Shown one piece after another: positions 1 to 64,000 of a DNA stretch of 64,000 nucleotides. The stretch is from Octopus sinensis (Eukaryota), in the NCBI RefSeq assembly GCF_006345805.1, contig NC_043002.1, positions 120,156,001-120,220,000 of the forward strand. The letters are read 5' to 3'. The position numbers and the translations under genes are program-made. The notes beneath the pieces were generated by a model that saw nothing but the letters and a program-made list of their open reading frames with translations, was not told the DNA's origin and ran no database searches. Positions within the stretch are counted from its first letter, which is position 1. Each line of letters starts with the position of its first letter.

Positions 1-481
1 GGGTGTCAAAAAGCAAAAGAAAATGGAAAGAGGAGAGGTAGAATGCTTTGTATATTAACTGGAAGCTGGAAGAGTTTTATTTTCGATTTAGCAGAATAAG
101 CAATACACAGACGGATGTGTGATGAATATTGAGTGCCTGGTATATCATGCACGGTGCATGTTTTGTTTCGGTTATTGTAAAGATGTAAAAGTCTCACGGA
201 TTTCAAGACTTAACAAATCAATGGCATCCTTATGTAGTTGTGTATAATACACAAACGCACATACACTGAGACACACACAAAATTTCTCACATACACACAC
301 ACAAGTATATGTATATATGCGCGTGTGTGTGTGTGTGTGTGTGTGTTTATGTGTATATATGTGTGTTTGTTTCTGTTTGTGAGTGTATTTGTGTAAGTAT
401 ATAGACATACATATATACATATACATATATGTGTGTATGCGTATATATATATATATATACGTAAGTATGTATATGTGTGTG

Positions 482-541
<60 letters not shown>

Positions 542-543
<2 letters not shown>

Positions 544-1187
544 CAATAATAAATCTCAGAGCGAGTTATAAACAGTAGCTACAAGACATCGTGACGTACA
601 TTTGCCATTTAAATATGGCTAACCCCTAAGGGTGGATGCTACTGTAGTTTGTAGTCCCAGGAGGATACCTTCTTCAGCTGGCTTTAGACACACTTTCTGT
701 GCTCTATCAGTGTTTGCAAAGGGAAGCCATCCTTCCTGTCTTCAACATATGATACACACGGACTCGAGTTTCTGGGTATTGACCCGTCATAACCCCTTAA
801 GGGTTAGCCATATTCAAATGGCAAATATACGTCACGATGTGTTGTAGCTACTGTTTATAACTCGCTCTGAGATTTATTGTTGCTTGTTTACACTTTTTCG
901 ATAACAGTGTCTATCGATACTGGAAAACGTATAAGTATTTGTGAAGGGAACCTGCTTCTCGTCGACAACTGTGATTGCCATACGCCGATGACGGGTCAAT
1001 ACCCATAAAATCGAGTCCGTGTGTATCATATGTTGAAGACGGGAAGGATGGCTTCCCTTTGCAAACACTGATAGGGCACAGAAAGTGTGTCTATGGCCAG
1101 CTGGAGGAGGTGTCCTCCTGGGGCTACAAACTACAGTAGCATCCACGCTTAGGGGTTAGCCATATTTAAATGGCAAATGTACGTCAC
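542..1187. mobile_element. Penelope pLTR/retrozyme-like element: inverted arm plus a ~352-nt permuted unit, inside (TA)n
   Basis: 542-790 is the reverse complement of 988-1187 followed by 836-884. 801-835 recurs directly at 1153-1187. Contains an HHR motif and is flanked by TA-rich microsatellite. Confidence 0.7.
979..1023 (+). ncRNA. Minimal type I hammerhead ribozyme, decayed copy
   Basis: catacg-CCGATGA-c gggt caat accc a-TAAA-atcgag-TC-cgtgtg. The inverted copy (minus, ~755-790) keeps GAAA-ctcgag-TC but is truncated within the core. Confidence 0.7.
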
Positions 1188-1428
1188 TATAAATATATAT
1201 TATATATATATATATATATGAATGTGCGTATATTTACGTATGTGTGTATATATGAATTATATGTATGTATATATATATGTAATGTGTATGTATATATTAT
1301 GTTCTCTTGGAGATTATTAATTCTCATGACGTCAACTATATATATATATATGTGTGTGTATGTATGTGTATCTATATATATATATGTAGTATGTGTATAC
1401 ACACACACACACACACATATATATATAC

Positions 1429-1496
<68 letters not shown>

Positions 1497-1822
1497 TGCA
1501 TTCCAGATAGTAGAAGCCATGCAAATCTGTGTAGTATAAGCGCATTTCACTGTTTAGGACGTTCTCTGCGATGCATGTTCGGTGTTTGAGACGGATTCTT
1601 TAGCTTATTCATGCAAATAAACATTTACATAGGAAATAGTCAAGTATAAGAAAGTACAGTAAACACACATACCTATATATATGTGCATATGTGTATATAT
1701 ATATATATATTATATATATATATATGTGTGTGTATGTATGTGTATACACACACACACACATATATATATACATATACATACACACACACACACATATATA
1801 TATACATATATATATATATATT

Positions 1823-1871
<49 letters not shown>

Positions 1872-1893
1872 GTATATATACATATATACATAC

Positions 1894-2280
1894 GAGTGAC
1901 TGTGTGGTAAGTAGCTTGTTTACCAACCACATGGTTCCGGGTTCAGTCCGACTGCGTGGCATCTTGGGCAAGTGCCTTCTACTATAGCCTCGGGCCGACC
2001 AAAGCTTTGTGAGTGGATTTGGTAGACGGAAACTGAAAGAACCCCTCGTATATATGTATATACATATATATGTGCGTGTATGTTTGTGTGTCTGTGTTAG
2101 CATTGCTTGACAACCGATGCTGGTGTGTTTATGTCCCTGTCACTTAGCGGTCGGCAAAAGAGACCGATAGAATAAGTACTGGGCTTACAAAGAATAAGTC
2201 CCGGGGTCGAGTTGCTCGATTAAAGGCGGTGCTCCAGCATGGCCACAGTGAAATGACTGAAACAAGTAAATAGTAAAGAG
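1894..2280 (+). mobile_element. SINE family A (tRNA-like head, internal microsatellite), slightly 5'-truncated
   Basis: Near-identical to copies at 19066, 24458 and 29156. A-box-like (ctgtgtggtaag) and B-box-like (ggttcagtcc) motifs; tail aaatgactgaaacaagtaaa. Confidence 0.85.
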
Positions 2281-2765
2281 CAGAGTATATATAAAAATTT
2301 ACTATAACCGAAAACAGAAAAGAATAAAGACACTGTTGCATATATTATTTCTTGATTTAATTCTTCTAGTGTGTTCTATAAAGCTATAGATATCCAATGA
2401 TTGGATGGACAGCAATTGCAATATAGACTAAATTCAGAATTCTTAATCGTTGTGTTTATTTAATTTTATCGTTGCTATTCAATATCTGACCTCCAGTGTT
2501 ATATATCAACTAGAAGCGATTGAAATCTATTTTATGTATTGATAACACAATAAGCCGTTGTTAACATACCATAAAAGTCAAACACATAGACAAATAACAC
2601 ACAATTTCATATACACAGACTCACTTTCTTACGGACGGGGTTATATACATACATACACACATACATACATATATATATACATATATATACTTATATATAT
2701 ATATACGTATGTATATATATATATATATTTATATATACGTATGTATATATATATTTATATATACG

Positions 2766-2802
<37 letters not shown>

Positions 2803-2998
2803 GTATGTATATATGTATGTATGTAATATATGTATTACGTAAGTATATACGTGTGTGTGTGTGTAAATTTTTTGGGGGAAGGTGTCTGTACATTTCAATA
2901 CGACACTATATATACTTCTTCTGTTTAGCCTTCACTGTTGGCAATAAAACGATTTTAATGTGATAATCCAATATCGTTAATTACACTGAAATTTGTGT

Positions 2999-3040
2999 TA
3001 ATTATTATTATCATTATCATTATTATCATTATTATTATTA

Positions 3041-3082
<42 letters not shown>
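2999..3082. repeat. (ATT)n microsatellite at the 3' end of the Dong/R4-like element
   Basis: Direct trinucleotide repeat abutting the element 3' UTR. Confidence 0.95.
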
Positions 3083-3085
<3 letters not shown>

Positions 3086-4170
3086 GTTTGAATTTTGCTT
3101 TACATTTGCACAAGCTGGCTCCAAGTCTCACCCAGAGACCTCAAGAGACAACAAGTTGGAAGTTCATCGTGGTGTTATGCATAGGGTGCCATATATTTGG
3201 TTTTGTACTTAGTGTTGTACTAGTGAATGCCTAAAAAACCGTACGAAAATTATGTTTGTTTTATAACTTGAGATTACATAGAAAGTATTTTTCGTAGGAT
3301 ATGAGCAGTTCCCATGAGCACTATCTTTTGAATTTCTGCCATTTTGGGGTTTCCTGGTATCTGAGCTAGGCAGCAATCAGCCCCATTTGCTGTCATTCCC
3401 AGGGCACCTATGACAACAGGAATTGTTTTAGTCTTCAGGTTCCACATTTTGCTGATTTCTATTTCAAGATCTTTATATTTGCTCAGTTTCTGGTAGGTCT
3501 TGACAGATACGTTTATATCGATTGGGACAGTCATATCAACGAGGAGGCATGTTTTTTGTCTGAAGTCATTTACTATGATGTCTGACCTATTCGCGTCTAT
3601 TTTTCTGTCAGTTTGAATGGTGAAGTTCCAGAGGAGTGAGATGTGGTCATTTTCAAGCACAGGCGGTGGTTTGTGTTCCCACAAGTTTTTATCATGGCTT
3701 TTTCAAATTACCCAGTGAATATATTGTGCAGCTCTATCATGCCTGTTGAGATACTCTGTAGGCGCTAGAAGACTGCACTTGGAGACAACATGATCAATGG
3801 TTTCATTTTGTTGTTGACATACACGACATGTTGGGCTACTGCCGTTCTTTAATATGTTGGCCTGGTAGTTCCTTCTTGTAGGTAGGCATTGATCTTGAGC
3901 TGCTATGATAAACCCTTCTGTTTTAGATTTTAAGCCAAAGGCCATTAGCCATTCATGCGTCAAGGTTTTGTCAACATCTGCATTATTCACTCTCTTTAGG
4001 TATTTGCCATAGAAAGGTTTTTCTTGCCATTTATCATTCAGAATATATAAGGCAGCGGTTTTAGCACGGGATTTCATGCGTTTAGCTTTTTCTGTGCTTG
4101 TTTCTTGTGTGTCTAATTCCGAAATTTGTTGTATTCGGAATTCACTTAAATATTCCTTTGTTGTGATGCT
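3083..4170 (-). mobile_element. 5'-truncated RLE-type non-LTR retrotransposon (R4/Dong-like), frameshifted
   Basis: ORFs 3703-4230 and 3274-3684 encode a CCHC knuckle (CRVCQQQNETIDHVVSKC), a restriction-like endonuclease motif (NRSDIIV...LLVDMTVP...KLSKYKDL) and PVVIGALG. The 3' UTR ends in (TAA)n. Confidence 0.85.
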
Positions 4171-5048
4171 CTTATGGTTACTGTATTGAAAGTGTTTTGC
4201 GTAGGATGTGTGCAGTGCCCAGTAGTGCAATTAAATGAGCAGGGCAGCGCCATTTCGTACGGCTTTGTCTGTACTTTGCATGAAGTAGCTAGAGCGTCAG
4301 CCAATATATTACGGTGAGTGCGCTAGTGTTTCATATATATACGTATGTGTGTGTGTGTGAGTGTGAATGCGCATCTCCTCTCCATACACACATCTCTCAT
4401 CTCTCCCTTTCTCCCTCTCTCTGTATGTATATATATATATTAATTGATGATGGTAATTGTAAGGTTCAATCTACGGTATAATAGCAATGAATTCTGCATG
4501 GGCCATTGGATGTACATACACAGGTAAATATCACTCACTAAAAACAAGAGTAATATTTGAGGCAAAGAAGATACAAAAATGTCACACAGAGTTAGACAGG
4601 TGAAAGCACGACCTGAATACAGTAAGAATAGAAAGAAAAACAACAAAGAAATAATTCTACAATGACGCTTAAAACAACAAAGAATTAAAACAAGAGAAAA
4701 TTGATTCTCAAGTGATACATTCCAAACAGAAAGAAGAAAAAAGAATTGAGAGAAGGCATCTGTTCTCATGGGCGGCCTCAGGCGAGAACTATTGTACAGT
4801 CTTTGCTTGCTGCTGTTAACTTTTATATTTCAAGCGTTTCAGGCAGTGCATTTGCGTATCTGACACCGTGTGGTATTTTGGGTTATTTGTTTTCCGCTTT
4901 GTCTTAAATATATATATATATCTTACTCGTTTTTCCATTCTCGTGTTTGCTGACATTTTCTTGAGAACACACTCTTCATGGTAAGGCAATATGACGTCTA
5001 TCTTTAGCATATTAGCAATCTACCTTGGTGGTCATTCCTTTTAATTTG

Positions 5049-5109
<61 letters not shown>

Positions 5110-5690
5110 CATATATTGGTGTGTCGGTGTGTGTTCTAAGGATCCGTGAGAAAAATGTGCCGGCCATATTGACTTTATTGTCGATGTGTGCACGTAATCG
5201 TAAGTTATTAGATATGGTTGTACCCAAGTCACTGATACAATTTGAATCTTCCGAGTGTAGAAAGTATTGGAGTTTAAGTATATCTGGATTCGCTCAAAAT
5301 ATTTCATTATTTAACACTGTTTTCCCCACATTAGATCAGGCCTTGTGAAGTTAATTTTAGTCTCATACAGTCACATACACTCATAATGAATTTTTGCAGA
5401 TTAGATTCGTCTACACAGAGATGAGCCGCCATAAGGAACTGAGGGACACCATTAGTATACTTCGTGTATATATATATACACATATATATATATACATGTA
5501 TTATATATATATATATATTATATAATATTATATATGTATGTAATATATACATGTATGTATATATATACATACATACGCATATATATGTATATATATATAC
5601 GTATGTAAGCATATATTTATAATGTGTACATATATATGTGTATATATATATTTGTGTGTATATATATATATATATATATGTGTGTATCTA

Positions 5691-5792
<102 letters not shown>

Positions 5793-6060
5793 TATATTAC
5801 ATATATAATGTATATGTGTGTGTGTGTGTTTATGTCTGCAAAATCGTGTGCCTTGCACGCATGTCTGAACTTGTGTATATAATTTTCAGTGTAATGCGTA
5901 AGTATAAATGATCGAAGTAAAAGATATATTTCATGTAGATCGATAACTACTTACATATATTTCCTACTACATCTTATATATGTATCTATCTTTCCCCTAT
6001 GCTTCCATTGTCCTTCACCCTCTCTCTCTTTATCTATCTTTATGTCTATCTTTATATCAA

Positions 6061-6115
<55 letters not shown>

Positions 6116-6723
6116 CTATACATATGCTCATAGATATGTACGTATATGTGTATACATGCATATGTATGTCTATTATATGTTTACGTAATTTTTGATACAT
6201 AAGGAGATAAATACATTTACGTCCAATCACATAGTCGCAAAGGCATATTTGCATCAGCGTTTTGGTTTCAACAGAATATACGTGAATATATGCATATATT
6301 TGCATGACGGGATATTAACATGAATATCCAAATATATTCATAAGTACCTTATCGATAAATCGACGCAGCATGCTAAAATAAACGTTCAAGATACCGAGAT
6401 ATAAAAATTATATAAATCTTTAGTCACACACACACTCACGCCCACACATGCACACAAACAAACACACATACACATGTATACGTACGTACTTACATACCTT
6501 TCACACTCACTACACGAAATCACAAACGCACATGTAGTTAGGACATGTGTTCCAATTACTCAACAAAACTCTGTAGCTATTTTATTTTATGCATATGAAT
6601 TCCTTAAAATCAGGTCTGCACAAATACAGAACCGACGGATAGTGAACTATCCCTCGGTTCTGTAATTGTGCAGTTTAGATTCGCCTACACAAAGATGAGC
6701 CCGCCATAAGAAACATTAATGAC

Positions 6724-6774
<51 letters not shown>

Positions 6775-6779
<5 letters not shown>

Positions 6780-7027
6780 CTTTATTTAAAGCAGCAGAAA
6801 ATTCAACAAAACCTGTTACTCTGAGTTTCCCGTTGCCGTTCATCGGACAGTTTTGCATTGTCCTTCACCCTCTCTAGCAAAAACTGTCCGATAAACGGCA
6901 ACGGGAAACTCAGAGTAACAGGTTTTGTTGAATTTTCTGCTGCTTTAAATAAAGTATATTACTCTACCACTGGTATTTGAGTACTCTTTTTTCCACCTTG
7001 TTTCACATTTATGTGTTTACTCCGGTG
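6775..7027. mobile_element. Penelope-like inverted pLTR pair in (TA)n
   Basis: Arms 6775-6856 and 6877-6959 are near-perfect reverse complements, each with an HHR motif. Both flanks are TA repeats. Confidence 0.75.
6806..6856 (-). ncRNA. Minimal type I hammerhead ribozyme (U4C core)
   Basis: Minus strand: gcaaaactgt-CCGATGA-a cg gcaa cg g-GAAA-ctcagag-TA-acaggttttgt. Stem I closes with one bulge. The plus copy (6877-6928) has CCGATAA. Confidence 0.75.
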
Positions 7028-7445
7028 TATATATATATATATATATATATAGCATCAGTGTTCTCATTTATGGAAGTGATTTAAATAAAGGTTTCATGCC
7101 TTGTAACAATCGCCTTCAATGTCACCATGCAAGATTTGAACTACCTAAATGTAATACTGCGATCTGTAACTTGAGAGAATACATCCACTTTCATACATTC
7201 AGTTGTTTATTAGTGTACACGAGAGTAATTTGTATGGAACTTAAATTACGTGGTACGAACTTGATGAATAGAAAATTTTGAGACAGGAAATAGTAAAACT
7301 TTTGCTGGTGATTTTTCAAGAAGAATCCACTAAAAAATAAAAGTACAGGAATTAACTCCGTGTAGATTGCTTAGCAGAAGTTTGGTAGGTGTAATCGATA
7401 ATGTTTTCATCCATTGAGCAACACACATACACAGTCGCGAGGGCG

Positions 7446-7535
<90 letters not shown>

Positions 7536-7578
7536 CGCATGTGTCTATGTTTATGAATAAATATATATATATGCATTT

Positions 7579-7998
7579 AGGGCGGCGAGCTAGCAGAAAC
7601 GTTAGCACGTCGGGAGAAATGCGTAACCGTATTTCGTCTGCCGTTACGTTCTGAGTTCAAATTCCGCCGAGGTCGACTTTGCCTTTCATCCTTTCGGGAT
7701 CGATAAATTAAGTACCAGTTACGCACTGGGGTCACTGGGGTCGATGTAATCGACTTAATCTGTTTTTCTGTCCTTGTTTGTCCTCTCTGTGTTTAGTCCC
7801 TTGTGGGTAGTAAAGAAATAGGTAGTTCATCTGTGGTTACGTTCTGAGTTCAAATTCCGCCAAGGTCGACTTTGCCTTTCATCCTTTCGGCGTCGATTAA
7901 ATAAGTTCCAGTTACTGGGATCGATGTAATTGACTTAAATCCTTTGTCTCTTCTTGTTTGTCCCCTCTACGTTTAGCCCCCTGTGGACAAAAAGACAT
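7579..7998 (+). mobile_element. SINE family B with a partial tandem second copy
   Basis: ggcggcgagctagcagaaacg head; gagttcaaattcc B-box-like motif; central gcctttcatcctttcggg.tcgataaattaagtacc (Meta-domain-like). Many copies in the window. Confidence 0.85.
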
Positions 7999-8757
7999 AA
8001 ATATATCATATTTTACGAAGAAACCAAAATATATTAAGCTAATGATACGACTTGATAAACACAGAAACACACTTTGGAAAATGTGTTGTTCATAATATCC
8101 ATTCATGAGAATATCTTCATCTATTTATGTGCGAGAACACGTAGTATGTTCATGCCTTGGTACCATATGTATAAAGCATGTGAACCTGCGCTGCTTGAAA
8201 ATTTAATGTTGCTGGATAGTTTATTGCCAGCCCTTCATTTTTTTTAATAAGATGCCAAATTCATTATATAAGCAACAAAATATAATACTCTGCTCAACTG
8301 GCCTTCGTATATTGATCAGTAAATACTCTTGCTCTCTCACTCTCTCTCTCTCTCTGATATATATATAAATATAAATATATATATATATGAGTGCATGTGT
8401 GTATAAGGACATAGAGAAGGAGAGAGAGAAATTGAGTGACAGAAAGAGACTGATAAAGAGAGTTAACAATACAAGTAAGTTTATGTGGTGAGGAGACAAG
8501 CAAACGATACTTTTAGCAAAATATGTGACTGAGAAAGCAGAGAAATAACAAGCAAAAAAAAAACAAAAATAGGAAGAATGTGTATGTGTAATGAAAGATA
8601 CAGAAGAGGATTTAGCGCTTCTTATTTATTAAAAGGAAGGGAAGCAAATATGAGCAGCGAAAAAGAAATTTACGAAACGAAAAATACGACGCTGCATGCC
8701 AGACCTTAATGTATTAACTATCTGTATCTATCTATCTGTATCTATCTTTCTCCGTAA

Positions 8758-8864
<107 letters not shown>

Positions 8865-10053
8865 ACATACATACATACATACATACTACATACATACATA
8901 CATTTACACACACACACATATTCACTTACTAATATCATTCACAAACTTCCTACGACTATTGAGAGGTCGTCGGAGTTTAGATTAAAATAATGCAATGTGT
9001 CCTCATGTTTATTATATGAGTATTATTTATAAGCACGTAAAGGAAGCTTACTATATTTAAAGATCCCCTTCCAGTGTAGACTAATTGAAAATAGTCGATG
9101 TCTTCCCTACAGTATCTATTGCTCATATAGTGGAAAATCAATATTCTATCCTTAAAGTATTGACCGTTCTCTGGTGATCGGAATTTTTTCCTGTATAAAT
9201 CAAATATGCACGATTCTATTAATTAACGATTTTCAGTCCTAATCGTGTGAATCCTGTTCATAAGAAATTCTTACAACATGTTGGATTCAAACACTCTGAA
9301 ATACTCTTTAAAACTTTGCTATGTAAATATAACTGGAAATCAGTTTTAAAGGATCATAACATTATCAATAATAAAACTGATTGCTCCACCATCGAAAATG
9401 AAAGCCCCATTATAGTAAATGAATGGCTCTGCACTAATGATTCGGTGAAATCTCTGCCTTTTTACAACATTATATTAAATCCTTATAGAATTTTGAAGAA
9501 ATATCGTAAAAGGAACATTTCAACAGTAATATTTATCGTTATTCACTGAAGGATTTCGAAATACCAACCAGTTAAATATTTTCCCTTACATCATTACTAG
9601 TCACACACCAGAAGATGCTAATTTAATAATAATTAAAAAAATGGCGCATCCACAATATAGCGTCTTTAGCGGGCTCTTCCTATATTCCTTACGTATTTTA
9701 CATACATTATTCAAAAGGAAGGCATTATGTAGTTCTCACACGTGAATAGATGTAAAATGTGTGACTTATTTGCTAGCGCTTCCAACAACCTCTCAAATTT
9801 TTATATCCTCTTAGCTATTCCTAAATTTAATCTCTTTCCTAATATTATTGATTCATAGTAATTACCTGATTCTCAAATACAAGCATCATCAGCGTCATGT
9901 ACAAATACACAAAACAGACAACCACACTTACAGAAACGAATTCACACACACACACACACACACATGTATATATATATATGTTTCAGTCATTTGACTGCAG
10001 CACCGCCTTGAAGGCATAAGGATGAAAAGGCACACGCGAGTTGATATATATGA

Positions 10054-10501
10054 AAAAACAAGTCAAGATAGAAAATGCTAAAATAATTTTATAAAGAACA
10101 TTTCAGTACCGGTTTCAGTCATTTGAGACTTTTTCAACTGAAACGATTTAATAATTAAATTTAGAAAAATTAAAAGAAAAGTTTTTTTAAAAGAATATTT
10201 GTATTGTTTTCAAATATGAGTGCCATTTTCCTTGTTTCTGCCTTACTCTGTCTCTCTTGTTTACACTTGTGGGTTCGAGGTTGAACCCGTGTAAACAAGA
10301 GAGACAGAGTAAGGCAGAAACAAGGAAAATGGCACTCATATTTGAAAACTATACAAATATTCTTTTAAAAAAACTTTTCTTTTCATTTTTCTAAATTTAA
10401 TTATTAAATCGTTTCAGTTAAAAAAGTCTCAAATGACTGAAACCGGTACTGAAATGTTCTTTATAAAATTATTTTAGCATTTTCTATCTTGACTTGTTTT
10501 T
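10054..10501. mobile_element. Penelope-like inverted pLTR pair (~213-bp arms)
   Basis: 10054-10266 and 10289-10501 are reverse complements with few mismatches. HHR motif in each arm; TA-rich flanks. Confidence 0.75.
10099..10145 (-). ncRNA. Minimal type I hammerhead ribozyme (U3-A8 core)
   Basis: Minus strand: cgtttcag-TTGAAAA-agtc tcaaat gact-GAAA-ccgg-TA-ctgaaatg. 8-bp stem I, 4-bp stem II, palindromic stem III. The plus copy 10410-10456 has G5A. Confidence 0.8.
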
Positions 10502-10529
10502 ACATATATATATATGTGTGTGTACATGC

Positions 10530-10572
<43 letters not shown>

Positions 10573-11159
10573 GTGTGTGTGTGTGTGTGTGGTGTGTGTG
10601 TGTGTGTGTGTGTGTTTGTGTGTGTGTATTTGTATGTATGTATGTATGAAAGAAGTTGAAAAAATGCACTGGGATTCGTTTAGATTTTTTTGTTTTTTAA
10701 TTATTAAAGATTCAACCTGTTTCACTGATTTCTTTGATTTTCGAAAGTCGAAACAGAAAGACGTAAAGCAAATGCTGCAACTGCCTTGCTTCTGATTAGA
10801 ATTGAAAAATTGTCTTGTTTTTATAGAGTATTATAATAAGAGATCTGTATAGAGATATATTAGAGTATATATTAGTATCTGTTCAAGATACGTTTTGATT
10901 AGTCGGGAATGATCATGTGGTCACGTTTAGAAATTTTTGTAAGAGCCCCGCTACATCCATTCTTTAACATTATGTAATAAAATGTTTGGCACCGTTATGG
11001 TTATCAGGCTTGAGTGAAAGTATCTAGTGACAATTTCCAGCATTCAATGCTGTCTGAGTTTTATGACAAATGTAGTAGAAAAAGATTTCGGGATTAGTAG
11101 CAAACTTAGAAATCTTTGCAGGTTCTCCACTACGTCCGTTTTAAACATGTCTAGTGACA

Positions 11160-11740
11160 GACCGACGTACGCAAATTTAGTCATAGCATACATGGAGATC
11201 CGCACATATGAACAATGTAAATTAAAATATGGCTTCGACTTCCACAAATATTTACTATAAAGCTGGAAACATCACTTAGATGACGACCTGATTTTGCGGA
11301 CGCACACGTTTGACCAACTTATTGAATTTAGAGACCTAATTAACAGTATAAACTGTAGTATCCACTTCATCATATAGTACAGTAAAACTGACCTATGATT
11401 CCTTGGTATTCTAATCATCAAGATGGGCTAAAACATTGAAACTGACATTCATTACAAAGTAACAGAATATAAACACTATATGTTGTCCTACTCGTGCTAT
11501 CCCAAATGCACGAAGAATCTAGCAAGAAGAATCCGCACAGATGTCGCAAATGTTAAAACTCGCAATAAAAGACTCCAGGAATTAAAACAATAACTACTCG
11601 AGAGAGAAAATATCTGTTAACGTTAATAGACAACGGAACAGAGCGTGCCAAAGTAAAAGATATTCAAGAATTGCGAAAAACATAAATCAATTCCGATGCA
11701 CCCTATACTTTACTCTTTGTTTCAACACACAACCCAATAT
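11160..11740 (+). pseudogene. Penelope-like reverse transcriptase remnant (C-terminal half and thumb)
   Basis: Manual translation through stops: PTYANLVIAYME...WKHHLDDDLI...LINSINCSIHF...FLGILI...IETDIHYK...SCYPKCTKNLARRI...RLQELK. This follows the PLE RT motif order. Confidence 0.8.
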
Positions 11741-12172
11741 ATGATCCAGTTTCCTTCTGTATCATATATTGGGTTGTGTGACCTTACATAAAGGCCATAT
11801 TCCTTTTCTTATAAATCTTAATTTTCATAATGAATCCACCTACACATCTTTGTCGTTACTGTTGTCTCTGACCCTATCATCCTCCTTCTCATCATCGTCA
11901 TCACCACAGAACAATATTACAGCAATACTAGTTAAAGGAATATGGATATTATCTTTATTTTGACTATAATAATTTCATCGTATAGACTAAGAATTTAGCT
12001 TTGACTAAATTACATCGTTATTACAAAAATATGCCGTACTGAAATTTGTGTACCATTCACTCACATATGCACAAGCGCACCATAGTGCATGCATACATAT
12101 ATACATACATACACCCGACGTCCACCTCTTGTATTTATTTCTCCTCTGTATGTGACGTCCTGTACCCATATA

Positions 12173-12228
<56 letters not shown>

Positions 12229-13933
12229 TATATATATATATGTGGTATTTATTTAATTGAACGCGACGCATCCATTCCCAAGAACGTTTATATATATATA
12301 CACACATATACATACATATCTACACATGTAGACATATATGTATGTGTGTATGTATTATGTATGTATGTATGTATGCATGCATGCATGCGTGCATGAATGC
12401 ACGTTTGTTTGTATGTGAGTGAATGGTAGAGAGAGATATATATATATATAGATACATAAACATATATTCATAACACAGATACATATACTCACACGCATTA
12501 TTCTATATCTATGTATATATCTCTGTATCTCTCTCATCCTCTCTCTCTCTCTCTCTCTCTCTGTTTATCTATCTGTACATGCGTGCGTGGGAGGGAGAGA
12601 AAGAATATCTTCATTTAAAATTTGTATGAAATCGATAAGCAATGAAACACTGAAGACATGATGCGGAACCTAACCATTCTTAGTGGTCTGTCTTGTGAAT
12701 TTGATTATTTCTTCGCAATTCGAAGAAAACATTTATAAACTGCAAAATACCTTCCTATACTCTACATCGCTGGTTCAATAGTTTGATTGTATTTCTAGGT
12801 CTACCTTTATTTTTATTATTTTGCATATCTGATATGTTAAATGCCCATCGTATTTTATTTATTAATTTTATTTGATATCATCTCTGGAAATTATAGATAA
12901 TTAATAAACTGTCTCTCACGCTTTATCTTTTTATGTTTAACAGTTTCTATATACAAAGTAACTGGGGTGGAGATGTTTTATTTACAAAACTTCTTTCACA
13001 GGGAAACAAAAACATTAATAACGACCATTTGAATAAGCTGAGTAACGTCAAGAATAAGGTTCGTTAAAGTTTCCATTGTATCTATAAGATACTCTGTGAA
13101 CCTTTTAATTAAAATTGTTCAAGCTCCAATATAAAATATCGAACACTTCTTGTGAAAATAGAGTTTGATAGCAAATGGCTCGTTATACCATTCATGCCTT
13201 TTCCAAGAGAAAACGAATTGAACGAGATCCAACCAGTAACTATGCCAAAGAATGTATTCGCTGTGAGTTTAGCACTAGCTTTTCAGTTCATGCCACTTCT
13301 TAGAGGAATCTAACTGTAGCAACAAAAGAAACTGCTATTATTGATTTCAGATTTGGCACAGGGCCGAAAATTTGTTGAGAAGGAGTATAGTGTATTAAAT
13401 GAACTTCAGTACATGCTTGTACTTATTTTAATCAAATCTGGTATGAGCAAAATAGACACTGGGGTAATTGGATATAAGAAGATGTTAGTTTTGAAGTAAA
13501 AACTGAAAGGAATAAAGTCTAGCAATCTATTATATCTGCCACTCCATTGACTTAGAAACGACAATTAATAGTAATAAAAGTGTGTACTGCAAAGTGTGAA
13601 GCGATGCTCTTCGAAAGAGATGAACTCAACAGAGTATTGGAACTAAGACCGAATAGGTAATACTACTTTTCGTTTGGCCCCCGGTTCTGATTCCAGGTAA
13701 AATTCATACGTTACTTATTTTCATGTCTTCCTGAGACAGATAAAAGAAGAATACTGCTTTGAAGCGTTGTTGTTGTATACAAAATGATTAAGCTGCGGGT
13801 CAAGACAAGGTCGGAATTTACTGTGATGTTCATAAATCAAGGTAAAGTGGAATAGGTGTGAGGGTGGTTGGTAGAGAGTTCCGACTGATAGTTCTTTCTA
13901 TCTTTTCTTTGTCCTTCTCTCTATGAGTATATA

Positions 13934-13976
<43 letters not shown>

Positions 13977-14140
13977 CACAAAACAAATATAAGAGAGTGT
14001 CAATATATTGCTCACTCTAGCACCAGTTAATTCCAAAAGGTTTCAACCACGAAGATACATGTTTCCCATGAAAGCCAGTACGACTGTTAGCTCACACGGA
14101 CCAGGGCAAGTAAAAAAAAACAAAAATACAGATTATTTTT

Positions 14141-14219
14141 TTGGGACAATTGTTTCGCTATTAATGAATTAAATGTAATATTACTTACAAAAAAAATCCA
14201 TTTGTAGCTCGTCAGCCAA
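14141..14219 (-). ncRNA. Type I hammerhead ribozyme, canonical core, long loop II
   Basis: Minus strand: ttgg-CTGACGA-gcta...tagc-GAAA-caattg-TC-ccaa. Palindromic stem III and GUC cleavage triplet. Confidence 0.85.
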
Positions 14220-14733
14220 GACTATCTGGATGAAATCCACTCAATCACACGCCAGATTTTACCATAACGATAAATACGCGTGTGGTTCAATTGATTACAT
14301 CCGACGTGTAATTCAAATTGCCCCAAACCAACAGCGCGCCAAACTTTCACGGAAAACAAATACCCATTTAGAAATAAATGCAGCATAATTATAATTAATT
14401 AATAAGGGTGAGAGAATTAGATACTAATTTAATAGTATATTTATCAACACCAAGTGGCCTAGTGCTACGAGAAACCTGGATTATTATAATATTTTATAAC
14501 ATATTACAATACTTTTACAAAACAAATATAAGAGAGTGGTCAATATATTGCTCACTCTAGCAACAGTTAATCCAAAAGGTTCAACCACGAAGATACAGTT
14601 TTCCCATGAAAGCCAGTACGACTGTTAGCTTCACACGGACAGGGCAAACGTCGGATGTAATCAATTGAACCACACGCGTATTATCGTATGGTAAAATCTG
14701 GCGTGTGATTGAGTGGATTTCATCCAGATAGTC

Positions 14734-14808
14734 TTGGCTGACGAGCTACAAATGGATTTTTTTGTAGTAATATTACAGTTAATTCATAATAGCGAAACAA
14801 TTGTCCAA
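14734..14808 (+). ncRNA. Type I hammerhead ribozyme, inverted copy with weakened stem I
   Basis: ttgg-CTGACGA-gcta...tagc-GAAA-caattg-TC-caaa. One C is missing from the 3' strand of stem I. Confidence 0.75.
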
Positions 14809-15742
14809 AATAATCTGTATTTTTGTTATTTTTACTTGCCCTGTCCGTGTGAGCTAACAGTCGTACTGGCTTTCATGGGAAACATGTATCTTCGTGGTTG
14901 AAAACCTTTTGGATTAACTGGTGCTAGAGTGAGCAATATATTGACCACTCTCTTATATTGTTTTGTAAAAGTATTGTAATATGTTATAAAAATTATAATA
15001 ATCCAGGTTTCTCGTAGCACTAGGCCACTTGGGTTGAATAAATCTACTATTAAATTAGTATCTAATTCTCTCACCCTTATTAATTAATTATATATATATA
15101 TATAATATATATTGCTGTATTTCGGGATGGTCAATTTTTTTCTTATTTTCTTTGTTGCCAAATAAACACCCCCACTGTATATATGTATTTCTTTACTCGT
15201 TTATTACTGTTATTTTATTATTTTAACGTCTTTCCATTGTCTTTCCATTTCCAAAAGATATTTTGAGTGAAATAGAGTTCCTTTCTGCTTGATTTTTTTC
15301 TCTTATCTGGATAAGAGAAAAAAAATCAATCAGAAAGGAACTCTATCTCACTCAAAATATCTTTTGATAAGCATAACAAATGCGCAACCGGTAAACTCTT
15401 ACTTTTTTTATTCTACACTGAAATCTGACATTGAACTTTTCCACAAAAAACTGTATATTACACGCTTTTACTAAATATCTTATTCTGAAACAGAACACTG
15501 TAAAAGACTCTTACTTTTTTTTCTTATACACTGAAATCATTCACAAAAACTGAACATTGTATTCTAACCCAATTTTTGTCTTTTTTTGTTTAAAAAAAGA
15601 ACTTTCACCTAATTAAATACACTCTCCCTTACTTAAATATTTTGTCAGCATTTTCTTCATTTCCTTTTTTTATATATCATAACTCGTGTTCCACATCTCC
15701 TTTTTTAAATATATATATATATATATATATATATTATACATA

Positions 15743-15776
<34 letters not shown>

Positions 15777-16028
15777 TATTATATATATATATATTATATA
15801 TATATATATATATAGTATATATATATAATATATGTATGTATATACCTGTATTTACGCACATGTATATCTATCTCTATAATGATTACATAAAGCAAAACAT
15901 ACAAATTTGCACCTATACACACAGAAATACCGTTGTTGATGTTGAGGTTCCAATAAAGGTGCTTTGGATCAACGTTAGAAACCAGCTCATTCTCCATTGG
16001 AAAGAATTCTTGAAAGTAAACCAAATTA

Positions 16029-16374
16029 CTACATACATACATACATACATAATACATACATACACACATACATACATACATACATGCATACATACATACA
16101 TACATACATACATACACAAATACATACACAAATACATACATACATACATATATACACAAATACATACATAAATACACACACACATACATACATACATACA
16201 TGCATACATACATACATACATACATACATACACAAATACATACATAAATACACACACACATACATACATACATACATGCATACATACATACATACATACA
16301 TACATACACAAATACATACACAAATACATACATACATACAACATACATACATACATACACAAATACATACACAA

Positions 16375-16405
<31 letters not shown>

Positions 16406-17064
16406 CATACATACATACATACACAAATACATACATACATACATACGTACATACACAAATACATACACAAATACATACATACATACATACATACATACAC
16501 AAATACATACATACACAAATACATACACAAATACATACATACATACATACATACATACACAAATACATACACAAATACATACATACATACATACATACAC
16601 AAATACATACACAAATACATACATACATACATACATACATACACAAATACATACATACACAAATACATACACAAATACATACATACATACATACATACAC
16701 AAATACATACACAAATACATACATACATACATACATACATACATACATACATACACAAATACATACATACACACATACATACACAAATACATAGATACAT
16801 ACATACATACACAAATACATACATACACAAATACATACACAAATACATACACAAATACATGCATACATACATACGTACATACACAAATACATACATACAA
16901 ACATACATACATACATACATACATACACAAATACATACATACAAACATACATACATACATACATACACAAATACATACATACATATACAAATACATACAC
17001 AAATACATACATACATATACAAATACATACATACATACATACATACAAACATACATACATACAT
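16029..17064. repeat. ~1-kb (TACA)n tetranucleotide array with recurring CAAA variant units
   Basis: Directly visible; accounts for the long MYVC/YIHT ORFs. Confidence 0.97.
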
Positions 17065-17959
17065 AAAGTACAGTAAAGATAGATGCTGGTAAAAGGTACG
17101 TTTAGGGCTAGAAGAGTAAAAAAAGAAAACCTACCGCTATTTTAACTCCATGGGGTGCAAAACGTTAATCAGTTCGAAAAAATCATTAATTTAGAATATA
17201 ACTTCAATATAATATTCTTAATAGCTCTTTGTCTAAGCACTAAATTACATTTACAAGCCTGGGAACCTTTCATATGATACTTCTAATACCATCAAAAATC
17301 TGAATGTATACGGTGTCATATTGATTACATGATTGTATTTACTGTATTCAAGCAATAACATTGCTCCAACGAAAGCCATGATGAAATTATCAAAGTACAA
17401 TGTGTATAGCAACTTATCTACTTATCCGTGGCGATATTTTATCGCTGTTTACTGAATAATAAAAGGATCAATCATTGACATACACTTATACATTTATGGT
17501 TAGGTCTTATTACTACAAACGATCACTTTTTATATACTTCTTTTTCCTTTTGCAACAATACTAACTTTTTCTTTAATTACCGTCGGGCTCTCGATTTTGA
17601 TGAATTAAGTTCAAGAAATGATTGACAATTCAATACTTGAGACGACAATAACGTGTTGTAGAAAGCTGTAAAGAGCATCTAAGTATATTTTATATTCCTT
17701 TTGAACATTTTAAGTTAACATGTTCAATTTTATTCGTGAAAATCTATTTTAAAAATTAGAATTACAGCAGAAAATAATCTGTACTACAGAATAATAAGTA
17801 CCACAGGTCTGTTGGCTAATTCGGTGAGTTTGTTTATGCAAACTATTATCTCACATAATTTTATCCTTAATTAGTGTCCAGCATATTTTAAAGACTTCAC
17901 ATTTATTAATATTAATCTCGGGGTAATACTATATGTGTATCATGTCATGTCTTACTTCA

Positions 17960-18510
17960 GTAATATTTTCAAAGCTCTACTTCAGAAATGCGTTGCTAAA
18001 ATAGAGGCACCCAAAATAATTAAAATCCCAGACTGTGAGAGAGCAGAAGGGCTTCGCATGAAACTCAGCAGCCAACGTTCATGGAACTCAACAGCCAATA
18101 TTTCAACATTCTTAAAATGGAAACATTCACTTGTTATCTACCAATGAAATGATAGTGCTAAAATCAAGTTCCTCATCGAACTTAAGGCGACTGGCTGGAT
18201 CCACGAAACACCTGGAACGACAAATTTCGATCATAAATCTCACTCTGCAAATCATTCGTCAAATAGTCTGAGGAACCTATTTGTCACGGATTGATTATCG
18301 AGATAGGAGTAGAAAAGCTTTGCGCAAACAACACTCTTTGTCTTGCACATTAATGGAAACGAGCGAGGTGCCAACCTCACAGTTTCCTTTCTACTATAAT
18401 TTGAGACACTTTTTATTCTGTTAAACATGGGAAACAAACTCTGTTCATGACCATATTCAAAGCCTCCTATATCGAAAGAAGGACGAAGGAAGATCTGCAT
18501 CACATGGTTT
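17960..18510 (-). pseudogene. Highly decayed mariner-like transposase
   Basis: RKETVRLAPRSF...KTKSVVCAKLF...RFLRLFDE resembles the WVP(R/H).L...FL..I.T.DE block. Downstream HAKPFCSLTVWDF*LF resembles HPPYSPDLAPSDF.LF. Confidence 0.4.
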
Positions 18511-19065
18511 CGGAGGAGTGGACTCGCCTAAAGAGATCCAAGGAGTAGTCGATCGTGTGAAACTAGGTAACGGATTAAGTTTATTGCCCAAATAGATTAT
18601 GTCACTAGCTGAACTCAGAACACAACCAGCCAGAAGGAAATTCGTAAGACAATCTCTTCGATGCGTCAGTGCTTCCGGCAGCTCACTACTCTAAAGTGTC
18701 ATTATATTTATCAACTCTGAAAATCAAAAATCAAAGCTGACCTGGGTCATTAAAACCACTTCAGCTACAACCCCTTCCATAAAATCAGATGCTTATTTAT
18801 ACAAATGTATTTAATTACAATTTTTTTAAAGTAAATACGAAGTATTGTTATACTGGCAGATGAAAGCAGCATTACAAGTCAAATATGCCTCGCGTTTGGC
18901 GCGTCTTTGTTCCATGAATTTCTTACTAATTATTTCAATAATTAAAATACTATAGATTTGCAATTAGCTGTGTATATATGAAAATTAAAAGGCTTGCATG
19001 TAAGGTTCACTTTCGTTGCCATAATTTCTTCAACATTCTATTTTCTTTAAGCTGAATGTATATAT

Positions 19066-19468
19066 AGGCGCAGGAGTGGCTGTGTGGTAAGTAGCTTGTT
19101 TACCAACCACATGGTTCCGGGTTCAGTCCCACTGCGTGGCACCTTGGGCAAGTGTCTTCTACTATAGCCCCGGGCCGACCAAAGCCTTGTGAGCGGATTT
19201 GGTAGACGGAAACTGAAAGAAGCCCGTCGTATATATGTATATATATATATATATGCGTGTGTGTGTTTGTGTGTCTGTGTTTGTCCCCCTAGCATTGCTT
19301 GACAACCGATGCTGGTGTGTTTGTGTCCCCGTCACTTAGCGGTTCGGCAAAAGAGACCGATAGAATAAGTACTGGACTTACAAAAGAATAAGTCCCAGGG
19401 TCGAGTTGTTCGATTAAAGGCGGTGCTCCAGCATGGCCGCAGTCAAATGACTGAAACAAGTAAAGAGT
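19066..19468 (+). mobile_element. SINE family A, full length
   Basis: aggcgcaggagtggctgtgtggtaag head through the cagtcaaatgactgaaacaagtaaagag tail. Confidence 0.9.
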
Positions 19469-19539
19469 ATATATATTGACACGTATAATAACAAAAGTAA
19501 TAGCTGCTGGCTTAAGCACAACGCTAGTAATTGTAAGGT

Positions 19540-19692
19540 GAGGGTTTGATCCCAATACTTGAATGGCGCTTTATTTTATTTATCTTGAAAGGAGGAATGC
19601 AAAATTCCCCTCGACAGGATTGGAACTCAGAACGAAAAGAGTCAGAACTAATACTCCATAGTATTTTTCCGACACTCTAACGATTCTGCTCT
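19540..19692 (-). mobile_element. SINE family B, decayed
   Basis: Reverse-complement similarity to family B (gaactcagaacg, gctaacg-like segments). Confidence 0.5.
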
Positions 19693-19694
19693 CT

Positions 19695-19985
19695 CTTCTT
19701 CTCCTCCTCATTCTTCTTCTTCTTCTTCTTCTTCTTATTATTATATTATTATTATTATTATTATTGTTGTTGTTGTGAGTTACTACTATACTACTACTAC
19801 TACTACTATACTACTACTACTACTACTGTACTACTACTACTATCTGTATATTTCGTACAGTCACTGCCGAGACTCACTTAGCGTTCGGGCGAGTAGGTAA
19901 GAGATACTACATATGCTGAGAGCTTCGGAAAGGAGTAGTGAATATCTCATGTGATACAACAAGGCATTATTATTATATTATATAT

Positions 19986-20021
<36 letters not shown>

Positions 20022-20075
20022 AGTAGTAGTAGTAGTAGCAGCAGCAGCAGCAGCAGCAGCAGACGCAGCAGCAGC

Positions 20076-20117
<42 letters not shown>

Positions 20118-20122
20118 TGTAG
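19695..20122. repeat. Compound trinucleotide microsatellites (CTT, ATT, TAC, TAG, CAG)
   Basis: Directly visible. Confidence 0.9.
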
Positions 20123-20550
20123 TAAGCTGGCAAAATTGTTAGCAAAGCGGACAAAAATACTTAGCGATATTTTGCCCCTTTTCACGTTCTGATTTCAATT
20201 TCTGCCGATGTCGAATTAGTCTTTCATTCTTCCTGGGTCGATAAAAGAAGCTCTAGTCAAACACTGGGATCGAATTAATCGACTAACTCTCTCCCACAAA
20301 ATATCTGGTCTTGTACCTCTAGCAGAAAAGATTCTAAGGTTGCGAGCCGGCAGAACCGTTAGCATGCCGGGGAAAATGCTTAGCAGTATGGCGTCCGTCT
20401 TTACGTTGTGAATTCAAATACCGCCGCAGCCGACATTACCTTTCATCGTTTTGGGGTCGATAAAATAAGTTCCATTCAAGCACTGGGTTTGATGTAATCA
20501 ACTTACCCTCGTTCTTAAAACTGCTGGCCTTGTACCTTAATCTAAGACCA
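20123..20550 (+). mobile_element. Two tandem, older SINE family B copies
   Basis: Two successive blocks with gctggca.aa..gttagca, ctttcat...gggtcgataaaa and cactggg segments. Confidence 0.75.
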
Positions 20551-21879
20551 TTGTTTACCCTCAATTCTACGTTGAAAGAAATAGATCGAAATTAACGGTG
20601 TGTTTCTAACGTAAATACTTTTCAGTATTCAGCTATAATCTCGTGTGCTCTGAATGTAAATCTTGTCTTAATCGTCTCCATTTTTTTCCTATCCGGGATA
20701 AAATAACTGTTAGACATTCAATGATCTCGGTTCATTTCACTTCCTCCGTCAAATTCTGCTAATGGGAGACATCATTATTCATATTTGTTTATAAAATTAT
20801 AGCATTTTCATGAATTGTTGGTTACGTTTAACTTCTGGTAAAAAACTTTTCTCGAACAGACCATTACAAAAAGTTTATAGCAATAAATTATTTGTTACTC
20901 ACATACGAAATGAGAGAAAGCAAGCCTTCCGGTTGCTGAAACTCACGTATCATTCAAGCTACTGAAGTTTACTTGTTACAACAAGTCTCTGTTGGAAACG
21001 GTGTTAAAATCAATAATATTTCAATTAAACTATTTATGCCAACGTTTATTCAATAAAAACTGAAAACAAAAGAAAAAATATATTTTGAACATCTTTTTCA
21101 TTCACAAAAGGAATTAACTTTTTCATGCTCGATTTTTTCCTTCAGTGTATTTTTAGTGTTAATTAACAAAACCATTTATTGAAATTATTCAAAGTTCTCT
21201 TCCTTCTTAATTTTCTTTGAGTATGTGTTTTAATGAGCTCGGTATTCTAAATTCTAAATATAGTGCTTGTCATTCATCTGACACTCGCAGCGTTTTATTC
21301 ATTAGTGGCTCTGTCTTAAATGCGTGACACAGAGCAGTCTTGAAATTGACTCATTGAAAACATGATATAGCTATAATAAACAACACTTGTTTTTACAAAA
21401 TCTTCATCTATTTAAAATCCATGCTCATTTATTAGAAGATATTTCAATAAATTTATATGATGACCAATTTACAGTTTACAAATCATATTTCAATTTAATG
21501 TTTATACATTGTTGCAACAAAAAAATACTAGAACTATCTGAGTTTATGGGGGAGCAGAGAAGGGAATTAAAAAATATTTGGTAAGAGATTTACAAGATAT
21601 ACCATTTTAAGAAGAAACGAACTGATACTAAAATCTATAAATTATCATTATTTACAATAAAATCTTAGTAAAGTATGAGAGAGCTGAGACGTGTAAGTCT
21701 GTGGTAAGAAACTCTTAAGAGGGCTGAACAGCAGAAAGTCTTCAGAAGAGAAACCCCGCCTCAGGCAAGTGTTTCGGCCTTACCGTCTTATATTCTAAAG
21801 AGGCGAGGCCACATGCAGATGAAGACTTAAGTTAGTGGGGGAAATATTTGAATATTAGTCACATGAGTTCGGACGTCAA

Positions 21880-23485
21880 TCTATATATATAAAACTGAGA
21901 ATGTGTGTGTGTCTGTCTGTGTGTTTCCCTAAATCTTCAGAACTATACAGTCAATTTCATTCAAATTTTACACATGCCTTACTTAGGGTCCATGTAGTTT
22001 CATGGGCAAAAAAATGTTCAACTTCTTGCCTAGGGCGAGCCCATATCAATATCATATTTTCTCCACTATTTCAGTATTACGTGTTAAAAGTGAAACAAAA
22101 GCATTTCTCTATTTTATGTCAGATACTTTCACTTTAACAATAAAAATAATAATAACAATTGAATTATATGTAGTAAGTAATAATTAAAGTCAAACTAAAG
22201 TATAATATATTAATTAAATCGTAACATAATAATTAAAAGTAAAAATAGCAATTGGTATAAAATTGCATCAATGACCTGAACTTGAATAAGTGGTTTCACA
22301 TGAATGGGAATAAATTAAAAATAAAATTAGTGTGCAGAAATGGAATAGTCCAGATGAAGCTGTGCACATACACTTTACCACGGCTTTTACATTAGATTAT
22401 CTGCTAATTAGCTAGCATTAAGTATCTATATGAAGTTTGGCTGTATGTAATGTCTGTTTTCTTGAAAAGCCACTTCTAATGAGTACTGCTGTTGGTTTAT
22501 TTCTTATACATAAAGGACTATAGCTTCAACTGCGTACTGCTTTTTGATTCACCGTAAGGTTTGTTGTTATTATTATTACTGTTTAACTATTGTTATCACG
22601 TTTGTTGGTTCCTCGTAAGGGAAACGTTGTTGTGTTGTATTTGTTAAATAATTGTAAACCGTAACCCTCCCCCTTTGGGAGAAGGAGCTTTGGTTATTGT
22701 TTAAAAAGTGTGTCCCTGTTTGGGGAAATTGACAATATTTTTACCGTTTATACCGAAACATTTTTGTTAAAATGCCTTCGATAGAAGAAAGTCCAAAAAT
22801 GAATTTCGCTGCAGCCGTCGGCGGGCGCAAACTCATTAAAATTAAAATGGAAGAAATACAAACCTATTTCGGATGGATCACCGACAAAGACGGTGAATCT
22901 AGGATAACAACACCAAACGAAATAAAAAATTAAAGAAAAGAAAAGACTATTGTCTCTAAAATATACAATGTAGAGAAAAAAAAAGATTTGAACATCTGGA
23001 GGAAAGCACCATCAAAAAGTGTCTTGGTGCGACTATGAAAGATATCAAGTATCTAAACAGAGGCGGTAAATTCGCCACACAAGAAGCAAGGTTCGAGTCA
23101 AGAGAGCATGCAAGAGAGTACTCGACTCGGACCTTGCAAAGTGGAAATATTTTATTTTTACCTTTATATCTGGGACGTAGGACGTGCCGGATAAAAATTA
23201 AAAACGTCCCCCCAGAAGTAGAGGTAGACTGGATTGTAGCCACACGTCTATACAAGAGGGAGGACAAGATACAATTGATCGAAATTGCAAGAGACGGGCC
23301 TACAATTCCAGTCTGTTATATATTTTGAGTATTGTTATCACTAGTGATATCAAGATATAACTTTGTATTTTGTATTTTATGTGTAGATGTATATATATAG
23401 ATGTATATGTAATATGTACACATACATATACACATATATAAATGCACTAACACTATGACCCGGAAACGACGGGTCATAATGATAG
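21880..23485 (+). mobile_element. Non-autonomous Helitron
   Basis: 5' a|TCtatatatataaaactg, the same start as the Helitron at 48884. Subterminal hairpin tgacccg...cgggtca at 23456-23476, then aTAG|t (degenerate CTAG). Confidence 0.65.
22900..23295 (+). pseudogene. ORF1-like fragment of a Tx1/L1-type LINE nested in the Helitron
   Basis: ORF 23035-23328 (KYLNRGGKF...FLPLYLGRRTCRIKIKNVPPEVEVDWIVA) resembles the RRM-like region of Tx1-type ORF1. A probable 5' UTR starts near 22520. Confidence 0.5.
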
Positions 23486-23869
23486 TATTTCTATAAAAAG
23501 TGAATATACATTTGCTACAAGTCTTGTAGCAACAATGTAGTCTCGTAAAGTGCAGTGTAGTGACTAGAATACTAGAAATGTAATCTGATAAGCTAAACAA
23601 CTAATGTATGTAGAGGGTATAACTACAGTACATCAATGATCTTCAGACGATATCAATACTTTGCAATATGCTTCTGTATCAAAACGGAAAGATGTACCTT
23701 GGTGAGAAGAACAAAATCACGTATTACTTGTCTATAAAGTTCGCATGTTGATGAATGTATTAAAGCAAGAGAAATATGACATAAATAGGCAGTAATTAAT
23801 ATCTAACTTTATATTTTGGAATCCTGTTTCTTTAGTTACCTGTTTGAGCTCTTCAATTTATGAATGCAC

Positions 23870-24330
23870 GATATGCTCAAACCTTGTCAATATACATTTA
23901 CCGTCGTCGTTGTCCAGTAGTTTCGATATATGTCTTCCGGTGTTCTTATGCATCACCGACAACAGTATCTCGAACCTACTCTTGCAGTCTTTGGGGCGAG
24001 GGGCAGCATATGGACCTCGTGATCAATTTTACCTTCTCCTACCTTCGAGAAAACATACACTTCGATCTTGTCAGATATTTTCTGGGGACAAAAGTAAATC
24101 ACGAGACGATGTTAGCGTTAATCACTTTCATCTGACCTTCCAATTACAGCTCTCTGACATCCTATTGACCCATATCTAATAAAAAGTCGCCAACTCCATC
24201 TGGAGGTCTTTACCATCGATCCAGCGAAAAATATCACCGACCGCCTTCTATGCGCCATTTCAAGAGCTGAGTAGCTAGTTTACCGATATCTTCTGTTTAA
24301 TAAATACTAGTTTGCTGCTGCTACTCATCC
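23870..24330 (-). pseudogene. Decayed Tx1/L1-type ORF2 fragment, post-RT region
   Basis: Manual translation gives LQLEGQMKVINANIVS and LITRSICCPSPQ, matching the LSLxGR..V.N and VxR..C.P...GGL pattern. Confidence 0.5.
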
Positions 24331-24457
24331 AGTGGAATATCAATCTCGATTTCTGATAACTGTCACCATGACAATAACTCTATCCGCCACTCATTTAAAA
24401 ACGTAATGTCACATGCAACAAGAGCAATATATATTTATAAAATAGATATGTATATAT

Positions 24458-24853
24458 AGGCGCAGGAGTGGTTGTGTAGCTTGCTAACCAGCCACATGGT
24501 TCCGGGTTCAATCCCACTGCGTGGCATCTTGGGCAAGTGTCTTCTACTATAGCCCCGGGCCGACCAATGCCTTGTGAGTGGATTTGGTAGACGGAAACTG
24601 AAAGAAGCCCGTCGTATATATGTATATATATATATATGCGTTTGTGTGTCTGTATTTGTCCCCCTAGCATTGCTTGACAACCGATGCTGGTGTGTTTATG
24701 TCGCCGTTACTTAGCGGTTCAGCAAAAAAGAGACCGATAGAATAAGTACAGGGCTTACAAAAGAATAAGTCCCGGGGTCGAGTTGCTCGATTAAAGGCGG
24801 TGCTCCAGCATGGCCGCAGTCAAATGACTGAAACAAGTAAAAGAGTAAAGAGT
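24458..24853 (+). mobile_element. SINE family A, full length
   Basis: High identity to 19066-19468. Confidence 0.9.
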
Positions 24854-26519
24854 ATATATTTATAAAAGTTATAACATTAAAAGTTATAAGTATATTTACT
24901 TTGCTCTGATATATTCTAGAAATGGAAATATTTAGACGCCCAAGGTTCTTCAAAGACCGTTTAGATAAATGAAACCGTTTCAATTACTAAATATAACAAC
25001 CTTACCCGCGATTTGTTAGTTATAAATTTCGACAACAAAATAAGGTACATAAACAATATTAAAAATAAAAACTTCAAAGTATTTATCATACATGCAAAGT
25101 AATCAGATGAAAATTGACCTTGGATACAGAAACTGAATTCGCACTTATACCAATGTATCATCAGGGGTTGCCAATAACTTATCGTCATCACGGATTTTTA
25201 AACAATTAAAAACTCTCACCTGTAATTTTATGAAGGTGTACATGAAAATAATTCTCCAAAAATTAAATAAAATTAAAACTTCCTATTCTTTGGTTTGGAA
25301 ATATTCCCCAGCTTTTCCTTGTATATGTCGTATTTCTACGGATTATTGTATCAGGTATGTTTCTTTTATCAAATATTTCGAACATAAACGTCTTCATTTC
25401 TTTGTAACCTTTTCATATGTGCAACCCATACTCAGAGGTATGGATTATACACTTGAAATAGAAATATCAGGTAATGCTACAAATTTGTCTTGCTTTCTTT
25501 TTGTAGTTTATATCTTCTCGCATTTTCCCAACAAATCTCTTTAAAATACAATACACTTTCTTCATGAGTGTCGCTAAATACTCTAATATGTTATACTTTG
25601 AAATTAATCAATTACCTTTAGCTTTTGATTTTATCAATTTGCTTTTGTTAATTAGTATTTATACATACTCAATATTCAAAAACACGATATAATAAATTGC
25701 ATGTTTTTATTATCTTGATTATCTTATCAACCTTCCGAATATATAAAATCATATTCACAGAACGCCTCCTTATTTTAGTATCTAAACTTAGATACCATAA
25801 AGCAACTGATCCAGTACCTACTGCCTTAATCAACTCGACTTTAAGACAAAGCCATCGTATTTGATTGTAGAAACACCCTATATTGTGATCATTTAAAAAA
25901 ATAACTTGCATCATGCCGTATATAAATTCGTCGCTTAACTGCACTTTAGCACACGAAATGGAACAAACAATCTGATTCTCGCAAAATGTCTTTCTTAAGT
26001 ATTTAGATTACTTTAACTCCTTTAATTACACAAAAGCGAGGCGAGTGCAACGTTTATAGAATCGAATTTAATTTAAGACTACAGCTAAACTGTGTGATTT
26101 AAGAATAGAGATCTCTTCATTTTCGGTTTTGTAATGTGAATAACAATTTATGTTGTTATTTGCAACGCTACCATAAAAATACAATAACAATTGCCCCCAA
26201 ATTCGAAATAGTTATTTATCACGTGTGTATTCTGCCTTCTCTTTTTCCTTACAGCATGTTGACACTTGTTTGGCGCACCGATTAGTGCAAGAGTTAATCA
26301 ATATGATGACTTCAGAATAAATTTTTTAGAATGACAATACTTGCCTTCTTTTGAGTCTTAAATTTTTGCTGTTGCTTACATTTTCATACCACACTAAAGA
26401 ACAAGTAGATGTTTTCTAGAAGTGATGAAGTGAAATCTCCACAGGGAGGATAGTATTTTCGTGTATTTGAGAAAAGGGAAGATACGAACTAGAAAAGAGG
26501 CTGACAAACAGATCGCGAA

Positions 26520-26790
26520 AGTCAGTGACAAAAAGAGAAAAGGACAGTAAGAAAAAAAGGAAGGAAAGAACGAGGGAGGGAAGAAAACGGAAAGGAAAAG
26601 AAGGAAAAGAAAGAAGACAGAAAGAAAGAAAAGAAAGGAGAAAATAAAGAAAGAAAGAGAGAGAAAGGAAAATGAAAGAATGAGAAAGAAAGGAAAAAGA
26701 AGGAATGACAGAAAGAGAGAAACAAACAAACAAACAAAATAATATAAAGGGAAGTGAAGACGAATGAAATAAGCAGAAGAGCAAAAGAAA
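26520..26790. repeat. Purine-rich (GAAA/GGAA) low-complexity tract
   Basis: Directly visible. Confidence 0.9.
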
Positions 26791-27458
26791 TGAAACTAAT
26801 GTTAAATATAGACCGTTGATAGTTGAGAGTGACTATTCTCTACACTTACATTCCTACCATGTGAGATCAGGAAAAATAGATGGCTGAAAGAAAAGAGAGG
26901 AGAATCAACATGGAAGTAGAGGTGTATTAATGAGATGGCATCAGGAAAGACGAACAACTATACACGTATCTGTATAGAGAGAGGGCCAAAAGAGTTGACA
27001 ATAAAATGTAAATGTTTTAATGATTAATGCATTCTTGTTATGTTCTTTCTCTGGGCAAAATTTAGTTATCATTAATCACAGCTTATCTGCAGCTAAAAAT
27101 ATTTCTGTTAACTTAATTATAAAAAGATCTTGATTAGAAAGTTAATGACAATTGAAAGATGCCTTTACATTTGGGTATAAAATCTGAAAAATCTTACACA
27201 GTTGAATCAATATTATGTAGGGTAATGTGTTGTCAGATGCGTATAGTGATGGGCAAAAAGTTGTGTGGTATATGCTCGGATCTTTGCGTTGTGGTTTCAA
27301 ATCTTGCCGTGGCTAACTTTGCATCTCATTACACCACAATTGATAATTACTACTGTGTGCGTGTGTGTGCGCGCGCGAGCGCTTGCGTGCCTGTGATGGC
27401 TATCCACTCGTGACCGAGGAAGACAATCAGTGACCATTAGAAACATAATGCACTCATT

Positions 27459-27658
27459 AAGGCGGCGAGCTGGCAGAAACGTTAGCACGCCCGTCTGCCG
27501 TTACGTTTTGAGTTCAAATTCCGCCGAGGTCGACTTTGCCTTTCATCCTTTCGGAGTCGATAAATTAAGTACCAGTTACGCTCTGGGGTCGATGTAATCG
27601 ACTTAATTCCTTTGTTTGTCCCCTCTGTGTTTAGCCCTTGTGGGCAATAAAGAAATAA
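27459..27658 (+). mobile_element. SINE family B with internal deletion
   Basis: Matches the 7579 copy. Confidence 0.85.
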
Positions 27659-27699
27659 GAAACATAGTGCACTCAGACAAATCCTACTTTACACTTGTA

Positions 27700-28160
27700 G
27701 ATCAACCCAGCTCTTGATAAACATATACACCCGCAGCTACTGTAGATCATGCCTTCCCCACTCACTACACTAGCGGTGTGCGTCTTCGAGCAGTTATTTC
27801 TTCGCGTTAATTCTACATGATATATGCGTTTGTCATTTTATCGAAAATACCCACTCTTTCTTTTTGTTTTCTTCACTGGTGGCGATGTCAAGCATTGGTT
27901 GCTAAAGTGACCTCCCATATTTCACATGACATCAACAAGTATTTTCACAAACCTTAAATCGGTGGGGCGATTTCCACAAGAGTGTTCGCCATATATTACC
28001 TGGTTAAGGATCCTCAAATTATTCATTCATTGAAGGTGTCCAGACCAAAGTAAACGGTGCTTCTGCACCGTCGCCTCAGTGCTGAAGACGTCAGCTCGCC
28101 TCAAGAACTCTCTATCTGGAGTCTGCAAGAGTCAGCAGACATTCTGAATGTTTCAGATAT
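27700..28160 (-). pseudogene. RTE-type LINE 3' remnant
   Basis: Manual translation TPDREFLRRADVFSTEATVQKHRLLWSGHLQ*MNNLRILNQVIYGEHSCGNRP matches the RTE pattern RLRW.GHV.RM...R.PK..LYGEL..G.R. Confidence 0.7.
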
Positions 28161-28225
28161 AACATGCCACACACACACGCGCGTACACGCACACGCACAC
28201 ACACATACATACATACATACATACA

Positions 28226-28303
<78 letters not shown>

Positions 28304-29155
28304 GAAATGTCATTATCGCAGCATTTAATAAATATTAATTTATGTTTCGTTAGATATTGGCATGACTTCATACATGTATATTACTTGTCAAATAAAAATG
28401 TGTAATTTAGAATCATGTCTTACTAAATTTGGTAGTGTTTAATGTGTATTTATAGTTACCAATATGAGTACAGACATTAACTCCCATTCTCATACACGCT
28501 CACACACACACATCCACACACACATACACACACACACACACACATATGTGCGTGTGCTTGTTTACGCGCGTATATGTGTGTGTGTATATGTGTGTATGTA
28601 TAACCGTATATGTACACGCATAGTAATTTGTTTTGCATTATTTATTGAGTGCTGATGTCACTTATTTAGATATACAAATACAAAAATGAAGAAAAAAATT
28701 GATTATACAATTTGTAATTAGAGACTGAAATAGATACTGTATCTTGCTGGAGGCGTGAAATTCCTTCAAGAATGCCTTAATGAATGCGACGTATCTTGTA
28801 GCTATTTACTTAATATAAACGCATACAGTGTATTTTGATTTAATTTTGAGAAACTTGCTAACCGCTGTTGCAACTAATCTGTTGCAACTTTTCTATTGAT
28901 TGTAATATCAGTGAATTAAGAGGTATTTCGTAATTTACTTCCTAATTTGCTTTGTTTTTCCGGTGATATAAACTTTTATATCTAATTCGATATCATTCTT
29001 GTTCGGGCATATTTACCCAAGACAATAACTCTCTTTGTTAACAGAAAGCAAATAATATTGACTTTCTTCAGCCTAGAACCACATCGTTCAGACTTATTTG
29101 TAATGATGATGTGATATATTGATGCTCATACATTCTTTTTGAAACATATTAACAT

Positions 29156-29540
29156 AGGCGCAGGAGTGGCTGTGTGGTAAGTAGCTTGCTAACCAACCAC
29201 ATGGTTGCGGGTTCAGTCCCACTGCCTGGCATCTTGGGCAAGTGTCTTCTGCTATAGCCCCGGGCCGACCAATGCGGAAACTGAAAGAAGCCTGTCGTAT
29301 ATATGTATATATATGTATGTGTGTGTATGTGTGTCTGTTTGTCCCCCTAGCATTGCTTGACAACCGATGCTGGTGTGTTTACGTCCCCGTCACTTAGCGG
29401 CAAAAGAGACCGATAGAATAAGTACTGGGCTTACAAAGAATAAGTCCCGGGGTCGATTTGCTCGACTAAAGGCGGTGCTCCAGCATGGCCGCAGTCAAAT
29501 GACTGAAACAAGTAAAAGAGTAAAAGAGAGTAAAGAGTAA
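29156..29540 (+). mobile_element. SINE family A with internal deletion
   Basis: High identity to 19066-19468; tail repeats (taaaagag). Confidence 0.9.
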
Positions 29541-29826
29541 ATGGAAACCAAGTGAAATGCTCACAGGAAAAACAGAAAAATGCTGGTCCTCTTGTCAGAA
29601 TTTCTAATTTAAACTGTTTACTAGTATAGTGATGATAAAATCATTTCTAAAGAGAATGAGAATTTAAATTTGCAAGAGAGACTAAATGAGAAGTTGTGAT
29701 TTTATTTCTTTCTGGGAATAAAATGTTGTCGAAGGGAAGTGAAATGTTTTCAGTCCAAAATGGATACAATATTATAGTCTCGATACCAGTTAACTTAGCC
29801 AGCCAGTCGGATGCCTCGTCTACATA

Positions 29827-31384
29827 CACTGATTAAATTAAGACTGATGATGAGAGTTCTATTCCTTCATTAATATATTTTAACAAAACTGTATAAAATT
29901 ATTTTACCTTTTATAGTTTATGTAGAATTTTTTTCTCTTTCGAATAATTTTAATGAGCAATTAATTAAAATGATTAGAAATAGGTTTAAGGCCGTGCCAA
30001 GATTATGCACATTAATAAGCGAAATGGGTTGTCATATGGCTAGTTGTACTGCACTGTTTTGCTTAATAATCGCGCATTGTTACACATTAATTCGCTATGG
30101 GAAAGCGTCGTAGTATCAGCCCAGTTACTAGATCAAACCACGTGTTGCTTCATCAGCAAAATGTGCCTTTCCTGAACATTAGCAAGCACATAGGATGCAA
30201 CAAACGGCTTGTGTTCAAGCATGAAAGCTTTACCAGGTCATTAGCTAATTCAGAGATTAGCAAAGAACGGGCGATCCGAGAAAAAAGGCAACAGTACAGA
30301 TGGATCGGCAAATTCATAAGCTCTCTGGATGTAATCGAATGCTAACAGCATTTGCAAGCAATTATCTGATGAAACTGACGTCAGCTTTACACCACAAACT
30401 GTCAAAAACCGCCTAAAAGAATTTGGACTCTTCGGCGGGATTGCTCGAAAGAGTCCGATAATTTCTGTGATAAACCGGCAAAAACGGATCAAGTTTGCTA
30501 AAAGCCACATTGAATGGACGGCCGAAGAATGGTCAAAATTCTTTGGAGCGACGAATCCCACCTCTGCATCTGTGGATCAGACGGAAATACTTTTATTTGA
30601 CGCCGACCAACTGAAGAATTCTATCCTAAGTATGTCAAGAAAACGACACAAGCGGGAGGCTAATGGTGTGGGATGTGTTTAACAGCTTAAGTGTTGGTCC
30701 AATTCTTAACGTTGAAGGCAGACTGAACAGTGAAGGCTATCTGCAATTAGTAAATGAAAATGTGCTACCATATTTAAATAATCAGCTGCCACCGGGGCCT
30801 ATCTTCCAGTAGGACAATTGCCCCGTTTATAAGGCTAGGAAAGTTTTGCAATATTTTGTGCTCGATATGGTGGTTATTGCGCGTTCTCCGCTGAGCTCGG
30901 ATTTGAATCCGATAGAAAATTTATGGAATTATGTTTCTAAAAGAGTTCATGTTAAAAAATCCAATAAATTTGCCCCGATTATATAATTATATTGAGAAAA
31001 TATGGCAGAACATTCCAAGTGATTTTTGTGCTCATTTGTCTAACTCCATGTCCCGCTGTGTAAGGCCGTAATTGAAAATATGGCTATTGAACGAACTAGA
31101 TACTAATAATAAATTTTTATTCGTTGATCATTTGTGCCGTAAATTTTCAGTTTAAACAGAATAATGTCTTAAAGTTATTTTACCGACAATTTCTAATTAT
31201 TTGAATTAATTGCGCATTAAAATTATTCAAATTGTAGAAAGATACATAACTCCTATATCATTCGAAAGAGAAAAAATTCTACATAAACTGCAAAATGTAA
31301 AATAACTTTATACAGTTTTGTTAAAAATAAATTAATGAAGGAATAGAACTGTCATCATCGGTCTTAAACTTATTTCGTCCAGGA
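29827..31384 (+). mobile_element. Full-length decayed Tc1-like DNA transposon with long TIRs
   Basis: TIRs ~29839-29982 and ~31190-31367. Frameshifted transposase from 30097: TVKNRLKEFGL, RIKFAKSHIEWTAEEWSK, FQ*DNCP, SSDLNPIENLW. Confidence 0.9.
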
Positions 31385-31640
31385 TATATTCGAGGATAAC
31401 TGTGTGAGCTGAAGCAGTGCCATTCTAAATATGAGATTATATGCAGAAATAGTCATACATTGTGATGACTAAGTCATACTTGCAATCTAATAAAAAAAAA
31501 TAGCGCTGCCTACTCGACTACATTATTTAGCAAAGATGTGATAAAAACGTATTGGCTGATGATGAGTTATGAAATTCAAATTTGAAATTACAATTTTCTC
31601 TTTAATTGTGATATAGAGAAATATACTGCATCGAATCAAC

Positions 31641-31845
31641 GCTGTGAGCTGGCACAATCGTTAGGATACCGGGAGAAATGCTTACCACCATTTCGTCTGT
31701 CTCAGTTTAAATTCAGCCGACGTCGACTTTTCCTTTCATCTTTTCGGAATCGGTAAATTAAGTACCAGTTGAGCACTGGGGCCCATGTAATCGACTTATC
31801 TCCTCCCCACAAATTGCTAGCCTTGTGTCAAAATTTGAATCCAAT
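31641..31845 (+). mobile_element. SINE family B
   Basis: gagctggca...gtcgactttt.ctttcatc...aagtaccagttgagcactgggg. Confidence 0.75.
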
Positions 31846-32814
31846 ATACTGCACCAAAATGACTGCAGCTGAAAAGTCATTTGGGAAAGCATGCTGAGAA
31901 TACATACCTACAATGTGTTCAATTTGGTGAACGCGATGATTATATGATGTATATCAGAGTATAAGAATGAAGAAGAGATTTTCTATAAAACCTTGAACGG
32001 GGACAATAACGCGCGCAGAAATTATGACAGTCCATAAAAGAAATATCGCCGCTTTTACACCTTTCGGTGTAGATTAGTCAGAACTTCATTTTATCTTTAT
32101 CGAACGGTCGATTTAGAGCGTTGACTTTCTAGTAATATCAGTGCACATAATGAAGCGAGTTTCTGTTCAGAATCTCAGATTCACGGTTTATTCTAATTAG
32201 ATGCTCTTCCCATTTATGAAAAGATAGACATCAATATAGCACATATTCACCTATCAGCACATCTGTCACTTTTCATATGAAAATCTTGGGTCGTAAAAAT
32301 ATACAACATACCATCGTGTAATTTTAGAAGCAATTTCTTATGTATAATAAATCTATAGCAGAAAGTAATTTATGGCAAAACCCTAAATTGGTTTAGAGTA
32401 AAATTGGAACTATGTTCTTAAATAGAATTAGAGTAAGTGTCAGCTATATAAGGCAAAACAAAGTAACGATTTCTAAATTTTTGTAATTAACGGAGTGGTA
32501 CGGAAGAGAATCCTCGAAGAATGATAAGTGCATACGAGCTATTTTACAACATAACTATACTATCAAATCAGAATAGAAAAGTATAATACTGCTTGATGAG
32601 GTCATAAAGTAACAGTTCGTCAATGGATGAATGCTTTTCAATTAAATACTATAGTATAGTTTAAACGTATCAGTCTTATAAAGAATCTCATCAATTTCAT
32701 AAGCGTACAGCAATTGCTCTTATAAAAGACATAGCACTCAGAGCGCGCGCTTGTGTGACATAGTTTTCAAAGATATCCGTTTAAATAAGGTGTATTTTCA
32801 TTAAGGGAGGCATT

Positions 32815-32867
<53 letters not shown>

Positions 32868-32948
32868 ACATATGGTCAAAAAGAGAACTACAAGTGAGAG
32901 AACAACAAAGCTGGTGCATTAGTTTGACGCTCGGGGAGAATGGAAAAT

Positions 32949-32988
32949 TCTTTGACGTTTCGAGCCTACGCTCTTTCACAAAAAAAGA
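32949..32988 (-). ncRNA. Hammerhead-like motif with decayed or atypical core, same family as 37278
   Basis: Minus strand: tcttt-tttgtgaaa-gagc gtag gctc-GAAA-cg-TC-aaaga. Confidence 0.45.
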
Positions 32989-33039
32989 ATAAGAAAAAAC
33001 TGAAATGGCAGAAAAAGGGGCCGTTTGGATGGTTTAACA

Positions 33040-33094
<55 letters not shown>

Positions 33095-33096
33095 TA

Positions 33097-33348
33097 TTTT
33101 CTTTTACTCGGTTCAGTCATTTGCCTGCATCCAAGCCGGAACACTACCTTTAATCGAATATATCGAACCCAGGACTTATTCTTCGTAAGACTGGTACTTA
33201 TTTTATAGTTATGTTTTGCCGAAGCGCTAAGTTACAGGGACGTAAACACACCAACATTGATTGTCAAGCGATGGCGGGGGGACAAACACAAACACAAGTA
33301 TATACATATATATATATATATATACGTCGGGCCTCTTTCAGTTTCCGT
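33097..33348 (-). mobile_element. SINE family A, 3' half
   Basis: Reverse complement of the family A body and tail. Confidence 0.75.
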
Positions 33349-33561
33349 GCATGTGTACGAATGATTGTATAAATATACGAATGCAAGACTCTATCTGTTG
33401 TACTTGTCTCGTTTCTTCATACATATATGTAAGTATATACGTTTATATATCTGCAGGTGTAGATGTGTTTGGCAGACAGGGGGTATATTTGTGTGTATAC
33501 ATATATAACTCATTTGTATATTCAAGTTTTGCGGCGAATCTGAATGTTTTACGGTTTATGT

Positions 33562-33800
33562 TTTTTGCGTATGCGTTTTTATTTGTATATACGTCTATCC
33601 ACGTATGTATGTGCATATACGTATAAACTACGTTTTGCATATCCGCTTATGTATGTGTATGTGCGTATAGTGATGTCTATATGGACATAATGATGCGTGC
33701 GTTTTTGCGTGTGTGTTTTTATTTGTACATATGTCTACCCGCATGAATATATGCATGTGCGTATAATCTACGTTTTGTATATCCGCGTATGTATGTGTGA
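33562..33800. repeat. Degenerate ~140-bp tandem duplication
   Basis: tttttgcgt.tg.gtttttatttgta.at...ctacgttttg.atatccgc occurs at ~33562 and ~33702. Confidence 0.7.
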
Positions 33801-33988
33801 GTGCATGTAGAGATGTGTATATGAGCGTAGTGATGCGTTCATGTGTATGCGTAGACATGTTTATGTATATATGTGTTTTCTATGTATATCTACGCGCATG
33901 TGTGAGTAAGTATATATATATATATACATACATGTGTCTGTGCATACATGTGTGTGTATATATGTATATATACATACATACATGTGTC

Positions 33989-34026
<38 letters not shown>

Positions 34027-34120
34027 CATATGCGGATTCTATGAATGAAGTTTTACTTTTCCTGTGCCTATTGGAGTAATTTCCCTCTATTCAACGGTTT
34101 TTTTCATAGCGTGTTTGTTT

Positions 34121-34191
34121 GTCTTAAAAACCGAAGATATGCCGGAGCAGACTTCAGCCACGGCATCCGAAACTCTGACTTTTATTATGAC
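34121..34191 (+). ncRNA. Type I hammerhead ribozyme (U4C core), partly decayed
   Basis: gtcttaaaaa-CCGAAGA-t atgccg...cggcat cc-GAAA-ctctgac-TT-ttattatgac. A related 3' half on the minus strand at ~35182-35212 keeps ctcagag. Confidence 0.6.
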
Positions 34192-35149
34192 AACTAACTA
34201 AGTGTCTCATATTATATTTATAGATAAATTCCTTTATTTTACATAATATTGAGGTCTCATTCATTCATTTGTTGTCATATTATTATTATTAATACATACA
34301 CACACACATATATATATACATATATATCTATACATACATATATTATATATATATATATTATATATATAATATATATATATATATAATATATATATATAAA
34401 TGCATGTATATATATATGTATATATATATATATTATATATATATTATATATATATATTATATATATATATATGTATTATATCTGTGTGTACATGTGTGTA
34501 ATGCTTCAAGTCTGTAAATTGTAAGGGGTAAGGCATATATGTAATAGCTATAGAGACAACATCCTACAAATCTTTTTTGTTACAAACGAAAAAATCAAAT
34601 CTAAATCATACTACCGAACAATGTTAAGCATGTTGTATGTTTTTTGTGATGTCAGAAATGTGTACGTTAGTAGAAATACAGATATGGTTGAGTTTCTATA
34701 GAAATAAATGATATTCAATATCTTCAAGGGTTAATTAAATTACAAAGCATTGTTTTATATTGTATAAGAGCTTCAACTCAATTGATATTTTTTTTTAATT
34801 CCCATTATTTAAATGTTCAATGCATGTGTGCAACTATTACACTTCGAATATGCATATTACTTGGAATGTGTTTCCATACAGCTGAAACATTGGTTTTGCG
34901 TACAAGAATACATACGTACATGCATACATATGCATTCATACATAATATGGCATGGTTAAGTTGTAAGAAGCTTTCTTCCCAACCAGACGGTTCTGGATTC
35001 AGACTCACTACGATGTACCTTGAGCAAATGCCTTCTTCTATAACCTCGGACCAACCAGAGGTAGGTGTGGGAATTTGGTAGAAGGAAACATAAAGATGCA
35101 CATCATATATATATATATATATATATTATATGCATATATTATGTGTTGT

Positions 35150-35583
35150 TATCTATAAAAATATGTTATATTTACTCAATAGTCAAGATAAAACTCTGAG
35201 TTTTAGATGCCGAAGTGGAAATCCACAGTACCATCTCTTATATAGACGTATGTATGAACTTTTACGGTACCTAAAGTTTCTTTGAATAAAGTTCCCTTGA
35301 TGGGAGTGGTATATTTTTCATTGAATAATCTATGTAATATGCGTCCATATTAAATTCTTCTGTGTGCAAAGAGTCCTCAACCGATGTTAGGCGATAATCC
35401 AAAAAAGCTATATTAGCTCTTAGTGAAGAATAGCGTCGTCCGGGAGGTAATTTATTGGTAAAAACGGTAAGATAACAAAAGACTATTGAGTAAATGTAAC
35501 ATATTATTTTATAGATAAATTTCCTCTATTTACATAATATTGAGGTCTCTTTCTTTGTTTTGTTATCTTACCGTTTTTACCAA
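35150..35583. mobile_element. Penelope-like pLTR mosaic with two inverted segments, related to 34120-34280
   Basis: 35150-35184 is inverted at 35481-35517 and 35455-35480 is inverted at 35558-35583. 35500-35550 resembles 34209-34260. TA flanks. Confidence 0.6.
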
Positions 35584-35917
35584 TATATATATATGTATAT
35601 ATTTATGTATATATATATGATGAAATTAAAAAATATCAGGAGATCCAAAGGAGGAATGCTGCAAATAACTGTATAATAAAATATGGATGAGCAAATCTCC
35701 ATTCCTCTGATCTTTATTAATTTCATTATTTTCTCTACGGAAAATTGCACATTCGGATTTACCAATTGAGAATAATAACCGACTCTAGTAAATTATTACT
35801 AACTCGAGTAGTACCACCATTCGTAGTGGCTAGCCGGTATTGAAAACCGATCAAAGAGTTAACACGGTAACCGCCTGGATTATATATCCCTCGAAACATT
35901 TTTGGAAATATTACTTT

Positions 35918-35994
<77 letters not shown>

Positions 35995-36029
35995 GTGTGT
36001 GTGTGTGGTGCTTCTGAGTGTCTGCTTGT

Positions 36030-36250
36030 GTGTGTGTGTCTTTGTGTCTGTTTTAACGCCACCACCACTGCTTGACAACCGGTATCGCTGTGCTTACGTC
36101 ACCGTAACGCAGCGGTTTTTCGAGGGTAACATAAAAATGCGTACCAGGTTTTAAAAAGTAAGTTCTGGGGTTGAATCGGTTTACGAAAAACTTGTTCGAG
36201 GCAGTACTCCAGCATGTCTGCAGTCTAATGAGGGAAACAAGCAAAAAATA
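36030..36250 (+). mobile_element. SINE family A, 3' half, diverged
   Basis: gcttgacaaccgg...ctccagcatg.ctgcagtc.aatga..gaaacaag. Confidence 0.7.
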
Positions 36251-36290
36251 AAAGGCAACAGACATCTATACTTACATTTACACATATACA

Positions 36291-36669
36291 TGGAAGCACT
36301 CCGTCGGTTACGACGATGAGGGTTCCGGTTGATCCGAATCAACGGAACAGCCTGCTCGTGAAATTAACGTGTAAGTGGCTGAGCACTCCACAGAACGTGT
36401 ACCCTTAACGCAGTTCTCGGGGATATTCAGCGTGACACAGAGAGTGACAAGGCCGGCCCTTGAAATACAGGTACAACAGAAACAGGAAGTAAGAGTGAGA
36501 GAAAGTTGTGGTGAAGAGTACAGCAGGATCACCACCATCCCTGCCGGAGCCTCGTGGAGCTTTAGGTGTTTTTGCTCAATAAACACTCACAACGCCTGGT
36601 CTGGGAATCGAAACCGCGATCCTATGACCGCGAGTCCGCTGCCCTAACCACTGGGCCATTGCGTCTCCT
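36291..36669 (-). mobile_element. tRNA-derived SINE family C
   Basis: Reverse complement of 57715-58105; head with tggcccagtggttaggg (A box) and gtttcgattccc (B box). Confidence 0.9.
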
Positions 36670-37277
36670 ACATATACATACACAAACACACACATATATA
36701 TATACATATCCATTCATTCACACACACATACACACACATGTATACATATGTAATATCCTATATTTATGTGTACTTCTCCAAATTTCTCTCTACATAAATG
36801 TGTGCGAGAAGAGAGAGAAGGAAACAGAGACAGACAGACAGATCGAGAAGGAGAAAGTATGACTGTAAGCATCAAGATTTAACAGATTTTCCCAATGATT
36901 ATGTGAGACCTTCCTCATGAAATGGTGTTTCATTATCCCCAATTTGATTTAAGGACTCCCTAATTACTACAAGCGTATTTATCTCTTTCTTCTATCTTTA
37001 ATATACAGCATTCGATGTCACTCTCCCCTTCTTCCTTAATTTCATTTGAAACGGTGCTTATTTTCTAGGTTATCCTATCATACCATTTTTTTTTATTCCG
37101 GCTCTGTAGCAAAATTGCATATTCTCACTTATACATATATGCAAACATACATAAAAACATATAGACATACACCTGTAGTTTATGTATGTGTATATATATA
37201 TATCGCCATGTTGATTCGCTAGCTTCTGCACGCATTCTTTTCTCTCCTTGTTTCTTTCCGTGTTTCTTTTCTGTGTA

Positions 37278-37315
37278 TCTTTCTGTCGAAGAGCGTAGGC
37301 TCGAAACGTAAAAGA
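37278..37315 (+). ncRNA. Hammerhead-like motif with atypical core, in a TA-flanked element (37204-37414)
   Basis: tcttt-CTGTCGAA-gagc gtag gctc-GAAA-cg-TA-aaaga. Perfect stems I and II, minimal palindromic stem III; core has A6U plus one extra A. Confidence 0.6.
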
Positions 37316-37601
37316 CTTTTTCTATTTCTATTCCTGAGCGCTATACTAATACAATTGTTTCTTTGTATTCCACCTGCCTTCGTCTTTTGTTTATTTTCAT
37401 AAAGCTTCCCGTTATATATACATATATATATATACTCTGTATATATCTGTGAGTGTGTATGTCTTGTGTATGTGTCTCCTGTCCATACATACATACAAAT
37501 AAATATTTATGTATGCATGCATGTATATTATATGTATATATACGTGTGTATATGTATATTGACTTCTACATTACATATATATTATATACACACACACACA
37601 C

Positions 37602-37687
<86 letters not shown>

Positions 37688-37709
37688 GTATGTATGTATG
37701 TATGTGACA

Positions 37710-38035
37710 GAAATAATCGGACTGAATACCCGATCGCGCGGTTAAACCATTGGGAATGAAGGACTCCTAGCCTTTGTTAGGGCATCCTTCTAGTAGAAGG
37801 CAACTCAGGTAACTGGGATAACTCCGGCATAAAACCCTGGCGGCTCAGTGGTTACCGATGATGTTGACTTGTTCTTCTCTTCGGATTATGGCTGCTGTTG
37901 CTTAGTGAGTGGTATTGACTCAGTGCATAGCCTTTCCCCGCTTTAAAAAAATATTCTTGCACAGGTATTGCACGATAACAGCATTGATTAAGCTTCGTGC
38001 AATGGCCATACTCGATAACGAGGGGGCAGCCTCAA
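37710..38035 (+). mobile_element. Unclassified repeat, possibly an RTE-type 5' UTR derivative
   Basis: GC-richer block between microsatellites. agggcatccttctagtagaaggcaactc resembles, from memory only, RTE 5' UTR motifs. Confidence 0.3.
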
Positions 38036-38454
38036 TGTATGTATGTATATACGCATGCAAGTACATTACAGACAGGAATATACAGCGAAACTTTGCGAAA
38101 TGTTTTTATTAGTGAGTACTATGTATTTTCTATCATTTTAGTAACACATAGTATTGGTAGAAAAAGGGAAGCAACTCAAATATGCTTATAGTCTCTGCGT
38201 AATATGAAAACATTACTGCTTGTCTAGATACCGGCAAATCTATGAAAGATGTCCAGAACTGAGTCTCATCTGACACTCGTCATGTAATTAGCACAACGTG
38301 TCAGTCATCTCATTGATTGGTCTTTGCCTAATTAATAACAGTATTATGATGCATGCTGAAAGAGTCATCTCTACCCTGAACTCCATTGACTCTAATATAC
38401 TTCAGTGGTGCATTTGTTCCATATATGTATTTATATATGTTCCATATATGTATT

Positions 38455-38486
<32 letters not shown>

Positions 38487-38489
<3 letters not shown>

Positions 38490-38713
38490 TCTTTATTGCC
38501 CACAAGGAGCTAAACACAGAGTGGACAAACAAGGACAAACACACGGATTAAGTCGATTACATCGACCGCAGTGCGTTACTGGTACCTAATTTATCGACCC
38601 CGAAAGGATGAAAGGCAAAGTCGACCTCGGCGGAATTTGAACTCAGAACGCAACGACAGACGCAATACGGCTAAGCATTTCGCCGGTGTGCTAACGTTTC
38701 TGCCAGCTCGCCG
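38487..38713 (-). mobile_element. SINE family B, full length
   Basis: Reverse complement of the 7579-7820 copy. Confidence 0.9.
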
Positions 38714-38715
38714 CG

Positions 38716-39050
<335 letters not shown>

Positions 39051-40301
39051 TCCCCCTTTGTAAACATAAGGACGCAGGATATGTGTCAAGGCTGACAGGA
39101 AACGGTGCTTCCTAGGGCTAAATAGCAGAAGTATTATTCCCTTTCATGGGACTGTCACATTAAGTTGACAACATGCCACCACTTTATACATATTACTGCT
39201 TTTGATAGATTACCCCAAACACATATTCTCTTTGGAATAAAGCTTATGCTTTTTGATCAAGATGAGTCGTATTGCCTATACTTCGCTAGCAGGATCCTTC
39301 AAGATCGAATCACATATGTTGCTTTTACTGCCACCTATAACGAAATTGACATTTAAGCAAGAGAATAACATTTTGAATATTAATTTTGAAAATTTAGAGA
39401 AATCATCGCATTCCTCTGTGAATCACAACATTATTTTGCGTACGTCAGGTTTTCCAGTTTGATTGATTATTTGTTAGGAAAATGATTTGACATTTAAATT
39501 CAAACACAGACATTTTGCTACACACAGTTTGTTTACACTCATTTCATCCTAAAATTTATTAAATAAGGTTAAATCAGTACCTGGAATGTTGTAATAAAAC
39601 CTACTAACTTCATTCTTTCTCTACAAATGTAGGCATGAACGAAATCGGAAGAAATCATGATTGTGGAATTGATTCCACTTCTAGAGAGCATGGCTAGGTG
39701 TTGAATAGATTGGAGTGTCTTAACATAGCTTTGCATTTGAAACGTTCGTTTTTGCTTTTTGTTTTCGTTTTGTTATAATCTTTTTTAGATACACGAAACT
39801 AAAATACTGTGATTCGATTCTAACTACTATATACTCACTCATTATAAGTTTCCTCATCGAAAGATCGTTCGTTATTAGATAGTGGAAACTTTTTAAACAA
39901 ATATAGTTACCATTCTAGGCGCCAACAGATTGAACATATATTTGTATAGTTTCTGTATATAGAAATGACTTATATGCATTCGAGAAGCGTAGCAGCACAA
40001 AAGTAAAAAAAAACTATATCTATCAGAAGCTAAATTGAAGAAACGGAGTCTTCCACATGTCTTTCAAATATGCCGTTGTATAACACGTTTTCTCTGTATC
40101 ACGCTTGACTGACGCAGCCATGCTGTAAACTAAAGGAGCATATACTTCTTAACCCTTTCGAGATGAGCAAAGTGCTTTCGAAAGTGCTATGTCTAATTGT
40201 ATGAGAATTTTATTACGCCTTAACACTAATCACTGCAAAAATATATGTCCAGTTATAAAACGGATTTCTCTCTCTCTGTGTCTCTTTCTCCCTCTACCAG
40301 C

Positions 40302-40387
<86 letters not shown>

Positions 40388-41597
40388 CTACATATGTACA
40401 TATATATATGCAGAGTAGATGAAACTATGGCGACTGAAGAAGGGGTTTTTTCCTTGTGTTATTTGTCCTGTAATCTATTTTTTTGTTGTTTAAGAAAAAT
40501 GTCCAGTTCCTTGGGTTTGTGTCTATATTTTCGTTTCTCATTGTGTTAGATGTTTTTTTTGTGTCCTGTACTCATATATGCGTGTATATATACATGTAGA
40601 GGTAGGTACGTACATATATGTGTATATATATATATATGCATATGTTTTATTTATTAATATATATATATATACAAATATATATTCAGTCCTAGCTGTATTT
40701 TTATATGTGATTTTATGTTGTAAAATATAAAAACGTGAACAAGTTTTATACAAAACAAACACCTACTTTGCCCATCTTCATATATGAACGTGTGCGTTTT
40801 TATATCTGTGTGCTTGTGTGTTTGCATATATATACACATATATATAAATTTGTTTCTCGCTCTCTCTCTCTCTCTCTCCGTCTCTCTCTCTCTCTCTCAG
40901 TATAAAGTAATGTAATATATTAAGAAAAAGTGGGTAGTTAGGTTTTGGAAAGGAACTATAATTAGTGCTTTCCTAAGCATAAAAACTATTAATTAGTGCG
41001 TTCGTCCTTTTGAGGGATTTCGAATGAATAATTTTTTATTAAAAATTCATATAATCTGTATATATTTAAGTTAGTTGAAACGCTATGGAGTTGAATGTGT
41101 TGTCTTAGACTTTTGGAAGAAGATATTTTGGGAATATTTGACATACTTTTTGTTAATTCGAATTTATATGTGTTTATATATATGTGCGTGTATATGTGTA
41201 TGTAATTATGTGTCGGGGAACTTTTTGGAGGCTTGGTTAGAGAGGGTATGAGGAGAAACAAAGAGAGACATTGGTGTTTTTTCTGGGGTGGTTAAAATTA
41301 ATGATTGGTCAAAATTGGTCAAATTTTTATTAATTGTAACGAACATTTGTTTGTCATTGTACGACTAACAGTAACTAACGTCAGTTGTCACGTTACTACT
41401 CAGCTGTGTAAAACAGTATCTCTCAAGTTGTTTTGGACGGTTTTAAAATATTTGTGTGTGTGTGTGTTGTGTGTGTGTGTGTGTGTGTGTGTGCGTGCGT
41501 GCGTGCGTATGTGTGTGCTGTGTGTTGGTTGAAATTTTCCAGTTGTTTTAGTAGCAGTAACGAGATCATTGTTAGTACAATATCTAGTGATAATCTC

Positions 41598-41812
41598 AGG
41601 CGGCGAGCTGGCAGAAATATTAGCATGCCGGGCGAAATGTTAGCGGTATTTCGTCTGTCTTTACGTTCTGAGATCAAATTCCGTCGAGGTCAACTTTGCT
41701 TTTCATCCTTTCCTGGTCGATAAATTAATTACCAGTTGCGTGCTGGAGTCGATCTCATCGATTGGCCCCTTCACCCCAAAATTTCGGGCCTTGGGCCTTG
41801 AGCAGAAAAGAA
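41598..41812 (+). mobile_element. SINE family B
   Basis: aggcggcgagctggcagaa head and family B body. Confidence 0.85.
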
Positions 41813-41889
41813 TATCAAGAGATATAATCTGGTTTGGTTCATCTTAGAAACATTTTTAATAAGGATCTTATATATTTACGAATACATAT

Positions 41890-42340
41890 TTTAGATATTT
41901 AGTTTAGATACTTTCTTTAATAAAAAGTAATTCCATTGCCTTCTGATAGTTTGGATCATCGCTTGGGCATTTGGGAAAAGGTGACATCTTAAATTTGCTG
42001 TTTCCGCATATTTCCAGATGCTTGCTCAGCGGAATCTTCCGTAATTTTTTCGTGTGATGTGTTGTCTGTGGATTCTTACACGTCGGCAATGGGAATTATT
42101 GATTTTGCCAATATAATTATTTTCGTGATTGAGACAGGTTATGCAGTTTATTAGAATTTGTGTCTTGCAGTATATTCGCATTAGACTTTGTGTATTAGAT
42201 TTTGTGTCTTGCAGTATATCTGCATTTATTTGGAATAAATTCAGCATACCTGCATTTATTCCGGAAGGAGAATCCACTTTTAAATTTTATATAGGAACCA
42301 GTGTCCAGATATTTAAAATCGTTGTTGTTACATATATTTC
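41890..42340 (-). pseudogene. Penelope GIY-YIG endonuclease remnant, frameshifted
   Basis: ORFs 42026-42277 and 41904-42089: LINCITCLNHENNYIGK...RVRIHRQHI and LRKIPLSKHLEICG...F...PF...KAMELLFIK fit the PLE GIY-YIG motif order. Confidence 0.85.
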
Positions 42341-44643
42341 GCTTCTAGTTTTTATACGGTATATATACGAGGGAAAGTCAAAAATTATACGTTCGTTTGT
42401 TTTGTCACTGTATTTACACAAAAGCAGGAGATAAACAAGTAGGTTCTTTTTTCTATATAGTCTCCTTATATAGGTGAAAGTAGAGAGGAAAGTTTTGTCT
42501 AGTGAATGTTTCAAAAAAGATGTGTGAATGTAGCAATGATGGCACGTGTGAATGACGGAACCACTTTGAACATAATCCTATGAACCAAAAAAAGAAGAGA
42601 AAAAACAGTCACTTAGCTATCTAGCTATCTTTCTTGAATAGCTTCCTTTTTAAGTACTGCATAAAACAAAATAATTTAATACCTAATTTTTTATCGTTTC
42701 TGCTTAAGATTTTAGGACTACGCGCCTCATATATATTTTGCATTCTTCATGAAGGTCATTATTTATTAACAAGAATTCATTCCAAATTTTATTTCGTCTT
42801 TTTCCTGCTAAACAATTGTCAACATTTTACCGTGTTGTCCTTGATACGTATATAAAAATAATTTGTTTTCGATTTTGTTTGAGGAACGTCTAGAAGAGAT
42901 GGCAGTGCGCTTGTCTTTCCCAGTCTCTCACTTGATGCCCTTGAAACTTTATAAAGCAATGATTTCTAGTGGCCCAGAATTCTGAGAGTATCAAACCGCA
43001 GTGATTTTGCTGATCTTGAGCCGAGTGTTAAGCACAAACAGTGTGGTGAGAGGTGTAGAGATAAGTAGGATTGAAGAAGTCGAATGGAAATGGCATGAAC
43101 CCAGTGAGCTCTGAGAAACAGAAACCATTATAGTATTATTACATAGCATAAAACCATATCTGAACCAGGGGTTTAACCGTTGGAAATGAACACATGGTCG
43201 AAAATGCCTGTGTTAAATTGCTCAGATGAACTAATCTGTTAATATAAACAGACACCATGAGGTTTTATAGTTTGATTGACTATTTAACTAGAGTTTTCCT
43301 GATATAGTCATAAGTAATGCATATCAATCCTTGAGAATAGCACATGAAGAAATGGGTATGTTTGTAAATTGTCGGTTGCCATGCAAGACGACGAACAATC
43401 GTGCGTAAGGGACCCCAGAACGAAATAGCACAGATTATATCATCAATTTATAGATTATATATAATATGTTGTAAAGTGATGGTACCGTGTTCTGGACAAT
43501 TTGCATGGATGGATTTCAAGATCGACATAAGGTATATTCAGTTGCTCTTTTTTTACCATATTAAATGAATGATTGATTTGTTAGCGATTTTTAGCAAATG
43601 TGGAAAATAACTATCATCTATTTATACAATTGTCTCTAAATACTGTTATAAACATATTAGTTTTGAAAACATAGGTTCAGAAATAGACAAATTTCTGCGT
43701 TTACAATGAGTATTTATACACATTGCGCTTGAATTGGTTCTATATTTATGTGTCGTTGTGCAATCATTTAAAGTGTGTTTGTCTGAGTGTGTTTGTATAT
43801 GAGTGTAGATGTACATATAAAGTATGTGTGTTTTTCTATGTGTGAAAGTAAATATATTTATGCTTATATTCCAAAGAAAGCTATTGACAATTAAATAAAT
43901 CTCTGTTAGTCGCAGTATTGAAACCTCAGGTTTGAATTTAGCAACAGAATTTATTGAAAATGTCTTCATAGCTATAACTGTTATGAAGGAAAGGAATTTT
44001 TGTCAAAACCATAGATTTCTAAAATATGAACATCAAATTATTTTTTTTATTTTTGTAGCTTTGTTGCTGTTACTCCTATAAGTTTAGGAGAATGTTTCTG
44101 ATCTACTTAGGCCTTCCATAACCGATGGGGTAGATATTGTTAATGTTCTGCTTGAAATGGTGCAAGTCAACAGCTGCTGGAAACTTATATGCTAGGTATC
44201 ATGTACTGCTAATTAGAGTCGTATCTGGGGCAGAGATACAACTTTGTCAGTAGAGTCCAGACATGATAGGGGACTTGAGAACAGTTATCTCTGTGTTGTA
44301 TAGGTAATTGTAGTCACATTAAAAAAGCAGAAAAAGGGAGAAATCACATCTTTCTTTAAAAACCTTCTATGATATTTGTGGTATAAGCTCAACATCATTC
44401 CAGGAGTGGGAGCATTAATACATTGAGACTGAAATATTTTGTGACTCTAACGAGAAATACCAATCTTTGCTATGTTGTAAATGTTCGTCCACTTCATTGA
44501 GCCAGAGACCTAGCATTTGGAGCGATGCTGAAAATTCTAGGAATGCATAAAACACATTTAATGAAATAAGCTTTGTTATTTTTTAATATGCGCAGAGATA
44601 CTATTATTTTGAAGCAGTAGAAGACAAAATTTGTATCACATGA

Positions 44644-45099
44644 CTATACAATGATCTTGTGGGTTTTGCTGCCGTAGTTAGTGTGGGGTTGGGGTGTGTG
44701 GTGTCTAGGATGGATAGATAACATTTTACCGTAGAATGGTGCGTAGGAATTGTTGCTGTTGGAGCTGTCAAAATATATGTCATTGATATTCAAGAGTAAT
44801 ATTATAGTGGACGAAATTGAAGCATGGAGTACACCATAATTCATAAGGTGTTTGTCTGAGAAGGCTCTATCTCTAAATGACTCGACAGTATGATCTGATG
44901 AGAAATCACCGATTATGACATGACACAGGGACGGACCCCATAGCTGAGCATTTGCGACGAAGTGTTTGCATACCAGATATCGCTGAAAAATTGGCTGAGG
45001 TTTGGCATAAAAACGAATTTCACCAAAGTTATTAAAGTTTGCTTCGACTACATCTCCAAAGTATGAAATTATGAGTTGCTCATAATTAAATAAATACAT
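44644..45099 (-). pseudogene. Possible APE-like endonuclease fragment of transposon origin
   Basis: 151-aa non-repetitive ORF. FYAKP...VIIGDFSSD...ST....INDIYF loosely follows the APE order YR.P / IILGDFN / T....ID.I. Confidence 0.35.
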
Positions 45100-45427
45100 A
45101 CATTAAATAATACATACATGCATGCATATATATGTAGGTGTGTACGTGTTGTGTGTGTATGTGTGTGTGCGCCCGCGTGTGTTTATATAAGTATATATTT
45201 ATGCACGTATGTCTATGTTCACGTATGTCTATGTCATAATCGGTGATTTCTCATCAGATCATACTGTCGAGTCATTTAGAGATAGAGCCTTCTCAGACAA
45301 ACACCTTATGAATTATGGTGTACTCCATGCTTCAATTTCGTCCACTATAATATTACTCTTGAATATCAATGACATATATTTTGACAGCTCCAACAGCAAC
45401 AATTCCTACGCACCATTCTACGGTAAA
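44725..45427. repeat. Apparently perfect 197-bp inverted duplication (44725-44921 and 45231-45427)
   Basis: Both arms give the identical peptide VIIGDFSSDH...APFYGK on opposite strands. Confidence 0.95.
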
Positions 45428-46072
45428 GTTCATCAACTTATATATCATGCATGATCAGCTACCAAATAGTTGAGGATACGTATATATATTCTATGCATCT
45501 GGGAATGACCGACAGTAGGCGATAGGATATCTGCGATTGAAGTTAACGCTGATGGGTTATTTTCGGTTTAAGAGACAATGCTTTAATGCTATGAAAAGCA
45601 GTTTGGTCTGGGGTCGTTGATATTACTGTAAAGGGGAAGATAAAGTTCCATTTTATATTATATTATACTAAAGCTTTTAAGGATTACGACTTGTGAAAGA
45701 ACCTTCAACACGATAGATTCAATTTAGTAGATGCAAGAACTTTTTAAAAATTAAAAAGAGGAAACAATCAAATAATTAGTAAGAAATGTTGACATATCCA
45801 ATCTCATTCGTGGTTTATTTTCAAATATCGATTGATGTAATTTTGATTTTTATCTTCGCGAAATTTACTTCAGTGATTTACATCTTGGGTTGAAACAGGA
45901 AACAATGTCCCATTACCTAAATATGTAATACTTTACCGCAGACTTCTATTCAACAAACATATGTGTTCCAATAGGATCGACACTATTCCTTTTTAATGGA
46001 AATGAAAGGTGGCAGAATATATCGTATTTGTTCCATTATATCGAGGTATTTTAAGATATTTTTTAACGTTAA

Positions 46073-46265
46073 AGGCGGCGAACGTAAGCAGAATCGTAAG
46101 CGCGCCGGGAAAATGGTTCGTTCTGAGCTCAAGTTCCGTCGAGGTCGACTTTACGTTTCGTCCTTCGGTGTAGAAAAATAAGTACCAGTTGAATACTGGG
46201 TTTGATGTAATCGACTTATCCTCTGCCCCAAACCTGATGCTCATGTACCAAAATTTTAAACCAAT
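46073..46265 (+). mobile_element. SINE family B, diverged
   Basis: aggcggcga...gaggtcgacttt...aagtaccagttgaatactggg. Confidence 0.75.
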
Positions 46266-47791
46266 ATTCCTTACTGTTTCCAGATTTTAAATGCCGTCAA
46301 AGAAATAATGATCATACCGTGATTTAGAGTCGCAACAGATTTTTTTCCCTTTATAATTTCAATTGTTGATCACTTTAATACCGAATATTGTTGTTATAAA
46401 TCATAAAGTTGGAATACATCTAGTAATGTAACTAATTATGTATGAACAACACCAGTATTTATTGTAAAGATAATATTTCGTCGGCGTTAGAAGAGAGAAG
46501 AGGGCCAAGAAGAGATAATTGATTAATTTCTAGCATGATATAACTTTAACGGAGATGGATCGGATATAATGAATACTATGACACGAGAAGTGGAAAATAT
46601 GATAAACTCTTCTGACAAACTTTCTCTCATCTTCCCTTTATTTTCCCTTTTTTATTCTTGTTTCTATATCATACATCAGCCCCTTCCCTTTCTTCTCTGA
46701 ATTAGTCTAGAAATTTAATATTTATCGGTTCCGCTATTGAACGATGAATGTAAATTAGGTGAAAAAAAGAAACTAATTTGCTTAATATTAGGAATAAACA
46801 CTTGTCGAAGACAATCGGAAATTAATAAATTATATTTCGATTTACTATTAGCAATAAGTTAACTTTTTACATTTTTTTTACATTTGGAGAAGATACTTTC
46901 TAATTCATCGATCATATAGCGATAATAGAAGTAATTTTATCAAGCATCAACAATATCAGACCAAGTACTTGATAAACTTCATGATTTTTAGAATAAATAT
47001 TTTCAACTTTTCATTGTAAGAGAAACAAATACTTACACTAATTAAAGCCATTATTAATTTTTAAAAAAATAATAGCAGAGAATAAAAGAGGCAGTAGATT
47101 ACTAGGTCAAATATATTGTAGACATTATTCAGATACATTTCTTGAGTAAAGTTCTCCGGAACCAATTTAGTCTCCCATGATTCCAGGATTAATAAAATAA
47201 GTACTCATCATATGTCATGTACTAGGGGTTTTTTTCAGTCTGAAATACCCGAAGCCTACACATTTTTGGCCTCAGATTTGCACCAATTTAAGAAATCATT
47301 TTAAAATCAATAACTGAAATCACAAATTAGGTTTTATTCTGGATTTCGTTTTACTATTTCTACCATTATAACCTCTATATATTTAAGATAGCTCTCCTAT
47401 ATCTATGAAGATATATACAGGTTGCCCGCATTTTTATTAGGTTTGGGGTGTTATATTAGAACTGTTTATGATAATCTGCATGAATGTCTAAAACATCCAG
47501 AAACAATGATTGTATTATGTGCATTGGAGGTTGTTTCAATGACGGAGGAATCCCCAATAACTTCTGCAATTCATAGCAGAGCATTACCTGCATTGTCATT
47601 TTCATCGCTAGCCATCAAAGGAAAAGCAATCATAACGCAAACACTCTAGTAAAACACTCACAACTGAGAGTGCAATAGTAAATGCTTAATCCAATCTGCC
47701 ATTTGTTTTCGACCCGGATACAAGGGTGAGCGGTTTAAGTTTTGCCTTTTTCCGTCCAAGAATATTTTAAGCCATTGCTGCATCACGAAGC

Positions 47792-47842
47792 TTTGTCAGT
47801 GAACAGGTCGCGGTCTCAAAACGACGAAAATATTTTGACAAA
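47792..47842 (+). ncRNA. Minimal type I hammerhead ribozyme (G3-C8 swapped core)
   Basis: tttgtca-GTGAACA-g gtcg cggtctcaaaa cgac-GAAA-atat-TT-tgacaaa. Perfect 7-bp stem I, palindromic stem III, about 80 bp upstream of a (TA)n. Confidence 0.75.
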
Positions 47843-48214
47843 TTAAATTGAAATGTTGAAGTGAATCTAACGGTTTTGTGTGTTTCTTAAATGGCTTATA
47901 AACACCTTCCACGCTGCAATTGTTATATATATATATATATATGATGGACACTGACGATCTGTACCAGTGGATGTGTTGTGCATGCTTGTATAAACGTCAT
48001 ACATTTAGGACTACAGAACTCTATCTGGTTCACAGATAATAATCCCGTACACACATACTCATATGCTCGTTAGTACAATTAAACATGCATTGACACTTAA
48101 TACATAATCACATGTGTGTACAAATTAACGGAGTCCGTGAGTTTCAATTTAATATATTGACTTGCAGATTATAAAAAACCATATACGTACACATGCAATA
48201 CTAGATCTTGCAAT

Positions 48215-48248
<34 letters not shown>

Positions 48249-48884
48249 CTAGCAGTATCGCCCGGCGTTGCTCGGGTTTGTAAGGGAAATAACTATATAA
48301 GCATTTTTAGAGAGTTATAGCCAAAAAATAGCAAAAATGCATTAAAAATGGAAAAAATATGATGGTAATTTTTTTTTAAATCGTTGACTCATCGTAGACA
48401 TTTTTAGAGAGTTACTTCCCTTATATAATAGCGAAAAAATGCATTAAAAATGGAAAAAAAAACGATGGTAATTTTTTTTTTAAATCGTAGACTCATGTAG
48501 ACGCTTTCTTAGCCATTTCTGTTTTGGTGTCTTCAAGCCATGAAGTCCTTGTTCTAAAAGAACGCTGGTCTCCTTGACAACGCATTACGACGTTGATTTC
48601 CTTACACTCCCTTCCCCACAGGTGCAGGTGTGAGCGTGGACGCCAACTCCGCCGCCATCGACACACGAAAAATTATGCATTAAAAATGGAATAAAAAATG
48701 ATGTTAAATTATTTTAAATCGTAGACTCATCGTAGACGCGCGCTAATACTCAGACGGGCTCGATATGAATCACGACTATAAGCTACCCGAATTTGGTTAA
48801 ACTGCACCGCAAAATGTGGGAGTAGTTAGGAATCTAAATCGAAGGGGACAGACACTCACACAACTACAGTTTTATATATATAGA
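48249..48884 (-). mobile_element. Non-autonomous Helitron with internal subrepeats
   Basis: Minus strand: A|TCtatatatataaaactg ... cccgagcaacgccggg hairpin ... CTAG|T, no target duplication. Three internal copies of tgcattaaaaatgg...aaatcgt.gactcat. Confidence 0.85.
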
Positions 48885-48894
48885 TATACATAGC

Positions 48895-49495
48895 GCAGTC
48901 GTGGTGAGATGTGACAGCAAAGAAAAGCATACATTCACTCTCTGCATGCAATTAGACTCGGAAAGTTCGTGAGGAACCCATTGACCCAATTTGCTGACTT
49001 TTCCGATGGCACACAGGTCTCAATGAATGGTTGAATGACCAAATCCAAGCTTCTCTGCAAGTTCCTCAACAGTTACGATGAGATTTTGTTCCACCAGGGT
49101 TTTCAGGATGTCCTTGTCGAGTTCTACAGATCTTTCAGGATGAGGCTCGTCTTCTAGGCTGTAGTTTATGGCTCGGAATTTCTGGAACCACCATTGACAC
49201 TGCCTTACGCTTATTGTCCAATCCCCATATACTGCATTAATATTTCTTGTACTTTCCGTTGCGTTGTTGTCTTTATTGAACTCATAAAGCAAAATATGCC
49301 AAATATGCTCCTTTGTTACTTCCAACATAGCTTTGAAAAAAATAGCTGTTAAAATCGAAATGCACTCTTCAAAACTTGCACTATGAATAAGGACAAGATA
49401 AAATTACTACCTGCTTTTATAGCAAGTTAATATCAGTAGTTTATTCCATTCCCCTCTGACTTTTAGTTCAAGCTGTTGAAAAAACCGCATTATTA
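48895..49495 (-). mobile_element. Mariner element 5' part (HTH region of transposase)
   Basis: ORF 49020-49328 (HILLYEF...INAVYG...QWWFQKFR...SLEDEP...TVEELAEKLG) continues past a stop to KLGQWVPHEL. Confidence 0.9.
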
Positions 49496-49622
49496 TATAT
49501 ATATACGTACATACATACATACATACATATACACACACACTCTCTCTCTCACACACATGCACACATTTATATTCTGTTATTCTTTTATATGTTTCAGCCT
49601 TGAGGTTGTGGCCATGCTGGAT

Positions 49623-49656
<34 letters not shown>

Positions 49657-50436
49657 TATCTGTCTGTCTATCTGTATGTATATATGTATATGTATGTGTG
49701 TGAACAATAATATTTTCAACAGATGTGTTGCAAATGTATCTGATTGTTCTCAAGCTTCAATACTGTGTGTGTGTGTATGTGTGTGTGTGTATGTATGTAT
49801 GTATATGTATGTATGTATGTATATGTATGTATGTATGTATGTGTGTATGTATGTATGTGTGTGTATGTATGTATGTGTGTGTGTATGTGTGTGTGTATGT
49901 ATGTATGTATGTATGTATGTATGTATGTATGTATGTATGAGTGTATGTTTACTTTATTACTAACACAAGCCACTACGGTTATTTAATGTAAAGTCTTCCT
50001 CAAATCACTCTCTCTCGCTGTTTTCTCTCTTCCAAGAACATTTTCACTCACTCTTATGTCTTAGCTTCCCATACATTTTACTCATGTATCTATAAGCGTC
50101 ATAGACAGAAACAAATATTACATCGCCATCGTCACCGCATTCTATTGTCTACCTGTCAAAACACTGAATTACTTTCACTTTATTCGTAGCACACTGTGTG
50201 TGTGCGTTTGCGTGTGCTGTAAACCAGACTAAGAAAAGCATTTGACATACACACCAGAATGTGAGTTTTCTGTAAATTTTGCTTAATTTGAGTTTAAATT
50301 TTAAAAACTGGACCTGGCATGACCCGATGCATTCTACTCTTAAAAATGCTAGGTAAATTGTAATTGAAGAAATCCTATATTGTAGATTTCTATAAGATAC
50401 AAAGGGAGGCAGATAAAATCTGCCTTTTATAATAAG

Positions 50437-50481
<45 letters not shown>

Positions 50482-52832
50482 CATGCATATATGAAAGCTA
50501 TCTCTCTGTCGTACATCAAGCAAGCAGTTTTTACATTGAAAATTCCATATAAACTCACGCATATACTGTGATATCTTCATAGACACATCAATGCATTTAC
50601 AGTTAACAACTTTTGAGTGGAAGAGCATTGCATATACATTAATTAGACACATTAAGTTCCACTAACTTACACTTGCATGTGAACACATGTTGCATTTTCT
50701 GCGCACATGCATATGCCAAAAATATTCTTCGCGCTTTTTCTCTCTCCCTATAGATACATAGTCTCTCTTTCTCACACAAATGTGTATGTGTGTGTGCGTG
50801 TATTTGTCCATACATATGTATGTATCGGTGTATGAGTGTATAAATGTATAAACCTAAGTATACACACATATAAACGTATCTATACACGCACACACACATG
50901 CATATAAATATAAAGGTTTGTATATAAAGAAATTGGAATATATTCTGACCTCACAGTATTCTTTTTTTGACGAACTTTTAAGTATATACGTTCACACAGA
51001 GGTTCAACGTCTAATAATATTACGAAACTAACATAACCATATACATTTATATACACACTTGTGCATATATATGATTACGTTTAAACACATTACAACAGTT
51101 ATAAGTGGTCATAAAACAAATTGAGCGAATTTCATTGACAGTTTCTTCATCGTTTTATTGTGTCAAAGATGTACTCAGATGCTGGTTGTTGTAATTGTTT
51201 ACACTGCTGTTGATTTTCTTCTCTCTTCATAACTATTAATGTAGTTGCTGTTGTAATTGTCGAAACCATCGCCACTTTTGTCATATTTTTCCTTTCTTCT
51301 TATTTTTTTCTTATCAACGCAGCACTTACCGAAATGAAATAACGAAAGCAAAACACAAAACCTAACAACTTGCTTCGCAAAATGATTTTTAAATATTACA
51401 TAAAAATACAACTATATAAATGCGAAATTGAAAATATTTAAAAAAATCACGGTAGAGTAAAAACTAAATGGAAACATACTAGCAGATTTAAAATCTGCTT
51501 TATCGATTAAATGTGCTGTAGTTGCCATCTTGATGTTTACTGGAGAAGAAAGTAACATATAAACAAGCGTCATAGAATATTTGCCGTAGCTGGCGTGAGT
51601 GCCCACGTTTATAAGGTATTGATTTTATGCTTGGTCTACTACATTTTTCGGAAGGTACTTGTCTGAGCACTTAACCAGTTTTAGAGGTTAAGCTAAGTGA
51701 CTGAACAATCTCTAAAAAGCAAGAAATAGATTAATATGAGTCATCGGTAAGTTTACTACAAAGCTAAAGCCTTTTTAATATCATGAAGGAAACTGTTACC
51801 AAGGTTGTTACAAAATTTATATTTCCACTTTCATTAAACTGTTCCATAAACATCACTGGGGCCAAATCTCCTTAAAATTGCTTCTTTCCACTTCTGTTGC
51901 TGTGGGCTGGGGGTGGGGGTTAAATATTTTTTAAACAGAGAGAGTATTTTGTATACTCTAGAAGATTGTTAAACTATCTTTAGGTGAAAAGAAATGTTTA
52001 GGACATGGACACTGAAAGCAGCCAATACTTGGATATGACCTTACCAACTCAACGCCGTTCGACCGACAGTTTATCGATAACGGCTGTTGCATCCATCTGT
52101 TTGTATGCATTTTCTGCAAACAATATTTGAAGACATGTTTATAATTGAATCACTTATCACTCGAGTAAATGGAAAATATTCTAAAAACTTAAGGAAAGTG
52201 TTTGACTGCCATATGTATATTTCAATTCACTACACAAAAGGTGTTTCATTCTGTGCAAATTCCATTTAGCCGTCAGAACAAATCAAGAGTATGGACTGGA
52301 AATTGAAAATAACTTCGAAGAAATAAAAGTAATATTTCAAAAAATAATGATGATGAGCGGAGGAGGAAAGAACGTCATCTGAATACTGACAATTGGTGAA
52401 ACAAGAAATGATTTAAGGATTGTGTGCATTGACAGGAATAAAATCTGTTTATATTATAATCCACTTTACGTGTACATATGTAAAATGAATTCTTCAATAT
52501 TAATATCCATATTTCATAATAGATGTTATTTTCAGTTTTATTTATTGCAATTGATAAAGAGTTTTAAAATGACGTAGTTTCGTTTGACCGAAAGTTATTG
52601 CTATTTTATATATTCTTAATTGTGATAAACGTAAATCGTCCCATTCTAGTAGCTCTCTAAGTAATATTCAATGTTTGAACAACGTGTGTGTCTGTGTCTG
52701 TGTCTGTGTCTGTGTCTGTGTCTGTGTGTGTACAAGCTAACAGAAACATTCATGTATACTTATATAATCATGTATATATGCGTATATGTATGTATTTATG
52801 TATGCTGCTCTATGTATGTGCATGTATATATA

Positions 52833-52962
52833 CAGGGTGTCCCAAAAAATGTATACACATAGTGGTTCGGCAAAAGAGAACGATAGAATAAGTACTAGGC
52901 TTACAAAGAATAACAAATTTACAATTATTTAAGGTGTGTATACATTTTTTGGGGACACCCTG
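52833..52962. mobile_element. Tc1-type MITE containing a SINE A fragment
   Basis: TA|cagggtgtcccaaaaaatgtatacaca ... tgtgtatacattttttggggacaccctg|TA. The interior 52861-52913 matches SINE A. Confidence 0.85.
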
Positions 52963-53389
52963 TATATATGTGTGTGTGTGTTTAAGTGTATATGGTGTGT
53001 ATGTATGTGTTTATGTGTATATGTGTGTGTTTATGTGTATATGCATATGTGTGTGTGTTTAAGATTGCGATCTGATAATCGTTTACGTCTCCAATCATGA
53101 AAAAAATCGATGTCAATCATATTGAATACTTTCATGTATATTTCTTGCGTTTTGAGCCTTGAATGTATCAGTCACATAAGTTTGTTCGCAGTATTTACTA
53201 TTTTATATGATTAGTTGGCGGAAAATGAATCATATAAGAACAAAACATATTTGCATACCTAATGCATCAACATCGCTGCGAACCATTTGGTCATCAGCTT
53301 AATCCCCCACCGTTATATCTAAGATGATAATCTAACGGAATGCTGCGTCACTCTCCGCATGATGATGTAACAGCCAAGGAATATGTATT

Positions 53390-53512
53390 CAATTATTTGA
53401 CTGCGTCCATGCTGGATCAACGCCTTTAGTAGAAAAAAATCAATCCGCTAAGTTACGGGGACATAAACACACCAGCATCGGTTGTCAAGCAATGGTGAGG
53501 CGACAAACACAG
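53390..53512 (-). mobile_element. SINE family A fragment
   Basis: ccgctaagttacggggacataaacacaccagcatcggttgtcaagc. Confidence 0.75.
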
Positions 53513-53525
53513 ATACATAAACACA

Positions 53526-53578
<53 letters not shown>

Positions 53579-53804
53579 TTACGTCGCAAATTCTAACAAA
53601 AACTCTATTCGGCAATACTGAAATATATTAGTTCAGCTTTATCTTTAATTAACTATTACTTATATAACTTCAATATTGAAATCATTTGGTTTAAATATTA
53701 CTCTTCAGTAGCTTTTATTTTTATTACATTTCGTTTAGTTCCAGACTATTGGCACGTTTACTTATTTATATCTTTGTAATTAGATTTGATTTGCCGTTCA
53801 TTTA

Positions 53805-53848
<44 letters not shown>

Positions 53849-55734
53849 TTTCTCAATATTTCTTCACACACTCTAGTATTTCTAATTTGAAAGCAAAAAA
53901 GTATTAATGTGTATTATACCGGTGCATAACACGATTGTTTGTGTTAGTGAGTGCTAAATAAAAACAAAAAACAAAAATGGCACTTTTGAAGCCCTTAAGA
54001 TGAAAAAGAAAAAGAAAGCATTATTCAATAAGATCAAGAAAAAATTTCTTACAAAATAAATTCTTAGTTTTACATCATTTTGTACTTGCAGTGTCTTCTC
54101 CTTAAGGTTCAGATAGCAGAAACTAATACTATTTCTTTTTTAAATCTCTCAACGGAGAAAGTAAAATTAACAAAAACGAAAGCAGAAAAAAAAATCGTTT
54201 ACTAAAACATATCCTTTCTATTTTATATCTCGTAGCACTGTTTCTGTTCTAACGAGAATGCTAAACCAAACATAAGGACAAAATGTTATCGCTCAGTAAG
54301 AACATAATTGGATAGGTTCAGCATGCGAGCATATATACGCCTATGAGTATCTATAGACGATATTTCTTTCATGCATGTAAGTCAACAGTATACATGGTAT
54401 TAACAAAATATGTGATTATAAAGAAATACTGACGTATGTTTGTAGCTGGTATCAATCTGTTATTATCTTGAACAATTATTATATATTTGTGATTGTTACA
54501 CCAGCACCTGGTTATTCTGGCATATAATACTTAGTAGTTAAGGAATTATTGCAAAGCGGCAGAGGACACGCCAAAGCTAACCTCTTTCTCTTTTCTTGGT
54601 CACGAGTTAATAGTAACTAGCGAGCACCGTGAATATTTCACGGAATTAATGGTAAACATATTGGGTTATTTCTGAACACCTTATCCAAAAAACCTGAAAG
54701 CGTCGCTTGTGTTGTGTCTGTTTCGAAAGATAATCGCTTATCTGCTATCATTAAAAAATGAATGAAATTAGAATACGATGATTACTTAATGCACTTTATA
54801 TATACACATTATATACTTCATGCACAACTCTACAGACTTAATAGACAGCACTCTCCCTATTACTCTCTCATTCTTTGCCTTACCCTCTTTTCTCTCTTAC
54901 TTTTCTTTCGATCTTCGTCTTTCCCTTCAACTAATCACGTGAAAGTGTTACAGACGGGCTAAGTAACGGAGAAAAAACAGTTTTAAAAATTACACATTTC
55001 ACTCGCCGTTACCTCTTCCTTCCTTTCCTCTATCTTCCCTTCCCCCATCTCTCTCCTCCCTCCACACACTCCTTCCTACACACTCCCTTTCCCCCTTTTA
55101 TGGACAGGTTAAGTAACGAAGTGACAGGAAGAATTATTATAAGATTGGTCTCTTTTCAATTCACTTATATAATGAAGTAGTATATAATTACTGTATGTTC
55201 AAACTGATTCATCAAAGTAAGTACAAAACTATCTAGTAAAATATTTATCTGAGATAAACATTTCCCAGATTTAAATCTCTTAAAATATTTTTTACGCGTG
55301 AAATCCTTGTCAAAAAATGACCAGATTCATATATACATAAGTCAGTAATAAAATATTTAATGCGAAAAGCATTAAATAACGGACTAGAATTAATTAAGCG
55401 CTGGGGTAAAACAACATTAGTCATCGACTGATATGATTTTAATTATTTTGGCAAGTTCTAAAGACTACTGCAGCCATAGCGAACGTAGGCTTCATCGTAA
55501 CTGGCAGATGTAGAAATAATAGTAAATAAGTGCACCTATCCGATCGTTATTGATCACGAAGTGTTCCGATATCTAATTTATTAACTTCAAAGGAGGGCAG
55601 TCATGTGATGTTAAGCGAGATTGTATACAAGTTTATAATAATAGTAAAATCTAAAAGATTGATAAAATAATCCAGTTCACTGTCTTCCAGACACAGGCAA
55701 TATCATTAAAGAACATATTGAATCTTTTATGTTC

Positions 55735-55953
55735 CATCTTTTACGTCTTATTCACATTAGACTGCGGCCATACTTGGGCACCAGTTTGAAGAGTTTAGTC
55801 GAACAAATCGGCCACTATACCTATTTTTTAAAGCCCCGTACTTACTCTATCGGATTTTTTTGCCGAACCGCTAGGTGTCAGAAGCTTAAATATAAACATG
55901 TACATATATATCTGTGTGTGTGTGTGTGTGTGTGGTGTGTGTGTGTGTGTGTG

Positions 55954-56002
<49 letters not shown>

Positions 56003-56420
56003 CCGTGTGTGTGTATACAAATTTGCCCCAGTATGGCCGCAGTCAAATGACTGAAACAAGTAAAAGATAAAATATATTTTTTACCTTTCATCTTTTACTT
56101 GTTTCAGTTATTAGCCTGCGGCTATGCTGGGGCACGACCTTGAAGAATTTTCAGTCGAATGTGTCGACTCTAGTACTTAATTCTTTAAGCCTGGTAATTA
56201 TTCTACAGGTACCTTTTGCCGAACCACTAGATTACAGGGATGTAAACACACAAGCACCGATCTTCAAGTGGTAGGGGGGCAAACACAGACACAATCACAC
56301 ACGGCAGGCTTCTTTCTGTTTCCGTCTACTAAATCCACTCACAAGGCTTTGGTCGGCCCCAGGTTATTTGAAAACATTAGGCCAAGGTGCCACGCAGAGG
56401 GATTGAACCCTGAACCATGT
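55735..56420. mobile_element. Cluster of SINE A pieces: minus 55735-55872, plus tail 56022-56070, minus 56086-56420
   Basis: Family A tail and body sequences in both orientations. Confidence 0.75.
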
Positions 56421-56613
56421 GGTCTGGTTCTTATCATACAGTCACGACTTTTTTAAGATTCGGAATGTTTAGTTGTGAATGACAATGAATATATTGGTAA
56501 TATATTGTGTTGCTCAAACACCACTACTTATATATGTATATCAGTTGAAGAAGAACAGTTTCTCTCTAAAATGTTTTTCCAAAATAACTACCAGTCTTTT
56601 CTTTCTCCATGGA

Positions 56614-56995
56614 TGGAAGCACTCCGTCGGTTACGACGACGAGGGTTCCGGTTGATCCGATCAACGGAACAGCCTGCTCGTGAAATTAACGTGTAAGTGG
56701 CTGAGCACTCCACAGACACGTGTACCCTTAACGTAGTTCTCGGGGATATTCAGCGTGACACAGAGAGTGACAAGGCCGGCCCTTTGAAATACAGGTACAA
56801 CAGAAACAGGAAGTAAGAGTGAGAGAAAGTTGTGGTGAAAGAGTACAGCAGGGATCACCACCATCCCTGCCGGAGCCTCGTGGAGCTTTAGGTGTTTTCG
56901 CTCAATAAACACTCACAACGCCCGGTCTGAGAATCGAAACCGCGATCCTACGACCGTGAGTCCGCTGCCCTAACCACTGGGCCATTGCGCCTCCA
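56614..56995 (-). mobile_element. tRNA-derived SINE family C, full length
   Basis: Near-identical to 36291-36669. Confidence 0.9.
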
Positions 56996-57369
56996 CTCTT
57001 TCTCCGTACCCCAGTTATAATTGAAATATATAAGCTTCTCTGATTTATATTAAATGGTTCTAGTTAGAATGGACACTGCTTCCTAACACGGACACTGGGG
57101 CAATGATATTTTTGACGTCTCGTCTCAATTAACAGCTATGATAGGCTAGAAGAAAGTGTGTATTGCTTTACGGTTGCACGGGAAGGAATTACACTTACTT
57201 AGCCTTCTTGTTAAACTTCTAAACAGGGGCAAACGAATGAGGCTCTTACTTGAACATTCGAAATACAGAAACTTGACCCGTGCCCGCTCTTATCTTTTAA
57301 CTTAATATCTCAGAATTGAATTTTAGAAAGTTGAGATGTCACCATAAAATAAGATATTCACCTCCAATA

Positions 57370-57705
57370 AAGTATTGCTGAGATCTAATAGTGGGGGAAT
57401 AGACAACTGGGGGAATATGAAACTGGGATAGAAACAGCAATATATAATGTTTATGACCCAATGTAGAAGATTCTACACAGTAGCTTGATAGGCAAGATTT
57501 GCCCAAGAAGACAGACAAAACATACCAGCCGAATCTCAAGTCATATTCTATCGTTTTTACAATAAGGGAGGAAATGTTTGAGTATGTATCTTGAAACAAA
57601 CTAACAGGACTGAATGATATCAAAGAGAATGTCCTCAGCTACGTTTGCTCTATCTAGGTGTACCAAGGATTCATCAATGGCATACATTTGCTCAATTTAC
57701 TTACA
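57370..57705 (-). pseudogene. Highly decayed CR1/L2-like RT fragment
   Basis: Manual translation AIDESLVHLDRANVAEDILFD resembles LD.G..VD.I.LDF; the rest is weak. Confidence 0.3.
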
Positions 57706-57714
57706 GATCATATG

Positions 57715-58105
57715 TGGAGGCGCAATGGCCCAGTGGTTAGGGCAGCGGACTCGCGGTCATAGGATCGCAGTTTCGATTCCCAAACCGGGCGTTGTGAGTG
57801 TTTATTGAGCGAAAACACCTAAAAGCTACACGAGGCTCTGGCAGGGGATGGTGGTGATCCCTGCTGTACTCTTTCACCACAACTTTCTCTCACTGTCACT
57901 CTTACTTCCTGTTTCTGTTGTACCTGTATTTCAAGGAGCCGGCCTTGTCACTCTCTGTGGCACGCTGAATATCCCCGAGAACTACGTTAAGGGTGCACGT
58001 GTCTGTGGAGTGCTCAGCCACTTACACGTTAATTTCACGAGCAGGCTGTTCCGTTGATTCGGATCAACCGGAACCCTCGTCGTTGTAACCGACGGAGTGC
58101 TTCCA
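57715..58105 (+). mobile_element. tRNA-derived SINE family C, full length
   Basis: ggaggcgcaatggcccagtggttagggcagcggactcgcgg...gtttcgattccc head with Pol III A and B boxes. Confidence 0.9.
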
Positions 58106-58749
58106 CCGAAACCACAGATCATATAAAAATCAGAAAATAATGCTACATGTAAGTAAGTTTTACATATTGTAAGTAGTAAATAAGGATTTCATAATTTCGT
58201 TTCAGAGCAATACAGTTGTAATGTTTCAATGTATAGAGTGATAACAAATGATAATCCTTAAACTATTCTGAATTATCATAAGAAACGATCTCTATAAATA
58301 GAATTTTGTGATAAGAGAATATATTGTTATGGTTATTCTCTTGTTACATCAGTTTCAAGACAGAATATTTCAGTTTGATATAGAAAAGTGCAGTTTTCCA
58401 TCATCGAACAGGCGCATCACGCATGGACTCACAGATGTATACGCCACCATAAATAGATTTAAATGTACTTATGTGATATAGGTTCGTACTAAATATGTGC
58501 ACCTAATGTATCAGGTTTAAACACCTAACTATAAATGCATCGATATATACTTACATGACTGTATATGGACATACACACTAATATGAAAATCTAAATCCGT
58601 AAGTGAATGCAAATATATACACATAAGTATATAAATATAAATATACATAAGTAAGATTACGCACAGAAGCACGCGCACGCGCGCACACACAAGTACACAC
58701 ATGTGGAACGAGGGAGAAAGTTGTATATGCATATATGTATATATATATA

Positions 58750-58788
<39 letters not shown>

Positions 58789-58834
58789 CATATGTATATA
58801 TGTGTGCGTATACATGGTCATACACAAATACAGA

Positions 58835-58865
<31 letters not shown>

Positions 58866-59109
58866 ATGTATATATATGTATATATATATATATATATATG
58901 TGTATGTGTATATATATATAGCACACATATATATAGAGAGTACATATATAAGTATACGTATACATATATATATATATATATGTATGCATATATAACATGT
59001 GTGTGTGAACGTGTGTGAAGAGATACTCTCTAGGGAGAGTGAGAGTAAGAGAAAGATGAGTAGCCATTTACAATCTACATAATGAACATACGCACACACC
59101 ACACATACA

Positions 59110-59185
<76 letters not shown>

Positions 59186-59708
59186 CATATATATGTATGT
59201 ATGTATGTATGCAAGTATGTATGCATGTTTGTGTGTGTGTAAATATATGTTTATATCTGTACGTATATAGGGACCAAGTTAATGACAAAGAAAGAAGGAG
59301 AGTGAGAAAGAAAGACAGGGAGACTTTTTAAAACAGTCTTGAAATAGTTTTGATTAACGGCTTACCTTTGCAGAGCTATAGGGAATAATCGATGATCTTA
59401 TTGAATTATCCAAATGAAGTAGAAAGACATTTTGTAAAGTGAATTGATTATTCTTAGTGATCGATCCCGAAATTATTACACAGTAAATATATCTTTACTG
59501 ATATAGAGAAATTTCAGACTTCCTAATTTAGTTCTTAGTGCACAAGTATACAACTACTGGTTTCATTTCAAGTACACATATTCAAATACAATATACTCCA
59601 ATAAGAGCTGTAGACATACAAATATGCATTCGATACAATTCATACATATTTACATACCTAAGTCCATGTAAGTACAAATACACATACAAACACACACATA
59701 TATACATT

Positions 59709-59788
<80 letters not shown>

Positions 59789-60671
59789 CTATATATATGT
59801 ATATATGTATGAATGTATGTATCTATGCATGTTTATATGTATGTTCATATATAGTTGAGAAAATTTTTGCTTTCCCTAAAAACTGCTAAAAGTATCTGCA
59901 TAAAGGACCCAGGACCAGAAGAGAGTTTGATATTTACTATATTTTCATTGACAGACACTTCACAAGGTATATGAATCTTAATAACTGTATGAATGTAGGG
60001 AATAGGCAGCAAGACTATGAAGTCAGTATAAGGAAATTAAATCTTTACACACACATATAGAGTAAGTCGACCCGTGACCCGGGTAAGACCACGTCCTAGA
60101 CCTGTTTCACTCTAAGTCACATCTCGAGTACTGTGTCCCTATTGCTGATGAAACTTCATAGGAGTCCTAAAGCCTGAAAGGGATTCGCACATCGTCCACG
60201 CAGATGTGCATACATATATTGATAAAATCAACACCCACCCGTATCTATGTGTGTATCGTACTTGGTGCGTATCCGCTTTAAATGGGCCGGTTACTGCACT
60301 ATTAGTCCTGAGATAACATCGCTCACGGATCTGCAATGTTAAATACACAATATATATCAGATAAAGAGAAAACTCCATCCCAGCAGCGGCCAGGAAGTGC
60401 ATGTGTTTGGTGGTGAGCATGCGACGTTGAAAAGGCCCAAATGTCAAAATCTGGCACTCATTCTCGGTGGCCGTTTGGGGAAAAATTCTACTCTCTTTTT
60501 ACCTCTGATATTGATATCAGGGACATTAATATCATGCGTTTTTAACAGAGCAGGCCCATAGCATGTGTTCTGAGAACAAATACTAGGAGAACTGGTCTAC
60601 CGGCAGTTTGTATACATTAAGCATGATGCACAGCTTGCTACCAAATACTGATTATTATTTTGAGTATATAC

Positions 60672-60783
60672 TCCGTAAACAGGCTGTGGATGTGTGTGTG
60701 TGTAATTATGTATACATACACAGAAACACACACATGCTTATATAATTACACACACGCACACACATCCACAGTCAGTTTACGGA
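60672..60783. repeat. Short inverted repeat or MITE-like hairpin
   Basis: tccgtaaacaggctgtggatgtgtgtg...taattat pairs with ataatta...cacacatccacagtcagtttacgga. Confidence 0.75.
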
Positions 60784-61522
60784 TTATGTATGTATCTATA
60801 TGAAGTCAACCTGAGTTGTAAGAAATGCATTGCAATTCAATGTTTCGTTTAATAAAACTTTCCTCATGCACAAGAAAGTAAAATGTAAGCACAATGATAA
60901 TTGATACTTACTCTGAATAGGAAAGGTTTCAAGAAATTAGGTCTAATATCACGATGATATTATTAGCTAGAAAGAACAACGTTTAAATCTTGTTTTGGAC
61001 GCATTTAAATCTCGATTTTACTGCATCAGTATAGCATACTGCTGTTCTTATCCGAAAAAGATATAGACAATTTAACATATATAGAGGAAAGCTCAGTCCC
61101 TAACTAGTGTTACTGACATAATTAAATAAATAGAAAATACGACAAAAAGAGGATGAATATAGATAGACATTCGGTAGTAAGAGGAATACTTGACAAACAC
61201 CACATAATTAGCCTTTGCGAGATATTTTTCAATGGGAATGCTCAAAAAGTTTTATAAAATCATGAATTACATGAGCCAGCTGACGTGTATAGAGTTGAAA
61301 TATAGAGGGAATTTGCTAACCTTTGATACGCGAAATAAAAAGAAATATGTCATCTTGTAGGAAGATGTGTGCATATGTGTATCTAAGACGTAAAACAAAT
61401 ATTGGCTCCTCTTAAAGTTATTACTTAATTACTACTATCTAATAAACAATTAGGTACTTATTTAGTTGGTAGATCTTACATCTAATATAAGAATTGTGTA
61501 AGGAATTGATAAAACTGTTTGC

Positions 61523-61559
<37 letters not shown>

Positions 61560-62232
61560 CGTGCGTATGTGTGTGTGTGTGTGTGAGCGTGTGTGCGTGC
61601 GTGTGTATGTATGTGGGGGCGTGTGTGTGTGTGTGTGTGAGTCAGCAAGCGAGCATCTAAAAAATTGTAAGTATAAATATTCCATCTTTCCCCTTGTGAA
61701 TGATGAAAAATATGACTGACATGTTTAATGAAACTACAGTATGGTATATCTTAAAGTGTGTTTTAGAATGCTGCAGATGTTAGAATTGGTCGTAACTAGA
61801 ATCAAGAATATTGTTTCCTTTCTGACAAAAATTAAGAGTCGGAAAACTCTCAAGACAAAAAGAGAAATGCAATAATAGAAGTTTTCACAAAATTCTTGGA
61901 AATAGCTCAAAAAAGAAGTTCAAAAGATAATAATAGCAAATCTTGGTTCAGTATTAACAAAGAATATATTGTAAACGTAGAATATAAATATACTTGCGCC
62001 AATACAAATTGCGGCAGATCGTATTTTCTGATTTGTGTCTAATTATAATAATTATTATTATTATCCTTTATACTACTTTTAAACAAAGCATTTTATGTTA
62101 TTTGGTTTAACTTTTCCATCTTCCACTCTCTCCATCTCTCTCTCCCTATTTCTGTGGAAATATGTATATATATACATATACATATACATACATACATACA
62201 TACACACATACATACATACATACATACATACA

Positions 62233-62309
<77 letters not shown>

Positions 62310-62821
62310 GTATATATACATATGACATATATCAATGAGCGTGTGTGTGTATGTGTGTGTGCATTTTTGTGTGTGTATGTGTGTGTGCATTTTTGTTTGT
62401 GTATGTGTGTGTGCGCGAGCGTGTATGCGTGCAGGTAATTATGTGTGTATATTACCATAGGTAGAGGGAAAATAGATAAAAAGCAAGAGATGAAAACGAC
62501 AAACAAAATGCCGCAAAATGTATTGTTTAAACGTAACATTAACGATAATTAGAATAAGCAGATTCAAAGAGGACAATACACGCATTATACATACATAACT
62601 ACATACATATTATACATACATATTATACATACATATAAACACACGCACTCACACACACAGACGCACATACAAGCAGATTTTACGACAACACTGTGATTCA
62701 TATCAAGTTGACATTTTTTGAGATGTGTTTCGTGCACTAAGAATGTTGCATGAAGTGTTGGAATTATGTACAAGAGATTTATCCTGAGAATATTTTCAGC
62801 ATTATTTATATTTGTATGAAC

Positions 62822-63030
62822 AGGACGAGTTGACAAAATCGCTACTGCGCCAGACAAAACGCTTAGCAGCGTTTCTGACGGTTTTACCTTCTGATTTCGA
62901 ATTTCGTGGAGGTAGACTTAGCCTGTTGTTCACTGAGATTTGATAAAATAATAATCATACGAGCACTGCCGTTGATATAATCAACTAGCACCCACCACAA
63001 AGCGAAATTCAGACCTTGTGAATATAGACG
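62822..63030 (+). mobile_element. SINE family B, old copy
   Basis: aggacgagttgacaaaatcg...gcttagcagcg...ttctga.ttcgaatt...gaggtagactt.gcct. Confidence 0.6.
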
Positions 63031-63136
63031 AAATAATTGTTAATACTTGCTTGTATCATTACGTATATCACTGCGCATAAAGAATTGAATATTTAATCAG
63101 TAATGTTTCACATTTAAAAAAAATCTGAATATTTTC

Positions 63137-63682
<546 letters not shown>

Positions 63683-63683
<1 letters not shown>

Positions 63684-63992
63684 GCAAAAGGGGCTGATTG
63701 CTACCTAGCTCAGATACCAGGAAACCCCAAAATGGCAGAAATTCAAAAGATAGTGCTTATGGGAACTGCCCATATCCTACGCAAAATACTTTCTATGTAA
63801 TCTCAAGTTTTAAAACAAGCACATAATTTTCTTATGGTTTCTTAAACATTCTCTAAAACAACACTGTGTACAAAACCAAATATATGGCACCCTAGGCATA
63901 ACACCAACACGAACTTCTAACTTGTTGTCTCTTGAGATCTCTGGGTGAGACTTGGAGGCAACTTGTACAAATGTAAAGCAAAAGTCAAACAT
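63683..63992 (+). mobile_element. Dong/R4-like 3' end (ORF terminus and 3' UTR)
   Basis: Encodes AKGADCYLAQIPGNPKMAEIQKIVLMGTAHILRKILSM*, nearly identical to the end of ORF 3274-3684. TAA repeats on both sides. Confidence 0.9.
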
Positions 63993-64000
63993 ATAATAAT

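What the first reader, a model, noticed from the sequence alone, without database searches (positions are those of the whole stretch)
542..1187. ~352-nt circularly permuted HHR-bearing unit with retrozyme/circRNA signature
Seen: the plus segment starts and ends with the same 35 nt (801-835 and 1153-1187, period 352). The inverted arm 542-790 reads straight across that junction (988-1187, then 836-884). There is one HHR per unit and no coding capacity. Known: metazoan non-LTR retrozymes are short HHR-bearing tandem units processed into circular RNAs and thought to be mobilised by PLEs. Inference: the insertion was copied from a circular or multimeric RNA. A tandem pLTR of an autonomous element is the alternative.
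Basis: partly seen in the sequence, partly recalled or inferred. Interest (0 to 1): 0.8.

Follow-up and report, generated by a model that had tools for sequence, protein, structure and literature searches.

The report
Ribozyme-bearing 352-base jumping RNA, decayed copy
This is an old copy, with a broken ribozyme motif, of an abundant 352-base non-coding repeat whose youngest relatives carry an intact hammerhead motif in head-to-tail arrays; the family is likely copied into the genome by a Penelope-type retrotransposon enzyme, possibly from a circular RNA, and its two-armed insertions follow a near-strict rule of one arm from each of two fixed end sites.

Summary
The 35-nt repeat is 33/35 identical with period 352, the inverted arm reads across the junction (236/249), and nothing is coded. 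Two corrections: neither hammerhead in the window is complete, and copies are not freely permuted. Their 3' ends sit at two fixed sites (S1, S2) about 47 nt apart, the Penelope 'tail' pattern. The unit belongs to a large family (2,270 exact sites of one 19-mer). A very young subfamily has 587 identical intact hammerheads and arrays of up to 7 units; no ORF-bearing parent was found. This fits a non-LTR retrozyme, a non-autonomous Penelope-like element. Sharpest result: 86 of 87 classifiable two-armed insertions have one S1 end and one S2 end. In the young subfamily all units and both arms of an insertion share one haplotype, as copying round a circle predicts. For this window's older copy a single monomer circle is doubtful, because its two repeats differ at a lineage-marking base. 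Circular RNA and self-cleavage were not tested. The scan noted a tandem hammerhead pair before in a rotifer genome, but not this family.

The parts
542..790 (-). Inverted arm, 0.71 unit: unit positions 153-352 followed by tail 1-49; 5'-truncated inside the hammerhead core; its 3' end (542) is fixed site S2
   Evidence: 236/249 identity to the permuted unit
542..590 (-). 'Tail': the stretch between end sites S1 and S2
   Evidence: 33 of 91 arms end at u38-56
741..790 (-). 3' part of a hammerhead (A6 onward, helix II, intact GAAAC, palindromic loop, GUC, 3' strand of helix I); cannot fold alone
   Evidence: sequence
791..795 (.). Head-to-head junction of the two 5'-truncated arms
   Evidence: sequence; such junctions overlap or gap by -8 to +18 nt in 29 young insertions
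796..835 (+). 5' partial repeat (unit positions 313-352); differs from the 3' repeat at lineage-marking position u344
836..1187 (+). One full 352-nt unit of the older subfamily A; 4% diverged from the column majority; its 3' end (1187) is fixed site S1
979..1023 (+). Degenerate type I hammerhead: helix I 979-984/1018-1023, core 985-991 with U4C, helix II 993-1004, broken G12 (1006) and 15.2 (1010), palindromic loop 1011-1014, would-be cut after 1017
930..1068 (+). Long predicted stem that extends helix I; compensatory changes between subfamilies
481..540 (.). (TA)n target tract, left flank; no target-site duplication discernible
1188..1219 (.). (TA)n target tract, right flank

Best explanation
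The 542-1187 stretch is one head-to-head, two-armed insertion of a 352-nt non-coding repeat family with a broken hammerhead motif, likely a non-LTR retrozyme that a Penelope-like (probably Neptune-type) enzyme copied in trans from a multi-unit or circular RNA. Shown: family size, two fixed 3' ends, variable 5' ends, arrays, inverted arms, AT-rich and (TA)n targets, absence of an ORF. Inferred mechanism: read-through transcripts of arrays are cut by paired hammerheads (the palindromic loop 3 implies dimeric action) and monomers are ligated into circles. The PLE protein, probably as a dimer, cuts both target strands about 10-13 nt apart. It primes one DNA end at S1 and the other at S2 on RNA of the same haplotype. 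Each cDNA runs a variable distance, past the cleavage site and up to several times round the unit, and the two cDNA ends are joined head to head. This copy is old (about 4% diverged), its ribozyme is probably dead, and its template was probably a mixed multimer or involved a template switch. Odds: retrozyme / non-autonomous PLE class 0.9; one S1 plus one S2 priming 0.8; circular template 0.55 for the young subfamily and 0.3 for this copy.
For: Fixed ends: of 91 arms in 62 young-subfamily loci, 53 end at u345-353, 33 at u38-56 and 5 elsewhere. In a genome-order sample chosen only by a 3'-proximal 19-mer, 54 and 37 of 112 arm-like hits end at the two sites, and 39 of 62 loci have both orientations. 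This matches the two RT start sites that define the PLE tail (PMC11167929) and the tandem/inverted/tail anatomy of PLEs (PMC8557442). Pairing rule: of 104 two-armed insertions in 202 loci, 87 were classifiable; 86 are S1+S2, 1 is S1+S1, 0 are S2+S2 (p about 1e-24 against 0.5). One-armed insertions are 66 S1, 30 S2, 3 other. Multi-unit copying: arms of 7.11, 4.76 and 4.11 units; both arms exceed one unit in 7 of 29 two-armed young insertions. No pile-up of 5' ends at the cleavage site: 4 against 4.1 expected and 3 of 112. One haplotype per young insertion: common variants agree in 227 of 244 within-insertion comparisons (100 of 103 between opposite arms) against 4,320 of 28,938 between loci. 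11 locus-private variants are in every covering segment, 8 of them in both arms. Intact ribozyme in relatives: 587 identical canonical 45-nt hammerheads. 7 of 36 pairs show two-sided changes across subfamilies and 92.7% of cells pair; loop 3 is palindromic in two different sequences. A shared flank word of 8 nt or more, mostly 10-13, occurs in 18 of 43 non-(TA) subfamily A insertions. Young Neptune-type ORFs (775-781 aa, RT plus GIY-YIG, copies 98-99% identical) exist in the genome and lie in the same (TA)n tracts.
Against: No circular RNA, self-cleavage or expression was shown. No autonomous element sharing sequence with the unit was found among 86 PLE-bearing loci, so the mobiliser is inferred from anatomy and shared targets. 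In the window's subfamily, segments of one arm disagree at lineage-marking sites in 7 of 15 pairs (opposite arms 13 of 35), including this copy. That argues against a single monomer circle here, although later gene conversion could also explain it. In the young subfamily 108 private variants are in one segment only and 8 of 69 common variants are discordant. Pair counts within arrays are not independent, and homogeneous parent arrays or conversion inside a palindrome could also make segments agree. 17 of 104 two-armed insertions could not be classified. The purified anole PLE used unprocessed RNA, did not need the hammerhead, and showed no start-site difference between strands. Subfamily A spread with a U4C core, reported to lower activity considerably in vitro (PMC3088659). 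Folding z-scores are similar on both strands. Covariation reflects only about four related lineages. The target-duplication count had no shuffled control.
Confidence: 0.8

Rival explanations
1. Same family and same enzyme, but the template is a linear, uncleaved read-through transcript of a parent array; the hammerhead is a passenger and no circle is needed.
For: In vitro the anole PLE inserts unprocessed RNA and hammerhead mutants do not matter. Subfamily A spread with a weakened core. Same-arm discordance in 7 of 15 pairs in subfamily A, including the window copy. Only 1 of 9 frog retrozyme dimers cleaved in vitro.
Against: 5' truncation alone can only shorten arrays, yet the unit persists through about 25% divergence and young arms reach 7 units. 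Private variants fill all units and both arms of young insertions, which needs a frequent one-unit bottleneck. The young subfamily has a fully canonical core and helix II.
Confidence: 0.35
2. The unit is the pseudo-LTR of an autonomous PLE, and the window holds 5'-truncated pLTR debris.
For: Tail, inverted arm, partial tandem and hammerhead are all pLTR features. Frog retrozymes are homologous to pLTRs. Only 150 of 5,029 GIY-YIG candidates were scored.
Against: In the loci examined, sequence upstream of position 1 runs back into position 352 or into unique or microsatellite DNA, and downstream of the tail into flank, never into an ORF. The PLE ORFs next to copies that I read were separated from them by (TA)n and, where their 3' ends were held, had unrelated ends.
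Confidence: 0.07
3. Arrays arise after insertion by DNA-level unequal exchange between the short direct repeats (minisatellite birth).
For: 1.1-unit copies with direct repeats are common; this route is proposed in the 2026 preprint.
Against: Both arms of one insertion are multi-unit in 7 of 29 cases, arm lengths are continuous rather than whole-unit steps, and private variants are shared with the inverted arm.
Confidence: 0.08

Closest known systems
Metazoan non-LTR retrozymes (coral, mussel, axolotl; PMC7229834; bioRxiv 10.64898/2026.07.22.740005)
   Same: Size about 350 nt, as in mussel and axolotl; one type I hammerhead per unit with a short palindromic helix III; tandem arrays; GC below 50%; no ORF; long target duplications; predicted highly self-paired; co-occurs with autonomous PLEs.
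   Different: Most copies here are dispersed 0.1-2-unit insertions with PLE-type fixed ends, tails and inverted arms, which the parts of those papers that I read do not describe for retrozymes. No pLTR homology to a resident PLE was found. Circular RNA and cleavage are untested. No cephalopod example was listed in my searches.
Endonuclease-bearing Penelope-like elements, Neptune and Poseidon clades (PMC8557442, PMC11167929, PMC4209133)
   Same: Two fixed 3' ends with an optional tail, 5' truncation, partial tandems, inverted 5' copy, hammerhead upstream of the end sites, AT-rich or microsatellite targets; S1 lies in a predicted hairpin loop in most copies folded.
   Different: No RT or endonuclease ORF. 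The tail is about 47 nt rather than 30-40. The papers say the tail is often at only one end, and in vitro both strands used both starts; here the pairing is 86 of 87.
L1 twin priming (recalled, from no call)
   Same: Two priming events give an inverted, head-to-head insertion.
   Different: Here both arms begin at the 3' end region and overlap in sequence, giving a palindrome, rather than inverting non-overlapping parts of the RNA.

Membership tests
non-LTR retrozyme | Short (150-450 nt) unit in head-to-tail tandem copies | tested here: met
   352-353-nt period; arms up to 7.11 units; the window copy itself is 1.1 units
non-LTR retrozyme | One type I hammerhead per unit with canonical core | tested here: met
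   Met by the young subfamily (587 identical motifs; one per unit)
non-LTR retrozyme | Intact hammerhead in this genomic copy ('active' = two consecutive complete motifs) | tested here: not met
   + copy has G12 and 15.2 changed plus U4C; - arm truncated in the core
non-LTR retrozyme | No coding capacity, no LTR/PBS/PPT architecture | tested here: met
   No stop-free stretch above 54 codons on + or 93 on -; unit-length tandem, not LTR-flanked; PBS and PPT were not searched for separately
non-LTR retrozyme | Target-site duplications longer than 4 bp when present | tested here: met
   8 nt or more, mostly 10-13, in 18 of 43 non-(TA) subfamily A insertions (no shuffled control); not discernible in the window copy
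non-LTR retrozyme | Highly self-paired monomer | tested here: met
   Circular MFE z = -5.5 (window), -6.2 (young), -3.0 (old subfamily) against 40 shuffles; similar on the opposite strand
non-LTR retrozyme | Self-cleavage and accumulation as circular RNA | not testable with these tools
   Only assembled contigs of runs guessed to be RNA were available; they cannot show ends, strand or level
Penelope-like element (autonomous) | ORF with telomerase-like RT and GIY-YIG endonuclease | tested here: not met
   None in or continuous with the unit
Penelope-like element (insertion anatomy) | Two fixed 3' ends (tail), 5' truncation, partial tandem, inverted 5' copy | tested here: met
Non-autonomous derivative of a resident PLE | Sequence homology to a pLTR in the same genome | tested here: inconclusive
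   No homology in 86 PLE-bearing loci covering several Neptune-type families; the catalogue is incomplete

The most novel reading that the evidence does not exclude
A currently active cephalopod retrozyme whose genomic copies record the Penelope insertion mechanism directly: a dimeric PLE enzyme on one circular 353-nt RNA primes the two cut target strands at two different fixed sites, one each, and rolls round the circle. This would explain the PLE tail, inverted arms and partial tandems in one step.
Probability: 0.4. Interest if true: 0.75.

Novelty: new member of a known kind. Interest (0 to 1): 0.5.

Why it matters
The class is known and this copy is probably dead. The family, however, bears on two open questions stated in the papers read: which enzyme moves animal retrozymes and whether a circle is the template (PMC7229834), and how PLE tandem, inverted and tailed insertions form (PMC8557442). 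It offers hundreds of near-identical young insertions of a 353-nt RNA with PLE hallmarks. It gives a countable rule (one S1 end and one S2 end, 86 of 87) that goes beyond the in vitro result of no strand difference. It also gives a small template that can be tested as a circle or a line with an intact Neptune protein from the same genome.

Tried and rejected
Rfam: no hammerhead match.

Expression: no RNA holder listed. Four runs guessed to be RNA, from 3 studies, hold family sequence as contigs, and one loose end led me to the young subfamily; contigs cannot show ends, strand or level, so this is not used as evidence.

Autonomous partner: GIY-YIG family search (147 matches, 150 of 5,029 candidates scored), 20 longer fetches, 30 loci of another Neptune-type family and 6 neighbours gave no homology. 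Apparent links (L087, L155, L274, L256, L280, L317) were separate insertions; five share a (TA)n tract with the PLE and L087 lies about 800 bases from it. PLE protein hits flank 8 of 62 sampled loci.

A-to-I editing written into copies: common variants lean A>G, but rare variants do not (39 vs 35, 21 vs 23, 57 vs 75), and two of the common variants pair with each other in the predicted stem, so this was rejected.

Pile-up of 5' ends at the cleavage site (a linear monomer template): not seen.

Discarded outputs: one search's greedy walk broke at indels and its end counts are not used. One search had one row with wrong coordinates (redone as without it and without three other rows). One search had a mis-registered structure (redone). 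One search's 112 hits include several weak self-complementary matches.

Literature: searches listed no cephalopod retrozyme and no statement of the S1/S2 pairing. Repeat databases and the older PLE papers could not be consulted, and the supplement of PMC7229834 could not be read, so the family may already be catalogued.

Full report
Observation. The window shows, between two (TA)n tracts, a minus-strand arm at 542-790 and a plus-strand arm at 796-1187 joined head to head. I number the unit u1-352 = 836-1187. The minus arm is u153-352 followed by u1-49 at 236 of 249 identity. No stop-free stretch exceeds 54 codons on the hammerhead strand. Rfam finds no hammerhead, but a type I motif is readable at 979-1023 with the cut site after 1017. 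In this copy G12 and position 15.2 are changed, while 28 and 27 of 29 aligned copies keep them. U4 is C in 28 of 29 copies, and helix II begins with a C.A mismatch. The minus arm begins inside the core. So the window holds no complete ribozyme.

The family. The host genome has 2.72 Gb; that it is an octopus is recalled from size and layout, not tested. The unit had 2,827 first-look candidates, of which 40 were scored, and a 19-mer has 2,270 exact sites against 0 for the control. At least four subfamilies occur. A, the window's, has copies about 3% from the column majority, and one 45-nt form of its hammerhead has 23 exact sites. B is older, about 75% identical to the window, with the same unit length and ends. 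There are intermediate forms. C is very young, 2.0% between loci and 0.95% within, with a canonical core and a 5-bp helix II; its 45-nt hammerhead has 587 identical sites. Across 13 copies of these subfamilies, 92.7% of cells in the hammerhead and its extended stem pair and 7 of 36 pairs change on both sides. The structure came from the same alignment and only a few lineages are independent. Loop 3 is palindromic in two different sequences, the feature linked to dimeric cleavage (PMC4209133). Monomers fold as circles at z = -3.0 to -6.2, similarly on both strands.

Ends are fixed, not permuted. Of 91 arms in 62 subfamily C loci, 53 end at u345-353 (S1), 33 at u38-56 (S2) and 5 elsewhere; 5' ends are spread, with 4 near the cleavage site against 4.1 expected (these loci were chosen by a motif at u64-83). 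A genome-order sample chosen only by a 19-mer at u313-331 gave 54 and 37 of 112 arm-like hits at the two sites, 3 5' ends near the cleavage site, and both orientations in 39 of 62 loci. Two fixed ends with a tail between them are the PLE signature, explained by two internal RT start sites (PMC11167929); partial tandems, inverted 5' copies and microsatellite targets are also PLE traits (PMC8557442). Shared flank words of 8 nt or more, mostly 10-13, occur in 18 of 43 subfamily A insertions outside (TA)n.

A pairing rule. Among 202 loci from four sets, 104 insertions were two-armed and 87 had both ends classifiable: 86 were S1+S2, one was S1+S1 and none S2+S2. One-armed insertions were 66 S1, 30 S2 and 3 other, so random pairing would give about half mixed. 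The window copy obeys the rule. The simplest inference is that the two cut target strands are primed together, one at each site, probably by a protein dimer (a dimer is predicted for the anole element). The papers read say only that the tail is often at one end and that in vitro both strands used both starts.

Circle or line. Arms read through the cleavage site and reach 7.11, 4.76 and 4.11 units, and both arms exceed one unit in 7 of 29 young two-armed insertions. So a cleaved linear monomer is not the template. In subfamily C common variants agree in 227 of 244 within-insertion comparisons, 100 of 103 between opposite arms, and 4,320 of 28,938 between loci. Eleven locus-private variants fill every covering segment (8 across both arms), 3 fill some, and 108 lie in one segment, as later mutation or assembly error would. 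A frequent one-unit bottleneck followed by multi-unit output is what rolling round a circle predicts, as proposed for retrozymes and PLEs, but homogeneous parent arrays could mimic it. Subfamily A differs: same-arm segments disagree at lineage-marking sites in 7 of 15 pairs and opposite arms in 13 of 35, and the window's two repeats differ at u344. For this copy a mixed multimer, a template switch or later conversion is more likely than one monomer circle.

The mobiliser. The genome holds several Neptune-type families (clade name assigned from the cysteine linker as described), two with intact 775-781 aa RT plus GIY-YIG frames, one of them 98-99% identical among copies. None of 86 PLE-bearing loci had the unit as its own terminal repeat. 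Adjacent cases were separate insertions, mostly in one (TA)n tract, and PLE hits flank 8 of 62 sampled loci, which points to shared targeting. Naiads also favour (TA)n but are reported long inactive in cephalopods. The partner is therefore inferred, and the pLTR alternative is unsupported but not excluded.

RNA. No listed run is on record as RNA, and contigs cannot show ends or level; expression, cleavage and circularity remain untested.

Papers seen: bioRxiv 10.64898/2026.07.22.740005, parts 1-3 of 5 (abstract through discussion); PMC7229834, parts 2-4 of 6, supplement not readable; PMC11167929, parts 1-2 of 4 and passages; PMC4209133, parts 1-2 of 4; PMC8557442, passages and section 15; PMC3088659, two passages. 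The searches listed no cephalopod retrozyme and no statement of the pairing rule. Unseen supplements, older PLE papers and repeat databases may hold either. Earlier scan notes: nothing by sequence or in this genome, one rotifer hammerhead pair by words.

Verdict. A real feature and a new member of a known kind: a decayed copy of a non-LTR retrozyme family with PLE-type insertion anatomy. Interest 0.5, resting on the young subfamily and the S1/S2 rule rather than on this copy.

Noticed in passing
window 1894-2270: Interspersed repeat of about 377 nt with 8 further matches in the window, 5 of them long, at 69-92% identity; recalled as a tRNA-derived SINE, not tested.
   Followed up: partly
window 3703-4230 (-): 175-codon frame with a zf-RVT match, E 7.5e-7: 3' fragment of a LINE-like element.
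   Followed up: partly
window 11162-11739 (+) and 41919-42238 (-): Decayed fragments of Neptune-type PLE reading frames, about 36-52% identical to the intact families.
   Followed up: partly
L280:1400-1950: A short palindromic insertion made only of an internal piece of a PLE RT gene, with an inverted arm and a (TA)n flank; possibly another non-autonomous PLE derivative.
   Followed up: no
L155:2160-2250 (-), L166, L090, L065: Hammerhead-like motifs with a C at core position 4 also occur in autonomous Neptune-type copies and other repeats; in L155 the would-be cut lies about 170 nt from the element's 3' end, the same distance as in the unit.
   Followed up: partly
L287-L316: A Neptune-type family whose 3' region, in 4 of 6 copies printed, carries a duplicated segment of about 270 nt split by (TA)n, with no canonical hammerhead found by my pattern.
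   Followed up: no
window 588-790 and 988-1190: A read-through transcript would form a hairpin of about 200 bp at 94% complementarity, a potential substrate for RNA editing or small-RNA processing.
   Followed up: no
one search run list: Parts of the unit are held by runs labelled with four coded organisms, so the family is probably shared by related species; only runs of two of them were laid.
   Followed up: no

What the first reader, a model, noticed from the sequence alone, without database searches (positions are those of the whole stretch)
13978..15090. ~539-nt permuted unit with a canonical-core hammerhead and long loop II, plus an inverted arm crossing the unit junction
Seen: period 539 (13978 versus 14517). 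The inverted arm 14648-15090 runs through the junction. The HHR is CUGACGA...GAAA-caattg-UC with about 40 nt in loop II. This is the best candidate for an active ribozyme in the window and is a second, sequence-unrelated case of the architecture at 542-1187. Small indels between copies could be long-read errors.
Basis: partly seen in the sequence, partly recalled or inferred. Interest (0 to 1): 0.75.

Follow-up and report, generated by a model that had tools for sequence, protein, structure and literature searches.

The report
Two-armed hammerhead retrozyme in TA microsatellite
This is one copy of a young, protein-free repeat of about 535 bases that carries a complete hammerhead ribozyme motif and lies in a TA microsatellite as two back-to-back arms ending at two fixed points, a footprint that likely means it is copied by Penelope-type retrotransposon enzymes from both cut DNA ends; it is a known kind of element, and its self-cutting is predicted, not shown.

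Summary
Window 13978-14647 is 1.24 direct units (period 539). 14648-15092 is an inverted copy that runs through the unit junction. Both ends abut (TA)n. A strict hammerhead (HHR) descriptor hits once in the window (minus strand 14215-14145) and 0 times in 200 simulated windows.

The unit belongs to a dispersed family: an exact 27-nt piece of the HHR occurs 1,582 times in this 2.7-Gb animal genome.

I mapped 53 insertions. Of the 42 two-armed ones with both ends in view:
- 40 end at unit ~413 (T1) on one side and unit ~1-9 (T2) on the other;
- 2 deviate;
- none has the same end type on both sides.

The HHR-sense strand always has its 3' end outward. Both arms carry the same private variants.

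This matches the published Penelope-like element (PLE) insertion pattern: partial tandem, inverted copy, a "tail" at one end, and a (TA)n target. I read the locus as a non-autonomous HHR "retrozyme", likely moved by a PLE enzyme priming from both nicked strands.

Cleavage, circular RNA and the partner PLE are all unshown. Rfam gives no hit, and no independent contig bridges this locus's inversion.

This scan has already logged the same architecture for other families, in this genome and in others. It is a new member of a known kind.

The parts
13925..13977 (.). Left (TA)n microsatellite flank (target)
   Evidence: Sequence. The same kind of flank was seen at all 62 ends in view of 32 loci (locus L014 is (CATA)n-like).
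13978..14647 (+). Arm B: unit 1->539 (13978-14516) plus unit 1->132 (14517-14647). Its outer end is terminus T2 (unit position 1). The top strand here is antisense to the hammerhead.
   Evidence: T2 (unit 1-9) recurs as one end of 40 of the 42 two-armed insertions that have both ends in view.
14126..14228 (-). Hammerhead copy 1 (type I). Helix I: UUGG/CCAA plus an outer AGAU/AUCU. Core CUGACGA at 14215-14209. Helix II element 14208-14157. GAAA 14156-14153. Helix III C-AAUU-G 14152-14147. UC 14146-14145. Predicted cut between 14145 and 14144.
   Evidence: The core is intact in 81 of 85 full-length family units.
14390..14516 (+). Internal copy of the 127-nt 'tail' segment, the stretch between start sites T2 and T1
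   Evidence: Unit positions 413-539.
14647..14648 (.). Inversion junction: unit 132 (+) is joined to unit 330 (-), blunt by BLAST ends
   Evidence: Not bridged by any contig of the 4 runs laid.
14648..15092 (-). Arm A (inverted): unit 330->1 (14648-14966), then unit 539->413 (14967-15092, the 'tail'). Its outer end is terminus T1 (unit ~413). The top strand here is hammerhead-sense.
   Evidence: T1 recurs in 40 of 42 two-armed insertions. In independent runs, (TA)n runs directly into 14390 (T1) and 14519 (T2) as loose ends.
14724..14822 (+). Hammerhead copy 2: core CUGACGA 14738-14744, GAAA 14794-14797, CAAUUG 14798-14803, UC 14804-14805. Helix I is weakened by the loss of one C, and helix II carries small indels.
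   Evidence: It fails the strict descriptor. The indels could be long-read errors; this was not testable.
15093..15112 (.). Right (TA)n flank

Best explanation
The locus is one insertion of a ~535-nt non-coding repeat family (at least 1,582 hammerhead-bearing units in this genome) that is likely a non-autonomous 'retrozyme', mobilised by the reverse transcriptase-endonuclease of a Penelope-like element (PLE) through target-primed reverse transcription from both nicked strands of a (TA)n site.

Shown here:
- The family is dispersed on many contigs, always in TA-rich simple repeats.
- Each insertion is one or two arrays of head-to-tail units.
- Two-armed insertions are head-to-head: one outer end at unit ~413 (T1), the other at unit ~1-9 (T2).
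- Next to each flank, the strand that continues the flank's 3' end is always antisense to the hammerhead. The template must therefore have been the hammerhead-sense RNA.
- The inner junction varies and mostly shows 1-11 nt of overlap.
- Both arms share the insertion's private variants.

Inferred cycle:
1. An array is transcribed.
2. Neighbouring hammerheads pair through the palindromic CAAUUG to form a dimeric active fold, and cut after C17.
3. Monomers would be ligated into ~535-nt circles.
4. A PLE enzyme nicks both strands of (TA)n.
5. Reverse transcription starts internally at T1 on one strand and at T2 on the other. T2 lies 167 nt and T1 294 nt downstream of the cut site. The 127 nt between them is the PLE 'tail'.
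6. The enzyme runs round the template several times.
7. The two same-sense cDNAs are joined at their 3' ends by microhomology, and each is copied across the other.
For: Family size and spread:
- 217 matches at 91-100% identity, from 910 first-look candidates of which 40 were scored.
- The exact 27-mer of the HHR 3' half occurs 813 + 769 times; the control occurs 0 times.

Anatomy:
- In 32 best-scoring loci, 29 are two-armed and 3 single-armed.
- In an unselected sample (the first 20 loci on contig C1; L117 holds two duplicate insertions), there are 21 insertions: 14 two-armed and 7 single-armed.
- Of the 42 two-armed insertions with both ends in view, 40 are T1+T2, 2 deviate (L110 ends at unit 377; L115's arm B runs on to unit 502), and none is T1+T1 or T2+T2. 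L029 has only one end in view.

Polarity: 18 of 18 strand switches within 2 kb, among the first 100 listed 27-mer hits, are '- then +'.

One template per insertion:
- Mean distance is 0.0095 within an arm (83 pairs), 0.0092 between opposite arms (53 pairs), and 0.0241 between insertions (5,858 pairs).
- Opposite arms versus different insertions gives p = 3e-16; same arm versus opposite arms gives p = 0.57.
- 32 private variants are shared by all units of both arms in 10 insertions.
- There are 0 fixed arm differences in the 3 insertions with at least 2 full units per arm.

Junctions: 18 overlaps, 2 blunt and 9 with filler, of 29.

HHR:
- The strict descriptor gives 1 hit versus 0 in 200 simulations.
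- The core is intact in 81 of 85 units.
- The dimer cofold forms the intermolecular A-CAAUUG-U helix: -45.8 kcal/mol versus 2 x -20.1.
- The 535-nt RNA folds at -154.8 kcal/mol, z = -6.9.

Non-coding: the longest stop-free stretch is 87 aa; GC is 33%.

The genome holds candidate partners:
- GIY-YIG hits: 5,029 candidates, 147 matches among the 150 scored.
- A 781-aa RVT_1 + C-terminal GIY-YIG ORF family is itself inserted in (TA)n, with an optional ~40-nt tail.

Literature:
- PLE insertions are partial tandems with an adjacent inverted 5'-truncated copy and a tail at one end, and (TA)n targets are reported (PMC8557442, passages).
- A purified PLE nicks and extends both strands, and initiates internally at two sites that define the tail (PMC11167929, main text).
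- Animal retrozymes have been proposed to ride on PLEs (PMC7229834, passages; bioRxiv 10.64898/2026.07.22.740005, abstract and section 14).
Against: - No partner was identified. blastn of the unit against 38 PLE-bearing loci found only a nested copy of the repeat itself, and a scan for T1/T2-like ends found nothing convincing.
- The 781-aa PLE shows no canonical HHR by my regex.
- Rfam's hammerhead models do not score the motif.
- The family is too young (about 2% divergence) for covariation within it.
- The 'tail' is 127 nt, against the published 30-40 nt.
- The unit (535 nt) is larger than the ~200-400 nt retrozymes described in animals.
- In vitro, the published PLE showed no difference in start site between strands, so the strict T1/T2 pairing is not predicted by that work.
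- None of the 96 arm ends tabulated at an inversion junction or at the inner end of a single arm (43 two-armed and 10 single-armed insertions) lies at the predicted cut site, unit 167/168. The genome therefore carries no footprint of cleavage.
Confidence: 0.78

Rival explanations
1. The unit is not an independent element. It would be the pseudo-LTR / 5' region of an autonomous PLE, and these loci would be heavily 5'-truncated or internally deleted PLE copies.
For: PLE pLTRs carry type I HHRs and occur as tandem or inverted pieces (PMC8557442 and PMC4209133, passages). Xenopus retrozymes resemble PLE pLTRs (bioRxiv 10.64898/2026.07.22.740005, section 14).
Against: In all 53 mapped insertions the units abut head to tail (539->1) for up to 5 full units per arm, with no coding sequence between them. 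The longest stop-free stretch is 87 aa. There is no blastn similarity to the two PLE families examined.
Confidence: 0.1
2. A DNA-level element: a foldback-type or rolling-circle (Helitron-like) transposon, or a satellite that spreads by recombination, with the hammerhead being incidental.
For: Arms built of tandem repeats in inverted orientation recall foldback elements, and insertion in A/T-rich targets recalls Helitrons (both recalled, not tested against a library).
Against: - The two tips are different sequences (T1 versus T2), not terminal inverted repeats.
- No transposase or Rep ORF is present.
- The inner junction differs in every insertion and shows microhomology or filler.
- The polarity rule ties the ends to the hammerhead-sense strand.
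- The copies are dispersed on many contigs.
Confidence: 0.05
3. The inverted arm at this locus is a long-read assembly artefact (a palindromic chimera), and only the direct repeat is real.
For: No contig of 4 independent runs bridges 14647|14648, and depth is 0 at 14637-14643 at 97% likeness. The window's copies carry homopolymer indels relative to the family.
Against: - The same layout, with different junctions and unique flanks, is seen at 43 two-armed insertions.
- The arm ends at the family's fixed T1 terminus and runs into (TA)n and then unique sequence.
- That unique sequence is covered in two runs: summed word depth 48 in X15 and 6.4 in X17 on the left flank, with one 112-nt contig in each run on the right flank at 15117-15220.
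Confidence: 0.04

Closest known systems
Animal non-LTR retrozymes (Cervera & de la Pena 2020, PMC7229834; Li, Clavereau & Pollet 2026, bioRxiv 10.64898/2026.07.22.740005)
   Same: Non-coding, low-GC tandem repeats carrying a type I hammerhead with a short palindromic helix III. They are dispersed in many copies and have been proposed to ride on PLEs.
   Different: - The unit is 535 nt, against roughly 200-400 nt.
- Helix II is a 52-nt element.
- The passages and sections I read of those two papers contain no mention of inverted arms, fixed termini, a tail or (TA)n targeting (term searches).
- Circular RNA and cleavage are shown for their families but not for this one.
Penelope-like element insertion architecture (Craig et al. 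2021, PMC8557442) and the in vitro PAc system (Frangieh et al. 2024, PMC11167929)
   Same: Partial tandem plus an adjacent inverted 5'-truncated copy. An extension ('tail') at one end only. AT-rich or (TA)n targets. Both strands nicked and extended. Internal initiation at two sites downstream of the hammerhead.
   Different: - There is no RT/EN ORF here.
- The tail is 127 nt, not 30-40 nt.
- The start sites lie 167 and 294 nt from the cut site, against roughly 90 nt in PAc.
- Every two-armed insertion pairs one T1 end with one T2 end, a regularity not described in the text I read.
Dimeric type I hammerheads of newt satellite 2, Schistosoma and PLEs (as summarised in Cervera & de la Pena 2014, PMC4209133)
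   Same: A 1-bp helix III capped by a 4-nt palindromic loop, so that two neighbouring copies can form an extended helix III. Helix II is larger than usual.
   Different: Helix II is far longer here (a 4-bp stem plus about 44 nt of imperfect stem-loop). No recognisable loop 1 - loop 2 contacts were assessed.
Twin priming of human L1 (recalled from Ostertag & Kazazian 2001; not read here)
   Same: Two cDNAs primed from the two strands of one target and joined by microhomology give an inversion.
   Different: In L1 the second primer anneals at variable internal sites of a linear mRNA. Here both start sites are fixed, and each arm can hold several units.
Plant LTR retrozymes (PMC4918200; search listing and abstract only)
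   Same: Non-autonomous, hammerhead-bearing, circular-RNA retroelements.
   Different: Type III hammerheads, LTRs with PBS/PPT, 4-bp TSDs, Gypsy-type mobilisation. None of these is seen here.

Membership tests
Hammerhead ribozyme, type I | Conserved core: C3 U4 G5 A6 N7 G8 A9, G12 A13 A14, the A15.1-U16.1 pair, H17, and the G10.1-C11.1 pair | tested here: met
   The sequence reads CUGACGA ... (G)CUA/UAG(C) ... GAAA-C AAUU G-UC. It is intact in 81 of 85 units.
Hammerhead ribozyme, type I | Three helices around the core, with helix I open (type I) | tested here: met
   Helix I is UUGG/CCAA plus an outer AGAU/AUCU. Helix II is GCUA/UAGC plus an extended stem. Helix III is C-G with an AAUU loop. 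The dimer forms an 8-bp intermolecular helix III.
Hammerhead ribozyme, type I | Scores with the curated covariance models (Rfam hammerhead families) | tested here: not met
   There is no hammerhead hit at gathering score in the window, nor at E<=10 in 13800-15300. The likely cause is the 52-nt helix II and the 1-bp helix III; that is my inference.
Hammerhead ribozyme, type I | Compensatory changes that keep the helices | tested here: inconclusive
   The family is only about 2% diverged. Two unrelated families in the same genome meet the same design with different helix sequences: GAAG/CUUC with CAUAUG, and GAGGU/ACCUU with CUCGAG. These are not aligned homologues.
Hammerhead ribozyme, type I | Site-specific self-cleavage | not testable with these tools
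There is no genomic footprint at unit 167/168.
Animal non-LTR retrozyme | Short non-coding tandem repeats with a type I HHR, low GC, many dispersed copies | tested here: met
   (GC 33%, longest stop-free stretch 87 aa). The unit size of 535 nt exceeds the described range.
Animal non-LTR retrozyme | Expressed as linear and circular monomer RNA | not testable with these tools
   No listed run is on record as RNA, and contigs cannot show RNA ends.
PLE-type (Penelope-like) insertion | Partial tandem plus an adjacent inverted 5'-truncated copy | tested here: met
   43 of 53 mapped insertions are two-armed.
PLE-type (Penelope-like) insertion | An extension ('tail') between two initiation sites, present at one end only | tested here: met
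   40 of 42 insertions pair a T1 end with a T2 end. The length is 127 nt, against the published 30-40 nt.
PLE-type (Penelope-like) insertion | AT-rich / (TA)n target | tested here: met
   All 62 ends in view of 32 loci abut TA-rich simple repeats, one locus being (CATA)n-like. In the unselected sample, 38 of 42 ends do.
PLE-type (Penelope-like) insertion | Encodes RT plus a GIY-YIG endonuclease | tested here: not met
   The unit has no ORF. It is therefore filed as non-autonomous, not as a PLE. Autonomous PLEs do exist in the genome.

The most novel reading that the evidence does not exclude
A dimeric Penelope-like RT-endonuclease loads onto one monomeric circular retrozyme RNA, which has exactly one T1 and one T2 site. 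It nicks both strands of a (TA)n target. Its two protomers then start cDNA at the two different sites at once and chase each other round the circle. That would explain three things: every two-armed insertion pairs one T1 end with one T2 end (40 clean, 2 deviant and 0 homotypic, of 42), both arms carry the same private variants, and each arm holds a variable number of units. These repeats would then be a natural, genome-wide read-out of a step of Penelope retrotransposition that has so far been seen only in vitro.
Probability: 0.3. Interest if true: 0.6.

Novelty: new member of a known kind. Interest (0 to 1): 0.35.

Why it matters
Hammerhead repeats in animal genomes have been proposed, mostly from co-occurrence and sequence kinship, to be parasites of Penelope-like retrotransposons. 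Here the insertions themselves carry the Penelope footprint: a tandem, an inverted copy, a one-sided tail and a (TA)n target. They also carry a strict polarity that names the hammerhead-sense RNA as the template.

With about 1,600 young units, two fixed start sites and variable junctions, the family is a convenient natural data set. It could be used to test how these enzymes start on both DNA strands, and whether the template is a circle.

This adds detail to a known picture rather than changing it, and this scan has already logged the same architecture for other families.

Tried and rejected
- Rfam: 0 matches at gathering score over the whole window. At E<=10 over 13800-15300 there were 7 matches, six of them miRNA models (five on the (TA)n, one inside the repeat) and one bacterial sRNA model, none a ribozyme.

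- The DNA search with a generic HHR pattern: 3 hits against 4.9 expected. It could not reach the real motif because the gap limit of 38 is shorter than helix II.

- Expression: no RNA holder is listed among the 22 runs. The runs guessed as 'RNA?' hold pieces of the repeat but not the unique flank. That does not tell RNA from low-coverage DNA.

- Locus support: no contig of X15, X16, X17 or X18 bridges 14647|14648. Contigs reaching 14648 from the right continue with ordinary unit sequence, so they come from other copies. In one search, four one-contig joints in X15 look like inversion junctions of other insertions, but their sides are only 23-26 nt, too short to count.

- Partner search: blastn of the unit against 8 full PLE loci and 30 GIY-YIG loci found only a nested copy of the repeat in L093. 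A local-alignment scan of 304 '(TA)n-preceding' ends for T1/T2-like sequence found only that copy. A by-eye likeness between the sequence before T1 and the end of the 781-aa PLE's tail (each a hairpin followed by CUAAU... and an AU-rich end) is too weak to use.

- Snap-back (hairpin) synthesis from a single cDNA: rejected, because the second arm ends at its own fixed site (T2) and not back at T1.

- A linear, hammerhead-cleaved RNA as template: not supported. Arms run through the cut site repeatedly, and none of the 96 arm ends tabulated at an inversion junction or at the inner end of a single arm lies at unit 167/168.

- The search of earlier findings by place (near) and by sequence returned nothing for this family.

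- Two read-laying runs failed because the machine was busy. The same request was answered.
Full report
**What is in the window.** Positions 13978-14516 are a 539-nt unit. It is repeated directly at 14517-14647 (unit 1-132). (TA)n lies on both sides. On the minus strand there is a complete type I hammerhead: CUGACGA (14215-14209), a 52-nt helix II element closed by GCUA/UAGC, GAAA, C-AAUU-G and UC, with the predicted cut between 14145 and 14144.

A descriptor that demands the core, 4 bp of helix II, a palindromic helix III, UH and 4 bp of helix I hits once in the window. It hits 0 times in 200 first-order Markov simulations. The inverted arm has a second core on the plus strand (14738-14805), but it lacks one C of helix I. 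Rfam's models do not score either copy, at gathering score or at E<=10.

**It is a dispersed, young family.** The unit matches the window's own genome (2.7 Gb, 13,516 contigs) at 217 places with 91-100% identity. Those came from 910 first-look candidates, of which 40 were scored. An exact 27-mer from the hammerhead's 3' half occurs 813 + 769 times, against 0 for the reversed control. The family unit is 535 nt, 33% GC, and has no stop-free stretch longer than 87 aa. The hammerhead core is intact in 81 of 85 full units.

Twenty public runs from three organism labels hold half or more of the sampled words of a tandem dimer. None is on record as RNA.

**Every insertion has the same anatomy.** I mapped 32 distinct loci taken from the best BLAST matches. 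As an unselected sample I also mapped the first 20 loci on contig C1 that hold the 27-mer (21 insertions, two of them a duplicated pair in L117). Together they give 43 two-armed and 10 single-armed insertions.

In a two-armed insertion the two arrays lie head to head. One outer end is at unit ~413 (T1) and the other at unit 1-9 (T2). Of the 42 two-armed insertions with both ends in view:
- 40 are T1+T2;
- 2 deviate (L110 ends at unit 377; L115's second arm runs on to unit 502 and has no TA flank);
- none is T1+T1 or T2+T2.

L029 shows only one end. The 10 single-armed insertions carry T1 (6) or T2 (4). Arms hold from a fraction of a unit up to 5 full units.

All 62 ends in view in the first sample abut TA-rich simple repeats (one locus is (CATA)n-like), as do 38 of 42 ends in the second. 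In independent runs, contigs run from (TA)n straight into window 14390 (T1) and 14519 (T2).

**Polarity names the template.** At each outer end, the strand that continues the flank's 3' end is antisense to the hammerhead. In the window this is the top strand at 13978 and the bottom strand at 15092. Among the first 100 listed 27-mer hits, all 18 strand switches within 2 kb are '- then +'. If a flank's 3'-OH primed synthesis, the template was the hammerhead-sense RNA. On that RNA, T2 lies 167 nt and T1 294 nt downstream of the predicted cut.

**One template per insertion.** In an alignment of 110 full units:
- mean distance is 0.0095 within an arm (83 pairs), 0.0092 between opposite arms of one insertion (53 pairs), and 0.0241 between insertions (5,858 pairs);
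- opposite arms versus different insertions gives p = 3e-16, and same arm versus opposite arms gives p = 0.57;
- ten insertions with at least 3 full units carry 32 private variants shared by every unit of both arms;
- the three insertions with at least 2 full units per arm have 0 fixed arm differences.

Inner junctions differ from insertion to insertion. Of 29, 18 have 1-26 nt of overlap (median over all 29: 2), 2 are blunt and 9 have filler. A snap-back of a single cDNA cannot explain this, because the second arm ends at its own fixed site. Two cDNAs primed from the two target strands and joined at their 3' ends can.

**Comparison with what is known.**
- Craig et al. 2021 (PMC8557442; passages) describe PLE insertions as partial tandems, often with an inverted 5'-truncated copy beside them and a 30-40-bp tail at one end. 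They report microsatellite bias, including (TA)n.
- Frangieh et al. 2024 (PMC11167929; main text) show that a purified PLE nicks AT-rich DNA and extends both strands. It starts reverse transcription internally at two nearby sites downstream of the hammerhead, and the stretch between them is the tail.
- Cervera and de la Pena (PMC7229834 and PMC4209133; passages) define animal retrozymes and the dimeric, palindromic-helix-III hammerhead, and propose PLEs as their movers.
- Li et al. 2026 (bioRxiv; abstract, section 14 and term search) argue the same from phylogeny.

In the text I searched, neither retrozyme paper mentions inverted arms, tails or (TA)n targets. The present family therefore combines the two descriptions: a retrozyme-type repeat with the full PLE footprint. 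The differences are a 127-nt tail, a 535-nt unit, a very long helix II, and the strict T1/T2 pairing.

**The genome has the machinery, but I found no partner.** GIY-YIG domains give 5,029 first-look candidates, with 147 matches among the 150 scored. [quoted passage not shown] It is itself inserted in (TA)n, and in one copy (L098) it has a ~40-nt tail. Neither it nor a 775-aa family shows blastn similarity to the unit, and a scan for T1/T2-like ends found nothing usable.

Other hammerhead repeats in (TA)n exist in the same genome:
- the family at window 542-1187, which has a canonical HHR in a copy in L095 but a degenerate one in the window;
- a small element in L095 whose hammerhead also has a ~52-nt helix II and a CAUAUG helix III.

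**Folding.** Two hammerhead copies cofold with an intermolecular A-CAAUUG-U helix: -45.8 kcal/mol, against 2 x -20.1 for the monomers. The 535-nt RNA folds at -154.8 kcal/mol, z = -6.9 against 100 shuffles. These are predictions only.

**What stays open.**
- Cleavage, circular RNA and the identity of the mobilising PLE are all inferred.
- The genome shows no footprint of the cut site.
- This locus's own inversion junction is not bridged by contigs of the four runs laid. The recurrence of the architecture at 43 two-armed insertions argues against an assembly artefact, but it does not prove this one junction.
- The small indels in the window's copies could be long-read errors.

**Earlier notes of this scan.** After I had reached this reading, a word search showed that other agents had logged the same two-armed, two-terminus, (TA)n-targeted hammerhead repeats for other families, in this genome and in others. 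One of those notes includes the one-circle idea. Those notes are not independent evidence. They do mean the architecture is not new to the scan.

**Verdict.** The element is a new member of a known kind: an animal hammerhead retrozyme with a Penelope-type insertion. It is of moderate interest, mainly as a clean natural data set on how Penelope-type enzymes initiate.

Noticed in passing
window 542-1187: A second, unrelated repeat family (unit ~390 nt; 191 matches from 4,480 first-look candidates in the genome) with the same tandem-plus-inverted layout between (TA)n runs. A copy in L095 has a canonical hammerhead (CUGAUGA GAGGU-AAAC-ACCUU GAAA CUCGAG UC). The window's copy has it mutated (CCGAUGA ... 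AUAAAAUCGAG).
   Followed up: partly
L095 (G000:C8:18814000-18823900), reverse-complement coordinates 674-900 and 1390-1616: A third hammerhead element: two 227-nt inverted arms, each ending in (TA)n 57 nt after the predicted cut. Its HHR has a ~52-nt helix II and a CAUAUG helix III. It lies beside a family-2 copy and a 5'-truncated 775-aa PLE, so (TA)n tracts collect nested insertions.
   Followed up: partly
L098, L093, L099, L096, L100 (for example G000:C3:65731500-65741400): A young PLE family: a 781-aa ORF (RVT_1 + C-terminal GIY-YIG) preceded by an overlapping 479-aa ORF. It is inserted in (TA)n, and its 3' end reads ...CATTTTTTACAA. L098 carries an extra ~40-nt tail. My regex found no canonical hammerhead in it.
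   Followed up: partly
L093 6764-7859: A two-armed copy of the 535-nt repeat lies about 1.7 kb downstream of a 781-aa PLE copy. It is absent at that position in the other PLE copies, so this is probably coincidence.
   Followed up: yes
L117 2352-3812 and 6430-7904: Two insertions with the same arm lengths and junction (unit 433 / 424) lie 4 kb apart. This looks like a segmental duplication that copied an insertion.
   Followed up: no
L100 984 and 6919: A compact hammerhead-like motif (CUGACGA AGGGAGGGUU...AACCCU GAAA UCGG UC) in a 1.55-kb stretch that is duplicated on both sides of a PLE copy.
   Followed up: no
window 15252-15366: A 48-nt inverted repeat, 96% complementary, with a 19-nt spacer. 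Public runs cover 15328-15391 at very high summed depth, so it belongs to another abundant repeat.
   Followed up: no
window 15982-16499: A long array of (CATA)n-like 8- and 12-nt repeats. The 'ORFs' listed at 15686-17064 are translations of this simple sequence.
   Followed up: no
window as a whole: The window is G000:C6:120156001-120220000 on a contig of 120,472,873 bases, so it lies within about 320 kb of a contig end.
   Followed up: no
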